A stretch of DNA of 64,000 bases from Treponemataceae bacterium (GCA_963677895.2 CAXXGJ010000025.1:32001-96000), one strand, 5' to 3'; counted from the first letter of the stretch, positions 1-64,000 are shown. Notes: generated from the letters alone by a model not told the origin. A program made the numbers and translations.

Positions 1-54
1 ATAGGGCTCACCGTATTCCAGTTCCGCTTCATCGAGCGGAAAGTCACCTACTAA
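1..54 (+). CDS. ugpA: 3' end of carbohydrate/sn-glycerol-3-phosphate ABC permease (UgpA-like), truncated by the window edge
   Basis: Frame 1 reads IGLTVFQFRFIERKVTY*, resembling the UgpA C-terminus, and lies directly upstream of a ugpE-like gene. Confidence 0.6.
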   Translation: MGLTVFQFRFIERKVTY

Positions 55-65
55 AGGAAGCCCCC

Positions 66-911
66 ATGATCGAACAAAGAAAATCAGCCAGGGCTTTCCC
101 CCATATCATTCTCTGGATCGCCATCGTCATCATAATATTCCCGCTCTACTTTGTTTTCGTGGCCTCCACGAGAACGAGCGCCGATATTCTGTCCGCGCCC
201 ATGCCGCTCTACCCGGGCACGCACTTTCTCGAAAACTACGGACGGGCGCTCACCGAGGGCGCGCAGAACCTCGGCGCTTCGGCCATGACCATGATGAAGA
301 ATTCATTCATCATGGCTATGGGCATCTCCATCGGAAAAATCCTCGTTTCCCTCCTGGCCGCCTTCGCCATCGTGTTCTTCAATTTCAGGGGAAGGAAATT
401 CTGCTTCTGGGCGATATTCATAACCTTGATGCTGCCGGTGGAAGTGCGCATCATGCCTACCTACAAGGTCATTTCGGACTTAGGTCTGCTCAATTCCTAC
501 GCCGGCCTCATTCTGCCCATGATCGTGTCGGCTACGGCCGTCTTCCTTTTCAGGCAGTTCTTCATGTCGGTTCCGAGGGAGATAGCAGAGGCTTCGCAGA
601 TCGACGGCGCCACCTCCATGCAGTTTTTCAGGACTATCCTGGTGCCCATGACCCGCACGCCTATCGCGGCCATGTTCGTCATCCAGTTCATCTACGGCTG
701 GAACCAGTACCTCTGGCCGCTGCTGATCACCACGAAACAGGAATACTACACGCTGCTCATCGGCATAAACCGCATGCTCTCGGGCGCCGACGTGCTCATC
801 GAGTGGCAGATTGTCATGGCCACGACGCTCCTGGCCCTGATTCCGCCCGTGCTCGTGGTCATCATCATGCAGAAGCAGTTCGTGGCCGGCATGACCGATA
901 CGGAAAAATAA
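66..911 (+). CDS. ugpE: sn-glycerol-3-phosphate/carbohydrate ABC transporter permease
   Basis: 281 aa multi-TM protein; TLMLPVEVRI, SATAVFLFRQFF, EAA loop EIAEASQIDGA, FIYGWNQYLWP. Confidence 0.85.
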   Translation: MIEQRKSARAFPHIILWIAIVIIIFPLYFVFVASTRTSADILSAPMPLYPGTHFLENYGRALTEGAQNLGASAMTMMKNSFIMAMGISIGKILVSLLAAFAIVFFNFRGRKFCFWAIFITLMLPVEVRIMPTYKVISDLGLLNSYAGLILPMIVSATAVFLFRQFFMSVPREIAEASQIDGATSMQFFRTILVPMTRTPIAAMFVIQFIYGWNQYLWPLLITTKQEYYTLLIGINRMLSGADVLIEWQIVMATTLLALIPPVLVVIIMQKQFVAGMTDTEK

Positions 912-933
912 AGCAGCTTCCAAGCCGATCGCT

Positions 934-966
934 AAAAGAAAAGCCCGGGTTGCCCCGGGCTTTTTC
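934..966. terminator. Bidirectional intrinsic terminator
   Basis: AAAAGCCCGGG-ttgc-CCCGGGCTTTT between convergent ugpE and uxaC. Confidence 0.8.
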
Positions 967-1013
967 ATGCTATTTGGTCCTTTAAGGACGCGCTTCTTGC
1001 GACGAGCGAATCT

Positions 1014-2504
1014 TCATTTCACCGATTTTGCCCAGGCGGGCACATCGATGCCAAAATAGTCGCGCGCGTTGAACCAGCTCACGTTGCGGACAAGTTCCCT
1101 CGCGTAGCAATCGTCGCCGGGCAACTCGCCTGACTCCACCCAACGACCCGTAATCTTGCAGAGGATGCGGCGGAAATACTCGTGCCTCGGGTAGGAGAGG
1201 AAGGATCTTGAGTCGGTGAGCATGCCCACCCAGCGTCCGATGACACCGACGGAGGCCGACTGTATGAGGTGCCGTTCCATGCCGTCCAGGTGGTCGTTAA
1301 ACCACCACGCGGCTCCGTACTGCATCTTCCCGGCCACGGCGCTCCCGGGCGCCGATCCAGCGTAGGTTCCCGAGTAGCACTGGGCCAGGACGGCGAGGCT
1401 CGCGTTCTTCGTGTCGTCCAGCGAATAGAGGATGGTCTTGGGCAGGCTTCCCTCCGCGTCGAGCAGGTCGAGCAGGGAGGCCAGGGGCGCGATGACCACC
1501 GCGTCCGAGATGGCGTCGCCGCCGCCGTCGGGGCCATAGGAGGAAAAGAGGCGCGTATTGGTGTTGCGGAGCGCCCCGATATGGAGCTGCATCGTCCAGC
1601 CCGCTTTGGCGTTGAGGCGGGCGACCTGAAGGAGAACGGCGGTTCCGAGCCTTTCGCGCGCGAGGGCGTCGACGTTTTTGCCGGCGAGCAGCGAAGCGAT
1701 GATGGCGTCGAGTTCGCCGCCTGAGGCGAGCGCGAAGGGCGGTACGAGAAGCGCGTGATCGGAGAGTCTGCATCCGTGCTCGTGGAAGAAAGCATGACGA
1801 CGCGCGAGCGCTTCGGCCAGGTCGGCGAAGCTGCGGATATCCAGGCCCGCGGCCGCGCCCAAGGTTGCGGCGTAGGCCTTCCACGCCACGGCATCCTGGG
1901 CGTTCATGGCCTTGTCCGGACGGAAGGCGGGAAGAATCCTCGCCACTCGTTTGCCCGCGGCCGCGGCGGCGCTTCCCACCTTTGGATCGGAAGCTACGGC
2001 TTCGTGCCATCGCAGATCGTCGGCAGGATCGTCCGTCGTGCAGACGACGGCGACGCCGTAATGCTTCAGCATGCTCTGCGGCGAATCGCCCCGCTCCCTG
2101 ATGACGGCGTTGGCGCGTTCTCTTATAGCGAGGGCGTTCTTTGTCGTCAGCACATCGTCGATTCCGTAGGTTCTCTGCAGTTCCAGATGGGACCAATGGA
2201 GAAGCGGATTGCCCGGCGACTGTTCCAGCGCGGCGGCGAAGGCGACGAATTTATCGCTCCAGGAGGCGCCGCCCGAGCAGAGGGACTCGTCCGCGCCGTT
2301 CGAACGCATAATGCGCCATTTGTAATGATCGCCCTTGAGCCATAGCTCGGCGATGTCGCCGAAGGGCTTGTCTTCCGCTATTTCCCTGGGCGAAAGATGG
2401 CAGTGATAATCGAAAATGGGCAGACCGGCCGCGTCCTCGTGATAGAGCTTTCGCGCCGTATCCGTGTCCAAGAGAAAGTCTTTGTCCATGAATGCTTTTT
2501 TCAT
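1014..2504 (-). CDS. uxaC: Uronate (glucuronate/galacturonate) isomerase
   Basis: PIFDYHCHL, GDHYKWR, CTTDDP, WWFNDH and GMLTDSRSFLSYPRHEYFRR motifs. Confidence 0.95.
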   Translation of the reverse strand: MKKAFMDKDFLLDTDTARKLYHEDAAGLPIFDYHCHLSPREIAEDKPFGDIAELWLKGDHYKWRIMRSNGADESLCSGGASWSDKFVAFAAALEQSPGNPLLHWSHLELQRTYGIDDVLTTKNALAIRERANAVIRERGDSPQSMLKHYGVAVVCTTDDPADDLRWHEAVASDPKVGSAAAAAGKRVARILPAFRPDKAMNAQDAVAWKAYAATLGAAAGLDIRSFADLAEALARRHAFFHEHGCRLSDHALLVPPFALASGGELDAIIASLLAGKNVDALARERLGTAVLLQVARLNAKAGWTMQLHIGALRNTNTRLFSSYGPDGGGDAISDAVVIAPLASLLDLLDAEGSLPKTILYSLDDTKNASLAVLAQCYSGTYAGSAPGSAVAGKMQYGAAWWFNDHLDGMERHLIQSASVGVIGRWVGMLTDSRSFLSYPRHEYFRRILCKITGRWVESGELPGDDCYARELVRNVSWFNARDYFGIDVPAWAKSVK

Positions 2505-3337
2505 ATATTGTCCGTCAGATAGCCGCCGTCGACCGGTATGCTTACGCCGGTGACGAAACCTGATGCCGCTTCGCTGGCAAGAAAAAGCGCCGCTCCCCAG
2601 AGTTCCTCGAATTTCCCGAAGCGCCCGAAGGGGGTGCGCGCGACGATGGATGCCCCTCTCGCTGTCAGGCCGCCATTCGGATCGAGCAGCAGCGCGCGGT
2701 TCTGGTTGCCCACGAAAAATCCGGGGGCTATGGCGTTCACCCTGATGCCGCGGGGCGCGAGCTCCTTGGCGAGGGCTTCGTTCAGGTTGAGGACGCCTGC
2801 CTTGGCCGCGTCGTAAGCCCAGGTTCCGGACAGAGCCTTGTAGCTCGTCATCGAGGTCATGTTGATGATGTTGCCCTTCATGCCCTTGGCTATCCAGTAT
2901 TTCGCGAAAACCCTGGAAGGAGTCACAAGGCCGGCAAGCAGGTTGAGTTCGAGAATATCCTTGAAAAGGGCTTCGTCCAGATCGACAAAGGGTGTCTTGC
3001 CCCTGTTGCCGCCGACGCCGTTGACCAGAATGTCGGGCGCCGCCCCGGCCAGCTTTTCCGATTCGGCGAGGGCCGTCTCGCAGGCTTCCTTCGAGGCGGT
3101 ATCGACGGTAACGGCAAAAACCCTGCCGCTGCCGGCGGCTTCGGATCCTTCGGCGGCGGCCTTGGCCACCTGGCGGGCGGCCTCATCCATGGGGTGGTTG
3201 GTACCGCGGCCCCAGAGAATGACGGTGGCGCCGGCCCTGGCGAATCCCACGGCCAGATTGCCAGGAATCCCGCCGCCGCCGCCGGTTATGACGGCAACTT
3301 TTCCTTCCAGCGAAAACATCGATTCGATGAATGACAT
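2501..3337 (-). CDS. SDR oxidoreductase, probable D-mannonate oxidoreductase / fructuronate reductase (UxuB/UxuD-like)
   Basis: Start re-assigned to MSFIESMF (GAGGAG RBS); TGGGG, YDAAK catalytic YxxxK, IRVNAIAPGFF; sits within a hexuronate operon. Confidence 0.75.
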   Translation of the reverse strand: MSFIESMFSLEGKVAVITGGGGGIPGNLAVGFARAGATVILWGRGTNHPMDEAARQVAKAAAEGSEAAGSGRVFAVTVDTASKEACETALAESEKLAGAAPDILVNGVGGNRGKTPFVDLDEALFKDILELNLLAGLVTPSRVFAKYWIAKGMKGNIINMTSMTSYKALSGTWAYDAAKAGVLNLNEALAKELAPRGIRVNAIAPGFFVGNQNRALLLDPNGGLTARGASIVARTPFGRFGKFEELWGAALFLASEAASGFVTGVSIPVDGGYLTDNI

Positions 3338-3348
3338 AATGACTCCTC

Positions 3349-4653
3349 TCAGTTGCCCGGCATTAGCAGATTGGGCAGGAACATGGTGATCTCCGGGATG
3401 AAGGTAACAAGCATCAGCACGACAACCATCGAGAAATAGTACGGCAGCATAGCTTTGGTCACTTTTTCGATGGAAATCTTCCCCACCGCACAGCCGACGA
3501 AGAGCGCCGAGCCTACAGGCGGCGTGCAGAGCCCGATCGCCAGATTGATCATCATTATGATCCCGAAGTGGATGGGTGACAAGCCGAGGGTGGTGACCAC
3601 GACGGGGTAGAGAATCGGCGTGCAGATGAGGATGAGGGGCGCCATGTCCATGATGCAGCCAAGCACCAGAAGCAGCACGTTGATGAGAAGAAGAAGAATA
3701 TACTTGTTGGTCGAAACCGAAAGGATGAGCTCGGTGGCTTTCGCGGGGATCCTGAGGTAGGCCATCAGCCATCCGAAGGCGCTCGCCGCGGCTATGAGAG
3801 CCATCACCATCGAGAGGGTCTTCAGCGAGTTATACAGGATGCCCTTCATCGCTTTCAGCGGGATTTCCTTGTAGACGAAGAAGGTGATGATGAAGGCATA
3901 AATGACGGCGATCGCCGCCGATTCCGTGGCGGTGAAAATACCGGATACGACGCCGCCCATGATGATGACCGCCGTCATGAGACCGAGGAAGGCATCCTTG
4001 AAGATCTTGATTGCGTCGCGGAAGGCGATCTTGGGTTCTCGAGGATAGTTTCGTTTCTTGGCGATGATAAAGGAGATAATCATCATGCTGAGGCCGAGGG
4101 AAATGCCCGGGATGTAGCCACCGAGGAAGAGTCTGCCGACCGAAACCCCTCCGGCCGCCATCGAGTAGATGATCATATTGTGGCTCGGCGGAATGATGAC
4201 GCCCTGGGTCGAACTCGCCACGGTGAGGGCGACGGCGAAGTCTTCGTCATAGCCTTTCATCTTCATCATCGGGATGATGATGGATCCTGTAGAGGCTACA
4301 TCGGCTACAGCCGAACCGGAGATGCCGCCGAAGAACATCGAATCCATGCAGTTGACCATGGCCAAGCCGCCCTGGATTCTTCCCACGAAGACATTCGCGA
4401 GCTCGATCAGTTTCCGCGCTATGCCGCCCTGTCCCATCATCTCGCCAGCGATGATGAAAAAGGGTATCGCCAGGAGAGAGAAGGACCTCACGCCCTGCAC
4501 CATCTGCTGGACGATAGCCATGAGGGGAATTTTCAGGTATATCGCCGTCACGATGGAGGCGGACGCGAGCGAATAGGTTATGGGCACCCGCAGGATCATG
4601 AGGAGGACAAAACCCCCGAGCAACAGAGCAATGGCGAACCCTAGATCAATCAT
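3349..4653 (-). CDS. TRAP transporter large permease (DctM family)
   Basis: LLAIPFFI, GGISGSAVAD, IIPPS, FTATESAA and TPPVG motifs; start at MIDLG. Confidence 0.92.
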   Translation of the reverse strand: MIDLGFAIALLLGGFVLLMILRVPITYSLASASIVTAIYLKIPLMAIVQQMVQGVRSFSLLAIPFFIIAGEMMGQGGIARKLIELANVFVGRIQGGLAMVNCMDSMFFGGISGSAVADVASTGSIIIPMMKMKGYDEDFAVALTVASSTQGVIIPPSHNMIIYSMAAGGVSVGRLFLGGYIPGISLGLSMMIISFIIAKKRNYPREPKIAFRDAIKIFKDAFLGLMTAVIIMGGVVSGIFTATESAAIAVIYAFIITFFVYKEIPLKAMKGILYNSLKTLSMVMALIAAASAFGWLMAYLRIPAKATELILSVSTNKYILLLLINVLLLVLGCIMDMAPLILICTPILYPVVVTTLGLSPIHFGIIMMINLAIGLCTPPVGSALFVGCAVGKISIEKVTKAMLPYYFSMVVVLMLVTFIPEITMFLPNLLMPGN

Positions 4654-5191
4654 GGGTACCTCCGAACAGGTCCTTGAGCTTTCTCTCTCCCGAGAGGTAT
4701 TCATCGATATTCGCGTCGTAGGTGTCCCATCCCACGATATGGAGGAGGGCTTCGAGGACGATAGTCACCCCCGCGAAAGGCACCACGAAGTACAGCAGCC
4801 CGGCGGGCCATTTCGTCGCGGGCATAATGGATGTCATCGTGAATTTCACGAGGGAGCTTCCATAAATAATCATGACCAGCCCGACGAAGATGACGACGAT
4901 CTCAAGGATGAGGTCGAGGGCGGTATTGAGCCAGCCGGGTATTTTTTCGCGATTCAGCAGATTGATGGTTATGTTGAGCTTCTGCTTGATGCCCAGGCCC
5001 ATCGATATGAAGATAAACCATACGCAGAGGAGAAGGGCCACTTCCTCCGACCATAGGATTCCGCTGTTGAAGACATAGCGCAGCAAGACATTCGCCGACA
5101 CGATGAGGATCATCGCCACGATCAGGACTTTCGACAATTCCACCAGAAAAATGTGGATCATGTTGATGGTTTTTAGGATCAGATCTTTCAT
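4646..5191 (-). CDS. TRAP transporter small permease (DctQ family)
   Basis: About 181 aa, 4 TM, NVLLRYVFN and WSEE; lies between dctP and dctM. Confidence 0.88.
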   Translation of the reverse strand: MKDLILKTINMIHIFLVELSKVLIVAMILIVSANVLLRYVFNSGILWSEEVALLLCVWFIFISMGLGIKQKLNITINLLNREKIPGWLNTALDLILEIVVIFVGLVMIIYGSSLVKFTMTSIMPATKWPAGLLYFVVPFAGVTIVLEALLHIVGWDTYDANIDEYLSGERKLKDLFGGTHD

Positions 5192-5229
5192 TTGGTTTAT
5201 CCTGTTGCCGGCCGAACGCGGCGGCAATG

Positions 5230-5274
5230 AAAAGGCGGTCCGGCGAAAGGCCCAATGGCCTTAGACCGGACCGC
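5230..5274 (-). terminator. Stem-loop downstream of dctP (partial terminator or mRNA-stabilising hairpin)
   Basis: GCGGTCCGG...CCGGACCGC with inner AAGGCC/GGCCTT arms, followed by a short U-run on the minus strand. Confidence 0.55.
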
Positions 5275-5295
5275 TGTCAGAATGAGGAACCGGTA

Positions 5296-6276
5296 TTACT
5301 TTACGGCCTGAATCTGCTTGACGAAGTCCTGGATTTCCTTGGACTGCTTCGCGTAGAGCGGAGCCATGAGGGCTACCCAGGGCGCCTTGTCGGTAACGGT
5401 GGAGATCTGCGATCCGCCGGCCTTTACCTTATCGATGGAGATCTGCTCGTACTTGGCCCACTCGGCGCGCTGGAAACTGACGGCGTCGGCGGCGGCCTGC
5501 TTGATCAGGTCCTGGTCGGCCTTGGAAAGCCTGCCGAGGGAAATCTTGGAGCCGATAATGATCTCGGGAACTCTGGTGTGCTCATCGAGCGTGAAGTATT
5601 TCGCGACTTCGAAGTGGCTGGTCGAGAAATAGGATGCCCAGTTGTTCTCGGCGCCATCGACGACGCCGGTCTGGAGGGCAGAGTAGACTTCGCCGTAAGC
5701 CATGGGGGTCGGCACGGCGCCGAAGGCGGAAACGAGACCCATCATGAGCTCGCTTTCCTGGACGCGGATCTTGAGGCCCTTGAGGTCGGCGGGCGTCTTG
5801 ACCGGGCGTTTGGAGTTGTAGAAGTTGCGCGATCCGCCCTCGAACCAGCCGAGGCCGATGAAGCCGAAGGGCTCGAGGCTGGCGAGAAGGTTATTGCCGA
5901 TATCGCCGTTGAGAACCTTCCACATATGAGCTTCGTCCCTGTACAGGTAAGGCATCTGGAACGCGTTGAGCTTGGGAACGAAGGCGGCGACCGGGCTCAC
6001 CGAAACGCGGGTGATATCGATGGCGCCGAACTGTACCTGCTCGATGACGGCCTTTTCCTGGCCAAGCTGGCTTCCGGGATAGACTTCGATGACGATTCTT
6101 CCATTGGAACGCTCTTTCACGAGACGGGCGAACTCTTCATCGCCCAATTCCGTCGGATAGCCCTTGGGATGGGTTTCGGCCAGTCTCAGGACTATCGCCT
6201 TCTGGGCGAAAACCTGAACCGGCATCAGGACGGCGAGAACGAGCATGAGTCCAAGGACGAACTTTGCTTTTTTCAT
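5296..6276 (-). CDS. TRAP transporter substrate-binding protein (DctP family), probably for hexuronates
   Basis: Signal peptide MKKAKF..., YPGSQLGQEK, DLKGLKIRVQ, GEVYSALQTGVVDGAENN; GGAGG RBS. Confidence 0.92.
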   Translation of the reverse strand: MKKAKFVLGLMLVLAVLMPVQVFAQKAIVLRLAETHPKGYPTELGDEEFARLVKERSNGRIVIEVYPGSQLGQEKAVIEQVQFGAIDITRVSVSPVAAFVPKLNAFQMPYLYRDEAHMWKVLNGDIGNNLLASLEPFGFIGLGWFEGGSRNFYNSKRPVKTPADLKGLKIRVQESELMMGLVSAFGAVPTPMAYGEVYSALQTGVVDGAENNWASYFSTSHFEVAKYFTLDEHTRVPEIIIGSKISLGRLSKADQDLIKQAAADAVSFQRAEWAKYEQISIDKVKAGGSQISTVTDKAPWVALMAPLYAKQSKEIQDFVKQIQAVK

Positions 6277-6350
6277 AGCGTTGCCTCCATTTAAACTATG
6301 GCTATAGAATAACCTGCAATGATTTTGAATCCATTCGGCTGATCGTGGTC

Positions 6351-6384
6351 TTGTATAGTTTTGACTATTTTTTGTACTTTTTTG
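6351..6384 (-). promoter_or_regulatory. Candidate AraC-family response-regulator binding site (direct repeat, 21-bp period)
   Basis: TTGTATAGTTTTG (6351-6363) and TTGTACTTTTTTG (6372-6384) upstream of dctP, overlapping the regulator stop codon. Confidence 0.5.
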
Positions 6385-7738
6385 CGGTCTGTTGGATATA
6401 CTGCTTCGGATTCTGGCCCTCAAACTTCTTGAATACGCGCGTGAAATACGCCTGATCCGAAAAACCGACGAGATAGCTCGCTTCCTTGATGCTCCCGCCG
6501 CCCGCCATCAGCTCCTTGGCCCTGTTGACGCGCACGCGGCCCAGAAGTTCGCTGAAGCCGATGCCCAGTTCCCTAGAGATGGCGTGGGAGAGGTGGAAGG
6601 AATTGACGCCCAGCGCTTCGGCGGCCGAAACCAGCGTGAGTTCCCTGGAGTAGCCGTTTTTGATGTAGTCGAGCGCCTTCATGCCGAGGCTCCGCGGGCT
6701 CGCGTCCGCCGCGCTCATATGCAGCAAGTCGCCCTCCCCCTTCCTGGGTATGGCCGCGAGCCGTACGGCTGGACAGTCGGCGGATGCGAGCCTGGAGCCC
6801 TCCAGCGCTCGCGAGAAGAGAATGTCGGCATCTTCCCGCGAAGGGCCGGCGAGGCCGCAGAGCAGGATGCAGGGAGCGCTGTCCCTGAGCTTTCTGCCCG
6901 CTTCCTCGACGATGGGCCAGAGAGGATCGCCCCGCAGATTCTTCTGGAAGCCCCCGGGAGCCGATACGGATTTTTCCGTTTCAGCGGATCCGGTTCGCGC
7001 GTCTTCCGAAGGAGTCATCCCGGTTTCAAGGCCGTAGAGGAAGATGAAGCCGCAGTCTTCCGCGGCGGTGGCTATGATTTTCCGGGAACGCTGGAGGGCG
7101 ATCTTGCAGGCCGCCGCCAGGGCCAGATCCGCGTATACTTTCTCCATAGACACCGCGGCCATGCCCGAAGCCGCGCGCAGCCTGAAGACGATCACGGAAC
7201 GGGACAAATCCGTCAGGGAAGCCAGGTTCTCGTACTCCCGAAAGGTCGCCGCGTCGAGGCCGCCCGCTTTCATCTGGGCGGTCAAAGCGCTTTCCAGCTT
7301 CCTGGCGGCTTCGGAAATGGCCGTGATGGATTCTTCCCTCTTCCTGGACAGGGACTCCGGCTCCCTGTTCGCTTCCAGCGAACGTTTCAGCGCCGACAGC
7401 ACCTCATCGGCTGAGGCGGGTTTGAGAAGATATTCGTAGACGCCCTGACGGATGGCTTTCTGGGCATATTCGAAGGTGTCAAATGCCGAAATGATGACAA
7501 TCGGGGCAAGGATGCCCGCCTTTCGCAGCGCTTCCGCGGCGCCGAGACCGTCGAGTCCGGGCATTTTGACATCGAGAAAAATCGCGTCGTAATGTCCGGC
7601 CTTGCCCAATTCCAGCGCTTCGTGTCCGTTTCTGGCTTCGTCGATGAGGAATTCAGGCTCGAGGCCGCTGCCGTTGATGATGAATCGCAGCGCCGCCCTT
7701 TCCAGGTCTTCGTCGTCGGCGATCAGGATTCTGGCCAA
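6365..7738 (-). CDS. Two-component response regulator, REC + AraC HTH (YesN-like)
   Basis: ILIADDE and FLDVKMPGLDG receiver; C-terminal VGFSDQAYFTRVFKK AraC signature. Confidence 0.9.
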   Translation of the reverse strand: MARILIADDEDLERAALRFIINGSGLEPEFLIDEARNGHEALELGKAGHYDAIFLDVKMPGLDGLGAAEALRKAGILAPIVIISAFDTFEYAQKAIRQGVYEYLLKPASADEVLSALKRSLEANREPESLSRKREESITAISEAARKLESALTAQMKAGGLDAATFREYENLASLTDLSRSVIVFRLRAASGMAAVSMEKVYADLALAAACKIALQRSRKIIATAAEDCGFIFLYGLETGMTPSEDARTGSAETEKSVSAPGGFQKNLRGDPLWPIVEEAGRKLRDSAPCILLCGLAGPSREDADILFSRALEGSRLASADCPAVRLAAIPRKGEGDLLHMSAADASPRSLGMKALDYIKNGYSRELTLVSAAEALGVNSFHLSHAISRELGIGFSELLGRVRVNRAKELMAGGGSIKEASYLVGFSDQAYFTRVFKKFEGQNPKQYIQQTAKKYKK

Positions 7739-9252
7739 CGCGATACTCCTTTCATCGGGATGGAAAGCCTGATGATTGTGCCTTTTCCGGGCTTCGAGTA
7801 GAGCTCGAGCCTGCCTTCCGAACCGTAGAGAAGGAAAAGCCTTGTAGCAACGTTGGCGAGGCCGATGCCCGTGCCCGCGAGCAGTCCTTCCCTGGCTTCG
7901 ATGTTGCCCACCGAGGCGTTCCGGATGACCTGACGCAGGCGAATGAGCGTATCTTGAGGTATGCCCTGCCCCGTATCGATGATGAAAGCCTTGATGTTGT
8001 CCCCTCTTCTCTGGACAGACACGAGAATGCGGGTTTTGTCTTCCTTAGGTTCGATGCCGTGGCGCACGGCGTTTTCCACCATAGGCTGGAGAAGGAAGCG
8101 CGGTATCCTGATGACGCTCAGGGCCGTATCGAAGCGTATTTCCCAGTCGAGCCTTTCGCCGAAACGGGCTTTCTGGAAGCTCAGGTATTCGCGCACGATG
8201 CCGACCTCGTCGCCCAGGGGGACATAGGGACCGCCTTCCTTCATCGTGGATCGAAGGAGCTTGGCCAGGGAAATAGTGAGCTTTTCCGTGGCGGGAGCGT
8301 GCTCGAGGAGGGCGTTGCGCGCGATGGAATTGAGGGCGTTGAAAAGAAAATGGGGACGCATCTGGTCCTGCAGGTTCATGAGCTGGGCTTCGCGCAAAGC
8401 TTTCCCCATGGTGAGCAGGCTTGTCTCCTCGTCATGAAGCTTCTTTTCGAGTTCGGCCTTTTCCTTCAGGTCCTCGATGTACGTGCGTATGTTGGCGCTC
8501 ATGAGGTAAAAGCTTTCCGTGAGTATCCCCACTTCATCCCGCGACTTCATCCTTAGGGGCGCCACATCCAATTCTCCCCTGGCGAGCTTTTCGGAGGCTT
8601 TGGCGAGGTTGCGTATCGGTTTCGTGATGGAATTGGCGACGATATAGACATAGCCGAGAAGCAGGACGCCCGCCGCAATCATCCCGAGGAGAATGGCGTT
8701 GTTGATAAACTTGGCCTGTCTGCTGGAAGCGCGGAAGCTTTCCTCTCCTTCCTTCATGAGAATGCTGAGGAGGCGCGAGAGGTACATGTCCACGTAGCCG
8801 GCGATCCTGTCGGCGCGGGCGAAGTCGGCATAGTAATCGCTTCGGCCTGCCGCCCTGAAGGAAAAAGAACGCGCCACGAGGGGCAGATAGGCATCCAGGC
8901 CGTAGCCGGTGGCTCTGACCTCGAACCCGGCGTCTTCGGAGAGAAATTCGAGCGGGGCGAGGGAATTGTCGAGAACCGACAGGTTGGCGATGGATTCGTA
9001 GAGTTCCTCTATCGGCCTGGACGAGGGTTCCCTGAGGAAACGGTCGGCGTCGGCCCTGAAGGCGTTGAGGGCGACGCGCATGCTGTGGACGAGGTGATAG
9101 TGGTTGAGGCGGGTTTCGTATTCCGCGGCCACTTTATAGGTGGCCCGCTGCGCTATGATCTCCATCGCCACCATGAATATGATGGCGATGCCCAGGAAGG
9201 CGAGAAGCCGACCGCGAATCCCTATCCTGAAGCGCCTGCCCTCAGCGGCCAT
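7723..9252 (-). CDS. Sensor histidine kinase, YesM/LytS-type with HAMP
   Basis: Two TM helices, HAMP, QMRPHFLFNALN H-box, LQPMVENAVRHG, DTGQG, GIGLANV. Confidence 0.9.
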   Translation of the reverse strand: MAAEGRRFRIGIRGRLLAFLGIAIIFMVAMEIIAQRATYKVAAEYETRLNHYHLVHSMRVALNAFRADADRFLREPSSRPIEELYESIANLSVLDNSLAPLEFLSEDAGFEVRATGYGLDAYLPLVARSFSFRAAGRSDYYADFARADRIAGYVDMYLSRLLSILMKEGEESFRASSRQAKFINNAILLGMIAAGVLLLGYVYIVANSITKPIRNLAKASEKLARGELDVAPLRMKSRDEVGILTESFYLMSANIRTYIEDLKEKAELEKKLHDEETSLLTMGKALREAQLMNLQDQMRPHFLFNALNSIARNALLEHAPATEKLTISLAKLLRSTMKEGGPYVPLGDEVGIVREYLSFQKARFGERLDWEIRFDTALSVIRIPRFLLQPMVENAVRHGIEPKEDKTRILVSVQRRGDNIKAFIIDTGQGIPQDTLIRLRQVIRNASVGNIEAREGLLAGTGIGLANVATRLFLLYGSEGRLELYSKPGKGTIIRLSIPMKGVSRWPES

Positions 9253-9258
9253 TCCGGT

Positions 9259-10494
9259 CTATCCGAGGAAGAGAGGCGTGAGATGGCGTTCGAAGAGGTT
9301 GGTGGTCACATTGCGGCTGATGTGCGATTTATGGGTTTCCAAGGCCTTCAGATACTCATCTCCCATTTCGGCCGCGACCTTGAAGCCGACATGGATGAGC
9401 TGCCTGAAATCGCGGTTGTAGCGGGGATTTTTCCTGTCGTGCCTCAGCGCGGAAACGTAAGCGGCGGAATCCCAGTTGTACACTTCGGCGGGCGAAGGCA
9501 GCCTGGATTTGGAGATGTCGATGACGGTGGCGTAGGGTTTGGACAGTTCCTCGAAGCGGCCATATGCCTGGTCGTAGATCTTCTTGGCGAGCTCGAGCCC
9601 GCTGCCGCCGGCCTCGGCCAGGCCGATCACTTCCTCGAGCCATGTGGTGCCGGCGGTCTTCAGGTGGAGGCCGCAGCCGAGCCGTTTGATGATCTTCCCG
9701 ATTCCGGGATAGAGGCTGAATTTGTCGCTTCCGGTATGGATGGAGAGCTTAAGGCTGGCGGGGAGGGAGAAAGCGCCGATCGCCCACATGGCGACCTTGG
9801 CGTCTTCCTCGAACTCCTTGAGGAAAGCCGCGGGGTCGCCGACATAGTCGACGCCCTTGTTGAATCGCCCCGAGAACTTGGGGGCTATGGTCTGGACAGG
9901 GATGCCGACTTCGGCGAGTCCGGCGAGGATGACGATCATCTCGGCCGGGGATTGGGGTTCGTCCGTCTCGTCCATGGAGACTTCTATATGGAAATTGCCG
10001 TCGGGCTTGCATTCCAGGATTTTCGCGTAGACCTTGGCCGCTTCATCGATGGCATAGAGATATTTTCGGGCGCTCTTTTCCATGATCTCCGCCGTGACAG
10101 CTACCGGCGCGCTTTTGTCGCCGACGAGGCTCTTGTGGCCGGCGAGGAAGGTCTGGATGCGCTCAGCGGAAGCGGGTTTGCCGATGAAATCGGCGACGTC
10201 GATGGTGAAGAAATCGCAGTAGGCCATGAACTTGTCGACATTCTGCAGGCCGATGTGGTCCGCGTCTACGCAGTACGAACCTGTGAATCCGGTGGCTTTG
10301 ATAGCCGCGTCGGCGGCGGCGCGCTGGTCTTTGGGTTCGGTGCCGATTATCACGTGCTCGCGGTTGCTCTTGTTCCAGACTATGGAGGCGTTCACCCCTT
10401 TCTCGGCCAGAAACTGGAACGCGCGAATCTGCGCCTCGCCCTGTCTGCCGAATCTATCGCCCGTCCCTACCGAATATTTGCTCAATACTTTCAT
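9259..10494 (-). CDS. uxaE: Tagaturonate/fructuronate epimerase (UxaE family)
   Basis: GTGDRFG, VDADHI, EVSMDET, KLSIHTGSDKFS and HLKTAGTTWLE motifs. Confidence 0.88.
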   Translation of the reverse strand: MKVLSKYSVGTGDRFGRQGEAQIRAFQFLAEKGVNASIVWNKSNREHVIIGTEPKDQRAAADAAIKATGFTGSYCVDADHIGLQNVDKFMAYCDFFTIDVADFIGKPASAERIQTFLAGHKSLVGDKSAPVAVTAEIMEKSARKYLYAIDEAAKVYAKILECKPDGNFHIEVSMDETDEPQSPAEMIVILAGLAEVGIPVQTIAPKFSGRFNKGVDYVGDPAAFLKEFEEDAKVAMWAIGAFSLPASLKLSIHTGSDKFSLYPGIGKIIKRLGCGLHLKTAGTTWLEEVIGLAEAGGSGLELAKKIYDQAYGRFEELSKPYATVIDISKSRLPSPAEVYNWDSAAYVSALRHDRKNPRYNRDFRQLIHVGFKVAAEMGDEYLKALETHKSHISRNVTTNLFERHLTPLFLG

Positions 10495-10520
10495 AAAATT
10501 TAGCTCCTTTCGATCTATCT

Positions 10521-10549
10521 GCTATACCCCGGAAGCCGTTTCTGGTCAA
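10521..10549 (-). promoter_or_regulatory. Putative sigma70 promoter for the uxaE operon
   Basis: TTGACC-17 nt-TATAGC on the minus strand. Confidence 0.5.
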
Positions 10550-10574
10550 GGTGGAACCGAAACCGGGACCAATC

Positions 10575-10603
10575 TTGAATCCGCGCCGCCTCCTTGTTAC
10601 ACT
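10575..10603 (+). promoter_or_regulatory. Putative sigma70 promoter for the LarA-family gene
   Basis: TTGAAT-17 nt-TACACT with extended -10 TG. Confidence 0.5.
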
Positions 10604-10647
10604 TCAATATATATGATGAATGGACGCAGCGGCGTCGAGGAGCAGCC

Positions 10648-11928
10648 ATGATGTATGTAACCCGGGGCTCGGCCCAGGAAGAAATAACGCCGACAATTCT
10701 CGCGGAACTGGTCAAGCGCGCGATCGAGGGAATCCGGGGGGCGAAGCGCGTCGTGGCCCTTCCACCGGACATCACGCGTTTCCATTCACAGGCCGGCGCG
10801 ATCACCGACCTGCTCTACGAGAATCTGGGATCGAGACTCTCGGCCGTCCTTCCCGCCCTGGGAACGCACGCGCCCATGACGTCGGCCGAAATCGCCGCCA
10901 TGTATCCGCGGACGCCAGCCCATCTTTTCCGTATCCACGATTGGCGAAAGGATCCGGTCGAACTCGATCGCATCCCGGCGAGTTTCGTGCGGGAAGTCGG
11001 TGAGGGTGTCGTGGATTACGACTATCCCGTCCAGGCCAACAAGTCGCTCGTCGACGGAAGCTTCGACGCCATCGTATCGATCGGCCAGGTCGTACCCCAC
11101 GAGGTTGTGGGCATGGCCAACCATGCCAAGAATATTTTCGTGGGAACCGGCGGCAAGGAAGCCATAGACAAGAGTCACTTCCTGGGCGCCTCCTACGGCA
11201 TGGAGCGGATGATGGGCCGGACCGATACGCCGGTGCGCCGCGTTTTCAACAAGGCGCTCGAACTCGCGAGCGGAAAACTGGCGCCCGTACTCTGGATCCT
11301 CACGGTCATGGGCAGGAACGATGAGGGCAGGCTCGTCATGAAGGGCTTTTTCGCCGGCGACGACCTGGAATGTTTCGAGAAGGCCGCCGCCATCGCCCGG
11401 GACGTGAACATCGATCTTCTGGACGAAAGCATCGACAAGGCGGTCGTCTGGCTCGACCCTTCCGAATTCCGCAGTACCTGGCTCGGCAACAAGGCTGTCT
11501 ACAGGACGCGCATGGCCATGGCCAACAAGGGCGAACTCATCATCATGGCGCCCGGCCTCGCCCACTTCGGCGAAGACTCGGGTATCGACGCCCTGATAAG
11601 GAAATACGGCTATCGCTCCTCCCCCGAAGTTCGCGAATTCGTCCGCCGGAACGAGGATCTCGCCTCGAGCCTGTCGGCCGCGGCCCATCTCATCCACGGA
11701 TCAAGCGAGGGTCGTTTCAGGATTACTTACGCGCCGGGGCCGGGAATCTCCAGGGCCGAAATCGAGAGCGTGGGATATGGCTACGCTTCGCTGACCGAGA
11801 TGCAGGCGAAATACGACGTGAAGAAAATGTCCCTCGGCTGGAATGAACTTCCTGGGGGAGAACGGGTATTCTTCGTGCCCAATCCGGCTTTAGGTCTCTG
11901 GTCGACGAAGGCTCGTTTCGGGGTATGA
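10648..11928 (+). CDS. Lactate racemase (LarA) family protein, probable D-mannonate/D-gluconate 2-epimerase (GntE-like)
   Basis: PPDITR, ALGTH, VVPHEVVG, ANHAK and GNKA match LarA-superfamily active-site positions; divergent from uxaE; GAGGAG RBS. Confidence 0.75.
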   Translation: MMYVTRGSAQEEITPTILAELVKRAIEGIRGAKRVVALPPDITRFHSQAGAITDLLYENLGSRLSAVLPALGTHAPMTSAEIAAMYPRTPAHLFRIHDWRKDPVELDRIPASFVREVGEGVVDYDYPVQANKSLVDGSFDAIVSIGQVVPHEVVGMANHAKNIFVGTGGKEAIDKSHFLGASYGMERMMGRTDTPVRRVFNKALELASGKLAPVLWILTVMGRNDEGRLVMKGFFAGDDLECFEKAAAIARDVNIDLLDESIDKAVVWLDPSEFRSTWLGNKAVYRTRMAMANKGELIIMAPGLAHFGEDSGIDALIRKYGYRSSPEVREFVRRNEDLASSLSAAAHLIHGSSEGRFRITYAPGPGISRAEIESVGYGYASLTEMQAKYDVKKMSLGWNELPGGERVFFVPNPALGLWSTKARFGV

Positions 11929-11932
11929 ACGC

Positions 11933-11955
11933 GAAGGGGGCGGAGGGCCCCCTTC
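11933..11955. terminator. GC-rich hairpin between convergent genes
   Basis: GAAGGGGGC-ggagg-GCCCCCTTC. Confidence 0.5.
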
Positions 11956-11996
11956 AGCGCATCGCCCTTTCAGCGCATCGCTCTTTCAGCGCATCA
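11953..11996. repeat. 16-bp tandem repeat, about 2.7 copies
   Basis: TTCAGCGCATCGCCCT / TTCAGCGCATCGCTCT / TTCAGCGCATCA; the last copy contains the kinase stop codon. Confidence 0.85.
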
Positions 11997-13389
11997 CGAA
12001 AAGGGCTTCCGTGCCCGCCTTTCCATCTCTTCGCTTTCCTATCGTCACTTTCCAGCCGTGAAGGTCAGCCGCCGCCTTGACGATGGTAAGCCCAAAGCCG
12101 TGGCCGCCGCCCGATCGGGAGGGTGAGCCCCGGTAGAAGGCGTCGAACACGTAGGGCGCGTCTTCCTCGGCCAATCCGGTTCCGTCGTCGGCCACGGAAA
12201 AGGCGAACTTCCCTTCGTATTGAATGAGCTTGAAGCTGATTTCGCCCTCGTCCTGCGAATATTTGAATGCGTTGGTCACGAGATTTTCCATCGCCCGCTC
12301 GATTAGAAGCCTGTTCATCGTGATAGACGGAATGGCGAAGTTGGGTTCGGGTGAGGCTTCTTCGCCGAATCCCCAGGTCAGGTTTCTCTTCAGGAGACGG
12401 GCGTCGCTCGCGAAGCGAAACCCCAAGGTCCGAAGCAGTTCCCCGAGGTTCACCTCTTCTACGGAAATGCTGCCTTCCCCGCCGATTTTCAGGAAATCGA
12501 TGATCTCGCCCGTCAGGTCTTCCAGCTGTTTCGCCTTGTTCTGAATGATCTGCAGGTATTTTCTCTGGGTTTCCTTGTCGGAGGCCACATTGTCGGCAAG
12601 GGCGTCGGCGTAGCCCTGGATGAGGGCGATGGGCGTCTTCAGGTCATGGCTTACGCCCATCAGCATCTTGGATCTGCGTACCAGCATATCCTTGAGATTG
12701 AGGCGCATGAGGTTGATCGACTTGGCGAGGAGGAGGATTTCGTGATTGCCCGATCCGGCCACCTCGTGATCGAGGTCGCCTGTGGCCACGATGGCCGTAT
12801 CCTCTTCGAGGGTCTTTATGGCGCGGCTTATCGAGCGGAGGATGGCGAGCGAGATGACTCCCGAGACGATGAAGAGTATGAGCGCGAAACTGCTTATGAA
12901 AAGGACAGTGCGGTTGCGCAGGTCCTGTTTGGTCCAGAAAGGCTGGATATCGTAGAGGATGAAGGGGCTGTCATCGCTCTTCGGATCGATAGGATTGAGC
13001 CTGAATTCGGGTTTCGGTCCCCCGCCGCGGCTGTCGGGCGAGGGGCCAGCGGTATCCGAACTTGCGCGACGGGGGGGCACCAGGTCGGTGAGTCTGATCG
13101 AACTCCCCTGCGCGATATGCGAGAAGGTGGAAAGGATGACCTCGCCGTCGGCCGTCAAGAGCGCCACTTCCCGAAGCGGCATGCCGGCTTTCTCGGCTTC
13201 CTCGTTCATCGTCTCGACCGTCAGCGTCTCGCCCGCGTGCCATCGCGCGGACAGCGCTTCGATAAACACCTTGGAAGGGATCCTCGGATCCTTGGGCGCC
13301 TGCTGAAAACCGAAGAAGACTATGGAGAATATGACGGGAAGCAGCGTCACCGCCGCCGTGAGGACGGCAAACTGGGTTTTCAGCCTCAC
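11986..13389 (-). CDS. Sensor histidine kinase (HAMP-HisKA-HATPase)
   Basis: Two TM helices, VSHDLKTPI H-box, ENLVTNAFKY, DDGTG, GHGFGL. Confidence 0.92.
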   Translation of the reverse strand: MRLKTQFAVLTAAVTLLPVIFSIVFFGFQQAPKDPRIPSKVFIEALSARWHAGETLTVETMNEEAEKAGMPLREVALLTADGEVILSTFSHIAQGSSIRLTDLVPPRRASSDTAGPSPDSRGGGPKPEFRLNPIDPKSDDSPFILYDIQPFWTKQDLRNRTVLFISSFALILFIVSGVISLAILRSISRAIKTLEEDTAIVATGDLDHEVAGSGNHEILLLAKSINLMRLNLKDMLVRRSKMLMGVSHDLKTPIALIQGYADALADNVASDKETQRKYLQIIQNKAKQLEDLTGEIIDFLKIGGEGSISVEEVNLGELLRTLGFRFASDARLLKRNLTWGFGEEASPEPNFAIPSITMNRLLIERAMENLVTNAFKYSQDEGEISFKLIQYEGKFAFSVADDGTGLAEEDAPYVFDAFYRGSPSRSGGGHGFGLTIVKAAADLHGWKVTIGKRRDGKAGTEALFVMR

Positions 13390-13398
13390 TTCATCCTC

Positions 13399-14100
13399 CT
13401 ATGCGATCGTTTCCGGATTGAATCGGTAGCCGAGCCCGTATTGTGTCTGGATGTACCGCGGGGCCGACGGATCATCTTCAATCTTGCGCCTCAATCTCTG
13501 GATATAGACCCCCACGGCGCTGACGTCGCCGAAATTCTGTCCCCATACCTTATCGTAGAGTTCCTCGGGCGTGAAGGACTTGCCCTTGGCCTCGATGAGG
13601 GTCTGGAGGATGCCGAACTCCCTCGGGGACAGGCTGATGGGCAGGCCTGCCTTCGTCAGGAAAAGCGCTTCCGAATCCAGCTCGAAGGGGCCGAAACGCC
13701 AGACCGATCCTTCCTTGCCCAAAGCGGGGACTTGGGATCTTCTGATATAGGCGCGCACGCGGGCCGCAAGGACGCGCGGAGGGCAGGGCTTCGTGACGAA
13801 ATCGTCGGCCCCGACCCCCAGTCCATGAATAACGTCCTCCTCGGCTTCCCTCGCCGTCAGGATCATGACGGGAATCATGGTGGTCTTCCTCAGTCTTTCG
13901 AGAAACTCAAAGCCGTCCATGCCCGGAAGATTGATGTCCAGGATGATGAGATTCCATTCGTTTTCCTTAGCCAAGGCCAGGGGGAGCCCCGCCTCCGCGT
14001 CGGGCGCTATCTTGCATTCGAAGCCTTCCCTGTTCAGGTAGAGCATGTAGAGTTCGGCCAGCTCCTTTGTGTCTTCGATGATCAGGATTTTTCCTCTCAT
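13399..14100 (-). CDS. OmpR-family response regulator
   Basis: ILDINLPGMDG receiver; winged helix with YIQRLRRKIEDDPSAPRYIQT. Confidence 0.93.
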   Translation of the reverse strand: MRGKILIIEDTKELAELYMLYLNREGFECKIAPDAEAGLPLALAKENEWNLIILDINLPGMDGFEFLERLRKTTMIPVMILTAREAEEDVIHGLGVGADDFVTKPCPPRVLAARVRAYIRRSQVPALGKEGSVWRFGPFELDSEALFLTKAGLPISLSPREFGILQTLIEAKGKSFTPEELYDKVWGQNFGDVSAVGVYIQRLRRKIEDDPSAPRYIQTQYGLGYRFNPETIA

Positions 14101-14109
14101 GCCTTCACC

Positions 14110-15786
14110 TCATCGCCGTTCGAAATCGAGAACTGTCCAGTACAGGCTTATGTCGGCCCCGACTCTGTCCAGGGCGAATCCCTCATCGAATTTCAGGGGG
14201 GCGCCGACGACCAGCTTGACCTGGTTGAAAATATTCACCGACAGGACCGGCTTGATGATGTTACCCCTCGGGGCATATTCGGAGCCCGCGGCCCCGAAGG
14301 AGGATACGGCGGTGAGGTCCATGTTGAAGCGGGATCCGCCCGAACCGAGGGTCAGTCCGAGGGAGGGCCCTATCCTCGTGGAATTGTCCGAGAAGTTATG
14401 GAGGGCATAGGCGCTGAAAGAAGTGTTCACGAGATCCTTTCCCCTGCCCTTCCTGAAGCCGAGGCCAATACTGCCTGCCAGATAGAACCGGCCGTTGCCT
14501 GTCGCCGAGATGTCGGCGGAGCTGTATCCATCGACCGCCTTTATGGCGTTTTTAGCCGCCGCTATCGCGAGGATGGACGAGTCCGCGTAGCCCGCGCCGT
14601 TATAGTAGCCCTGTACGTGTAGGTTCAGCACGAAGCCGTCGGAAGTGAATTTGGAATACTTGAGGCCGAGGGTCGACTGGAAGATGGGCCTGTTCTCTAT
14701 GGTGTAGGCGCGGTAACCTCCCGCTCCGTCGGACTCGGCGTAGATGCGGTCGGAGCCCCAGGCGATGATGTTTTCGCCATAGACATCGATGCCGGCAAGC
14801 GCTCCGGTGAAGAGAAACATGGCTCGGGGCTTGGCCGCCATGTCGCCCCGGTAAAATCCCGCCAAGGTAAGCTCGAAACCGCCCACGACGAAGTCGGTGC
14901 GCTGGGCGACGGAGAATTGCCCCAGCTCGTCGATCTCCGTGGGCGGGACGACATAGAGCGTCGCATGGTTTAGGCCGAAGGGCATGTCGGCCTTGAAGGC
15001 GAAGGGGCCTTCGCGCTCGGCGCGGGGGTTGTCGGGATCTATGGCGGAGAGGCTGAGGACGTCGGAAGGTTTATACCAGTTGCCCACGCCCCAACGTACC
15101 CGCTGCTTGCCCATCCTGAAGAAGAGCGCCCTATCGATCGCGGCGTCGACGAAGAGTTCGTCGAGGGCGAACCCCTCATCCGCGACGGTGAGGCTCGTCG
15201 CGCTCTGGGTCAGGTTGTAATCGTAGGAAACGGCGCCGTAGAGTCTGAAGAATTCGGAAGCCCTGAGGTCGGCATAAGCGCTGGCCTCGAGATCCTCGAC
15301 GCCCGAGGGGAGAAAGGTTCCCGAGAGCTCGACATTGTAGACATATTCCTTGGAAGGAAGGAAGGTGAAGGCTATCGAGTCGAGGCTGACGCCCCCGAAA
15401 AGGCTTTGGCTGTCGGTGCTCTTCGCTCCGTAAGGAACGAAGGAACTCTGGAGCCCTGCCGCCGCCTCGCCTTCGAGGAGAAATACGGGGTAGGTCTTTA
15501 TGTCGTCGACGAGTTCCACGATGCTTGAGGCCGCGACATCGGTGTCGATCACCTTGATGATGTCCGACTCGCCTCCGAAGAGGGCGCTCTCGTCGAGGGG
15601 CTTCGCGGTGTCGGTTATGTCCTGGCCCAGGGCCGCGCTGGACGTGGATCCGGCGCTGCCGGAAGTCTGGCCCCCCGCCTGGCCGAAAACTCGCCCTGAG
15701 GCGGGGCCGGCGCCCAGAACGAGAGCGAGAAGAGCGAGGAAGGCGGCGGTCTGGCGCCGTCCGGCGCGCGAAATGTCATGGTTCAC
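14110..15786 (-). CDS. Exported hypothetical protein, probable outer-membrane beta-barrel
   Basis: GTG start with GGAGG RBS; signal peptide; RMGKQRVRWGVG motif and alternating aromatic/polar beta-strands; last gene of the LolA/LolCDE-like module. Confidence 0.6.
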   Translation of the reverse strand: MNHDISRAGRRQTAAFLALLALVLGAGPASGRVFGQAGGQTSGSAGSTSSAALGQDITDTAKPLDESALFGGESDIIKVIDTDVAASSIVELVDDIKTYPVFLLEGEAAAGLQSSFVPYGAKSTDSQSLFGGVSLDSIAFTFLPSKEYVYNVELSGTFLPSGVEDLEASAYADLRASEFFRLYGAVSYDYNLTQSATSLTVADEGFALDELFVDAAIDRALFFRMGKQRVRWGVGNWYKPSDVLSLSAIDPDNPRAEREGPFAFKADMPFGLNHATLYVVPPTEIDELGQFSVAQRTDFVVGGFELTLAGFYRGDMAAKPRAMFLFTGALAGIDVYGENIIAWGSDRIYAESDGAGGYRAYTIENRPIFQSTLGLKYSKFTSDGFVLNLHVQGYYNGAGYADSSILAIAAAKNAIKAVDGYSSADISATGNGRFYLAGSIGLGFRKGRGKDLVNTSFSAYALHNFSDNSTRIGPSLGLTLGSGGSRFNMDLTAVSSFGAAGSEYAPRGNIIKPVLSVNIFNQVKLVVGAPLKFDEGFALDRVGADISLYWTVLDFERR

Positions 15787-15795
15787 GGTCGCCTC

Positions 15796-16665
15796 CTACT
15801 GGCTTACGCGTTCGAGATAATTCTTCGTGAAGACATCGTTGGGCACTGGCTTGGTCGATATGTTGGTGTAGGTCGTCTGCGTCCTCTTTTCGGGGATGAG
15901 GCCGTCCTGGAAGGTTTGGACGGTGGGCACGAGGGATTTCCCGATCTGCGCGTAACTCGTGTAATAGGAGGTGCGCAGCAGAACCTTGGAGAGGCTGTAT
16001 TCCTCCACCTTGAGGACGATCGAGCGCTCCTTTTCGATGTACATCGTGATATAGGGGAAGGGAACCTCATCGTTGTTCGCCTTCAGTTCGCCGATCCACA
16101 CGTCGTACTTGCCCAGCTTTCCCGCCTCGAGCTTGACCACATCGTAGTCCATGGCCCGCTGGAAGCGCCTGAAGTCCGAGTTGCGCGTCGTGGTGTTCTC
16201 GTACTGCTCCTTGAGGGTCGTATGGTTGAACTTGCGCGAACTGGGGTCGTAGCGCCACATGTTCGAGTCGACACGGAGCATGCCCTGGCCTTTCCGCGAC
16301 TCGGGCTCGAGGGTGATCATCAAAAAGGCGTCATCCTTGTCGCGGCGATAGATGATTTCCTTGCGTGTCTGAGTGCCCTTTTCGGGGCTCACCGACACCA
16401 TGGTGATCGTCGCCGTCATATCGCTGTCGTAGAAGCTCGAGCGGATGTCGGTGGCGCGCACGAGCATGAGGAAATCCTTGCCCGACCAGTCTTTGGGATC
16501 CTTCGACGTCGGAAGCTTGTAGTCATCGAGTCCCGGCAGGCCCGGCCCCATCATCATGCCGCCCCCGGGAGGGGGGCCGCCCTGCGCTTCCGCTCCCGAG
16601 AGGGCGAGGCCGACGAGAAGGGCGAGGCCGACGAGGCTCGCGAGACTTTTAGTCCTTAGTTTCAT
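15796..16665 (-). CDS. Outer-membrane lipoprotein-sorting (LolA-like) protein
   Basis: Signal peptide; EPESRKGQGMLRVDSNMWRYDP; C-terminal VPNDVFTKNYLE typical of LolA-like sorting proteins beside FtsX/LolE permeases. Confidence 0.75.
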   Translation of the reverse strand: MKLRTKSLASLVGLALLVGLALSGAEAQGGPPPGGGMMMGPGLPGLDDYKLPTSKDPKDWSGKDFLMLVRATDIRSSFYDSDMTATITMVSVSPEKGTQTRKEIIYRRDKDDAFLMITLEPESRKGQGMLRVDSNMWRYDPSSRKFNHTTLKEQYENTTTRNSDFRRFQRAMDYDVVKLEAGKLGKYDVWIGELKANNDEVPFPYITMYIEKERSIVLKVEEYSLSKVLLRTSYYTSYAQIGKSLVPTVQTFQDGLIPEKRTQTTYTNISTKPVPNDVFTKNYLERVSQ

Positions 16666-16675
16666 CCTGTACTCC

Positions 16676-17956
16676 TTACGCGGTAACGCGCAACGCTTCT
16701 ATTGGCAGAAGCTTCGAGGCCCTCAGGGCGGGGCCGGACACGGCTATGGCGCTCGCCGCCATCACGCAGAGGCTGACAAAGGCGAGCGACAGGATATCGG
16801 GAGAGAAGAGGAGCCTCCCCCGCGAGAGGGCGGATCCGAGGCTTCCCGCCGGATCAAAAGGAATGAGGTGGGCGAGGAGGCCCAGGGGCATGGAGGCGAG
16901 CACCCCGGCGAGACTCCCCGCCATGGCTATGAGGAGGGCTTCATAGATGAAGATCCGGAAGACGTCCTTTCTCCTGAATCCGATGCAGCGCAGCATGCCG
17001 ATTTCCTTGGTGCGCTCCATGAGGACCATGCGGTAGGTATTCGTGATGCCCGCCATGACGAGGACGAGCATTATGGCGAAGATGGTGGCGCCTATCCACC
17101 GGACCGATCCGAGGACGGCCCCCATCTGGCCAGAGAGTTCGGTCACCGTCGCCATCCTGTAGAAAACCTCGCCCGGCCGCGCGCCCGTACCGGCCGGCGA
17201 AGAGGATTGAGCCGTCCTGAAGGCGTAGCCTTCGGCGCCGAGCCTCTCGACGAGTCTCTTCCCGGCGGCGTCAGCCGCCGCCGCGTCGGGCAGAAAGACG
17301 GCGAGGGACTGGTATTGGCCTTCCTTCAGGTTGAGGTCGGCAAGGAGGTTCGCCAGGGGAACGAAGACGGTAGTCATGCCGCCGGCTGCCGCGTCGTCGT
17401 ATACCGCCGCGAGATTGTACTCTGTGACGTTCTGCTGTCCCGACACCGTCGAAAGGCGCACGAGCACGGAATCGCCCAGGCCGAGGCCGAAGCGCCTGGC
17501 CGAGGAGGCTCCCATCACGATGGCCCGGTCGGCCTTGGCCGAAGCCCAGTCGCCCAGGTTGAGGACGAGGCTTCCCGAAAAGAGCCGATCGCCCTTCCAG
17601 TCCACGCCCCTGACCTTCAGCTGCTGTTCCCTCGAGCCGAAAACGACCGTGGCCTGAGCCTGAGCCGTGGGCGACACGCTGAGCGCCTCGGGGAGGATTT
17701 CCTTCGTCTTCGCCGCAAGCTCCGGGTCCTCGATCCTGTTCAGGGACCTGCCCGATTCGCTGGTCCCGAATCCGTTGATGAGGATATGGCCGGCCGAGAA
17801 GAGGGTCACGTTCGCCTGAACCGCCTTTTCCATGCCGGCGGTGAGCCCCGTGGAGAGGCATATGACGATGACGCCGAAGGCTATCGCGCCGCCGAGGAGG
17901 GCTGATCTGCGCGGCTGCCTGAGCGTGTTTCTCAATGCCATCGTGGAACGGATCAT
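16676..17956 (-). CDS. ABC transporter permease, FtsX/LolE/MacB family
   Basis: Start MIRSTMALRN (AGGAG RBS); MERTKEIGMLRCIGF; C-terminal PALRASKLLPIEALR. Confidence 0.88.
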   Translation of the reverse strand: MIRSTMALRNTLRQPRRSALLGGAIAFGVIVICLSTGLTAGMEKAVQANVTLFSAGHILINGFGTSESGRSLNRIEDPELAAKTKEILPEALSVSPTAQAQATVVFGSREQQLKVRGVDWKGDRLFSGSLVLNLGDWASAKADRAIVMGASSARRFGLGLGDSVLVRLSTVSGQQNVTEYNLAAVYDDAAAGGMTTVFVPLANLLADLNLKEGQYQSLAVFLPDAAAADAAGKRLVERLGAEGYAFRTAQSSSPAGTGARPGEVFYRMATVTELSGQMGAVLGSVRWIGATIFAIMLVLVMAGITNTYRMVLMERTKEIGMLRCIGFRRKDVFRIFIYEALLIAMAGSLAGVLASMPLGLLAHLIPFDPAGSLGSALSRGRLLFSPDILSLAFVSLCVMAASAIAVSGPALRASKLLPIEALRVTA

Positions 17957-17967
17957 CGCGGTCTCCT

Positions 17968-19519
17968 TCACTCGCCCTGCATGGCGACGACGGGCCGTAT
18001 CCGCAGCGCTATGGCGATGGGGTACAGCGATGAGAGGATGCTCATGCCGAATATCCACAGGAAGGCCCGCAGGGCGGCTCCCGCGGAAATGGAGGGCACC
18101 AGTTTTTTCCCCGCGAATATGGCCTCGAAGAAGAGGTTGGGCGCCTCGATGCCCGACCGACGCAAGACCATCAGCGCGAGGTAGCCGAGGAAGACCCCGG
18201 CGAGGCCGGCGATGATCGCTAGAAAACTGGTCTCGAGGAGAATCATCCTGCGGATGAAGCGTTTTTTCGCGCCCAGGGCGCGCAGAGTGCCTATTTCGGG
18301 CACCCGTTCGCTTATCGATACGACGAGGACGTTCATCGTGATCATGATGACGATGACGGCCACGATGGAGACCATGAGATCGAAGACGAGGCGGATGGTC
18401 ACCGCCGTTCTCGCCACCGCGCCCGCCCCGGCTACCCAATCCTGGACATGGACGCTCTGGTCCAGCCCCGCGGCGAAGGTCTTGAGCCCGTCCATGAAAC
18501 GCGCGGCGTTCACGCCTGAGCCAAGCCTTATGAGGATGAACTGCCATGCGGGCTCGGGGGGCGCGGACAGCGCGGCCACTCCGGACGCGGCGGCAGCGTC
18601 TTCAGCTACGACGTCTTCAACCGCGGCGTTTTTCGCCGCGACGTCTTTAGCCGCGACGGCGCTCAGGAAGGGATCGACGAAGCCGCCGCCCTCCGAGACG
18701 ATGCCCTCTTTCTCGGGATCGGCGATGACATCGGCCCCTGCTTCGTCGCCGAAAAGCGCCTCGGGGTCGAAGGCTTCGACGAATTCAGCCTGCTTCTCGC
18801 TGAGGACGATCTGGCCGTCGCGCAGGCTCGCGAAGCCCAGAAGGTCGCGCATCGTGTCGGCGTCGACGAGGGATATCTTCGCCAGTTCCTGGCTGCTCTG
18901 GTTAAACCTCACGACGCCAGCGACTTCCACTTCCCGGATGACGGTGCCGGCGGTGTCGCCCAAGGCGCTCAGGACGATCTTTTCGCCAGCTCCGATCTTT
19001 TTGCCCGCCGCCCTCGAGAGCATCTGGGCTGACATTTCGGATATGATGATCCAAGCTTGACCCCCGCCCGACGGCCATTGGCCTTCCACGAGGCTGATGT
19101 TGCCCGAAAAGAAATTCCTGTAATCGGCGATGTCAACGCCGAAGGCCGAGCCTTGACCGATAACCTGTTCGCCCAAGCCCATGGCCACCTGTCCGCTCAG
19201 CATGGGAAGCGTCGCCGCGACATTCCTGTCGGCGGACAATCGTTTCTGAGTAGCTCGAAAAGGCCGCGATATGAGGGATGACTTCCTCCCCGCCTGCCGT
19301 TTCGCCGAAAATCGTCGTCGGGAAGCTCGTGGGCCCCGTCACCATGACGTCGCCCGTATAGCCCTCCACGAACATCTTTTTCAAGCCGCCGATAGCCGTA
19401 TCGATGAGGGAATTCCCGACGAAGAGCACGGCTATCCCGAGGCACATGATCGTGCCCAGGAGGATGCTCTTCGCCTTGTGCAGGAAAAGATTGCCGTAGG
19501 CCATTCGAAACAGGATCAT
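17968..19519 (-). pseudogene. ABC transporter permease, FtsX/LolE family, interrupted by a single +1 frameshift near 19244 (possibly a sequencing error)
   Basis: N-terminal part (MILFRMAYGNL, 19133..19519) and C-terminal part (SERVPEIGTLRALGA, 17968..19239) are in different frames; removing one base gives a 516-aa permease. Confidence 0.8.
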
Positions 19520-20244
19520 GAAGACGCCTTTTCTTCGGCCCGGTAATTTTCGACGATCTTTCCGTCCTTGAGCCTAATGACATGGTCGGCGATGTCGACG
19601 ATGCCCTGATCGTGGGTGCTGAATATGAATGTCGTCCCGAACTCGCGGTTCATGCGCTTCATCAGGGCGAGAATGCTCTCGCCCGTCGCCGAATCGAGGT
19701 TGGCGGTCGGCTCGTCGGCGAGGACTATGGGCGGCCTCATGACGAGGGCCCGGGCTATGGCGATCCTCTGGCGCTGGCCGCCGGAAAGCTCGGCCGGTTT
19801 ATGCTTCATCCTGTCGGCGAGCCCCACGCTCTCGATGAGATGGTCCACCCACTCCTGTCGCTCGTTTTTGGGCATATCGAGGTCAGAGCCGTCGAGGAGG
19901 GCCGGAAGCTCGACATTTTCGCGTATGTTGAGGACGGGGATGAGGTTGAAGGTCTGAAAAATGAAGCCGATGCCCTTATGGCGCAGCGCGGTGAGTTTTT
20001 CGTCGCCGAGGCTGTCGGTGCGCTGGCCGAGGATGGTCACGCTGCCCGAGCTGGCCGTGTCGACGCAGCCGATGAGATTCAGCACCGTGGTCTTTCCCGA
20101 ACCGGAGGGGCCGGCGATCGATATGAAATCGCCCTTGAGGATATCGAAGCTCACGCCCTGCAGGGCGAGGACCTCGGTTTTTCCCAGGGCATAGCTTTTA
20201 TGAACATCGTTGAGCCGCACGACATACTGATTTTGTCCGTCCAC
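19516..20244 (-). CDS. ABC transporter ATP-binding protein (LolD/MacB-like)
   Basis: GPSGSGKT, LSGGQRQR, LADEPTANLD, STHD. Confidence 0.93.
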   Translation of the reverse strand: MDGQNQYVVRLNDVHKSYALGKTEVLALQGVSFDILKGDFISIAGPSGSGKTTVLNLIGCVDTASSGSVTILGQRTDSLGDEKLTALRHKGIGFIFQTFNLIPVLNIRENVELPALLDGSDLDMPKNERQEWVDHLIESVGLADRMKHKPAELSGGQRQRIAIARALVMRPPIVLADEPTANLDSATGESILALMKRMNREFGTTFIFSTHDQGIVDIADHVIRLKDGKIVENYRAEEKASS

Positions 20245-20432
20245 GAATTCCTCCAGGCCATTTCAAAAAACGAAGCCTTACGATCAGGTAGAGCGTATAC
20301 CGACCGCGCCTTTTATTCCATGAAACATTTATTAAAAAATATAACAACGGCGCGCCGCGGCAGCCCTAGCCGCTCGCTATCGCGCCGCCCTACCCGCTTG
20401 CGCCGCCGCCCGCCAATGCGCCTCCGGTGACT

Positions 20433-20461
20433 TTCAATAAAAGCGTTTATTCCTATATACT
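20433..20461 (+). promoter_or_regulatory. Putative sigma70 promoter for the ubiD operon (very short leader)
   Basis: TTCAAT-17 nt-TATACT ending 9 nt before the ATG; no SD sequence. Confidence 0.4.
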
Positions 20462-20470
20462 ATTGCCATT

Positions 20471-21930
20471 ATGGCATATGAAAACTTGCAGGGGTTTGTC
20501 TCGGCCCTCGAATCGGCGGGCGAGCTGAGGCGCGTGAAGGTCGAGGTCGACCCCATCCTCGAGATAACGGAAATCGCCGACAGGGTGATGCGCGACGGCG
20601 GTCCCGGCCCTCCTTTTCGAAAAGGTGAAGGGATCGGAATGGCCCCTCCTCATCAACGCGATGGGATCGGAATCGCGGATGGCCATGGCCCTCGGCGCCG
20701 AAAGCCTCGACGCCAAGTCGAAGGAAATCGAGGATCTTCTCGGCTGGGCCTGGAAACAGGTCCGGGGCTTCTCCCTTTTCACCGCCATTCCCGGCGCCCT
20801 CCCCAAGCTGCCCATAGCGAAATCCCTCCTGCCCAAAAAAGTCGGCCACCCCCTGTGCAGGCAGGTCATCGACGACGAGGCGGGCTTCGACAGCCTCCCC
20901 GTCCTCAAGTGCTGGCCGGGAGACGGAGGGCGCTTCTTCACCCTGCCCGTCGTCTGCACGATGGACCCGGAAACGGGCGCCCAGAACTGGGGCATGTACA
21001 GAATGCAGGTCTACGACGACAGGACGGCGGGAATGCACTGGCACCTCCACAAGGACGGAGCCCATTTCTTCGAGAAATACCGGGCTCGCGGGGAGAGGAT
21101 GCCTGTCGCGGTGACGCTGGGCTCCGATCCCGCCGTCACCTATTCCTCGACGGCCCCCCTGCCCGAAGGCATATGGGAGGCGATGTTCGCCGGGATTCCT
21201 GCGCGGCAAGAGCTGCGAAGTGACGAAGGCGAGCCTCTCGGACATACAGATTCCCGCCGACGCGGAATTCGTCCTCGAAGGCTACGTCGACCCGGAGGAG
21301 ACGAGGCTTGAAGGCCCCTTCGGCGACCATACGGGCTTCTACTCCCTGCCCGACCAGTACCCCGTCTTTCACCTGGAACGCATAACTCGAAGGAAAAATC
21401 CGATATTCCCCGCCACCATCGTCGGCATTCCTCCCAAGGAAGACTGCTACATGGCGAAGGCCACGGAGCGGCTTTTCCTCCCCCTTTTGAGACAGCTCTG
21501 CCCCGAAATCACCGATCTCACGATGCCTCTCGAGGGCGTCTTCCACAACTGCGTCATCGTCTCGATCAAGAAACGTTTCCCCGGCCATGCCCGCAAGGTC
21601 ATGGATTTCATCTGGGGAATGGGCCAGATGATGTATACGAAGCTCATCGTCGTCGTCGACGACGACATTAGCCTGAAAAACCTCTCCCTCGTCGCGTGGA
21701 AGGTCTTCAACAACATCGACGCGGGGCGCGACCTCGTTCTGTCTCAGGGCCCCTTGGATGCCCTCGACCATTCCTCGCCCCAGCCCCGCTTCGGCACGCG
21801 CCTCGGCGTCGACGCCACGAAAAAATGGCCCGAGGAAGGCCACGGCAGGGAATGGCCCGAACCCCTCGCCATGAGCCCGGATATCGTCCAGCGCGTCGAC
21901 GCCCGGTGGAAAGACTATGGCATCGACTGA
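20471..21930 (+). pseudogene. UbiD-family (menaquinone biosynthesis, MqnL-like) decarboxylase with two +1 frameshifts near 20605 and 21193 (possibly sequencing errors)
   Basis: Three frame segments join into about 485 aa: EVDPILEITEIADRV, WPGDGGRFFTLP, NWGMYRMQ, EGPFGDHTGFY, GPLDALDH, LGVDATKK. Confidence 0.85.
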
Positions 21931-22840
21931 GCCCTCCGCCGACGGCCCAGGCAGCGCCCCGGACCGGCGTTCAGGCGGCGGTTTCGGCCGCCGGCTCGCC
22001 CTCGTGGGCGACGCGGTCATGATACGGCACACCTTGTTTTCGCTTCCCTTCGCGGTCACTGCAGTGCTGCTCGAGACGGCGGGCCGCCCCCCCGCGGCCA
22101 AGCTTTTCTGGATCGTCGTCGCCGCCTTCGGGGCGCGAAACGCCGCCAACGCCCTCAACAGGCTCATCGACCACCGAATCGACGCCAAAAATCCGCGGAC
22201 CGCCGGCCGGCACCTTCCCAAGGGAGCGCTCTCCAGGAAGGAACTCTGGGCCTTCACCGCGGCCATGCTGGCCCTCCTCGTCCTCGGGGCGGCCATGCTC
22301 AACCCCCTCTGCCTCGCCCTCCTTCCCGCCGCGGGTTTTCTCGTCGCGGGCTATTCCTATACCAAGCGTTTCACCTGGCTCTGCCATTTCTGGCTTGGAC
22401 TGACCTGTTCGGCCGCCACGATGGGCGCCTTCCTGGGCGTTTCAGGAGCCTTTCACCTCCGCTACTTCCCCCTCGTGGCCAGCGTGGCGCTTTGGGTGGC
22501 CGGCTTCGATATCCTCTATGCCGTACAGGACATCGAGTTCGATCGCGGCGAAAAACTCCACTCGGTCCCCGCCCGTTTCGGCGCAAAAGGCGCGCGGATC
22601 ATCGCCGCCGGTTGCCATCTCCTCGCCGCAGGAGGACTGGCCAGCGTCCTCCTGTTCTGGCCGGCGACCGGCGCCGTTACGGTCGTCACGCTTCTCGCCT
22701 GCGCCTCCCTCCTCTCGGCCGAGCACGTCGTCGCGTTGGGCGGCACGGAAAAGCACGTGAAAATAGCGGCCTATGGAATCAACGAGATAATACCGCTTCT
22801 CTTTCTCTTCGGTGTTGCCCTCGATATATATCTGATATAG
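21917..22840 (+). CDS. UbiA-family polyprenyltransferase (MqnP-like)
   Basis: HTLFSLPF, NRLIDHRIDAKNPRT, YSYTKRFT, GFDILYAVQDIEFD. Confidence 0.9.
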   Translation: MASTEPSADGPGSAPDRRSGGGFGRRLALVGDAVMIRHTLFSLPFAVTAVLLETAGRPPAAKLFWIVVAAFGARNAANALNRLIDHRIDAKNPRTAGRHLPKGALSRKELWAFTAAMLALLVLGAAMLNPLCLALLPAAGFLVAGYSYTKRFTWLCHFWLGLTCSAATMGAFLGVSGAFHLRYFPLVASVALWVAGFDILYAVQDIEFDRGEKLHSVPARFGAKGARIIAAGCHLLAAGGLASVLLFWPATGAVTVVTLLACASLLSAEHVVALGGTEKHVKIAAYGINEIIPLLFLFGVALDIYLI

Positions 22841-22851
22841 ACTAGATCCAG

Positions 22852-23451
22852 ATGGAACGTTATCTCGTCTGCATCACCGGAGCCTCTGGTGCGCTGTATT
22901 CCCTCCGCCTCATCTCCGCCCTGGCGGCGAAAGGCGTCATCCTCCATCTAGCCTGTTCTCCCTGGGGAGCGCGCGTAATCCTCGAAGAGACGGAAAGGCC
23001 GCTCGGCTACTGGCTCGGCAAGATCAGGGCATCGGGTGGCCCCGGCAGATCGCCCGCCATCATAAAGCTTCACCCTTCAGACGACTTTTCCTCCCCCGTG
23101 GCATCGGGTTCCTTCAGATTGAACGGCACGGTGATCCTTCCCTGCTCGACGGGCACGCTCGGCAGCATAGCCTCGGGAGTATCGGCCAATCTGATCCATC
23201 GCGCGGGCAGCGTCGCGCTCAAGGAAGGCTGGCCGCTCATACTCGTCCCCCGGGAAACGCCGCTCTCCCTCGTCACCATGAAAGCCTTCGTCTCCCTCAA
23301 GGAAGCGGGAGCGGTGATCATGCCCGCCTGCCCCAGCTTCTACAGCAAGCCTCAGTCGATTGAACAGCTGGCCGACACTGTGATAAACAGAATCATGGAT
23401 CGTCTCGGCGTTCCCGACGAAGGCGCGTACCGATGGAACGAGGCATTCTGA
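22852..23451 (+). CDS. ubiX: Flavin prenyltransferase (prFMN synthase)
   Basis: ITGASGA, VASGS, PCSTGTL, LVPRETP, PSFYSKP. Confidence 0.92.
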   Translation: MERYLVCITGASGALYSLRLISALAAKGVILHLACSPWGARVILEETERPLGYWLGKIRASGGPGRSPAIIKLHPSDDFSSPVASGSFRLNGTVILPCSTGTLGSIASGVSANLIHRAGSVALKEGWPLILVPRETPLSLVTMKAFVSLKEAGAVIMPACPSFYSKPQSIEQLADTVINRIMDRLGVPDEGAYRWNEAF

Positions 23452-23465
23452 AAGGAGCTTCCATA

Positions 23466-24425
23466 ATGACAATGAAAAAATTCGCTTTTCTCGCGGCAGC
23501 CTTCCTGCTGCTCGCGGGGCTGTCCGCGGCTAAGATAGAGGCGCAATCGCAGGCGCAGACCTCGACTGGCAAAAACGCCCTCAGGCTCGGGATTTTCGCC
23601 GATGCCGACTCCCTTCCCTTCATGCTCTGCGAAACAGAGGATCTCTTCGCCCAGGAAGGCGTCGACGTGCAGCTCATCCGCTTCCAGAGCGCCGTCGAAC
23701 GCGATTCGGCCTTTCAGGCGGGATCCGTCGACGGAGTCATCTCGGATGTCCTCGCCGTGATGCTTTCGGTGCAGGGAGGTTTCCCCGTCAAGATCACCAG
23801 CCTCACCGACGGAAGGTATGGAATAGCCGTCGCCCCTGGCCTCGCCGCGAACAGTCTCGCCGACCTCGCGGGAAAACCCATCGGCATATCCAGCAACTCC
23901 GTCATCCATTATATGGTGGACAGTTTCATGGCCGCGGCCGGAGTCCCCGCCGCTGAGATAAACCTGATGCCGGTGCCCAAAATGCCCGTCCGCCTCGAAA
24001 TGGTCCTTGCGGGACAGACCGCCGGCGCCGGCATGCCCGAACCATTCCTGACGACGGCCAGAGTGCGCGGGGCAAAAATCATCGCCACCACCGACGACTA
24101 CGGACTCGGCGCGGGCATCCTCGCCTTTTCACAGAACGCCCTGGCATCCAAGCAGGGGGAGATCACCAAACTCTACAAGGCTTACTGGAAGGCTGCACAG
24201 AAAATCAACGCCGACCCCGACGCGTACCGCCCGCTCCTGGTAAAGAAAGCGGGATTTTCGGAGGAAGCCGCCAAGGCCTTTATTTTCGTGGTATACAAGA
24301 AACCCCGGCTTCCCTCCATGGGAGACCTGGAGCGCGCCGCCTCCTGGCTGACGGCCAAAGGTCTTCTAAAGAAGACGATCGATCCCGCCTCGCTCCTGGA
24401 AAAGCGCCCCATCGAAGGATTCTGA
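23466..24425 (+). CDS. ABC transporter substrate-binding protein (NitT/TauT/SsuA-like)
   Basis: Signal peptide; FQSAVERDSAFQAG, PEPFLT; AGGAG RBS. Confidence 0.82.
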   Translation: MTMKKFAFLAAAFLLLAGLSAAKIEAQSQAQTSTGKNALRLGIFADADSLPFMLCETEDLFAQEGVDVQLIRFQSAVERDSAFQAGSVDGVISDVLAVMLSVQGGFPVKITSLTDGRYGIAVAPGLAANSLADLAGKPIGISSNSVIHYMVDSFMAAAGVPAAEINLMPVPKMPVRLEMVLAGQTAGAGMPEPFLTTARVRGAKIIATTDDYGLGAGILAFSQNALASKQGEITKLYKAYWKAAQKINADPDAYRPLLVKKAGFSEEAAKAFIFVVYKKPRLPSMGDLERAASWLTAKGLLKKTIDPASLLEKRPIEGF

Positions 24426-24434
24426 CAGCGGTCC

Positions 24435-26123
24435 ATGATGAACTACCCCATGGTCAAGCTCGATAAAGTCTCGTTTTCCTATCGCCTCAAGGAGAGAGCC
24501 CTCCCCGTCCTGTCGGATATCAGCGTGAACTTCGAGCGCGGCTCCATAACGGCCATCGTCGGCCGCTCCGGCTGCGGCAAGACAAGCCTCCTGCGCATCA
24601 TCGCCGGGCTTTCCTCCCCTACCGAGGGCTGGGTGTCCGTGGGCGGCGAAGCGGGCGGCGCGATCAGGGCCAAGACGGCCCTCATCTTTCAGGACTACGG
24701 GCTTCTTCCCTGGGCAAGCGTTCAGGCCAACGCCGAACTGGGCTTGAGAACGAGGGGAATGAGCGCGGCCGAACGCAGGTCCAGAGTGAACCCCATCCTC
24801 GCCGAGCTGGGTCTCGAACCTTTTGCCAGGCTTTATCCCGCGAGACTCTCGGGCGGAATGCGGCAACGCGTCGCCGTGGCTCGCGCCCTCGCATCGGACA
24901 GCGACCTTCTCCTTCTGGACGAACCATTCTCCAGCCTCGATGCCCTCACGAGGGAATCCCTACAGGAAACCCTTCTCGAAACCCAGCGCAGGCACGGCAC
25001 CACGGTTATTCTCGTCACGCACTCCATCGAGGAAGCGGCCTATCTGGCTGACACAATCTACATCCTGGACGGAAAGAACCCCTCCACCCTTTCGGCCCGC
25101 TTCGATACGGACCGAAGACGGAGCGCCTTCCCCGCCCGCCCCTCCGGAATCGCTTCGGATGGTACCGACGCTTCGCCCGCGGACTCGGTTCCGGCATCCC
25201 GGAATTCCCCGACATCGGACGCGGCGGCGACCTCCTACAGGGAAAGCAGCCATTACTTTTCGAATGTGGCGACGCTCCGCCATCTCTTCGCCCATCCCCC
25301 CGGCGGAGCGGAGAAGACGGAGAGCGAAATCCTGGAGGATGGCTCGCCGTCCCCCGCCCATGTCCGGGCGATCGGCTTCATGGCGAGACTCGGCAAGATT
25401 GTCCTGGCGGCTTCGGCGATCGCCATTCTCTGGGCCGGCCTTTCCTCCATTCTCAAAAAGCCCTTCCTGCCCTCTCCAATTCTCGCGGCGAGCCGTTTCG
25501 GCGAAAAAATCGCCGACGGAACGCTTTTCGTCCACATCGGCGCATCGCTGAGACGTATTTTCCTTGCCCTGATCGTCGCCGGCCCTCCCGCCTGGGCGCT
25601 CGGCCTGCTTTCGGGGCGCGTTAAGGCGGCGGATACAATAGCATCGCCCCTCGTCTACCTTCTCCACCCCCTGCCTAAAGTGGCTTTCCTGCCGATATTG
25701 ATGCTGTTCTTCGGACTGGGGGACGCCTCCAAGGTGGCGCTCATGGGAATGGTTATCTTCGGACAGCTTTTCGTCGGAGGAAGGGACTCGGCCAAGGCAA
25801 TATCCTCATCGCTCATCGATACGGTCCGTTCATTGGGTGTCCGCGGCGGAGGAATTCTGCGCTATGCCATCCTGCCCGCTACCCTTCCATCCCTTCTATC
25901 GTCGCTGAGGATCAGCCTCGGCACGGCCATCGCCGTGCTTTTTCTGTCCGAAACCTTCGCGTCGATGGACGGCCTTGGCTGGTACATCATGGATTCATGG
26001 TCCCGAGTGGACTATCCCGACATGTACGCGGCCATCATCGCCCTCTCCCTCGTCGGCCTCGTACTCTACCTCGCCCTGGACGCCCTCGAAATCCTCGCCC
26101 TCCGCTGGCGCGAAACCGACTGA
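24435..26123 (+). CDS. Fused ABC ATPase + permease (NitT/TauT family)
   Basis: N-terminal GRSGCGKT, LSGGMRQR, LDEPFSSLD; Ser/Pro/Ala-rich linker; C-terminal TM domain PLPKVAFLP...GLGWYIMDSW. Confidence 0.85.
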   Translation: MMNYPMVKLDKVSFSYRLKERALPVLSDISVNFERGSITAIVGRSGCGKTSLLRIIAGLSSPTEGWVSVGGEAGGAIRAKTALIFQDYGLLPWASVQANAELGLRTRGMSAAERRSRVNPILAELGLEPFARLYPARLSGGMRQRVAVARALASDSDLLLLDEPFSSLDALTRESLQETLLETQRRHGTTVILVTHSIEEAAYLADTIYILDGKNPSTLSARFDTDRRRSAFPARPSGIASDGTDASPADSVPASRNSPTSDAAATSYRESSHYFSNVATLRHLFAHPPGGAEKTESEILEDGSPSPAHVRAIGFMARLGKIVLAASAIAILWAGLSSILKKPFLPSPILAASRFGEKIADGTLFVHIGASLRRIFLALIVAGPPAWALGLLSGRVKAADTIASPLVYLLHPLPKVAFLPILMLFFGLGDASKVALMGMVIFGQLFVGGRDSAKAISSSLIDTVRSLGVRGGGILRYAILPATLPSLLSSLRISLGTAIAVLFLSETFASMDGLGWYIMDSWSRVDYPDMYAAIIALSLVGLVLYLALDALEILALRWRETD

Positions 26124-26129
26124 GATTTT

Positions 26130-27233
26130 CTACTCGGCCGCCTCGGGCAGCACACGCACGAGCGATTCGTTGAAACCGATCGACACGGGCTCGCCTTCGC
26201 CGGCAATGCGCTTTTCAGCCGGATCGTCAACCTGCACGAGAATTTCCCCGTACTGTGTCTTCACGAAGACCTCCACGCTCGACCCCAGATAGACCCGCGC
26301 CGAAACCGTACCCTCGGCCAATCCCTGCCCCGGGCTGTGGAGACGCAGCGATTCGGGCCTCGCCATGATCACCGCCTTGTCCCCCGCGGCTAGCCCATCC
26401 GCCTTATGCCCCGCTTTGACCTTTCTTCCGGCGAGAGAGCACTGACAGGAACCGTCCGCCTCGACCGCGTCCAGCGTCACCGGGAAAAACGCCACCTTGC
26501 CCACGAATCCGGCCACGAAGACCGAATTGGGTTTTTCGTAGATATCGCTGGGCGAGCCGATCTGCCTGACGAGGCCGTTTTTCATGACGATAACTCTGTC
26601 CGAAAGACTCATGGCTTCGATCCTGTCGTGCGTGACGTAAATCGCCGTAATGCCGAGCGTTTTCTGGATTTTCCGGATCTCTATGCGCATCTGCTCGCGC
26701 AGGAGGGCGTCCAGATTGGAGAGCGGCTCGTCGAGGAGGAGGACCTGGGGCTCGACGACAAGACATCGAGCGAGAGCGACGCGCTGCTGCTGGCCGCCAG
26801 AAAGCCTCCCCGGCGAGCGCTTGGCCAGGTCGGCCAGGCCCACCAGATCGAGGGCTTTCTTCACCCTTTCCTGAATTTCGGATGCCGGCCGCTTGCGGAT
26901 CTTGAGTCCGTAGGCCACGTTTTCCTCGACATTGAAATGGGGGAAAAGCCCATAGGACTGAAAAACCGTCGCCGTCTCGCGGCCGTTGGGCGGCAGATAG
27001 GTGACGTCGTTGCCTCCGATGAGGATCTTGCCCTTCGTGGGTAGCTCGAAACCGCCGATCATGCGCAAGGTCGTCGTCTTCCCGCAGCCGGAAGGCCCGA
27101 GAAGCGTGACGAGCTCGCCGGGCTGGATTTCGAAGTTCGCGTCCCGGACCGCGTGGACTTCGGCCTTGGTCTTGGGATCCCTGAAAGTCTTGGACACCAT
27201 TTCGAGCTTAACAGGTACTGATTGTGCTGCCAT
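26130..27233 (-). CDS. ABC transporter ATP-binding protein (FbpC/PotA-like, TOBE domain)
   Basis: [31 protein letters not shown]. Confidence 0.92.
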
Positions 27234-27248
27234 TCTGAAATCCTTTCC

Positions 27249-29456
27249 TTATTGGACTGAAACAGTTTTTTCCAGATGCTCGCTCTGACGGATCAGAAGC
27301 CTCATGAGCCCGAAAACCGCAAGGACGATGACGATCAGGGTCGTCGAAAGGACGCTCGCCAGACCGAAACGGATATTCTCGGAGAAGTTGTATATCTGGA
27401 TAGTGATATGGTACCAGCGCGCGCTGATGAGGAAGATGATGGCGCTCACCGCCGTCATGGAGCGCACGAAGGTGTAGGACATGGACGAGATGAAGGCCGG
27501 CCTGATGAGGGGCATGATGATCGTCCTGAAGATCACGGACTGGTCGGCGCCGAGATCGGCGGCCGCCTCCTCGATGGAGGGGTCTATCTGCCTCAGGGCG
27601 GCCACGCCGCCCTCCAGCCCTACGGGAAGTTCGCGGATCACGTAGTTGATGACGAGGATGGCGCCCGTTCCCACGAGGAGAAGCGGCGGCTTGTTGAAAG
27701 CCAGGATATAGCTGATGCCCACGAGGGTTCCGGGGAGGGCGAACGGAGTCATGATCAAGCCTTCGAGAATCTTCTTGCCCGGGAATTTCTTGCGCACGAC
27801 GATGACGGCCGCGACCATGGCCAGGATGCCGGCGATGGGCGTCGCCATGCCCGCCAGCGCCATCGTGGAGAAGAGCGCCTGCTTGCCCCGCGTCAGGGCT
27901 TCGCCGAAATTGGCCAGGGTGAAGGTATAGTCGATGCCCCAGTTCTTGACGAAACAGCCCGCGACGATCGTCCCGTAGAGAGCGACGATGAAGACGCTCA
28001 CGACGGCGACGAATGCCACCAGCCCTCTTCTCGCCCCCGGGGAAGCCAGGTCGGAAAGCCTCATGGAAGGCTTGCCGGTAACGACGACGAATGACTTCTT
28101 GTTCACCCAGGAACGCTGGACGAAAAACGCGCTCAGGGTGGGCAGAAGCAGAAGTATGGATAGTGCGGCTCCGTTGGACAGCCGGTTCATCCCGGTCACT
28201 TCGATATAGGACTCCACCGACAGGACGCGATAGGACCCGCCCAAAAGAAGGGGGTTGGCGAAATCGGCCAGGGAGTTCGTAAAGACGAGGAGCCAGGACG
28301 ACAGTATCCCAGGGAAGGCGAGCGGCAGGGTTACGTGCGTGAAAGTGTGCCATCGCGACGCGTTGAGATCGAGGGAAGCGTCCTCGAGGGTCGAATCTAT
28401 GGCTTGCAGCACGCCCTGCATGGTGAGAAAGGCGATGGGGAACATCGAAATCGTCTGCACGACGGTCAGTCCGCCCAGTCCGTAAATGCTGAAATTCTCG
28501 AGTCCCAGAAGCCTTTTCGTGATCAACCCGTTGTTGCCGAATAGGAGGATGATCGACAGCGTGAGGGAGAAAGGCGGCGAAATCACCGGCATCGTCGCGA
28601 GCGCCGTGACCAGTTTTTTCCCCTTCATGCTGGTTCTCGCCACGGCGAAGGCGAAGATGAAGCCGATGAAGGTCGATGCCGTAGCCGTGTAGATGCCCAG
28701 GTGAATCGATCCCCACAGCGCTTTCAGGTATTGGGCGTTGCCGAGCACCGTCTTCCAGGTGGCGAAGGTGAACCTTTCGTTGGTGACGAAGGTGAGCCTG
28801 ACGGCCTCGAAAAGCGGGTAGGCCACGAAGGCTATGACCACGGCGAAAAGAACGAGAATGGCATAGCCGGTGATGGGATCCCTGAAAAAAGTGGCCACGC
28901 CGAAGGCGAGCGCGAAAAGCAGGAAGGCTATCAGCGTAAAGCCGTCCAGGAGGGAGGCGAAGGACGAGGTTCTGGCCGCGTCCACGGCTATAAGGACAAA
29001 CCCCGACGCCGCGTCGTTCGTCTCGTTGATGATAGGCGCCACGACAAGATTTCGCGCCGAATCGCCTATCCTGACGGATTCGGGAAGTATGAACGTTTCC
29101 AGATAAGAGACCGAGTCGACAGCTTCGGTAAGGACGGGCGAATCCTTAACCTGGGAATTCCAGTAGTCGACGAGCCCGGCGTCGCCGGCGACCTCGTGAT
29201 AGCCCTCTTCCCCGGGCAGGCCCATAAAATAATAGAAGGAATAGCCTGGATAGCTCTGCAGAAGCCCATCCAGCCACTCCGCCGCCATGGCCTCATCCCT
29301 TGGAGCCGATCTGGCGATCGCCAGCGCCAGCGTCTTCGAGTTCTGCGTCATGCTTTTCTCAAAACTGGTCTTCACGGTCGAGAACATCCACAGGTCGGCG
29401 GCCAGAAAAACGGCGCAGGCTGCTATAAAAATCAGAATTTTCTTTTTCGTGAACAC
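27249..29456 (-). CDS. Fe3+-type (FbpB/AfuB-like) ABC permease with an extra N-terminal extracytoplasmic domain
   Basis: Two EAA loops (LEDASLDLNA, IEEAAADLGA), SLADFANP; about 200-aa N-terminal extension; start uncertain (GTG 29456 or ATG 29474). Confidence 0.82.
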   Translation of the reverse strand: MFTKKKILIFIAACAVFLAADLWMFSTVKTSFEKSMTQNSKTLALAIARSAPRDEAMAAEWLDGLLQSYPGYSFYYFMGLPGEEGYHEVAGDAGLVDYWNSQVKDSPVLTEAVDSVSYLETFILPESVRIGDSARNLVVAPIINETNDAASGFVLIAVDAARTSSFASLLDGFTLIAFLLFALAFGVATFFRDPITGYAILVLFAVVIAFVAYPLFEAVRLTFVTNERFTFATWKTVLGNAQYLKALWGSIHLGIYTATASTFIGFIFAFAVARTSMKGKKLVTALATMPVISPPFSLTLSIILLFGNNGLITKRLLGLENFSIYGLGGLTVVQTISMFPIAFLTMQGVLQAIDSTLEDASLDLNASRWHTFTHVTLPLAFPGILSSWLLVFTNSLADFANPLLLGGSYRVLSVESYIEVTGMNRLSNGAALSILLLLPTLSAFFVQRSWVNKKSFVVVTGKPSMRLSDLASPGARRGLVAFVAVVSVFIVALYGTIVAGCFVKNWGIDYTFTLANFGEALTRGKQALFSTMALAGMATPIAGILAMVAAVIVVRKKFPGKKILEGLIMTPFALPGTLVGISYILAFNKPPLLLVGTGAILVINYVIRELPVGLEGGVAALRQIDPSIEEAAADLGADQSVIFRTIIMPLIRPAFISSMSYTFVRSMTAVSAIIFLISARWYHITIQIYNFSENIRFGLASVLSTTLIVIVLAVFGLMRLLIRQSEHLEKTVSVQ

Positions 29457-29607
29457 GATTCGTTCATCTCCCATAAATATAAAGGCAACTGGACAATCGA
29501 GCGACGACAACCGCCGCATTCGGTTCAACATCCAGTTGCCTTTCAGCGCTTACCCGATCATTCGATGATCGGGCGGAGTCATCTCATCGGGATGAAAGAA
29601 ATCCTGC

Positions 29608-30603
29608 TCAGCGTTTGGATCCGATTTCCTTTACCCAGCGCTCGAGAAGCCTTTCCTTGTTGCTCGCGTCCCAGACGATATCCTGCTTGACTGTCTTCAC
29701 TTCGGTCATGCTGAAGGCGGCCGGATTTTTCTTAGCCAGCTTGGAGAGCGGGACGACATACCACTTCGCGATGATTTCCTGGGCTTCGGGCTGAAGAACC
29801 CAGTCGTAGAGCTTTTTCGCGTTGACAGGATCGGGGCCGCCCTTCACGAGGGACATGGAGGCGATCTCGAAACCGGTGCCTTCGGAGGGAATCGTGAGCG
29901 TGACGTCGGCGCCCTGAACCTTGAGCTTGACCTGGTCGTGCGCATACCCTATGCCGACGGGAATCTCGCCGATAGCGACGCTTTTCCCCGGCGCCGAACC
30001 GGATTTCGTGTACTGGTCGATGTTCTTGTCAAGTTCCCTGAGGTAGCTGAATACCTTCTCCTCATCGCCGTTGAACACGTAACGGAGGGTGGTCACCAGA
30101 TTGTATGCCGTTCCCGATGTCGTGGGATTGGGCATGCGGATCTTGCCCTTATATTCCGGCTTGAGAAGGTCGGCCCAGGACTTCGGAGGCTGGAGCCCCT
30201 GTTCTTTGGCGATCTTGTTATTGGTGATGAAGGAGAGGGGACCAAGGTAAAGTCCTACCCAGTAGTTTTCCGTGTCGCGGTATTCGGCGGGGGTATTGGC
30301 GAGCATCTTGGATTTGTAGGGAGTCGTGAGTCCCTTGATCTTGGCGCTCATGTGGTTGAGTCCGACGCCGCCGACCCAGATGGAAGCCTGGGGATTGGCT
30401 TTTTCGGCCTCAAGCCTGCTTTCCACTTCTCCGCCCGAAAGTCTCTGCCAGCTGATCTGGATACCGGTTTCTTTCTGGAACTGGTCGAAGAGTTCCTTGG
30501 CGAGGGGTTCCTCGAGCGTCGTGTAGACGCCGACTTTCTGCTGGGCGGTCACAAAACCCGTCGCGAGCACGAGGACGACGAAAAGCGTCAATAAACGTTT
30601 CAT
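29608..30603 (-). CDS. ABC transporter substrate-binding protein (FbpA/AfuA-like)
   Basis: Signal peptide MKRLL; RLSGGEV, PNPTTSGTAY, PSEGTGFEI; GGAGG RBS. Confidence 0.88.
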   Translation of the reverse strand: MKRLLTLFVVLVLATGFVTAQQKVGVYTTLEEPLAKELFDQFQKETGIQISWQRLSGGEVESRLEAEKANPQASIWVGGVGLNHMSAKIKGLTTPYKSKMLANTPAEYRDTENYWVGLYLGPLSFITNNKIAKEQGLQPPKSWADLLKPEYKGKIRMPNPTTSGTAYNLVTTLRYVFNGDEEKVFSYLRELDKNIDQYTKSGSAPGKSVAIGEIPVGIGYAHDQVKLKVQGADVTLTIPSEGTGFEIASMSLVKGGPDPVNAKKLYDWVLQPEAQEIIAKWYVVPLSKLAKKNPAAFSMTEVKTVKQDIVWDASNKERLLERWVKEIGSKR

Positions 30604-30962
30604 TTTAGCCTCCGAAAAAAAACGAGTTGAAATATACGATGAGCCCATAATACGCCCACCGGATAAAATCCGCAATATAAAAGCTCGCAAAACCGGTTTT
30701 CACGAGTGTTTCTTTTTAACACATTGTCTAGGGTGTTTTTAATACAGGTGTATTCAACGGGAACATAAAAGACGGAATTCCCGAGGCGCTGTTCCCGCCT
30801 GTCTCGCGGGCGATTAAACCCCAGGGCTTTTCGCTCGCTTTTACGTCAATCCGCGAGACATCGGGCTCAACAAGGGAATTGGAGAAATATATAAATCTAT
30901 TCAATATATATAATTAGAAATTACTCAAATTTTATAATATTTTTTGTCGCGTTTTAAGTTTT

Positions 30963-30978
30963 TGGCACGCATTGTGCA
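30963..30978 (+). promoter_or_regulatory. Sigma54 (-24/-12) promoter upstream of hsp20
   Basis: TGGCACGCATTGTGCA: GG and GC separated by exactly 10 nt, preceded by a very AT-rich tract (about 30880-30960). Confidence 0.7.
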
Positions 30979-31081
30979 TAGTAATAGGTGGGCGCCAATA
31001 AGGGCCCCACCAGGATGTGGCGGCTTGTAGAGCCGAAGCCCATCCGGCGAATTCCGGAAATTCCGGATGTTTGGAGGTTTT

Positions 31082-31501
31082 ATGAACAACGTAACACTTT
31101 ATGGAAGCAATCCCTTCGATCTCATCGACCAGATGTTCAGCGGCGACGAATTCCTCTATCCGCAGTTCCGAACCCCGGCCATCGACGTCCGCGACGAAGA
31201 GAATCGCTATATAATCGAAGCGGAGCTTCCCGGCTATTCCGAGAAGGACATCAAGCTCGAAGTCAAGGACGGCACGCTTTCCCTCTCCACCGCGAAAAGC
31301 GATACGGAAGGCGAAAAGAACGAAAAGGGCCGCTGGCTGCATAGGGAACGCAGGGAATTCCGCTTCTCCCGCTCTTTCTCTCTTCCCGACGACGTGGACG
31401 CGGAGAAAATCGAAGCGAAATATAGGGATGGTCTCCTGACGATCTCTCTCGAAAAAAAGCCGGAGTCTGCTCCCCGCCTGGTGCCGGTAAAAGCGGCCTA
31501 A
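31082..31501 (+). CDS. Hsp20/alpha-crystallin small heat-shock protein
   Basis: PAIDVRDE, EAELPG, FSRSFSLP, AKYRDGLLTISL; GGAGG RBS. Confidence 0.95.
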   Translation: MNNVTLYGSNPFDLIDQMFSGDEFLYPQFRTPAIDVRDEENRYIIEAELPGYSEKDIKLEVKDGTLSLSTAKSDTEGEKNEKGRWLHRERREFRFSRSFSLPDDVDAEKIEAKYRDGLLTISLEKKPESAPRLVPVKAA

Positions 31502-31521
31502 GCTTCCAGTCCGGAACGATC

Positions 31522-31563
31522 GGGGCTGCCCGCGAGACAATCGCGGGCAGCCCCATTTTTTTT
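31522..31563 (+). terminator. Intrinsic terminator
   Basis: GGGGCTGCCCGCGA-gacaa-TCGCGGGCAGCCCC followed by a T-run. Confidence 0.9.
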
Positions 31564-31577
31564 GCGAATTCGGCAAC

Positions 31578-31595
31578 CCGTAACATATGTTACAG
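31578..31595. promoter_or_regulatory. Palindromic operator, Crp/Fnr-family HcpR-like site
   Basis: CCGTAACATATGTTACAG with perfect palindromic core GTAACATATGTTAC upstream of the 4Fe-4S protein gene. Confidence 0.6.
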
Positions 31596-31672
31596 ATCAT
31601 CGATGGGCGTCGCCTTATACTCGAGATGAAAAACGGCGAGAAGTGGCCGGCAGACCACAAGGCGAGGGGAAA

Positions 31673-32527
31673 ATGGCGAAACGCACGATAATCGAAATAG
31701 ATCAGGATCTCTGCAACGGCTGCGGCGCTTGCGAAACAGGTTGCCCCGAAGGCGCCCTTAAGGTCATAGACGGAAAGGCCAGACTCGTCGGCGAAAGCCT
31801 CTGCGACGGGCTGGGCGCATGCATCGGCCGCTGTCCCGTGGACGCGATTCACGTCATCGAAAGGGAAGCCGACGCCTACGACGAGATCGCCGTGCTCAAG
31901 GAAATACTCCCCCAGGGTCAGAGCGTCGTGCGGGCGCATTTCGCCCATCTCGATCACCATGGCCAGGACCTTTATCTGGAAAGGGCTGTCGCTTACCTCT
32001 CCGCCCAGAACATCGCCATTCCCCAGGGATATGAACGCTTCGGACAGAAAAAATCAGCGCCGGCCTTCGTAAAATCCTGCGGCGCCTTTTCGGCGCTGAA
32101 GGAAAAAACGGCTTCCGCCCCGGAATCCATCCCGTCGAAGCCTTCCGGCGTTTCGGCGCTAAAGAATTGGCCGATCCAGCTCCATCTGGTGAATCCCAGG
32201 GCTCCCCATTTCGCCGATGCTGACATCGTCATCGCCGCCGACTGCACGGCATTCGCGCTGGGTTCCTTCCATGCCGACATCATCGGGGGAAAATCCCTCG
32301 TCATCGCCTGCCCGAAGCTGGATTCGGGGAAAGACATCTACCTTTCCAAGCTGGCCGATATACTGCGGCAGGCCCGAAGTACTTCGGTCGTCATCATGGA
32401 AGTGCCCTGCTGTTCCGGTCTCCTGAAGCTGGTTCAGGAAGCACGGTCCATGGCCGGAGCGACGTTGCCGATCGACGTTCTCATCGTCGGAATAGACGGC
32501 GGCTTCGTCGCCAGGAAAACAGTTTGA
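31673..32527 (+). CDS. 4Fe-4S dicluster protein with C-terminal Cys-containing domain (FrdX-like, often hcp-associated)
   Basis: CNGCGACETGCP and CDGLGACIGRCP; C-terminal WPIQLHLV, ADCTAF, ACPKLD, MEVPCC. Confidence 0.8.
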   Translation: MAKRTIIEIDQDLCNGCGACETGCPEGALKVIDGKARLVGESLCDGLGACIGRCPVDAIHVIEREADAYDEIAVLKEILPQGQSVVRAHFAHLDHHGQDLYLERAVAYLSAQNIAIPQGYERFGQKKSAPAFVKSCGAFSALKEKTASAPESIPSKPSGVSALKNWPIQLHLVNPRAPHFADADIVIAADCTAFALGSFHADIIGGKSLVIACPKLDSGKDIYLSKLADILRQARSTSVVIMEVPCCSGLLKLVQEARSMAGATLPIDVLIVGIDGGFVARKTV

Positions 32528-32553
32528 TTCATGTAAGGTGCGGGATGTATAAT
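32524..32553 (+). promoter_or_regulatory. Putative sigma70 promoter for ferredoxin
   Basis: TTGATT-18 nt-TATAAT. Confidence 0.5.
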
Positions 32554-32586
32554 CAAGCACTATCATTTACGTCTATGGAGGGGATT

Positions 32587-32817
32587 ATGGCGGACAAATC
32601 ATCAAAAAATCCCGGCAACGTCGCGGGAAAGTGGTATGTGGATTCGACATGCATAGGCTGCGCCCTGTGCAACGGCACGGCGCCCGACGTTTTCGCGATG
32701 ACCGACGACGGATCGCTGGCCTTCGTCGCCAAGCAGCCGGGACCCGGCGGCGAGACGGAGCTGGCGGTACAGGCGCTCAGCGACTGCCCCGTGGGAGCCA
32801 TAGGCAACGACGCGTAA
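32587..32817 (+). CDS. Single-cluster ferredoxin
   Basis: YVDSTCIGCALC...AP...CPVGAIG; GGAGG RBS. Confidence 0.9.
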   Translation: MADKSSKNPGNVAGKWYVDSTCIGCALCNGTAPDVFAMTDDGSLAFVAKQPGPGGETELAVQALSDCPVGAIGNDA

Positions 32818-32874
32818 GCCTGGCGGCAATGACGAGGCTGACCTCCACTGAAGGGGCGGCCGCCGCGGCTCCTT

Positions 32875-32906
32875 GGGGCGGGCAGGATCGCGATCCTGCC
32901 CGCCCC
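32875..32906. terminator. Perfect 32-bp palindrome between convergent genes
   Basis: GGGGCGGGCAGGATCG|CGATCCTGCCCGCCCC. Confidence 0.6.
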
Positions 32907-32910
32907 CGCT

Positions 32911-34026
32911 TCACATCAAATTCTCGGGATTGAGCCTCTCGAGTTCCGGCAGCACAAACCGGCCGTCCTTCCTCGCGAGCTTGCCGTCCAGCCAGATTTC
33001 CCCGCCTCCCGACGCCTCGTCCTGTTTGAGCACGAGGTCCCAGTGCAGGCTCGACCGGTTGCCGTTGAAACAGTCGTCGTAAGAATTCCCCGGCGTTATG
33101 TGCACCGAGCCGGCGATCTTCTCGTCGAACAAGGTATCCAGCAAGGGCTGAGTGATATAGGGATTGACGCCGAAGGCGAACTCGCCCAGATACCGCGCTC
33201 CCTCATCTATGTCGAGCATCGCGTTGACGCGCTTCGTGTCGTTCGCCCGCGCGTCCACGATCTTTCCGTTCTTGAACTCGAACCTCACCTGCTCGAACTT
33301 GAATCCATCCTTCTCGCTCGGCGTATTGTAGCTTAAGACCCCATTCACCGAATCCCTCACGGGAGCCGTATACACTTCCCCGTCGGGGATGTTCATCGTC
33401 CCGTCGCACTTGATGGCGGGGAGGCCCTTGATCGAAAAAGCGAGATCGGTGCCCGGTCCCAGCACCCGAACCTTGTCCGTGCTTTCGAGAAGCTTCACCA
33501 GGGGATCCATGGCCTTCGACATTTTGGCGTAATCCATGGTGCAGACATCGAAGAAATAATCCTCGAAAGCCGCTTCGCTCATGGCCGCGTTTTGGGCCAT
33601 CGCGGGCGACGGATAGCGGAGCACCACCCATCTCGTGTGCGGGACTCTCTGCTCGATATGCACTTTTTTCCAGATATGCTTATTATACAGATCCATTTTT
33701 TCCGCCGGCAGGTCCTTCCAGGCGAATGCGTTGCGCAGGCTCGTGAATCCTATGAACGCGTCCATTTTCTTCATCCGCTCTAGTTCGAATTGGGCCTGCA
33801 GGACAAACTGCTCCTCGGGGCCGTTCAGGTACAGTTCCCTCTCCACCGCCTTGTCGCGGAGCGCCACGAAGGCCAGCCCTCCCGCCGCGTGGACGGCGCC
33901 AACGAGCGCCTTTACGAATTCCGGTTCCGCGTTCGTGTCCTGTATGAGCACCTTTTCGCCTTTTTTCACCATGACGGAATAATTGACCAGGATGTCGGCC
34001 AACCTTCGTATCCTCGGATCCACCAT
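32911..34026 (-). CDS. Aminopeptidase, M29 family (AmpS/PepT-like)
   Basis: NIPDGEVYTAP, ARYLGEFAFG, LFDEKIAGSVH, NRSSLHWDLV. Confidence 0.9.
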   Translation of the reverse strand: MVDPRIRRLADILVNYSVMVKKGEKVLIQDTNAEPEFVKALVGAVHAAGGLAFVALRDKAVERELYLNGPEEQFVLQAQFELERMKKMDAFIGFTSLRNAFAWKDLPAEKMDLYNKHIWKKVHIEQRVPHTRWVVLRYPSPAMAQNAAMSEAAFEDYFFDVCTMDYAKMSKAMDPLVKLLESTDKVRVLGPGTDLAFSIKGLPAIKCDGTMNIPDGEVYTAPVRDSVNGVLSYNTPSEKDGFKFEQVRFEFKNGKIVDARANDTKRVNAMLDIDEGARYLGEFAFGVNPYITQPLLDTLFDEKIAGSVHITPGNSYDDCFNGNRSSLHWDLVLKQDEASGGGEIWLDGKLARKDGRFVLPELERLNPENLM

Positions 34027-34159
34027 TTATCATCTCCTCTTAAAAGCATCTATCGATCCACAGGCGCCTGCCGGTTCCACCCGCCGGTCCGGGCGTCCTC
34101 GACGGCACCCGAGCCCCGGCGCCTCGACAAAATCATGCTTTTTCTTCATACTCATTATC

Positions 34160-34453
34160 ATGAGCGAAGAACTTCCTTCCTGTTCCGGTCCTTTCGGCGG
34201 GGTCCAGATAGAATACCCCGTCCACTTCGATCTGCGCGTCATCTACAGCAAGGCCGAAGCCCAGGATATCGCCGCGGTCCTTGAAGCGACCCTCAAGCGA
34301 ATCGCCGTTCCCTGTTCCATCATTCAGGGAGTGGCCAAGCCCGACGGAAAGTACGGACGCATGGGCGCCAGGGTAACCGTCGACTCCAAGCAGACGATGG
34401 ACAGACTCTACGCCGAAGTGTCCAAGCTTCCGGGCATCAAGGCCGTCATTTAG
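34160..34453 (+). CDS. DUF493/YbeD-like ACT-fold protein
   Basis: 97 aa; IEYPVHFDLRVI, GKYG, YAEVSKLPGIKAVI. Confidence 0.7.
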   Translation: MSEELPSCSGPFGGVQIEYPVHFDLRVIYSKAEAQDIAAVLEATLKRIAVPCSIIQGVAKPDGKYGRMGARVTVDSKQTMDRLYAEVSKLPGIKAVI

Positions 34454-34487
34454 GCGCCCTCGTCGAAGACTCGGCTGGTGCCGCGGC

Positions 34488-37400
34488 CTAAGGCCTGACC
34501 GGCCGCTCCACAGCAGCCTCGACAGGCCACTCCACAGCAGCCTCGACAGGCCGCTCCACAGCGGCTTCGGCCGCCCATGCATCCCTCACGATATAATAGC
34601 TTTTCTTCAGCTTTTCACGATAGGGAGGAGCCTCTTCCCAAACCTTCCAGAAATAGGGATACGAGGGATTCAACTCTATTCCGCCCGTCGTTTTCCCCTG
34701 CTTTTTATCCCATGCGACCGCGTCGACGAGAAAGCCGTCGGTTGCTATTGTCTTCAGCGCGTCCCTTTCTGGATTGAAATAGCCCGTCCTCGAATCCTGG
34801 AGGACCTGGCGCGAAGAAGGATCGGTCACGTTGATGTAAGTCCAGGGCAGGCGCAAAGAGATGGTCGATCCCTGGATGTTCCAGAGGTTGCCCGCTTCAT
34901 CGAAGGGACCGCGGCGCAGGGCTGAAGCGTCGAAACGCTTCTCGGCGATGCTCCTGCCGTCTTTCGTCCGCGCCGCTCCATTGACGAGCATGCTGATCCG
35001 CTCGAATTGGCCGTCGGAGAGGCGAACCGTGGCGAAGCGGGACATGGCCGCATTGTAGGTCGGGATGACGAGGAGATCAGCTTTGTCGGCCGCGTACAGG
35101 CGGAGGACAAATTCCAGTCCGGAGTTCGTCTTCATTTTGCCGATGGGCCAAAGCATCTGCCCCAGGTCTCGGCCGAGCGTATCGAGTCCGACCAGGATTT
35201 CCTCCGCGGCGAAATCGGGGGCTCGCTTAAGCTTTATCGTAATATTCAGGTACGACGCGTCGGCCGACAGTTCCATTGAATCGACGATGCCATTGCCTTT
35301 ATATGCTACATCGGGCCGTTCCGGAGTCAGGACTTCGTTCGCCATAAGGCCGTAGTTTTGCCCAGGGTCGACGGCGTTGTGCCAGAGGACATGCCGGTCG
35401 TAGGGAATCATAAGCGTCTCGGTGGTCCAGGTTTTCTTCACCCACTCGTCCATCCACTCGAAGATGACGCCGCCGGCATAGCCCTCTTTCCGGATCGCGT
35501 CCATCATCCTGAGGATGCCTTCCCCGGCCGCTGTTTCGCCTAAGCCGCCATGATGCAGTCCATCGGGGGCAAAATGCGCGATGCCCGAACCGTTGGCCAG
35601 GCCGAACTCGGCCACGAGGGCGGGATAGCGTCCATGACTCTCCATGAACTCCCTGAGATATCCGCCATAGCGGAGCAGGCCTTCTTCATCCTTGTAGGAG
35701 CCATAGGCGGTCTCATTGTTCATGAAATCGGGATAGTTCGGGTAGATGTGGTAGGCGCCGAAGAGCCCAGCTGTCATGGCGGGCGTGATTTCAAAGTGAT
35801 CTATGGTCACGCTCGCCCTGTCGTTTCCCTTATTCTTCTTGCCGGTCGCGGGGTCCCACTCCGAGTCGTGTTCCTTGGGATCCAGGGTCGGCCAGCTCAC
35901 GATGGAGACGGGATGGAGCCGGCCGTATCGAGCCGCTTCGATCGACGCCACTTCGTCCAGCGATTCGGCCAGCCATACTTCCGTCGGCGTCGCCTCTGGC
36001 CCGGCCGAGACATACTTCCCCGTATATGCGACATTCCTGTTGTGCGCATCCGTTTCCATGACTTCTTCGCTCTCAAGCTCCCGGCCCACGAGCCATCCCA
36101 GAAGCCATTTCGATACATCGGCCGTATAGATGCCCCAGGCTCTCCCCTTGCGATCCGGCACATTGGCCCGGCCGTAAACGGCATCGATGCCGTAATCGAT
36201 TTCCTTGAGGAAGCTTTCCCTATATTCGGGCGCGAGATAGTCGCCATTGGCGGGATTTTCCTCTGGCCAGATTTCCTGGAGCAGATAGAGCGTTCTGTCG
36301 GGATGCTCGGTATTGTGGATGAACAGCGCCTTATAGAACTCGGGCGGCGGAAGCGTGTAGATCCTTACGGTATTGGCATTCATGTCGGCGATGCCTTCGA
36401 GCCAACGCGCGTAGGTCCCGACGTCTTCCGGGAAATTGGTGAAGTACATACCCGGTTCCGCGAAGCCCATGTTGACGCCGCGCACGAAAAAATCTTTCCA
36501 GCTCCCGTCCTTGTCGCGTAGCTGAAAGCTTTTTCCGAAGGCCCTGACGTCGACTTTGGGTTCGCCTTGTTCGTTGGGTATCAAAGTTCTCGCGGCCTTG
36601 GCCTTTTCCGCGTCGCGTAGTATCGAGCGTATGAGCGGCACATAGGCCTTCCAGAAGAAATAGGCGTTGCTGTCCACCGAATCGTCGATAAGCAGTTTTT
36701 TCAGCCAGGAGATACCCTTCATTCCGTAGGGAGTGGATATAGCCTGGAGGTCGGCGAAATCCCCCGCGAAATACCAGCCCGAATACTGCGGGTTTTTATA
36801 GAGAAGAATGGCCGGAAAGGCTGAAGGCAGCCCGAGGCTATCCAGTTTGGCCTTTCCGCTCGCGGTAAGGTCGAGATTATAATCGGCGACGATTTCCGAT
36901 CCGCTGTCGGGGACGGTCCACTCGAACCAGGAACGGTAGGAAATAGGTTTTTTCGATTTCAGGGTTTCGGCCCAGGGATCTCTGAAGGAAAACTTCAGCC
37001 CGTCCTTGCCCAGATCGTCCTTTTCCGTCAGCACCTCGACATGGTCTTCATCCGAGATGAGAATGTATCCGCGGCCAAAAAAGCTCCATTGCTTGCCGGT
37101 TTGAGCCGCGTAATTGGATATCACCCAGGCAGGGACTTCTTTCCCCGCCGTGAGATCCTCGAAATACTTGCCGATCCATCCTTTCCACTGGATGCCCAGC
37201 AACCTTCCCAGCGTAAGCCTGTCTTTCAGGTTCGTCGGCGAGGCCGCCGAATTGAACTCGGCCATGAAGGTATTCCCGGCCCCCAGGTTCTTCCTTATCG
37301 TCTGGATATCCTCCGAGGTCAAGGCGCCGTATAGCTTGGAGGAAATTTCGCCCGCCAGCTTCTTCTGCATATAGTCGTCTTTGTAGACGCCATAGGTATC

Positions 37401-37754
37401 GGTGATATAGACGATATCGGGCCGCCGTCCATCGGCCGGCAGGGAAAGGCTTCTCCATTCGTTTTCGCCATAAGGATAGAAGCCGAAGTAATCGGATTTT
37501 TCATTATAGAGCCGTCTGGAGCCCAGCTTCGCGATTTTCTCGTTTTTCAGCACCCAGAAAAATCCGGCGTGTTCACGGTAATCTGGATATGGAACGGTCT
37601 TGTCCACAGCCCATATGTTGAGTTCGCGCGATGGGGCGACCTGCCACAAGATGAAAGGAGACAGAACGAGGAGGACCATTCCGGCCGTGATCGCGACGAG
37701 GAGGATGCCCAGGATCATCATCGTGGAACGTTGACCGATTCCAGAACTCTTCAT
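34488..37754 (-). CDS. Membrane-anchored fusion protein: N-terminal conserved hypothetical domain + C-terminal GH-A-like (GH2/GH5-like) TIM-barrel domain
   Basis: N-terminal TM helix; DKTVPYPDYREH, YITDTYGVY, YFAGDFAD in the N-half; FVRGVNMG, NANTVRIYT, GRELE, YHIYPNYP, VAEFG, FEWMDEW in the C-half. Confidence 0.7.
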   Translation of the reverse strand: MKSSGIGQRSTMMILGILLVAITAGMVLLVLSPFILWQVAPSRELNIWAVDKTVPYPDYREHAGFFWVLKNEKIAKLGSRRLYNEKSDYFGFYPYGENEWRSLSLPADGRRPDIVYITDTYGVYKDDYMQKKLAGEISSKLYGALTSEDIQTIRKNLGAGNTFMAEFNSAASPTNLKDRLTLGRLLGIQWKGWIGKYFEDLTAGKEVPAWVISNYAAQTGKQWSFFGRGYILISDEDHVEVLTEKDDLGKDGLKFSFRDPWAETLKSKKPISYRSWFEWTVPDSGSEIVADYNLDLTASGKAKLDSLGLPSAFPAILLYKNPQYSGWYFAGDFADLQAISTPYGMKGISWLKKLLIDDSVDSNAYFFWKAYVPLIRSILRDAEKAKAARTLIPNEQGEPKVDVRAFGKSFQLRDKDGSWKDFFVRGVNMGFAEPGMYFTNFPEDVGTYARWLEGIADMNANTVRIYTLPPPEFYKALFIHNTEHPDRTLYLLQEIWPEENPANGDYLAPEYRESFLKEIDYGIDAVYGRANVPDRKGRAWGIYTADVSKWLLGWLVGRELESEEVMETDAHNRNVAYTGKYVSAGPEATPTEVWLAESLDEVASIEAARYGRLHPVSIVSWPTLDPKEHDSEWDPATGKKNKGNDRASVTIDHFEITPAMTAGLFGAYHIYPNYPDFMNNETAYGSYKDEEGLLRYGGYLREFMESHGRYPALVAEFGLANGSGIAHFAPDGLHHGGLGETAAGEGILRMMDAIRKEGYAGGVIFEWMDEWVKKTWTTETLMIPYDRHVLWHNAVDPGQNYGLMANEVLTPERPDVAYKGNGIVDSMELSADASYLNITIKLKRAPDFAAEEILVGLDTLGRDLGQMLWPIGKMKTNSGLEFVLRLYAADKADLLVIPTYNAAMSRFATVRLSDGQFERISMLVNGAARTKDGRSIAEKRFDASALRRGPFDEAGNLWNIQGSTISLRLPWTYINVTDPSSRQVLQDSRTGYFNPERDALKTIATDGFLVDAVAWDKKQGKTTGGIELNPSYPYFWKVWEEAPPYREKLKKSYYIVRDAWAAEAAVERPVEAAVEWPVEAAVERPVRP
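34501..34568. repeat. 24-bp in-frame tandem repeat, about 2.8 copies, encoding AAVE(R/W)PVE at the C-terminus
   Basis: GGCCGCTCCACAGCAGCCTCGACA / GGCCACTCCACAGCAGCCTCGACA / GGCCGCTCCACAGCGGCTTC. Confidence 0.9.
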
Positions 37755-40700
37755 TTCTTGTCCTTGTCAGGCTGATTCCCGGTAGGCCCCTGGGCCGTGC
37801 CGGATGAGGAAAAGCCCTTTCTTTCCATCTTGCCCCAACCTTTCGGCTTTTTCATGGCGCTCAGGAAACCGAACACGCGCCACATCGAAAACAGCTGCCT
37901 GGGACCGAAATTCTCGATGAGGGCGATGGCGAGCATCTTCAGAGTATCCTTATACGAGAAATAATAGATCTGCCGCTCAGCGATCAGCACTGAAGCCATG
38001 GAAATGAGGATCCCCATGAAGACGGTCGAGAGGAAAAGAAGAATGGCGAGCTTGGCGCTTATCAAACCGAGAAGAGCCGCCAAGAAGACCATGAAATAGC
38101 CTTGAATCTCAAATAGCGGGCCGATCATCTCGAAAATAAGAAAATACGACATCCCGATCATGCCCATTTTTCCATAGCCGGGATTGAAAATCAGCTTTCT
38201 GTGGAAATACAGTATATCGATGAGCCCTCTATGCCATCTGTCCCTCTGCCGCTTCAGGACATCTATGCTTTCCGGAACCTCCGTCCAGCAGTTGGCGTTA
38301 TAGGCGTAGCTTATCCTGTATTTCTGCTTTTTTTCCCGCATATGCCTGGCCAGCCTCACGACGAGCTCCATGTCTTCTCCCACGGTATCCTTCCCGTACC
38401 TTTCGTTGCTGGTAAGATAGCCGCCTACGCTGACCACCCGCTCCTTCCGGAAAAGACCGAAGGCGCCGGAGATAATGAGAAGCGTATTGATCTGCGCCCA
38501 GCCGAGCCTGCCGCACATGAATGCCCTCAGATATTCGATGGTCTGCAGTTTGGCCAGGTTGTTGGCCGGAAGCGCTATGTGCGTGAGCTTTCCGCGGTCC
38601 ACGCCGCATCCGTTTATGGGGAACACGTTGCCGCCCATCGCGGGCGTCTCCACCCCGTAATCGAGGGTCATGGCGGCGACCTTCAGCAATGAATCGGGCT
38701 CGAGAAGCGAATCGGCGTCTATGCCGCAAAAATATTCCTTGGAAGCGATGTTGATGCCGGCGTTGAGCGAATCGGCTTTCCCGCCGTTGTCCTTGTCCAC
38801 GACGACGAGACGCGGGTAAAGAGGATTCAAATAGATTCCCCTCACCGAAGCCGTCTTCAGCCGCTGTGTGTAATAATAATCCGTCCGCTTGAGACCGTAA
38901 TGGGAAATGAGGCTGTTCAGCGTGCCGTCGCGAGATCCGTCGTTGACGACGACGAGCTCGTAGTCCGGATACTTGAGATTGAGCAGGGAACTCGTGCTCT
39001 CTATGATCGTCTTCTCTTCGTTGAAAGCCGGGGCGATGATGGAGACCGAAGGAAGTATGCGGGGCTTGAAAAGGAAGGACATCGTCTTGAGATTCCAGAG
39101 CCGGGTGGAAGATTTCACCTTCACGGTCGAGAGCAGGAGGAGAACGATATAGATCGCGTTGATCGTCATCGAATACCAGGCAAAGTTATAGTTTACGTCC
39201 ACGACGTAGGTTTTCAGCTGCACGAGCGGCGGGATGGAACCTATCTGGCTGCCATGGCTTAAAAAGTAAATAGCGGGAAAAAACAGAAGCGATCCGATCA
39301 ATATCATATAGAGCCGACGCACCATTTTCCAGTCCCGTTTTTCTTCGCGCTTTTTGACGGGAACCGTGATTCTCCGGAAACCGCATTTCTCGATGAGGCG
39401 ATCGGGAAGATAGAGTCCGCATTCCGTCCTCAGCCTTTCGCTTCCATCGGCTTCTTCGCGTATGATGGCGATTACGGCAGCCTCCAGAGCCTCATCCTTG
39501 TTCAGTTTCAAAAACTCGATGATCTCCGAAACCTTCCCGAGCCGGATGACCTCGCTTATGAGCCGGGCCGACTTTTCCTTCTCCTTCCCCGAGAGTTTGG
39601 TTATGAAATATTCGATCTTTCCAGCCAGGATTTCCGCCAGGCTCTGGACGATGTTCTCGTCGGTCGTTTCCTCGAAAGCTTCGACGACCGATGGAATGAG
39701 CCGCGGATGCTCCATGAGAATCCGCGAGAGGCCAATTTTCGCCGGTATCGCCGTCTGCTCATCTCCGAGATAGCGCAGCAATGTATCGATATTATCCTGG
39801 CTGTTTCCGTCGCCGAGGGAGCGCACCGCGATGGCGCGGATATCCTTGTCTTCATGTTCGAGGAACTCCGTGGAATTCAATACATCGCCATAGAATTTTT
39901 CGATGCACTCGGCCGCTTTCAGCATGAGCCTGTGATGGTTCTCCACGGGGTGTTGGCTCGTGACAAGGAGCTTGAAATGCCTGCAGTAAAAATCCGGCGA
40001 GACGCTGCCCTTGTATTTGCATTGTCTTCGCTGATCGTCGGCGATCGTCTGTCCATGCCTGCAGAAGGCGCAGCATTTTTCGGGACAGCCATGCACCAAA
40101 GCCGAAAGCCGGGCCATCTCGGCCTGCCCCCCGGAGAGCATCGCGACAAGATACTCCTTAAGGTCTTCAGAAATATAGGTGATGGATATATCCAGAAAGA
40201 GCTCGAGTATCTCGCTGTCTTCGCGCCAGAAATATCCGCGCAGATAATCTGAAGCCTCCGGACCGAAGGAAGCGATGAGGAGATTCACTTTATCGCGATA
40301 CCAGCGATGCGCGCCGATCAGGCTCTCTACGAGTACATTCAGGGACCGGGGATCCCCGATTTCGGCTAACGCGTTCGCTATGAACAGCTTGACGGGAAAT
40401 TCCTTTTCGACAAGAAGCGCTTTTTCGAGTGTCGCGCGGGCATCGTCGCTCCTGATCAAGGAAAGTCCCAGAGAGGCTTCCATCCGCTCGTAGCGGCTTT
40501 GATACCTGATTCTTCTCTTGAGGATGGACTCCAGCTTTTCCGACCTGGCCAGGCTGAGAATCCTGAGATGCTCCTTTTCGGGAAGCTGTATGGACTGCTT
40601 CAGCCGCAGGTAATTATCGAAAAGCCTGCTCACTCTTTTCTTGTCCCACTTGGTGCCTGTCTCGAAAAGATGGTTGAGTTGGGCGATTTCCCTTTGTCGC

Positions 40701-40816
40701 CGCTCGTCAGAAAGCGCAAGCCTGGACTTGTTGATCAGCGTCGTCAAAATGATGAAAATATCGAACCAAAGGAAAAAGATAACGGCGAGCAGTATGAATT
40801 CTATCTCGAGATTCAT
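37751..40816 (-). CDS. HEAT-repeat + processive GT2 glycosyltransferase fusion (PgaC/IcaA/cellulose-synthase-like)
   Basis: N-terminal TM helix and HEAT-like repeats; IIAPAFNE, VNDGS, NGGKADSLN, IDADS, GEDMEL, QRDRW (QxxRW); C-terminal TM helices. Confidence 0.88.
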   Translation of the reverse strand: MNLEIEFILLAVIFFLWFDIFIILTTLINKSRLALSDERRQREIAQLNHLFETGTKWDKKRVSRLFDNYLRLKQSIQLPEKEHLRILSLARSEKLESILKRRIRYQSRYERMEASLGLSLIRSDDARATLEKALLVEKEFPVKLFIANALAEIGDPRSLNVLVESLIGAHRWYRDKVNLLIASFGPEASDYLRGYFWREDSEILELFLDISITYISEDLKEYLVAMLSGGQAEMARLSALVHGCPEKCCAFCRHGQTIADDQRRQCKYKGSVSPDFYCRHFKLLVTSQHPVENHHRLMLKAAECIEKFYGDVLNSTEFLEHEDKDIRAIAVRSLGDGNSQDNIDTLLRYLGDEQTAIPAKIGLSRILMEHPRLIPSVVEAFEETTDENIVQSLAEILAGKIEYFITKLSGKEKEKSARLISEVIRLGKVSEIIEFLKLNKDEALEAAVIAIIREEADGSERLRTECGLYLPDRLIEKCGFRRITVPVKKREEKRDWKMVRRLYMILIGSLLFFPAIYFLSHGSQIGSIPPLVQLKTYVVDVNYNFAWYSMTINAIYIVLLLLSTVKVKSSTRLWNLKTMSFLFKPRILPSVSIIAPAFNEEKTIIESTSSLLNLKYPDYELVVVNDGSRDGTLNSLISHYGLKRTDYYYTQRLKTASVRGIYLNPLYPRLVVVDKDNGGKADSLNAGINIASKEYFCGIDADSLLEPDSLLKVAAMTLDYGVETPAMGGNVFPINGCGVDRGKLTHIALPANNLAKLQTIEYLRAFMCGRLGWAQINTLLIISGAFGLFRKERVVSVGGYLTSNERYGKDTVGEDMELVVRLARHMREKKQKYRISYAYNANCWTEVPESIDVLKRQRDRWHRGLIDILYFHRKLIFNPGYGKMGMIGMSYFLIFEMIGPLFEIQGYFMVFLAALLGLISAKLAILLFLSTVFMGILISMASVLIAERQIYYFSYKDTLKMLAIALIENFGPRQLFSMWRVFGFLSAMKKPKGWGKMERKGFSSSGTAQGPTGNQPDKDKK

Positions 40817-42846
40817 CTCCCCGCCCCTGCCGATGTCATATTACGGACAATCCCCAGAAGTTCGGGGAGAAGATAAGGTTTTTTCAGATAATGGTCGATT
40901 CCCAATTTATACGCTCTGGAAACGGATTTTTCATCCTTTCGATGGGACATCAGTATGAAAGGAATATCCTTGGTTCCCGATTTCCTCGAAAGGGCTTCCT
41001 TGAGCATGAGGCCGTCGATCTTGGGAACCATGAGTTCCGAGATGATGAGATCGTAGCCTTCCTCGCTTATTTTTTTCAGGGCTTCGGCGCCGTCTTCGGC
41101 TACGGCGACGGAATAATCGGCATTCTCGAGAAATGTCCTGATGACGCCCGCGTTTACGGCATCGTCGTCGATGATCAAAATTTTCGCCTTGGATTCGACC
41201 TCCGTCCCGACCTCGGACGACGAACATATGGTATCGCCGCCGCGCCGCCGCGCCCAACGCAAACGCCTCAAGCCGATCTCGTAGAGCGAAGCCCCGGCCT
41301 CGGCGGAATCCATGATCGACGACCTGATTTCGGCTATCGCGACGAGGCCGATGGATATGGTGACCGGCTCTATGAAGGACCTGGAGATCTCGACATTCTT
41401 CCTAATTTGCTCGCAGAGATCATTCGCTTCATGGAAGACGATGCGCGGCATCCAGATCGCGAAGGTCGCCCCATGCAGGCGGAAAACAGGCTGGCTCGCT
41501 GTCTTGTGTTCGAGCATGATCCTGGTAACGCCCTTGAGGACAGCCTCCACTTCGCGCGGGCCGTATTGATATTCGATTGTGGAAATAGTGTCATCGATGC
41601 CGATAACGGCCAGGACATCGTCTTCCATCCCTTCCGCGTTCAGCGAAAGCGAGGCTTGCTCGTCGATGAAATTTCGGAAGAAAGCTTCGTTGTATAGTCC
41701 GGTGGTGGTGTCCCGCAGCTGGGATTCGTTCGCTTGGCCGTAAGCCTGCATGAGCTGTTCGTTCAGCTGCCTGAGTCTGGCGACTTCCTGCCCAAGCTCT
41801 TCGAAATTCCGCTCCGATTCCTTCAGGATGGATGCGTATATCCCGGGACGCTTTATGCCGAATTCCTCGCAGAGTTTGGCCACGAAAGGTTCCAGCAGGG
41901 TCAGAGCGGAATGGCCCTGCACCAGATAAATAGTGTCGGCGAGCCTGTTCCACAGGTCCAAGCCCATCGGCGCTGCGTTGACGATGGCGCCGGTCTCAGG
42001 GTCCAATTCAAGCCCAAGCTTGAGGGCAACCGTATCGGCAAACTTCCGGCCATAAACGGCGGAAAAACGCGCCAAAAGCTGCTTGGACGGCTCAAGGGAC
42101 TCACTGGAATCGCCCAGGTTTTTTTTGGGGAAACCCAGCAAAGTGCCGCATTCCAGGGTTCTCAGCGCGTCGATATACGTCTTGATGTCGCGATTGATGA
42201 TCGATCCATGCTGGGGAAGAATGGCGGCGAGTTCGAGACAGGAGAAGATTTCCATTACCGGTCCCAATATTTCGTGGGAGGGCATGTAATGTTCATGGAA
42301 GGTTTTCATCCCATCCAAATAGTCTTTCCCCGCATAGAGCGACCACTCGGGCGTAAAAGCGCCGAAAAGGTCGCTGGAAAGAAGTAATTTAGCCTGTCTA
42401 TCGTAGGTCGCGATCGCGCCGGGAAAATGAAGATAAGCCGTCGGTATGAAGCGCAGCGCTCTCCCCGAGGCAAGGGTGAGAAGATACCCATGCTCATCCA
42501 CCAAGTAGACGGGCGATTGGATCCCATAGAAACGAACAAGCGTCCAGGTTCTCCAGTGCGTTACGATGGTGAAGCGCATTCCGAGCGCCTCTAGGTGAGG
42601 CACCGCCGAAGCGAGATCGGGATCCTGATGGGACAGCACTACATATTTGACTTTTTCGAGCGGTATTATGGAGGCGATATTGGCCGCCACCTCCCCGACA
42701 TCGAGGACCGATCCAGGGTCGAACAGGACGGCTTCTTCTCCCTCGACGAGCAAATAGGGATTGCACTGAAGACTATCGGTTGCGGCCCGGGCGCCGACCC
42801 AGTAATAGCCTGACCCAAGGGATTCGCCCCCGCTTCCTGACGCCAT
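40813..42846 (-). CDS. MBL-fold di-iron (ODP-like) domain + degenerate GGDEF + atypical receiver domain
   Basis: LQCNPYL, FDPGS, SHQDPD, YLHFPG, SSDLFG, PQHG; DTTTGLYN...RLHGATF...VTISIG; IIDDD...DLIISELMVPKIDG; start MASGSGG after AGGAG. Confidence 0.8.
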   Translation of the reverse strand: MASGSGGESLGSGYYWVGARAATDSLQCNPYLLVEGEEAVLFDPGSVLDVGEVAANIASIIPLEKVKYVVLSHQDPDLASAVPHLEALGMRFTIVTHWRTWTLVRFYGIQSPVYLVDEHGYLLTLASGRALRFIPTAYLHFPGAIATYDRQAKLLLSSDLFGAFTPEWSLYAGKDYLDGMKTFHEHYMPSHEILGPVMEIFSCLELAAILPQHGSIINRDIKTYIDALRTLECGTLLGFPKKNLGDSSESLEPSKQLLARFSAVYGRKFADTVALKLGLELDPETGAIVNAAPMGLDLWNRLADTIYLVQGHSALTLLEPFVAKLCEEFGIKRPGIYASILKESERNFEELGQEVARLRQLNEQLMQAYGQANESQLRDTTTGLYNEAFFRNFIDEQASLSLNAEGMEDDVLAVIGIDDTISTIEYQYGPREVEAVLKGVTRIMLEHKTASQPVFRLHGATFAIWMPRIVFHEANDLCEQIRKNVEISRSFIEPVTISIGLVAIAEIRSSIMDSAEAGASLYEIGLRRLRWARRRGGDTICSSSEVGTEVESKAKILIIDDDAVNAGVIRTFLENADYSVAVAEDGAEALKKISEEGYDLIISELMVPKIDGLMLKEALSRKSGTKDIPFILMSHRKDEKSVSRAYKLGIDHYLKKPYLLPELLGIVRNMTSAGAGR

Positions 42847-42994
42847 CGCGTACTCCTGCCCTACTGATGTTATAGTTTGGCTCAATTCACGGCATAACAC
42901 CGCTATCCCGTGATAATACAGCGTTCAACTTCAATAATAATGCATAATGATACGCTTAGTAAGGCTTTTTACTGTTTGTCCCTGCATATTTCAT

Positions 42995-43023
42995 TTGACA
43001 GCAAAAAAGGGCAAGGGTATGCT
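42995..43023 (+). promoter_or_regulatory. sigma70 promoter for cstA
   Basis: TTGACA-17 nt-TATGCT. Confidence 0.65.
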
Positions 43024-43051
43024 ACTTTATCCGTTTTTGCAGGAGGACTGC

Positions 43052-44752
43052 ATGAGTACTATCATTGCCTTGGCCGCGATCGCAATCTATGTCGTTTTCT
43101 ACTTCACCTACGGCAAAAAGATCCGCGACAACGTGCTCAAGAGCGAAAAAGCCCCCGAGGCCCCATCGAAGAGGCTATCGGATGGCGTCGACTACGTTCC
43201 GACGTCCAAGTACGTCCTGTTCGGCCATCACTTCGCCTCGATAGCCGGAGCGGGACCGATCACCGGCCCGGCTATGGCCGTGGCTTGGGGCTGGCTCCCC
43301 GGCTTGCTGTGGATCTGGTTCGGCAACATCTTCCTTGGCGCCATCCACGACTACCTCTCGCTCGTGGCCTCCGTCCGTTATGACGGTCGCTCGATGCAGT
43401 TCGTAGCCCAGGATGTGATCGGGAAGAAAGCCGGCAAGACCTTCAGCTGGTTCATTCTCTTCCTCACCATCCTCGTCGTGGCGGCTTTCGGCGACATCGT
43501 CGCGGGACAGTTCGCCGCTGACGGACGCGTATTCTTCTCCTTCGTCTTCTTCTGCGTAGCGGCCTTCGTCGCCGGCTTCGCCATGTACAGATCCAAGCTG
43601 GGCTTGGGAAAGGGCACACTGATCGGCCTCGCCCTCATCATCGTGGCCTTTTTCTGCGGAAACCTGCTCCCCGTAAAGTGGGCTAAGGATGTCTACTTTC
43701 TCATCATCTTCGTCTACATCGTCCTCGCGTCGACCTTGCCGGTCAACCTGCTTCTGCAGCCGCGCGACTACCTCTCCTCTTTCTTCCTCTATTTCGGCCT
43801 CATCGTCGGCGGTTACGCCGCTATCTCGAGCGGCAAAGCCCTGGACGCCATCCCGGCCTTCACGACCTTCAGCGCCAAGCTGATCGGCCCCGCCGGCAAC
43901 CTCCAGCCCTCGCCCTTCTGGCCCTGCGTGCCGCTCATCATAGCCTGCGGCGCCCTTTCTGGATTCCATTCTCTCGTGGCGGCCGGAACCTCTTCCAAGC
44001 AGCTTAGAGAGGAAAAAGACGCTCTCTTTGTCGGTTATGGCGCCATGCTCGTAGAAGGCTTCCTCGCCACCCTCGTCCTGATTTCTATCGCCGGATGGGG
44101 CGTCCTCGCGATGGGCGACAAGGTGATGGCCACGCCTGCCCTTGGCCGCTTCGTCAATTCCTTCGCCAAGATGGTCAGCATGCAGATTCCCTTCATGGGC
44201 GAAAGCTTCATGAGACTTTTCGCCGCGGTCTGGGTATCCACCTTCGCACTCACGACTCTCGACACGACGAACCGCCTCGGCCGCTACATCATGCAGGAAA
44301 TGGCCGAACCCTTGAAGGACAAGAGCCCAGTAATCTACGGCATCTTCCACAACAAGTGGGTAGCCTCCATACTCATCGCCTTCATCGGCCTCTTCCTCGC
44401 GCGCTCCGGCGGCTACACGGTCATATGGCCGGCATTCTCCGGCGCCAACCAGCTTCTGGCCTCGGTCGCCATGCTCACTGTCGCCATCTGGGTCAACAAG
44501 AAGCTCAACGCGAAGTTCGTCCTCGCGACGGTGCTTCCCGCCCTGCTGCTCTGGGTGACCGTCGTCTGCGCCCTTGTCTGGTATGAAATCGTGATCATCC
44601 CCGTATTCTTCATCGATATGGCCAAAACCATGAACGTCATCACCGGCACTGTGGTCGGCGTCATGAACCTTTTGATGATCATCCTCTCCTTCGTGATGCT
44701 GTTCGCGTTCAGGAAACAGTGGAACGCGAAAAACGCGATGGAAAAAGCCTGA
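43052..44752 (+). CDS. cstA: Carbon starvation protein A family transporter
   Basis: DGVDYVPT, LFGHHFASIAGAGPI, LLQPRDY, IACGALSGFHSL, TTLDTTNRLGRY, WPAFSGANQLLA; AGGAGG RBS. Confidence 0.93.
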   Translation: MSTIIALAAIAIYVVFYFTYGKKIRDNVLKSEKAPEAPSKRLSDGVDYVPTSKYVLFGHHFASIAGAGPITGPAMAVAWGWLPGLLWIWFGNIFLGAIHDYLSLVASVRYDGRSMQFVAQDVIGKKAGKTFSWFILFLTILVVAAFGDIVAGQFAADGRVFFSFVFFCVAAFVAGFAMYRSKLGLGKGTLIGLALIIVAFFCGNLLPVKWAKDVYFLIIFVYIVLASTLPVNLLLQPRDYLSSFFLYFGLIVGGYAAISSGKALDAIPAFTTFSAKLIGPAGNLQPSPFWPCVPLIIACGALSGFHSLVAAGTSSKQLREEKDALFVGYGAMLVEGFLATLVLISIAGWGVLAMGDKVMATPALGRFVNSFAKMVSMQIPFMGESFMRLFAAVWVSTFALTTLDTTNRLGRYIMQEMAEPLKDKSPVIYGIFHNKWVASILIAFIGLFLARSGGYTVIWPAFSGANQLLASVAMLTVAIWVNKKLNAKFVLATVLPALLLWVTVVCALVWYEIVIIPVFFIDMAKTMNVITGTVVGVMNLLMIILSFVMLFAFRKQWNAKNAMEKA

Positions 44753-44830
44753 CCGATTAATTCGGGTCTGGCGGCGCGTTCATGACGCCTCGCGTCGAAG
44801 ACGCGCCGCCGGATAAGTCAGCCAAAGTCC

Positions 44831-44862
44831 AGCCGGACGGCATCGAGCCGTCCGGCTTTTTT
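44831..44862 (+). terminator. Intrinsic terminator after cstA
   Basis: AGCCGGACGGC-atcga-GCCGTCCGGCT followed by a T-run. Confidence 0.85.
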
Positions 44863-44886
44863 ACGGATACGGAGATTTGCGCAAGC

Positions 44887-44915
44887 TTGCTGATAAAAGT
44901 CCGCGGTAGTATAGT
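44887..44915 (+). promoter_or_regulatory. Putative sigma70 promoter for the ArsA-like subcluster
   Basis: TTGCTG-17 nt-TATAGT immediately after the cstA terminator. Confidence 0.5.
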
Positions 44916-44972
44916 CATGGGTGTTCCCGAAGGAACGGGCGGTCAAAGATACTAATTTTCAAGGGAGTCGAG

Positions 44973-45254
44973 ATGCCTCAAAGTATCGGACATATCATCA
45001 AATCGGCAATCCATATCGCCACCCAGATAAACCGAGAAAGGGCAACCGGCCTTATCGAATTCGAAGAAAAGGAACTCGAGAATATTTTCGCGCTCCTTAT
45101 CCTAGGCGGTTTCGCGGGGCTTCCCTCCCCCCCCTCCCCGATAGCCATCGAACTGCTTCCCTATATGGAAAAAGAGCTCATAATGCTGCTATCGCGAACC
45201 GATCTGGCACAGGATCCCATCGGGGTTCTCGCCGGCATGTTCGAGATGGGCTAA
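44973..45254 (+). CDS. Small conserved hypothetical protein of the type found between cstA and arsA-like genes
   Basis: 93 aa; ELENIFALLILGGFAGLPSPP...ELLPY; GGAG RBS; position between cstA and the ATPase. Confidence 0.7.
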   Translation: MPQSIGHIIKSAIHIATQINRERATGLIEFEEKELENIFALLILGGFAGLPSPPSPIAIELLPYMEKELIMLLSRTDLAQDPIGVLAGMFEMG

Positions 45255-45267
45255 GGTAGGAGCCATC

Positions 45268-46215
45268 ATGAACAGCACGGCTTTTTTCCTGGGCAAGGGC
45301 GGAGTAGGCAAGACCACCCTTTCGAGCGCCTTTGCCCTCACGCTCGCCAGACGAGGCGCTAAAGTGCTCATCGCCTCGCTCGACCCGGCGCACAATCTGG
45401 GCGACGCCCTCGACATAAGCCTGAACGGCAACGTCAAGACGGTCGAGCCTAACTTGGACGCCCTCGAGGTCGATCTCGCCTATTGGGTGGACAAATACCT
45501 CGACGACAGCCGCAAACAGCTGAAAGCCAATTATTCCTACAATGTCACGCTGAACCTGGACTCTTTCTTCAACATCCTGAAGTATTCGCCCGGCACTGAG
45601 GAATACGCCGTGCTTTGGGCGATTGAGGATATCCACTGCAGGCTTGGCCCTCTCTACGACATCGTCGTCTTCGATACGCCGCCCACGGCCCTCTCCCTGC
45701 GCTTTCTCTCCCTGCCCACGATTTCGGGGCTCTGGGTCAAGGAACTGAGCAAGCTGAGAGAAAAAATCCTCGCGAAACGGCAGACGATCACCCGCCTCAA
45801 TCCCGAATCCCCCGTCGCCGCGAGCTGCGTCGACAAGGATGACGACAAGGTATACGGACAGCTCAACACTATCGGGGCAAGACTCCGAAAACTGGAGCAC
45901 CTCTTCGCCAAGGAAAGTTTCCTCAGCGTCATCGTTAACCCGGACCAGCTCTCGGTCGATGAAGCCTTGCGGATCCAGGATGAACTGACCAAGTTGGGTA
46001 TTCCGCTATCGGCGGTCTGCGTCAACAAGCAGGGCGTGTCCGATATGATATGGGAGCAGAATCCCTCCCTTGCCCGATATCCGCAGTTCATCTACGATTT
46101 TTCGCGCGGAGGCATTTCGACGAGGGAGAACCTCCTCACTATCGGCGCCGGACCTATCGCGGATCACTTCCTGAAAACCGTTCAAAATCCAACAACCGAG
46201 AGGAAGAAAAAGTAA
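45268..46215 (+). CDS. ArsA/Get3-family ATPase (single domain)
   Basis: Deviant Walker A GKGGVGKTT, SLDPAHNL, PGTEEYA, FDTPPT, VCVNK. Confidence 0.88.
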   Translation: MNSTAFFLGKGGVGKTTLSSAFALTLARRGAKVLIASLDPAHNLGDALDISLNGNVKTVEPNLDALEVDLAYWVDKYLDDSRKQLKANYSYNVTLNLDSFFNILKYSPGTEEYAVLWAIEDIHCRLGPLYDIVVFDTPPTALSLRFLSLPTISGLWVKELSKLREKILAKRQTITRLNPESPVAASCVDKDDDKVYGQLNTIGARLRKLEHLFAKESFLSVIVNPDQLSVDEALRIQDELTKLGIPLSAVCVNKQGVSDMIWEQNPSLARYPQFIYDFSRGGISTRENLLTIGAGPIADHFLKTVQNPTTERKKK

Positions 46216-46841
46216 TGGAAACGACATATTTGATTCCGCTTCTGCTTCTGGGCATCGCCGGCAGCACACAGTATTTCCTGGGTTCCAAGAAAAACAGATG
46301 GCTCGGGAAGCAAATGTCCATCCAGGCCGAAAACGTCTTCAAACCCAGGGATACGGAGTACGTCAATATCGGGGGCGTGATAGGCCACAACTTCATATAC
46401 AAGCTCCGCGATCCCTGGAAAGAAGCCAAGGGATCGTTCATCTTCATCCCCAGACATTCTCTCCTCTACGTTCCCTTTTCTTACCTCATCGGCAGCCGCG
46501 ACCGTTTCCTCTTCAACCTTTTCACGGACAAGAAACTGGCGGGAGAAGGCCATATCGTGGAGAAGAGCCATCTCAGGCGCACGAAGATCGACGGCATAGC
46601 GCAGATGGAACGCGAGGAAATTGAATGCGGAGGCAAGACCTTCGTTCTCCTCTGGCGAGATGCCGCCATGCTTGCCGCCTTGAAAAGGACCCTTGAGGCC
46701 ATGCCCGATCCCGCGACGCTCGCGCATTTCTGCTGTTACGACGACAATAAAACTTTTTTCCTGTATCTGAAGCCCCGCAAGGGAGCGATCGAGGCGAATC
46801 TTAAAAAATTCCTGGAACTCTGCCCCGAGTATTTCCGATAA
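46215..46841 (+). CDS. Hypothetical protein with N-terminal membrane anchor
   Basis: ATG overlaps the ATPase stop (TAATG); 208 aa; hydrophobic N-terminus; PRHSLLYVPF. Confidence 0.7.
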   Translation: METTYLIPLLLLGIAGSTQYFLGSKKNRWLGKQMSIQAENVFKPRDTEYVNIGGVIGHNFIYKLRDPWKEAKGSFIFIPRHSLLYVPFSYLIGSRDRFLFNLFTDKKLAGEGHIVEKSHLRRTKIDGIAQMEREEIECGGKTFVLLWRDAAMLAALKRTLEAMPDPATLAHFCCYDDNKTFFLYLKPRKGAIEANLKKFLELCPEYFR

Positions 46842-46853
46842 AAGGAGGCCGCG

Positions 46854-47126
46854 ATGGATCCCGAGATCAGAAAGAGAGTGGACGCGGTTCTCGCGAGGGT
46901 AAAAGAGCCGCAGTCCGACCTGCCCATCGTCGATTTAGGGCTGGTGTACAATGTCCGCTACAGTGAAAAGGAAAAAAGCATAGAACTGACACTCGCCATT
47001 GGGTATGCGGCGGGACACTGTCCAGCTTGCGTGGCTATTAATGGGGTCGTGGGCGCGGGGATAGCGCGCCGAGCCCTAGAGGAATTCCAGAAAGAATTCC
47101 CGGGATTTTCCATCGTAGTCGACTAA
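46854..47126 (+). CDS. DUF59/MIP18-like metal-sulfur cluster assembly protein
   Basis: LARVKEPQSDLPIVDLGLVYNV and HCPAC; AGGAGG RBS. Confidence 0.78.
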   Translation: MDPEIRKRVDAVLARVKEPQSDLPIVDLGLVYNVRYSEKEKSIELTLAIGYAAGHCPACVAINGVVGAGIARRALEEFQKEFPGFSIVVD

Positions 47127-47267
47127 AAACCCAAGCCTGCACGCGAAAATGCCGCCTTTAAGTTTTTATAATGCGGCGGCTTTTTTTCTGCAACCAAGCG
47201 GAACCCCCGGGAGTATCCCTCTGAGTCAAGACAAGTCAATTTTGTCAGCCTCGCTTCGGAGGGAACC

Positions 47268-47441
47268 GTGTCCTGGGCTATCATGTATATTCTCGCGGCC
47301 ATCCTCGTCATTTCCCTCACCATCGCATGGACAAGGCTGTGGAAAAGCGCGAGGAATGCTCGTTTCGATCAGAGGATTCGCGTAGGCCATCAATGGAAAA
47401 CCTTCGAGGAGTTCCGGAAGCAGCATGAGGCGGAAAAATAG
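47268..47441 (+). CDS. Small single-TM hypothetical protein (57 aa, below the ORF-track cutoff)
   Basis: GGAGG RBS then GTG; (M)SWAIMYILAAILVISLTIAWTRLWKSARNARFDQRIRVGHQWKTFEEFRKQHEAEK*. Confidence 0.55.
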   Translation: MSWAIMYILAAILVISLTIAWTRLWKSARNARFDQRIRVGHQWKTFEEFRKQHEAEK

Positions 47442-47488
47442 TCAGCATTCTTCATTAAATATACTATAGTATTAATAAGGAGTATCAC

Positions 47489-47653
47489 ATGAAACTTCGT
47501 ACCAGAATCTTCGGAATCGTGGCGCTTGTATTCTTCGCCACCTCCGTCGCTTCCTGCGCCTTTCTCGAGAAGAAAAAGATTCTGCCACCCGGACAGGCCA
47601 AAAAGCTGACCGGACAGCAGAGCGCCGCCCCCCTCGCTCCTGGGAAAAAATAA
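47489..47653 (+). CDS. Small lipoprotein with PPGQAKK motif (54 aa, below the ORF-track cutoff)
   Basis: TAAGGAG RBS; MKLRTRIFGIVALVFFATSVAS-C lipobox; mature part CAFLEKKKILPPGQAKKLTGQQSAAPLAPGKK; own terminator. Confidence 0.75.
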   Translation: MKLRTRIFGIVALVFFATSVASCAFLEKKKILPPGQAKKLTGQQSAAPLAPGKK

Positions 47654-47675
47654 GCTTTCCAGATCAATTTTGCTG

Positions 47676-47720
47676 AAAAAGCCATTCTATCGGCATCAGG
47701 CCGGGGGAATGGCTTTTTTT
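47676..47720. terminator. Intrinsic terminator after the small lipoprotein gene
   Basis: AAAAAGCCATTC...GAATGGCTTTTTTT. Confidence 0.75.
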
Positions 47721-47799
47721 ACGGCCCAGTTCAAATAATTCCGATTCTTCATTGACAGCCAGTTAAGACTGTGGGAATATATGCTCATTATTTTGTATT

Positions 47800-47819
47800 T
47801 ATGGTAAATTTCTACCATA
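47800..47819. promoter_or_regulatory. Inverted-repeat operator upstream of the opp operon (candidate RpiR site)
   Basis: TATGGTA-aatttc-TACCATA, downstream of a TTGACA at 47752. Confidence 0.5.
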
Positions 47820-47868
47820 TATTTCCAGTTTAGTCATCTTCACTGCGGCGGTTCAGGAGGAAACGGCA

Positions 47869-48807
47869 TTGCTGAAATATGTAATTTATCGTATCGGCAG
47901 CATGTTCGCGACACTCTTCATCATCATCACCATCACATTCTTCCTGATGCACGCCGTTCCCGGCGGCCCTTACGATTTCGAAGGCCAAGATCTCCAGGAG
48001 GAGGTCGTCGTCATCCTCCAGGAAAAATACCATCTCAACGACCCGATCCTGAAACAGTACTTGGATTACCTGAAAGGCGTGGTGACTTTCGATCTGGGAC
48101 CTTCTTTCTATTACTCCGGACGATCCGTCACCGAAGTGATAGCGCAAGGGTTCCCCGTCACGGCCAAACTCTCGCTGCTCTCTCTCCTGATAGTCTTCGT
48201 GATGAGCGTACCGATGGGCGTCACCGCGGCTATGCACAGGAACAAGGCGGCCGACCGCATCATCATGTTCGTGGCCACCCTTGGCCGCACTATCCCCGCC
48301 TTCGTGCTCGGGACTTTATTCATCTATTTCCTTTCCTATAAGCTCAGATTGTTTCCTATTTACGGGATAGGATCCTTCAGTCATTACATTCTTCCCGCCA
48401 TCGCGCTCTCGCTCTCTTCCATATCCCATCTCACCCGTCTCAACCGGGCATCGATGCTGGATGTCATCCACCAGGACTATATCCGCACGGCTTGGGCCAA
48501 GGGACTTCCCGAATACAAGATTGTGTATAAGCACGCGCTCAAGAACGCGTCGATCCCGATGGCCACCGTCCTGGGCGCCAGAATCGCCGCGCTGCTCACG
48601 GGCTCATTCGTGATCGAACAGATGTTCGCGATGCCCGGCATCGGTCGATATTTCGTCCAGGCAATAAACAACCGCGATTACCCGATGATCATGGGCGTGA
48701 CGATTTACTTCTCGCTGATTCTGCTTGTGTGCATGCTTTTAGTCGATATCGTCTATGGATGGCTCGATCCGAGGGCCGTCGTCTATGGCAAGCGAGGGGG
48801 GAAATAA
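47869..48807 (+). CDS. oppB: Oligopeptide ABC transporter permease
   Basis: TTG start after AGGAGG; MHAVPGGP, FDLGPSF, DYIRTAWAKGL, NRDYPMIMG. Confidence 0.9.
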   Translation: MLKYVIYRIGSMFATLFIIITITFFLMHAVPGGPYDFEGQDLQEEVVVILQEKYHLNDPILKQYLDYLKGVVTFDLGPSFYYSGRSVTEVIAQGFPVTAKLSLLSLLIVFVMSVPMGVTAAMHRNKAADRIIMFVATLGRTIPAFVLGTLFIYFLSYKLRLFPIYGIGSFSHYILPAIALSLSSISHLTRLNRASMLDVIHQDYIRTAWAKGLPEYKIVYKHALKNASIPMATVLGARIAALLTGSFVIEQMFAMPGIGRYFVQAINNRDYPMIMGVTIYFSLILLVCMLLVDIVYGWLDPRAVVYGKRGGK

Positions 48808-48808
48808 A

Positions 48809-49981
48809 ATGGCTGCATTGGATTTTGCCCCCGGCGACTGGCTGCCGGATGAAACACCCGCCGCCGACCGCGAAGGTCTGGACGTCAAGAAATCGCTCTC
48901 CTATTGGGAAGATGTATGGAGGCGTTTCAGGCAGAACAAAATGTCCCTTGTGGGACTAGTTCTCCTCGTCATCCTCATCCTGACCGCCGTCTTTGGCCCA
49001 TCGCTCACGAGGCTGTCGGATTCTGACCAGAACCTTGACTACATTCACATTCCGCCCGTCATGAACCTCTATTCCTTCGAAGAACGCTATTTTATCTATC
49101 TGTCGCCCGCCATGCAGCTCTATGAAGTCTCGGTCGACGGGAAAATGCTGGGACCAATCCAGCAGACCGAAGACGACATATTCTCGAAGCGCAGGATGTA
49201 CGATCTCCATGGCGAGACGATCCTTGTTGATTACCGGAAAAAACCGGTGACGCTCTCCGGCGAATCAGGCGCGAGACTGACCATCGGCAGGAAAAATGTA
49301 TGGAACAAGAAGTACTGGTTCGGAACTGACGCTGTCGGCAGAGACCTTTTTGTGCGCATCGTCTATGGAGCCCGAATTTCGATGATCATCGGCTTTGTCG
49401 CCTCCCTTATGAACCTGACGCTCGGCGTGCTCTACGGCGGGATTTCAGGATATATGGGCGGCATGATCGACAATACGATGATGCGCATCGTCGATATTCT
49501 CAAATCGATCCCCAGACTGCTCTACGTCATACTGCTTATGGTGGTTTTTGGCTCCGGCCTGCTGACCGTCGTGATAGTCATCGGTCTCGTGGATTGGCTT
49601 GGCATGGCGAGAATCGTGCGCGGCCAGGTGCTTTCCATCAAGCATCAGGAATATGTGCTGGCCGCCCGAGCCCTAGGCGCGAATTCGAAACGAATTCTTC
49701 TCAGGCATCTTATACCCAACGCCATGGGACCCATCATCGTTCAGACGACGATGAACATCCCGGCGGCCATTTTTACCGAGGCTTTCCTGAGTTTTGTGGG
49801 CCTCGGCGTCTCGGCTCCCCAGGCTTCCTGGGGAACGCTCGCGAACAACGCGCTCTCCGGCTTCATGAGCTATCCATATGAGATGTTTTTCCCTGCCATG
49901 GCCATTTGCCTCACTGTCCTGGCCTTTAATTTCGTAGGCGACGGCCTGCGCGACGCCATCGACCCGAGACTCAGAAACTGA
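48809..49981 (+). CDS. oppC: Oligopeptide ABC transporter permease
   Basis: WRRFRQNK, FGTDAVGRDLF, EYVLAARALGA, GDGLRDAIDPR. Confidence 0.9.
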   Translation: MAALDFAPGDWLPDETPAADREGLDVKKSLSYWEDVWRRFRQNKMSLVGLVLLVILILTAVFGPSLTRLSDSDQNLDYIHIPPVMNLYSFEERYFIYLSPAMQLYEVSVDGKMLGPIQQTEDDIFSKRRMYDLHGETILVDYRKKPVTLSGESGARLTIGRKNVWNKKYWFGTDAVGRDLFVRIVYGARISMIIGFVASLMNLTLGVLYGGISGYMGGMIDNTMMRIVDILKSIPRLLYVILLMVVFGSGLLTVVIVIGLVDWLGMARIVRGQVLSIKHQEYVLAARALGANSKRILLRHLIPNAMGPIIVQTTMNIPAAIFTEAFLSFVGLGVSAPQASWGTLANNALSGFMSYPYEMFFPAMAICLTVLAFNFVGDGLRDAIDPRLRN

Positions 49982-49997
49982 TCGAAGGAAGGATGCG

Positions 49998-51056
49998 ATG
50001 AGCGATATTATTCTGGAAGTCAGTCATCTCAGGACCTCGTTTTTCACCCACTTGGGAGAAGTGCAGGCGGTAAGGGACGTGAGCTTCGACGTGAAACGCG
50101 GCGAGGCTTTGGGAATAGTTGGCGAATCGGGCTGCGGCAAGAGCGTGACTATGCTGTCGGTCATGAAGCTCGTGCAGGAGCCGGGGAAAATACTGGGCGG
50201 TGCCATTTCTTTCAAAGGCAAAGACCTCCTCGCCAAAAGCAAAGCGGAAATGCGTTCCATTCGCGGTAATGAAATTTCCATGATTTTCCAAGACCCCCTG
50301 ACTTCCCTCAATCCCGTCTTCAGCATAGGGAACCAACTCATGGAATCGATCCTCTCACACAATAGGATGCCAAGAAACGAAGCCAGGAAAAAAGCCGTGG
50401 ATCTCCTTAAGCTCGTCGAGATACCATCCCCCGAAGAAAGACTGCGCCAATATCCCTACGAGATGAGCGGAGGAATGCGGCAGCGCGTGATGATCGCCAT
50501 GGCTCTTGCGGGAGAACCCGACCTTCTTATCGCCGACGAGCCTACGACGGCCTTGGACGTCACGATCCAGGCACAGATACTCGGGCTTATGAAGGGGCTC
50601 ATGAGCCGCCTAAACACGGCCATCGTCATCATTACCCACGATCTGGGCGTCGTGGCCGACTTCTGCGAAAGGATTATCGTCATGTACGGCGGGCAAATCG
50701 TGGAATCGGGGAACAAACGCCAAATTTTCTACAATCCCCTGCATCCCTACACCGTCGGCCTTCTTGGCGCCGTGCCTGGTCCCGATATGCGCAAGGAAGA
50801 AGTACGGCTCGCCACGATACCGGGTTCCCCCCCCGACCTTGTCGAACCGCCTAAAGGCTGCCCTTTCTACAGCCGATGCCTGGTGGCCATGAAGGTCTGC
50901 GGCAAGCGCTGCCCTTCGATCGAAAGCGTCGGGGATGGGCAGGAAGTGCGCTGCTGGCACTACAGCAAGGATAATCCTGGGCAAATCCCGGCTGTCCTCC
51001 AGAACTCCGCTGTCCGGTTGCGGTCTGGCGGCCAAACTCAAGGTGGCGGCAGATGA
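49998..51056 (+). CDS. oppD: Oligopeptide ABC transporter ATP-binding protein
   Basis: [38 protein letters not shown]. Confidence 0.9.
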
Positions 51057-52030
51057 ACGATACTCCACTCCTCGAAGTGCGGCATCTGAAGAAGTATTTC
51101 GAACAGCGATCATCCCTGTTCTCAAAACCGCGCTATCTCCATGCCGTGGACGATGTCAGTTTTTCGATCATGGAAGGGGAAACCCTCGGTATCGTGGGCG
51201 AATCGGGCTGCGGAAAATCCACGACCGGCTACACGATAGCGCGGCTTCACGATCCCACTGCCGGAGAGATTATCTTCAACGGAAAAGACATCGCCAGGCT
51301 GGACGAAAAAGCCCTGCATCCTGTGCGACGTGAGCTTCAGGTCATTTTCCAGGATCCCTTTTCCTCCCTCAACCCGCGCATGACCGTGTCGGAAATCGTG
51401 GCCGAACCCCTCGCCATCCATGCCGTCTGCGCCAAAGCCGAAGCAAGGGAAAAAGTCTACGATCTCCTGGATCTTGTCGGCCTGAAACATGAGCACGCGA
51501 GCAGGTATCCCCATGAATTCTCGGGCGGCCAACGTCAGCGCATCGGCATCGCCCGCGCCCTCGCGCTTCGCCCGAAGCTGATGATCTGCGACGAACCGAT
51601 CTCCGCGCTGGATGTATCCATCCAGGCGCAGATCGTCAATCTCCTCCAGGATCTGCAAAGCCGGTTCAGACTTACCTACATCTTCATCGCGCACAACCTG
51701 TCCATGGTCAAATATATTTCGGACAGGATCTGCGTCATGTATCTCGGGAAAATCGTAGAAATGGCGGGAAGCGCCGACCTTTACTCGAATGCCCTGCATC
51801 CATATACGCAGGCTCTACTGTCAGCCATCCCGATAGCCGATCCGGACCGTTCTGCGGCAAGACGGCGCATCATATTGGAAGGGGGCGTACCCAGCCCGAT
51901 CGATCCGCCTCCCGGATGCCGGTTCAGGGAACGCTGCCGCTACGCGATGCCGCGCTGCGAAAAGGAAGATCCAAATCTTGCAGAAATCGGCGACGGACAC
52001 TTTGTATCCTGCCATCTTCATTCAAGGTGA
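51053..52030 (+). CDS. oppF: Oligopeptide ABC transporter ATP-binding protein
   Basis: [36 protein letters not shown]. Confidence 0.9.
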   Translation: MNDTPLLEVRHLKKYFEQRSSLFSKPRYLHAVDDVSFSIMEGETLGIVGESGCGKSTTGYTIARLHDPTAGEIIFNGKDIARLDEKALHPVRRELQVIFQDPFSSLNPRMTVSEIVAEPLAIHAVCAKAEAREKVYDLLDLVGLKHEHASRYPHEFSGGQRQRIGIARALALRPKLMICDEPISALDVSIQAQIVNLLQDLQSRFRLTYIFIAHNLSMVKYISDRICVMYLGKIVEMAGSADLYSNALHPYTQALLSAIPIADPDRSAARRRIILEGGVPSPIDPPPGCRFRERCRYAMPRCEKEDPNLAEIGDGHFVSCHLHSR

Positions 52031-52085
52031 ACCAGCGACCCGGCCTCGATGCCGGAGTCGGAACATTATAGCAAGGGGGCTATCG

Positions 52086-53714
52086 ATGAAACACTTCGCC
52101 AGTCACATCGCAAAGCTGATGATCGCTTTCACGATCATGGCGGCCTTTTCAATGCCACAGGAGGCGTTTGCCGCGCCCGCTTCAGGCAAGAAAATCTTCA
52201 CCTACTCGATTCACTACGATCCTCCAACCATCGATCCGCAGAAGAATTTCGCCCAACGCGCCGAGCTGATCGCACTCAATCTCCACGAAGGCCTCGTCAC
52301 CACCGACGAGACCATGACCCCCGTACCGGGGGTGGCCGAACGTTGGGAGATTTCCAAGGATGGCCTTGTCTATACCTTCTACCTGAGGAAAAACGCCAAA
52401 TGGCAGGACGGAAAAAGCGTCGTGGCCGACGATTTCTATTATGCGTGGCAGAGGGCGATTCAGCCCAAGACGGACAGCAAACACGTGAATCTGGTGTTCT
52501 TCATCAAGAACGCCGAGGAAATTTTCAAGGGCAAGAAACAACCATCCGAGCTTGGCGTAAAAGTAATCAACGACAATACGATCCAGGTGACCCTCTCCTC
52601 CCCGATCCCCTACATGCTCCAGACCTTCGCGCACGGCGTCTTCTTCCCCATGCGCAAAGACGTCGTCGAAGCCAATCCCGATTCCTGGGCGCAGAAGCCC
52701 TCCACAAGCATGGGAAACGGACCCTTCTATCTTAAAGAATACTCGATGAACCAGCGCATAATTCTCGCGAAGAACGAATATTACTGGAATAAAAACAAGG
52801 TAAAGGTCGATGAAATCCATTTCGTGACCATCCCCGACAACAGTACTACACTGGCGGCCTTCAACGCCGGGGAAATCGATGGCTTCGACAACATTCCGGC
52901 ATCGGAAATCCCCCGCCTCATGATGGAAACGGACGAGATCAAGGTCGAGCCCCAGGTACGCACCCTATATTACGCCTATAACGTAAAGGCCGAACCGTTC
53001 ACCGACAGAAGAGTCCGCCAAGCCCTGAGCCTCGCCATCAACAAGAAGGAACTGGCGGAGAATGTGATGAAAGTAGGCAGAAAGGGCGCCACAGGTTATG
53101 TGCCGACCGGACTCTATGCCGAAGGAGAGGATTTCCGCAAAGCGGGCGGAGACTTGGGTATCACCGTCACGGGCGATGTCCCAAAAGCCCGAAAACTCCT
53201 CGCCGAAGCAGGTTATCCTGAAGGTAAAGGATGGCCGGCCGACGTCAAGATTACCATGTCCTCGGGATATCGATCGGCGATGGAGGCCATCCAGGAAATG
53301 TGGAAGAAAAACCTCGGCATCAGCGTGAAGATCGAGACGGTCGAGAGCAAGGTACTAGCCGATCGCCGCACTACGGGAAAATTCCAGATCAGCGTAGGCG
53401 GATGGAGCGCCCAGATATTCCACCCAATTTACTTCCTCGAGCAGATCACCTCTGACGGCGGATCCAACTATCCACAATACAACAATCCCGAATACGATAA
53501 GCTCATCGAACAAAGCAAGATGGAGCCCGATCCCAAGAAAGTGCTCGAGATTCTCCATAAAGCCGAACAACTGGGCTTCGGCACGGATTTCGCACTCGTC
53601 CCGCTCTATTATGAAACCAACTATGTCATGATCAAAAACGGGGTAACCGGCTGGTACACCGATCCGATCGGCCGTGTCCATATCAAGTATGTCGACGTTT
53701 CGGGAAAAAAATGA
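52086..53714 (+). CDS. oppA: Oligopeptide ABC transporter substrate-binding protein
   Basis: Signal peptide; PGVAERWEISKDGLVYTFYLR, GNGPFYL, VRQALSLAI. Confidence 0.9.
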   Translation: MKHFASHIAKLMIAFTIMAAFSMPQEAFAAPASGKKIFTYSIHYDPPTIDPQKNFAQRAELIALNLHEGLVTTDETMTPVPGVAERWEISKDGLVYTFYLRKNAKWQDGKSVVADDFYYAWQRAIQPKTDSKHVNLVFFIKNAEEIFKGKKQPSELGVKVINDNTIQVTLSSPIPYMLQTFAHGVFFPMRKDVVEANPDSWAQKPSTSMGNGPFYLKEYSMNQRIILAKNEYYWNKNKVKVDEIHFVTIPDNSTTLAAFNAGEIDGFDNIPASEIPRLMMETDEIKVEPQVRTLYYAYNVKAEPFTDRRVRQALSLAINKKELAENVMKVGRKGATGYVPTGLYAEGEDFRKAGGDLGITVTGDVPKARKLLAEAGYPEGKGWPADVKITMSSGYRSAMEAIQEMWKKNLGISVKIETVESKVLADRRTTGKFQISVGGWSAQIFHPIYFLEQITSDGGSNYPQYNNPEYDKLIEQSKMEPDPKKVLEILHKAEQLGFGTDFALVPLYYETNYVMIKNGVTGWYTDPIGRVHIKYVDVSGKK

Positions 53715-53721
53715 GTGAATA

Positions 53722-53747
53722 CCGGGTCCCGCGGAAACGGGACCCGG
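53722..53747 (+). terminator. Hairpin downstream of oppA (stabiliser or weak terminator)
   Basis: CCGGGTCCCG-cggaaa-CGGGACCCGG with little U-tract. Confidence 0.5.
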
Positions 53748-53784
53748 CTTCCGCTGAAAAACCGAAGGGAAAGGGGTAGGCAAG

Positions 53785-54729
53785 ATGGGCGACGAAACGC
53801 TGCTTCAGAGAATTCGCGGCCTCGACACGTTGACGAAGAGTGAATCCAAGATCGCATCACTTCTCGAGCGGGAGTATCGCTACCTCGCCTTCGAAACCAT
53901 CCAAACGCTGAGCGCGAAGGCGGGCGTCGGCATGGCTACGGTTGGCCGCTTCATAAACAGACTGGGCTACGATAGTTTTTCGACATTCATGGACGGCGTC
54001 AAGAAGGAGCTTTTTGCCCGTCTGGACACGCCCATCGAACAGTACGCTGTACGGAAAAAAGCCGGCGGCGAGATCGATGTCGATCCGCTGACTCGTCAGA
54101 TCGAATACAGCATCCGGAATCTGAAGGAAATGCAAGCCCGCATTTCGCGCGACGACATCGACAGGGCGGCGCGACTCATCGCTGAATCGAAGGGAACGCT
54201 TTACATCATGGGCGCCGCGACATCTCAAGGTCTGGCATACTTTTTTCACATGCTCGCCATGTACATAAAGGGAAGCGTGGTGCTTCTCGACGCCAATCCC
54301 TCATTGCTCGCGCACAGGCTCATCGATGTTTCGGAAAATGATCTACTGGTGGCCATAACCCACCATCGCTTTTCGGCCCAAACGATGGATGCCGCCCGAT
54401 GGTTCAACGGAAGGGGCGGAAATATCATCCTCGTCTCGGACCGCGAATTCACTCCTATTTCGGATATCGCCACGATACAGCTTGTAGCCTGTTCGGAGAG
54501 CCCCGCGATGTTCAACAGCCGATGCGGCACCCTTGTCATTCTGGAGACTCTCATCGCGGCGACAATTCCTCTCATGGAAAAACAGGTATACGAACGATTC
54601 GCCTCGTTCGAGGAGCTGAGGGCGCAGTTCGGAGCCTTCGCCTCGCCCGGAGTGGCGAAACCGAAGCCTGCGTCGAAGCACGAGGGCGCTGAAGATGTAT
54701 CCCGAACGGGAAGTCAGGAGAAATCATGA
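53785..54729 (+). CDS. MurR/RpiR-family transcriptional regulator (HTH + SIS)
   Basis: LTKSESKIA, AGVGMATVGRFINRLGY HTH; SIS-like C-terminal domain. Confidence 0.88.
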   Translation: MGDETLLQRIRGLDTLTKSESKIASLLEREYRYLAFETIQTLSAKAGVGMATVGRFINRLGYDSFSTFMDGVKKELFARLDTPIEQYAVRKKAGGEIDVDPLTRQIEYSIRNLKEMQARISRDDIDRAARLIAESKGTLYIMGAATSQGLAYFFHMLAMYIKGSVVLLDANPSLLAHRLIDVSENDLLVAITHHRFSAQTMDAARWFNGRGGNIILVSDREFTPISDIATIQLVACSESPAMFNSRCGTLVILETLIAATIPLMEKQVYERFASFEELRAQFGAFASPGVAKPKPASKHEGAEDVSRTGSQEKS

Positions 54730-55574
54730 GCCAACATCGTGAAAGCGGCGCCCATCCTCGTCCGGAAAGGACGGCGGCCGAGTTTCCCGAACTCAGAACG
54801 ATTGTTCTTAGCCATGGCCGGCTGAGTTATCGCGAATACGGCTCCGGCGAGCCGATAGTCTTTCTCCACGGCATGAATGGCGATTCGCGAAGCTGGGCTT
54901 ACCAATTCATGGAACTCTCCGGCAAATACAGGACCATAGCCTGGGACGCTCCCGGGTTCGGAGGTTCCGATGTCTGCGCTCCCACCTGCGCAGGCTATAC
55001 AGCGGCAGCCATGGAATTCATGGAAAAAATCGAAGCCTCCGGCGCGATCCTCGTCGGCCATTCCATGGGAGGCATAGTCGCCGCGCGCGTCGCCGCAGCC
55101 GAAGGCAATACGGTCAGAAAACTTGTCCTGAGCTGTACTCATCTGGGGTATGGACACGCTTCCGGGAGGGACCTTCTGCCGAGATACGCATCCAGGCTGG
55201 AAGAGATGAAAAATATGCCCAAAAATGAGTATGGCTGGATAAGGGCTTCCAAAATGGTTCCACCCGATACCCATCCCGATGTGCTGGGGCTTCTCGCGGA
55301 AATCAGCATGGAAGCGAGAGCCGAGGGACTCGCGGCAGCCGGGCGGATGATACAGGAAACCGATAATAGAGGCGTCGCCGCCTCGATATCGATTCCCGTG
55401 CTCATCCTCTATGCCGAACGCGACCCAGTCATCAACAGGGATACTACCATGAAACTGACAAGCGCTTTTCCCAAAGCCCAGGTGGCAATGATGCCCAGCG
55501 TAGGCCATGCCCCTTACGCGGAGGATCCCGTCGGCTACAATCGCATGCTCGACGAGTTCGCGAGCGCGCCATGA
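54726..55574 (+). CDS. Alpha/beta fold hydrolase
   Basis: VFLHG, WDAPGFGGS, GHSMG nucleophile elbow, ERD, GHAPY. Confidence 0.88.
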   Translation: MSQHRESGAHPRPERTAAEFPELRTIVLSHGRLSYREYGSGEPIVFLHGMNGDSRSWAYQFMELSGKYRTIAWDAPGFGGSDVCAPTCAGYTAAAMEFMEKIEASGAILVGHSMGGIVAARVAAAEGNTVRKLVLSCTHLGYGHASGRDLLPRYASRLEEMKNMPKNEYGWIRASKMVPPDTHPDVLGLLAEISMEARAEGLAAAGRMIQETDNRGVAASISIPVLILYAERDPVINRDTTMKLTSAFPKAQVAMMPSVGHAPYAEDPVGYNRMLDEFASAP

Positions 55575-56533
55575 GGAGGCTTTGGCTCATTATGTCCATA
55601 ATCAACATGGCGGTGTCCATACATGCGGCTCCGCAGTCCGGGCTCGAGACAGGAAGCGGCGAATACGACTATGCCGACCCTCCGACAGGCAAGACCGTAA
55701 GGATCTATTATTACAAACCTTCGGGATATACTCCCGACAGCCATGTTCTCATCGCCTTGCACGGCGATAATCGCACGGCTTTCGCCTATCGAATCGAATG
55801 GAAAGCCTATGCGGAGAAGCTTGGATGCATGCTTCTCGTTCCACATTTCAGCCCGGAGGAATTCCCCGGCGCCAACGGCTTTCAGTTCGGGAATGTCGTG
55901 CGGGATGGGACCGACGGGAACGCCGAAAGGCCCGCGACAAATCCAGAGGAACTCTGGGTGTTTTCGCTCATCGACAGATTGTTCGACGATTTCTCGATTC
56001 GGGAAATGACGAACCGGACGCGTTATACGATTTATGGGCACAGCGCCGGGGCGCAGTTTGTCCATCGCATGCTGCTTTTCCAGGGGAACTCACGGATCGA
56101 GTTGGCGATAGCGGCTAACGCTGGCTGGTATCTTTCGCCCGACGCGGCGATAGACTGGCCTTTCGGCTTGCGGGGACTCGACGCCATCGTGAAAAGCGAG
56201 AACATCGACAGATATCTTTCTTTCCCTCTCGTCTTGGCGTTGGGCGACGCAGATCTGCTGGACGATCACAAGCTCAATACAAGCGAAATGGCCATGCGCC
56301 AAGGACGAAACCGCTTCGAACGAGGCAATAATTATTTCGAAACCTGCCAGGAAATGGCCAGGAATCGCGAGATTCTGTTCGGCTGGAAGAGAATCATCGC
56401 GCCTGGCGTGGCGCACAGCAACGGGGGAATGGCCGGAGCGCTAGCCGATTATTACCCCGCGTTGTGGACGGCTATCGACGTGGTGAAGCCCGCTTTTCCG
56501 CCAACGGTAGGAAGATCTCTCACCGAACCCTGA
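55571..56533 (+). CDS. Secreted alpha/beta hydrolase (PHB-depolymerase / poly(aspartate) hydrolase PahZ1-like)
   Basis: Signal peptide; IALHG, YGHSAGAQFVHR, ANAGWY, QGRNRFERG, PGVAH. Confidence 0.72.
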   Translation: MRRLWLIMSIINMAVSIHAAPQSGLETGSGEYDYADPPTGKTVRIYYYKPSGYTPDSHVLIALHGDNRTAFAYRIEWKAYAEKLGCMLLVPHFSPEEFPGANGFQFGNVVRDGTDGNAERPATNPEELWVFSLIDRLFDDFSIREMTNRTRYTIYGHSAGAQFVHRMLLFQGNSRIELAIAANAGWYLSPDAAIDWPFGLRGLDAIVKSENIDRYLSFPLVLALGDADLLDDHKLNTSEMAMRQGRNRFERGNNYFETCQEMARNREILFGWKRIIAPGVAHSNGGMAGALADYYPALWTAIDVVKPAFPPTVGRSLTEP

Positions 56534-57531
56534 AACCAATAGCAGGGTATCGCGACATCGGCGGCGCTGGCGTAATATCCGGACACATAGGTCGAACCAT
56601 CGTAGACGACGATTCCCGAAGCTCCCGACATATGCCCATCGACGCCAGGAAGGAATTCATGGGTGGAACCGATCCATACCGAGGCGGTGGGGATGGTTCC
56701 ATTCTTGAGATAGCCGGCCGCGTAGATGTTGCCGTCGGCTTTGTGAACGGAACTTGCCGAGCTGTCGGTCCCCGCGGACAGGTCGGTCCGAACCCCGTCG
56801 GTCCATACGCAGGCGGTCTTAACGGTTCCGTTTGTATGATACCCCGCCACATAGACATGCCCATCGGTCGTGCGGACAGAATAGGCTTTGGATTTTGTGG
56901 CGGTGACGGGGACGCTGAGGGCGGCTATCGAACCGTTGGTCCAAAGGCAGGCTTTCTCGTCGGTGGCGGCATAGAATCCGGCGACGCGGAGGGTGACGCC
57001 ATCGAAATCGATGGCAGCCGCCTTAGCGAACTCCGTTCCGGGAACGGCAAGCGTCGTGACCGCGCCGTTTTTCCAGTAGGCGGCCTTGAAACGGAGCGCC
57101 GTGTTGTCGTAATAATAGCCCGCGTGGTAGGTGTCGGAGCCGTAGATGAAAACCGCGGTGGCCCGTACGTCATCCGAGGCTACGGGAGCCGCGAGATCCG
57201 TCTTTACGCCATCCTTCCATCCGCAGGCGTAATAGATATTGGACCCGTCTTTATAGCTGCCCGCCACGTATACTGAATCCCCCGCAAAGTATATCGAGGC
57301 AGCTTCCGCGGCCAGGCCACCCGAGGGCAGATCATGCCGGGTCGCGCCTTCCCAATAGCAGGCCACGCTATCGGAAGTCCCGGTCCCGTAGTATCCGGAA
57401 ACGTAGACTTTCGTACCGCTCCCGAAAAGCCAATCGCAGCTTGTCATGGACAAGGCTCCCAGGATGACGATCACAAATCCTATACTGACGCTGACCGCGC
57501 GAAGACCCCGGAATGAAGAATGACGCTTCAT
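56452..57531 (-). CDS. Lipoprotein with repeated (V/T)Y(V/A)(A/S)GY...A(C/A)(Y/V)WxxG modules (beta-propeller-like)
   Basis: Lipobox MTS-C; about 7 repeats such as VYVSGY..ACYWEG, VYVAGS..ACGWKDG, TYHAGY..AAYWKNG, VYVAGY..ACVWTDG; AGGAG RBS. Confidence 0.75.
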   Translation of the reverse strand: MKRHSSFRGLRAVSVSIGFVIVILGALSMTSCDWLFGSGTKVYVSGYYGTGTSDSVACYWEGATRHDLPSGGLAAEAASIYFAGDSVYVAGSYKDGSNIYYACGWKDGVKTDLAAPVASDDVRATAVFIYGSDTYHAGYYYDNTALRFKAAYWKNGAVTTLAVPGTEFAKAAAIDFDGVTLRVAGFYAATDEKACLWTNGSIAALSVPVTATKSKAYSVRTTDGHVYVAGYHTNGTVKTACVWTDGVRTDLSAGTDSSASSVHKADGNIYAAGYLKNGTIPTASVWIGSTHEFLPGVDGHMSGASGIVVYDGSTYVSGYYASAADVAIPCYWFQGSVRDLPTVGGKAGFTTSIAVHNAG

Positions 57532-57655
57532 CGGACGCTCCTTTCCGGACGACAAAGACCACCGGAATGCGAAAGGAATGGCATAGCCTCTATAGACATA
57601 CCTTCCAGGAGACGAGCCGGTTGCGGATTATTCGTATTACGCTGTTTTTTGGCGT

Positions 57656-58450
57656 TTATCGCAGGTTCTGGACAATGAAAGGATAAATCAGTTTGGCCAT
57701 CTCGAAATGTCCCTTGGTGTTGGGATGAATTCCGTCGCCGTCAGGGTAGCCATGATAGGCGACGAAATATTCCTTGTTGATCGCCTGCGTCCAGGGGTTG
57801 AACTTTTCCATGGGATATAAATCGAGGAGAGGCAGGGAGAAGCGGTCGGCAACCTTCGTAACCGCGTCTATGAATCCGACGTATTCTCCATCCTCGCCAT
57901 GACAGTACGAGCGCGGGGTGGACGTTATCACCCCTATGGGAACTCCGGGATATTTCTCCAGGAGTTTATTGTAAAAAGTATGCAAGGCTCCGTAAAACGT
58001 CGAGACTCCGGTATCGTCCGAATCGCCCAACGTGTTAGAGGCATCGTTGAGCGCTCCCATCACCGTAATGAAACTTACGCTCTCCGCGGCCGGATATGAA
58101 TTCAAGCTGTCGAGCCAGCTCTTGTCGGCGGCGGTGGGCTGCATATATCCCGTCCCGCCCGCCGCCCTGTTGTCTACCACGCAGCCAAGCCATCCGCTGA
58201 CATACTGCTCGTAGTTCGTCTCTATCAGGCCTTCCACCGATATGCTGTCGCCGATGACGAGCCAGGTCTTCCCCGCCAGTTCCTCGGCGCCAGGCAGCTG
58301 CCCCCCGAAAGTGTCATCGAATGCCGTGTTGTCGATGAAGACGCCTTCGGGGATACCATCATCTCTAGCCCAAAGAGAACAGGAGAAAACGGATGCCGTG
58401 AAGATAAAGACAGCGAACAAGAACAACTTACTTCGAATCTTTATTCCCAT
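57656..58450 (-). CDS. SGNH/GDSL hydrolase, probable lipoprotein
   Basis: Lipobox VFS-C; IGDSIS, GGTG, GALND, DGIHP. Confidence 0.85.
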   Translation of the reverse strand: MGIKIRSKLFLFAVFIFTASVFSCSLWARDDGIPEGVFIDNTAFDDTFGGQLPGAEELAGKTWLVIGDSISVEGLIETNYEQYVSGWLGCVVDNRAAGGTGYMQPTAADKSWLDSLNSYPAAESVSFITVMGALNDASNTLGDSDDTGVSTFYGALHTFYNKLLEKYPGVPIGVITSTPRSYCHGEDGEYVGFIDAVTKVADRFSLPLLDLYPMEKFNPWTQAINKEYFVAYHGYPDGDGIHPNTKGHFEMAKLIYPFIVQNLR

Positions 58451-60377
58451 CCCCGCCCTTGAAATACTTTTCCACCAATTGCTTGAACCTGTCCTCCACG
58501 AACTTGCGCTTTACTTTCAGCGTCTGGGTGAGTTCCTTTCCGACGGAGAAATCGTTCAGCACGGGGAATATCTTCGTTATTCGCTCGAAGGGCTTGAAGC
58601 CGCCTTCCTTCGTTATGCGGGAATTCACTTCCTGCAGGAGGAAATTATAGATTTTGTCGTTCTCGATCGAGGCCGAACCCTCGGTAAAAATTTCATTGCG
58701 GGAAAGCTTCAGCTCGGCGGCGAGCTTCATCAGTTCGTCTTCGTTGACCGCCACGATGGCTGACAACTGCTTCTGGTCCTGCCCGACCACGACGGCGTGG
58801 TCGATATAGGCGCTCTCCTTCAGCTTATCCTCGATCGGCTCCGGTTCGATGTTCTCGCCGCCCATGAGGACGATGGTATCCTTCGCTCGGCCGACGATGA
58901 TGTATTCCCCGTTTTCCGAACGCACCGTGAGGTCGCCGGTGTTAAGCCAACCGTCAGGGGAGAGGACGGCCATCGTGGCCGTCGGGTTCTTGTAATATCC
59001 GGACATGACCTGGGGTCCGCGCACATACAAAATTCCCTTCTCGCCGGTGCCGGCCAACTTCCCCTCTTCCGTGCGGATTTCCACTTCCGTGTTGTCGAAA
59101 GGCAGGCCAGTCGAACCGAAAGTATTCCTTCCCGTCTGTCTCGACAGAATTCCGGGCGCGCATTCGGTCATGCCGTACGCGTTTATGAGAGTGATGCCTA
59201 TCGCGTTGAAAAGCTCATCGAGATACTTAGGAAGCGAGCCAGCCCCGCAGGTGGCGAGACGCATTCGCCCGCCCACTTTTTCCCTGAAAGGCTTGAACAG
59301 GACTCCCGCCAGCTTGTGGATCGGCCAGTAGATGACGAAGCGCAGCGAATGCCATACAGCCGCCAGTATTTTCTCGAGCGCCGAGCGGTCATGCAGGGCT
59401 ATATAGCATCCCTTCAAATAGAGCGAAGAAGTCAGCCATATCTGATTGCCTTTGATGAAAGCCAGGACGAGGTTGCGTTTGCCCTTGTGCATTTCGCTGA
59501 AAGCCTTGATGAGCTTCTGATAGACTGATTCCCATACGCGGGGAACGGAGATGAGAACCTGTGGTTTTTCGCTGAGAAGATCGGCGCCGAAGCGTCCCGC
59601 CGAGGAGTAGACGAAGGTCAGACCGCTCGCGATTCCGCAATACTCGAAAGCCCTTTCGTAGACATGCCAGGAAGGCAGCATGAGGACGGTCGTCTCCGCC
59701 TTTTCGATATCGATTTCGAGTCGCGGCGTATTGGCCACGAGGTTCTGGATAAAATTTCTGTGAGAAAGCATGACGCCTTTCGGATTGCCTGTCGTGCCCG
59801 AAGTATAGACGATCGTGAGAAGATCGTCCAACTTGATGTTCTTGTCCAGTTTTTCCAGAAGATCCGGTTCGCTCGCGTAAGCCGCTTCGCCATCGGCAAG
59901 CAGTTCGCCGTAAAAACGGACCTTCTCGGCGAGTCGGGCCGGAACCGAAGCCTTGTCGCCGTCTTCCACGATGAAGACAGCCGCGCATCGTTCCCAGTCC
60001 GTTTCGGTGAAGGCCTCATCGAGGGCGACGAGCTGCTGCACGGTTTCCACGATTAGGTGACGGGAATCGGAATGATGGAATATGAATTCCACTTCCTTCG
60101 GGAGGGAGTCCGAGCCGCGCGGGACGCTTATGGCCCCAAGAGCCATGAGAGCGAAATCCGTGCATATCCATTCGAAGCGGTTGTTCACGAAAAAACCGAC
60201 ATGATCGCTTCTGGTGACTCCGGCGTTTTTCAGGCCGGCGGCCAGTATCCTGATCGTGTGCGCGAATTCGCCGTAGGTATGGGTTCCCGTCTTTTCCTTA
60301 GTTTTCCATTTGTGGGAAATACGTTCGGGATAGCGCCGGGCTGTTTCGAAGGGAACCGCAAGGAGGGGACTGTTCAT
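58428..60377 (-). CDS. Long-chain fatty-acid--CoA ligase (FadD15-like AMP-dependent synthetase)
   Basis: YTSGTTGNPKG, AYGMTE, GWLNTGDL, GRAKDTIVL, TQTLKVKR. Confidence 0.92.
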   Translation of the reverse strand: MNSPLLAVPFETARRYPERISHKWKTKEKTGTHTYGEFAHTIRILAAGLKNAGVTRSDHVGFFVNNRFEWICTDFALMALGAISVPRGSDSLPKEVEFIFHHSDSRHLIVETVQQLVALDEAFTETDWERCAAVFIVEDGDKASVPARLAEKVRFYGELLADGEAAYASEPDLLEKLDKNIKLDDLLTIVYTSGTTGNPKGVMLSHRNFIQNLVANTPRLEIDIEKAETTVLMLPSWHVYERAFEYCGIASGLTFVYSSAGRFGADLLSEKPQVLISVPRVWESVYQKLIKAFSEMHKGKRNLVLAFIKGNQIWLTSSLYLKGCYIALHDRSALEKILAAVWHSLRFVIYWPIHKLAGVLFKPFREKVGGRMRLATCGAGSLPKYLDELFNAIGITLINAYGMTECAPGILSRQTGRNTFGSTGLPFDNTEVEIRTEEGKLAGTGEKGILYVRGPQVMSGYYKNPTATMAVLSPDGWLNTGDLTVRSENGEYIIVGRAKDTIVLMGGENIEPEPIEDKLKESAYIDHAVVVGQDQKQLSAIVAVNEDELMKLAAELKLSRNEIFTEGSASIENDKIYNFLLQEVNSRITKEGGFKPFERITKIFPVLNDFSVGKELTQTLKVKRKFVEDRFKQLVEKYFKGGDGNKDSK

Positions 60378-60640
60378 AACAACTCCTCAAGGGATCTTTA
60401 TTTTACCGGCGTTCGAGCCTTGCCGTGACATGATCCTCTCAATCAGTATAATATTCATTTTGACGAGAATCAAAGATTTGTCAATGGATGGCAGAGATAG
60501 CGGAATGGAACGATACAGAACGAAGCTGATCTGGACCTATACCGCGGCGGATTGGATGTTTATACTCTCGACACAGGAGAACAGCATTTGGAACACGCAG
60601 CGATACTATCCCGGCTAAAGCCTTCCGGAGGCGGCGCGCT

Positions 60641-61960
60641 ATGATAGCCGACATTCCGGCAATCCTCCAGTTGCTCATTATTTTTTCTATGGTAGTCATC
60701 GCGACAGGTCTCAAGGTTCATCTGGGGCTGGCCGCGGCATTGGGCGGCATCGCCCTGGCCTTATGGCATGGCCTGCGATTTACGGCTATTTCCGGCATCG
60801 TGATCGGCGAGACGCTGAATCCGGATACGCTCCTCCTTCTCGCCCTTATGGTCTGCATCATGTCCTTTTCGGCAGCCATGAAAAAATCGGGCGCGATGGA
60901 AACCCTGGCCAAAGCGATCGGAGCGGTGGCTTCTTCGCCGCGCATCGCGATGGCGATCACGCCCCTGCTCATAGGTACTTTGCCGATGCCGGGCGGGGCC
61001 ATTCTCTCCGCGCCGCTCGTGGAAGCGATAGATATCGACCACAAGGAGAAGGCGGGCACTCTCTCGGCGACCAACTATTGGTTCCGGCATTCGCTGGAAC
61101 TTATCTGGCCTCTCTATCCCTCGTTCATCCTGACGACATCCCTGAGCGGCATACCGGTCCTGCGCCTCATGCTGCTCAATTCTTATAGCCTGCCGATAAT
61201 TTTTGCGCTGGGCTGCGTCTTCATCCTCCCCCCTTCGCCCAAACGCTCCCCCGACGCGCCTTTCTCCGCCATCGATCGCGTATCGCCGCTTTCGCGGGCT
61301 GCGAGATTCATAAAAGGCATCGCTCCCCTTGCCATCGTCATTTTCAGCTATATTCTCTTCGATGTGTTATGGCGCGTCATTTCGCCGGGCTTAAGCCTGG
61401 AGGATTCCCACAAGGCGCTCGTCGGAAGGTATTTGCCGATTCTTCTCGGCCTCGCGCTCGGCAGCCTCAGCATCGGTTACCGCGCCAAGGGATTCGGTTC
61501 CTTCAGCGGCAGCGTGAGCATGGCGACCATGAGGCTCATCGCCATGATCCTCGGCATAAGGATATTCTCGGCGCTGATCGGCGAGATCGGGCTGGCCGGG
61601 GCGGCGGCGGCTGAGCTGACGGAGGCCGGAATCCCCCCCATTGTCGCCGTGGCGGTGATACCCTTCATCGCCGGCCTGGTCACGGGAATAGGCTTTGGCT
61701 ATGTCGGGCTCGCCATTCCCATCATCCTCGGCCTGGTGCCGGAGGGATCGGCCTTCCCGAAGGAAGCGGCCGTCGTGCTCGCTGGAGCTTTTGGATTCGC
61801 GGGCATGATGATGTCGCCCCTTCATGTCTGCATGGTTGTCAGCGCTGAGCATTTCAAGGCAGGATTGCCAGCGACCATTCGCCGATTCGCCCTTCCTCTC
61901 GGCATATTCCTGGTGATAGCGGTGCTGTACGCATTAATGTTGGCCGGCATTCTCGGCTGA
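60641..61960 (+). CDS. DUF401-family membrane protein (IT-superfamily transporter-like)
   Basis: GTLPMPGGAILSAP, NYWFRH, WPLYP, MSPLHVC. Confidence 0.8.
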   Translation: MIADIPAILQLLIIFSMVVIATGLKVHLGLAAALGGIALALWHGLRFTAISGIVIGETLNPDTLLLLALMVCIMSFSAAMKKSGAMETLAKAIGAVASSPRIAMAITPLLIGTLPMPGGAILSAPLVEAIDIDHKEKAGTLSATNYWFRHSLELIWPLYPSFILTTSLSGIPVLRLMLLNSYSLPIIFALGCVFILPPSPKRSPDAPFSAIDRVSPLSRAARFIKGIAPLAIVIFSYILFDVLWRVISPGLSLEDSHKALVGRYLPILLGLALGSLSIGYRAKGFGSFSGSVSMATMRLIAMILGIRIFSALIGEIGLAGAAAAELTEAGIPPIVAVAVIPFIAGLVTGIGFGYVGLAIPIILGLVPEGSAFPKEAAVVLAGAFGFAGMMMSPLHVCMVVSAEHFKAGLPATIRRFALPLGIFLVIAVLYALMLAGILG

Positions 61961-61976
61961 AGGAATCGGAACATTC

Positions 61977-62984
61977 ATGAAAGCATGTATCGTTGGAGCG
62001 GGCGCCATCGGAGGCAGCATTGGATTCGGCTTGGCCGGGGCGGGCTGTGAAGTCTCTTGCGTCGCGCGAGGCAGGACGCTTGCCGCCCTGCGCGAAAAAG
62101 GGCTTCGGTTCACCGACGGCGGCCCCGTCGAGGCGGCATCCATCCATGCGGTAGAGTCCGCCGGAGAACTGGGCGTCCAGGATCTCGTCCTGCTCGCCGT
62201 AAAGGCTCCCGCGCTGACCGAGGTGGCGCCGCTCATCGCCCCTCTCCTGGGAGCCGACACCATAGTGCTGCCGGCCATGAACGGCGTGCCATGGTGGTTC
62301 TTCCAAGGCTTCGGAGGCAGGCTCGCGGGAACCTCGCTCGAACCGATCGATCCGCGGGAAATCATAGCCTCCAATATCCCCCCGGCCGCCATTATAGGCT
62401 GCGTCGTCCATTTCGGCGCTTCCTGTCCCGAGCCCGGGCTCGTCAAAGCCCTGCCCAAACGAACGCTCATCATCGGCGAACCCTCGGGCAAAATTACGGA
62501 ACGCCTGAAGGTCTTAGGCGAAATATTGCAGAAATCCGGCTACACCGTCCAGCTCACGGATTCCATACAGAGGGAAGTCTGGTACAAGCTCTGGGGGAAC
62601 ATGACGATGAATCCCCTCTCCGCCCTTACCGGCGCCACGATGGACAAGATCCTGGACGATCCTTTCGTCAATCAACTCTGCAGGGAAGTCATGGCCGAGG
62701 CTAAGAGCGTAGGCGCGAAAATAGGCTGTCCCATCGAACAGAGCGTCGACGACAGGATCGCGATCAGCCGGACCCTGGGAGCCTTCAAAACCTCGATGCT
62801 GCAGGATCTGGAGGCGGGACGCCCTCTTGAGCTGGACGCCATCCTCACTTCGGTGGTCGAAATCGGGAAACTCGTGGGCGAAAAAACGCCCTATATCAAT
62901 ACCGTTCTCGGACTGACGAGGCTCAAGGCACGAACGCTGGGACTCTATCCTCAGGCAAGTCCTCGGGAACGGGAAATAAGATAG
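61977..62984 (+). CDS. panE: 2-dehydropantoate 2-reductase (ketopantoate reductase family)
   Basis: GAGAIG, AVKA, NGVPWW, WYKLWGN, SMLQDLEAGRPLELD. Confidence 0.85.
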   Translation: MKACIVGAGAIGGSIGFGLAGAGCEVSCVARGRTLAALREKGLRFTDGGPVEAASIHAVESAGELGVQDLVLLAVKAPALTEVAPLIAPLLGADTIVLPAMNGVPWWFFQGFGGRLAGTSLEPIDPREIIASNIPPAAIIGCVVHFGASCPEPGLVKALPKRTLIIGEPSGKITERLKVLGEILQKSGYTVQLTDSIQREVWYKLWGNMTMNPLSALTGATMDKILDDPFVNQLCREVMAEAKSVGAKIGCPIEQSVDDRIAISRTLGAFKTSMLQDLEAGRPLELDAILTSVVEIGKLVGEKTPYINTVLGLTRLKARTLGLYPQASPREREIR

Positions 62985-63020
62985 ACGCCGCGCCGAGAGG
63001 CGGGCAAGCAGGAAGGCAGT

Positions 63021-64000
63021 ATGGCGATAGCGCGGAAAATGAAGAATTTCGTGGATAACGGGGCGATGATCAAAAAAATGTTCGAGGAAGGCGCCAGGCT
63101 CAAAGCCATCCATGGAGCCAACAAAGTCTTCGATTTCAGCATCGGCAACCCGAACGCGCCGCCGCCCGAGATATTCAAGGCGACGCTCCGCTCGGTCGCC
63201 GAGGCTGATGCCTTCGGGCTGCACGCCTATATGCCCAACGCGGGACTGCCCGCCGCGAGAAAAGCGATCGCGAAGCGAATCGCGGCGGAACAGGGCGTTC
63301 CCGTCGAGGCGTCGCACATCATCGTCACCTGCGGCGCGGCGGGCGGCCTCAACATCGTCGCGAAAGCCCTCCTGGAACCGGGCGACGAAGTCCTCGTAAG
63401 CTCTCCGTATTTTGTCGAGTACGGATTCATCGCCGACAACCACGGCGGAGTACTCAAGACCGTGCCTACCCTGCCGGACTTCGGCCTGGATGTGGACGCG
63501 CTCGAGGCAGCCATGGGGCCGCGTACCAAGATCGTCCTCGTGAACACGCCGAACAACCCCACCGGCAGAATCTATTCCACCGAATCGCTGGCCCGGCTGG
63601 GAAAGGCCATGGAACGCTGCGGCGCGGCTCTCGGCCACGCGATCTATCTCGTTTCGGACGAACCCTACCGCGCGCTGACCTTCGACGAAGCGACGGTTCC
63701 AAGCCCCCTGGCGAGCTATCCCCACTCCATCCTCGTCACCTCGTACTCCAAGGAACTCTCGCTCCCGGGCGAGCGCATCGGCTACGTGGCGGTCAACCCG
63801 CGCGCCGACGACCTCGCGAACCTCATGGAAGCGCTGAGCCTCGCGAACCGCATCCTGGGCTTCGTCAACGCGCCCAGCCTCATGCAGCATGTCATAGCGG
63901 CCCTTCCGGGACCGGCCCTCGTCGACATTTCCCGATACCAGAAGGCGCGCGACCTCCTCGCCGCGGGGCTGAAAGCCGCCGGCTACGAGTTCAATCTTCC
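63021..64000 (+). CDS. PLP-dependent class I aminotransferase (aspartate aminotransferase-like), truncated at the window end
   Basis: Manual translation: MAIARKMK...IKKMFEEG...FDFSIGNP...NTPNNPTG...SDEPY...SYSKELSLPGERIG; absent from the ORF track because there is no stop in the window. Confidence 0.9.
   Translation, partial: MAIARKMKNFVDNGAMIKKMFEEGARLKAIHGANKVFDFSIGNPNAPPPEIFKATLRSVAEADAFGLHAYMPNAGLPAARKAIAKRIAAEQGVPVEASHIIVTCGAAGGLNIVAKALLEPGDEVLVSSPYFVEYGFIADNHGGVLKTVPTLPDFGLDVDALEAAMGPRTKIVLVNTPNNPTGRIYSTESLARLGKAMERCGAALGHAIYLVSDEPYRALTFDEATVPSPLASYPHSILVTSYSKELSLPGERIGYVAVNPRADDLANLMEALSLANRILGFVNAPSLMQHVIAALPGPALVDISRYQKARDLLAAGLKAAGYEFNL

What the first reader, a model, noticed from the sequence alone, without database searches (positions are those of the whole stretch)
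34488..42846. Three-gene operon of multidomain fusions: candidate O2/Fe-sensing exopolysaccharide synthesis system
Seen: three translationally coupled genes with 4-bp overlaps at 40813-40816 and 37751-37754. They encode (i) an MBL-fold protein with HQDPD/H/D/H ligands + degenerate GGDEF + atypical REC, (ii) HEAT repeats fused to a processive GT2 with intact D,D,D,QxxRW motifs, and (iii) a membrane-anchored protein ending in a clan GH-A-like barrel. Established: a processive GT2 plus an associated hydrolase is the layout of synthase-dependent EPS systems (Bcs, Pga, Pel), and HQDPD-type MBL domains are the di-iron O2/Fe sensor ODP described in Treponema denticola chemotaxis. Inference: an ODP-like sensor with non-catalytic output domains may control the synthase directly through its cytoplasmic HEAT scaffold, linking oxygen or iron status to matrix production. 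I do not recognise this compact architecture as any named EPS system.
Basis: partly seen in the sequence, partly recalled or inferred. Interest (0 to 1): 0.8.

Follow-up and report, generated by a model that had tools for sequence, protein, structure and literature searches.

The report
Oxygen-sensor-coupled HEAT polysaccharide synthase operon
Three overlapping genes of a spirochaete encode a membrane sugar-polymer synthase with a built-in helical scaffold, a predicted glycan-cutting enzyme and a di-iron-type sensor protein with dead signalling domains, a set shared by several groups of bacteria known as anaerobes that likely lets oxygen or iron switch polymer synthesis without the usual messenger c-di-GMP.

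Summary
Observation confirmed: three intact genes with two ATGA overlaps.

A: ODP domain with all di-iron ligand positions, a dead GGDEF without I-site, and a receiver with Glu at the phospho-Asp.
B: TM-HEAT scaffold fused to an intact processive GT2 of hyaluronan-synthase-like fold.
C: membrane-anchored clan GH-A barrel of no Pfam family, both catalytic Glu kept.

A precedes B in 45 of 45 loci with a complete A (Spirochaetota, Bacillota, Chloroflexota). The operon is a variant of a wider receiver-HEAT-GT2 family. Receivers beside split HEAT/GT2 genes keep Asp (12 of 13); ODP-type receivers have Glu (45 of 45). Best reading: ODP replaced the kinase input and a phosphomimic receiver gates the synthase through HEAT (binding untested; complex tool unavailable).

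Limits: ODP is decayed or absent in several lineages, C is accessory, no exporter is encoded, and the polymer is unknown. It is not Pga, Bcs, Pel or YaiOP; Xag could not be tested by sequence. No paper was found. This scan reported the same system earlier on other genomes.

The parts
40813..42846 (-). Gene A, 677 aa cytoplasmic sensor: ODP - helical linker/coiled coil - dead GGDEF - Glu-type receiver
   Evidence: no convincing TM segment (one weak window)
42205..42771 (-). ODP (oxygen-binding di-iron protein) domain, aa 26-214; HQDPD, H140, D159, H184, H213
   Evidence: PF19583 1.3e-56; best PDB hits 6qrq 7.7e-26 and 6qnm 2.7e-23; all eight positions intact in 36 of 43 orthologues
41227..41715 (-). 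Degenerate GGDEF domain, about aa 378-540: HGATF instead of GGDEF, first metal Asp and NDxxGH motif lost, no RxxD I-site
   Evidence: canonical motif in 0 of 45 and 0 of 83 orthologues, RxxD in 1 of 45 and 1 of 83
40846..41181 (-). Aspartate-less receiver, aa 556-667, with Glu604 at the phospho-acceptor position; acidic pocket, Ser634 and Lys656 kept
   Evidence: Glu in 45 of 45 (A4) and 82 of 83 (A2)
37751..40816 (-). Gene B, 1021 aa: N-terminal TM anchor, cytoplasmic HEAT solenoid, TM hairpin, processive GT2 and C-terminal membrane helices
   Evidence: model pLDDT 83.9, pTM 0.81; best folds are hyaluronan synthases, then cellulose and chitin synthases
39377..40579 (-). HEAT/PBS-lyase-like solenoid, about aa 80-480; inferred cytoplasmic, on the same side as the GT2 domain
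   Evidence: PF13646; alphaRep hits; DSSP; TM segments at 1-31, 498-522, 545-567
39983..40072 (-). Four-cysteine insert CxxC-x13-C-x11-C inside the HEAT region; possible Zn or Fe site (inferred)
   Evidence: motif in 24 of 45 orthologues; small beta insert in the model
38207..39055 (-). GT2 catalytic domain, about aa 588-870, with NDG, DAD, VGEDM and QRDRW
   Evidence: motifs in 45 of 45; best NCBIfam model PgaC_IcaA, 113 bits against a cut-off of 422
34488..37754 (-). Gene C, 1088 aa: N-terminal membrane anchor, alpha/beta domain, clan GH-A-like barrel, C-terminal beta domain; inferred periplasmic
36600..37622 (-). N-terminal alpha/beta domain of C (about aa 45-385), no family; missing in some orthologues
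   Evidence: Atlas: unnamed clusters at 0.96, DUF2194 only at 0.82, a lead
35325..36557 (-). (beta/alpha)8 barrel of C (about aa 400-810); Glu559 after strand 4 and Glu716 on strand 7, the clan GH-A acid/base and nucleophile positions
   Evidence: strand order from the model; E559 in 97 of 98 and E716 in 98 of 98; Foldseek GH157 9e-13, GH158, GH2, GH5; Atlas GH2/GH5/GH72-like clusters at 0.90-0.91
34575..35312 (-). C-terminal beta-rich domain of C (about aa 815-1060), always found with the barrel; possible carbohydrate-binding module (inferred)

Best explanation
The operon is a compact variant of a widespread receiver-HEAT-GT2 gene set in which B likely polymerises and translocates a glycan across the inner membrane and A likely gates B by direct contact, with an iron/oxygen-binding ODP domain in place of a kinase as the predicted input. 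Steps: (1) shown by sequence: B has all catalytic motifs and a hyaluronan-synthase-like membrane fold, and HEAT packs against it in the model. (2) Shown: A cannot make c-di-GMP or be phosphorylated at the usual site, and lacks the RxxD site for binding c-di-GMP. (3) Inferred: in relatives with split HEAT and GT2 genes a phosphorylated receiver docks on the membrane-anchored HEAT protein and turns the synthase on; in the ODP type the receiver is fixed as a Glu phosphomimic. (4) Inferred: the ODP state (apo, diferrous or peroxo-diferric) is passed through the coiled coil and the dead GGDEF, which act as a PleD-like dimer scaffold, and sets whether the receiver can reach HEAT. I commit to 'on when Fe-loaded ODP binds O2', a protective coat for an anaerobe (about 55:45 on direction). 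(5) Inferred: C is an accessory periplasmic retaining glycosidase or transglycosylase that trims, releases or re-links the chain. The sugar is unknown: GlcNAc-containing about 50%, beta-glucan about 35%.
For: A directly precedes B in 45 of 45 loci with a complete A (44 fused B, 1 split), even where C moves upstream or 3 kb away, and in 14 of 14 relatives found without selecting on C. In an evenly drawn sample of 151 phylum genomes, all 7 other fused HEAT-GT2 genes follow a gene ending in a receiver, 6 with Glu. Receivers next to split HEAT/GT2 genes in Mesorhizobium, Erythrobacter, Haloarcula, Emticicia, three Bacillota and six spirochaete-phylum genomes carry Asp in 12 of 13 and Glu in none; the Mesorhizobium locus also has a hybrid kinase and an Hpt gene. 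Asp-to-Glu is described as a phosphomimic in natural aspartate-less receivers (PMC12548384, passages). ODP ligand positions are intact here and in 36 of 43 orthologues; ODP is an oxygen sensor in Treponema denticola (PMC7666581, passages) and is fused to another output, a cyclase-like domain by my reading of the sequence, in G028 and G036. Named ODP-type hosts (Acetobacterium, Syntrophomonas, Desulfitobacterium, Acidaminobacter, Anaerolinea, Sphaerochaeta) are anaerobes by my own knowledge. Model of B: pTM 0.81.
Against: ODP ligands are lost in 7 of 43 orthologues, six of them in one spirochaete clade that keeps the operon and the Glu receiver. ODP is decayed in G176 and G121, absent in three genomes of genus g63, and decayed with an Asp receiver in G014 and G024. 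Six of 19 split loci examined have no adjacent receiver (L016, L017, L077, L078, L097, L107). Only 26% of substitutions at that Asp are Glu and the change does not always activate (PMC12548384). C is not found in 5 of 5 tested genomes with fused B from the phylum sample, and C occurs without a GT2 in full-flank loci such as L037, L047, L055, L063 and L075. The operon has no exporter. The 74-locus set was picked by similarity to C, and kin are not independent.
Confidence: 0.5

Rival explanations
1. A is a constitutive structural subunit of the synthase. The Glu receiver is always docked; ODP is a passenger or only tunes stability, and the operon is controlled by transcription.
For: ODP decays or is lost in several lineages while the Glu receiver and B persist; the receiver is the most constant part.
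Against: All eight ligand positions are kept in 36 of 43 orthologues at 32-78% identity to A, across three phyla, which points to selection on the metal site.
Confidence: 0.2
2. The product is not an exported matrix but a periplasmic or wall-associated glucan or oligosaccharide that C cuts or re-links, as in GT2 plus transglycosylase systems for periplasmic glucans (NdvB type, recalled). Compatible with either regulatory model.
For: No TPR-barrel gene in the operon and no YaiO match in the genome, whereas diderm relatives without C carry a TPR or YaiO-type barrel gene at the locus. C's best folds are beta-1,3-glucanases GH157 and GH158, with GH72-like features. GH16 or GH16-like genes flank the operon in Acetobacterium-type (6 loci) and Sphaerochaeta/Caldisericia (11 loci) sets.
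Against: The same three genes serve monoderm Bacillota, where the product would reach the surface without a pore. The best sequence model for B is PgaC/IcaA, and a polysaccharide deacetylase flanks 9 loci, which suggests GlcNAc. Foldseek identities are only 10-16%.
Confidence: 0.3
3. A senses a nucleotide rather than O2: the dead GGDEF binds c-di-GMP or GTP at a non-canonical site, or the MBL fold is a dinucleotide phosphodiesterase, giving a PelD/YdaK/PssE-like receptor.
For: The genome has 21 ORFs with a GG[DE]EF string. One relative's degenerate GGDEF (L045) keeps an RxxD. A few GGDEF-domain residues (D418, G429, E432, R528) are invariant.
Against: RxxD is present in only 1 of 45 and 1 of 83 ODP-type orthologues, and the GTP-binding motifs are lost. 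The MBL domain has the ODP signature HQDPD, and its best solved matches are ODPs.
Confidence: 0.12
4. B is a non-processive membrane glycosyltransferase making a glycolipid or short glycan.
For: GT2 folds of non-processive membrane enzymes (PcManGT 6yv7, GtrB) also appear among the hits.
Against: QxxRW and the GED base are invariant, the best folds are polymerising synthases, and relatives are encoded with TPR-barrel exporters, hydrolases and deacetylases.
Confidence: 0.07

Closest known systems
PgaABCD / IcaADBC poly-beta-1,6-GlcNAc systems
   Same: Processive GT2 with QxxRW; TIGR03937 is the best NCBIfam model for B (1.3e-32); relatives of this family have TPR-barrel and deacetylase neighbours.
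   Different: 113 bits against a cut-off of 422; no PgaA, PgaB or PgaD in the operon; a HEAT solenoid is fused to the synthase; the partner is a receiver protein, not a c-di-GMP site (Pga control recalled).
Bacillus subtilis YdaJKLMN, Listeria PssA-E and Pel (PelD/E/F) systems (all recalled, not fetched)
   Same: A dead-GGDEF protein is encoded with a synthase and a hydrolase; Pel also uses a helical-repeat scaffold beside its transferase.
   Different: Those receptors bind c-di-GMP at an RxxD I-site, absent here; their hydrolases are GH8 or GH166 and PelF is GT4, whereas here the enzymes are clan GH-A and GT2; none has an ODP or a Glu receiver.
ODP of Treponema denticola and Thermotoga maritima (PDB 6qrq, 6qnm; Muok et al. 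2019, PMC6660769, not held)
   Same: PF19583 above cut-off and identical ligand positions.
   Different: The known ODP is a stand-alone protein coupled to a sensor-less chemoreceptor and CheA (PMC7666581, passages); here it is fused to dead GGDEF and receiver domains and coupled to a synthase.
Class I hyaluronan synthases (Chlorella virus, Xenopus HAS1) and BcsA
   Same: Best structural matches to B (E 1e-12 to 1e-9): a single subunit that polymerises and translocates.
   Different: 13-18% identity; no PilZ domain; TIGR03030 CelA scores 22.8 against 699; HEAT solenoid added.
Aspartate-less receivers with Glu, such as CmrT of Clostridioides difficile and AtvR (PMC12548384, passages)
   Same: Glu at the phospho-site with Thr/Ser and Lys retained.
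   Different: Those are OmpR- and NarL-family regulators; here the receiver is the C-terminal end with no DNA-binding domain and is encoded against a synthase.
Xanthomonas xagABCD, Sphaerotilus sthA, E. coli yaiOXPS
   Same: Poorly characterised GT2 loci tied to biofilm or sheath (PMC3609779, PMC4643136, PMC6975536, passages); YaiO barrels occur in relatives of this family.
   Different: YaiP matches B at only 27% over 255 aa, against 34-44% over more than 410 aa for family members. No Xag or SthA sequence could be fetched, so kinship is untested; the passages read mention no HEAT, receiver or ODP part.

Membership tests
ODP (PF19583) | Profile score above cut-off, HQDPD plus His/Asp/His/His positions as in solved ODPs | tested here: met
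   192 bits vs 27.2; residue alignment with 6qrq and 6qnm
ODP (PF19583) | Binds two irons and O2 reversibly | not testable with these tools
   needs protein chemistry; property recalled from Muok 2019, which was not held
ODP chemotaxis module | Stand-alone ODP coupled to a sensor-less chemoreceptor | tested here: not met
   fused to GGDEF and receiver; neighbours are B and a divergent cstA
Diguanylate cyclase (PleD type) | GG[DE]EF active site and metal/GTP ligands | tested here: not met
   HGATF; canonical motif in 0 of 45 and 0 of 83
Degenerate-GGDEF c-di-GMP receptors (PelD, YdaK, PssE) | RxxD I-site upstream of the motif | tested here: not met
   absent in A; 1 of 45 and 1 of 83 orthologues; a non-canonical site is not excluded
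Canonical receiver | Phospho-acceptor Asp | tested here: not met
   Glu604 in 45 of 45
Aspartate-less receiver, Glu type | Receiver fold with Glu at the Asp site | tested here: met
   PF00072 83 bits; definition from PMC12548384
Processive membrane GT2 synthase | D, DxD, (E)D and QxxRW motifs with flanking membrane helices | tested here: met
   45 of 45; TM segments; HAS/Bcs/Chs folds
Processive membrane GT2 synthase | Polymer formation and sugar specificity | not testable with these tools
   needs an assay
Pga/Ica PNAG system | TIGR03937 above cut-off | tested here: not met
   113.3 vs 422.3 bits
Pga/Ica PNAG system | Deacetylase, small membrane partner and (in diderms) TPR-porin in the operon | tested here: not met
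   flanking genes are cstA, DUF493 and an M29 peptidase; a deacetylase like the one beside Sphaerochaeta-type loci lies on another contig
Bcs cellulose system | BcsA with PilZ, BcsB, GH8 BcsZ | tested here: not met
   CelA 22.8 vs 699 bits, no PilZ or BcsB family hit, hydrolase is a TIM barrel
Pel system | GT4 synthase PelF with PelG and PelA | tested here: not met
   the synthase is GT2; Pel features recalled
Xag (Xanthomonas) / SthA (Sphaerotilus) | Orthology to XagA-D or SthA | not testable with these tools
   no named sequence reachable; founding papers not read (Suzuki 2002 not held; Tao 2010 not looked up); secondary passages only
E. coli YaiOXPS | Synthase orthologous to YaiP | tested here: not met
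   26.7% over 255 aa, 45 bits, against 251-370 bits for family members
Clan GH-A glycoside hydrolase | (beta/alpha)8 barrel with Glu after strand 4 and Glu on strand 7 | tested here: met
   strands 424, 462, 490, 551, 616, 663, 712, 761 in the model; E559 97 of 98, E716 98 of 98; Foldseek; positions read from strand order, not from a superposition
A named GH family (GH157, GH158, GH2, GH5, GH72) | Sequence similarity to family members | tested here: not met
   no Pfam, NCBIfam or PDB sequence hit, also with the 98-row profile; 9-16% identity in fold hits

The most novel reading that the evidence does not exclude
Receiver-HEAT-GT2 is an undescribed third way to switch a synthase-type polysaccharide machine, by a receiver domain docking on a HEAT adaptor instead of c-di-GMP, and anaerobes have turned it into a one-step oxygen/iron switch: a di-iron ODP domain drives a receiver locked in a Glu phosphomimic state directly onto the synthase, with no kinase, second messenger or transcription step, while a hydrolase of an unnamed clan GH-A family shapes the product.
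Probability: 0.4. Interest if true: 0.8.

Novelty: new variant of a known kind. Interest (0 to 1): 0.6.

Why it matters
The characterised synthase-dependent polysaccharide machines I know (Bcs, Alg, Pel, Pga, Pss, Yda; recalled) are gated by c-di-GMP. This family appears to use a receiver and a HEAT adaptor instead, from haloarchaea to spirochaetes. The variant here suggests a direct link from O2 or iron to polymer synthesis in acetogens, syntrophs and spirochaetes, which could bear on how strict anaerobes aggregate and survive oxygen in digesters and groundwater. It would give ODP a second role outside chemotaxis and add an unnamed clan GH-A family (at least 569 matching stretches in GTDB). 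Cultured non-pathogenic carriers exist (Acetobacterium malicum DSM 4132, L057), so the question can be tested directly.

Tried and rejected
Complex prediction of the receiver (A 550-675) with B (30-875): the tool's queue was full, nothing was folded and there is no verdict.

Profile comparison of C with a GH42M/deacetylase neighbour from G153: no similarity (probability 0.5%).

Sequencing runs: no RNA holder listed; this says nothing on expression. No reads were laid.

Promoter scan: no minus-strand sigma-70-like site upstream of A, and terminator-like sites no more than chance, 7 vs 10.

Local GC is somewhat lower (0.53-0.54 at 36-42 kb, against 0.56-0.63 in most of the window), but 30-32 kb and 46-54 kb are as low, so I do not read it as an island.

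GT2 tree: only the quick IQ-TREE search finished and it is midpoint-rooted; no donor or order of events is claimed.

Literature: (HEAT repeat with GT2, receiver, YaiO or sthA terms) returned 0 papers; two searches listed 8 and 2 papers, none on this gene set by title or start of abstract. Subscription papers and bioRxiv supplements were not searchable; an ODP domain-fusion list in the supplement of Muok 2019 could already show ODP-GGDEF-receiver proteins.

Rejected: active diguanylate cyclase; canonical c-di-GMP receptor; membership of Pga, Bcs, Pel or YaiOP; an obligatory three-gene unit; chance adjacency.

Full report
1. OBSERVATION. Three minus-strand genes are present as described: A (42846-40813, 677 aa), B (40816-37751, 1021 aa) and C (37754-34488, 1088 aa). 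Both junctions are ATGA overlaps. An AGGAG lies 6 nt before the ATG at 42846, which favours it over the GTG at 42900. The nearest named homologues are from Rectinemataceae spirochaetes. The unit is flanked by a divergent cstA and a convergent DUF493 gene.

2. GENE A. Pfam gives ODP (192 bits, cut-off 27), GGDEF (41) and receiver (83). The best solved matches are the two ODP structures, with HQDPD, H140, D159, H184 and H213 aligned to identical residues; which of these bind iron I take from memory, as the ODP paper was not held. All eight positions are intact in 36 of 43 orthologues whose ODP is covered in the locus alignment, and in 68 of 83 in the protein-search alignment. The GGDEF domain is dead: HGATF here, a canonical motif in 0 of 45 and 0 of 83, an RxxD in 1 of 45 and 1 of 83. 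The receiver keeps its acidic pocket, Ser634 and Lys656 but has Glu604 at the phospho-site, in 45 of 45 and 82 of 83. PMC12548384 (passages) describes such Glu-type aspartate-less receivers and says that Glu can mimic phosphorylation but does not always activate.

3. GENE B. Hydrophobic segments at 1-31, 498-522, 545-567 and 898-950 place the HEAT solenoid on the same, cytoplasmic, side as the GT2 domain (inferred). NDG, DxD, VGEDM and QxxRW are kept in 45 of 45 orthologues. The model (pLDDT 83.9, pTM 0.81; the other four models 72-76) matches hyaluronan synthases best, then cellulose and chitin synthases, at 13-18% identity. The best NCBIfam model is PgaC/IcaA, far under its cut-off. A CxxC-x13-C-x11-C insert lies in the solenoid in 24 of 45 orthologues.

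4. GENE C. No Pfam, NCBIfam or PDB sequence match, even with a 98-row profile. The model (pLDDT 90.7, pTM 0.87) has a membrane anchor, an alpha/beta domain, an eight-stranded barrel and a beta domain. Foldseek ranks GH157, GH158, GH2 and GH5 first, and the Atlas gives unnamed clusters, then GH2/GH5/GH72-like ones. Glu559 follows strand 4 and Glu716 lies on strand 7; they are kept in 97 and 98 of 98 rows. This is the clan GH-A pattern of a retaining hydrolase or transglycosylase; the substrate cannot be read from 10-16% identity.

5. CONSERVATION. Among 41 genomes (own plus 40 relatives), 16, all of the host's family, carry B and C; 14 have a close A and in all 14 it abuts B; the other two (G014, G024) have a divergent A. 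A GTDB scan with C found at least 569 stretches, of which the best 80 gave 74 loci. Of these, 57 show the GT2 and 45 a complete A, and each of the 45 is followed by B (44 fused, 1 split), mostly with a gap of -4 to +5 bp. They span Spirochaetota, Bacillota and Chloroflexota. Sphaerochaeta-type loci have the order C-A-B, and L072 has two genes between C and A, but A-B stays joined. Of the 17 loci without a GT2, about ten are cut by contig ends and at least five are full-flank orphans of C.

That set was chosen by C, so I also searched 151 genomes drawn evenly from the phylum. Twenty have this GT2, eight of them fused to HEAT (own genome included). I fetched the 7 other fused loci and 7 of the 12 split ones. 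All 7 fused genes follow a gene ending in a receiver (6 Glu, 1 Ser), but ODP is intact in only 2, decayed in 2 and absent in 3. None has C nearby, and C was not found in the 5 of these genomes tested (90-98% complete; positive control G002 in the call for four of them). So receiver-HEAT-GT2 is the core, and ODP and C are optional.

6. THE WIDER FAMILY. A plasmid search with the GT2 domain gave 14 records at 31-42% identity. I opened five of them, plus two found with C. They show HEAT and GT2 as separate adjacent genes, usually behind a single-domain receiver, with a TPR or YaiO barrel gene in three diderms. Of 19 split loci examined, 13 have an adjacent receiver: 12 with Asp, one with Asn, none with Glu. 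Six have none. Three Bacillota use PleD-like proteins with degenerate GGDEF and an Asp receiver. In the quick GT2 tree (64 rows) the 46 ODP-linked rows and five rows whose contigs end upstream form one group (SH-aLRT 85), with G014 as sister (99). Rectinemataceae-type rows lie nearer to Bacillota and Chloroflexota rows than to Sphaerochaeta rows, which suggests transfer among anaerobes; the tree is unfinished and midpoint-rooted, so this is a lead. The Asp-to-Glu change may be one event inherited by many, so 45 of 45 shows long retention, not 45 independent origins.

7. MECHANISM. Shown by sequence and models: an intact polymerising GT2 with a HEAT arm; a sensor protein with an intact ODP site and no enzymatic or phosphorylatable output; tight coupling of the two genes across three phyla; an intact GH-A barrel. 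Inferred: a sensor with no kinase, cyclase or DNA-binding domain must act by contact, and its constant neighbour is the obvious target. The family's ancestral switch is probably a phospho-receiver docking on HEAT. The ODP type fixed the receiver as a phosphomimic and controls its access through ODP, the coiled coil and the dead GGDEF. I put this chain at 0.5, and the direction (on with O2) only slightly above even. The binding step could not be modelled. Rivals: a constitutive subunit (0.2), a nucleotide receptor (0.12), a non-processive transferase (0.07). Independently of regulation, the product may stay periplasmic (0.3): this operon has no exporter and the genome has no YaiO match (92.8% complete; control rang in E. 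coli), whereas relatives without C often carry a barrel gene.

8. KNOWN SYSTEMS AND LITERATURE. It works like a synthase-dependent system but fails the defining tests for Pga/Ica, Bcs, Pel, the Yda/Pss receptor type and E. coli YaiP (see Membership tests). Xag and SthA could not be compared by sequence. Papers seen: passages of PMC3609779, PMC3826837, PMC4643136, PMC6975536, PMC7666581, PMC9665402 and PMC12548384; search listings only for the rest; Muok 2019 and Suzuki 2002 not held. Searches found no paper, and 16, 17, 30, 42, 68, 69 and 114 listed none describing this gene set. The library lacks most subscription papers.

9. EARLIER NOTES OF THIS SCAN. The same three-gene set (e1-5478184, seen), the ODP-coupled fused synthase (e1-2365737, e1-3393070) and the wider receiver-HEAT-GT2 core (e1-2891291, e1-2172907, e1-3026607, e1-4866576, e1-5249818, after my own analysis) were reported on other genomes. 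They are AI notes and not independent support. My phylum sample contradicts the wording in e1-2365737 that the fused synthase 'always' follows an ODP sensor.

10. VERDICT. A real, conserved and apparently undescribed module; a new variant of synthase-dependent polysaccharide systems with an unusual, probably c-di-GMP-free control. Interest 0.6.

Noticed in passing
window:39983-40072 (-): Four-cysteine insert inside B's HEAT solenoid, present in 24 of 45 orthologues and absent in Sphaerochaeta-type and Acidaminobacter/Anaerolinea-type genes; a possible second metal or redox site on the synthase itself.
   Followed up: partly
L028-L030, L032-L034, L084: One spirochaete clade (six loci) and L084 have lost ODP ligands but keep the Glu receiver and the operon: natural sensor-dead variants for comparison.
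   Followed up: partly
L098:5189-6865 (G014), L099:4395-6086 (G024): Divergent copies with a decayed ODP and an Asp receiver in front of a fused HEAT-GT2; G014's GT2 is sister to the ODP-type group in the quick tree.
   Followed up: partly
L100:4864-6528 (G028), L101:5725-7374 (G036): ODP with intact HxDPD fused to what reads as a class III adenylate/guanylate cyclase domain (my reading of the sequence, not scanned): another ODP output.
   Followed up: no
L074:11652-14294, L079:9321-12014, L017:7476-9902, L016:6723-8924: A paralogue of C's barrel plus beta domain lies beside the operon; L074 and L017 carry N-terminal TPRs. No paralogue was found in the window's genome.
   Followed up: partly
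L052:17877-18626, L044:18755-19690; G000 C18:203452-203898 and C21:13586-14374: Sphaerochaeta-type loci are followed on the other strand by an unnamed, GH16-like-looking protein and a polysaccharide deacetylase; the window's genome has homologues of both (38% and 50% identity) on other contigs, not beside any synthase.
   Followed up: partly
L037, L047, L055, L063, L075: Full-length or barrel-only C genes with no family GT2 within 10 kb (Syntrophomonas wolfei, Thermovenabulum, Carboxydothermus, Caloramator); whether the synthase lies elsewhere in those genomes was not checked.
   Followed up: no
window:42947-46841 (+): Divergent cstA - ArsA-like ATPase - small membrane protein cluster, syntenic with the operon in 8-12 spirochaete loci only; apparently an unrelated neighbour.
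   Followed up: no
window:34440-34560 (-): C ends in a low-confidence tail with a threefold AAVE[RW]PV repeat that orthologues lack.
   Followed up: no
L032: The record title says Leptospira biflexa, but its genes group with Rectinemataceae-type spirochaetes; probably a mislabelled MAG.
   Followed up: no
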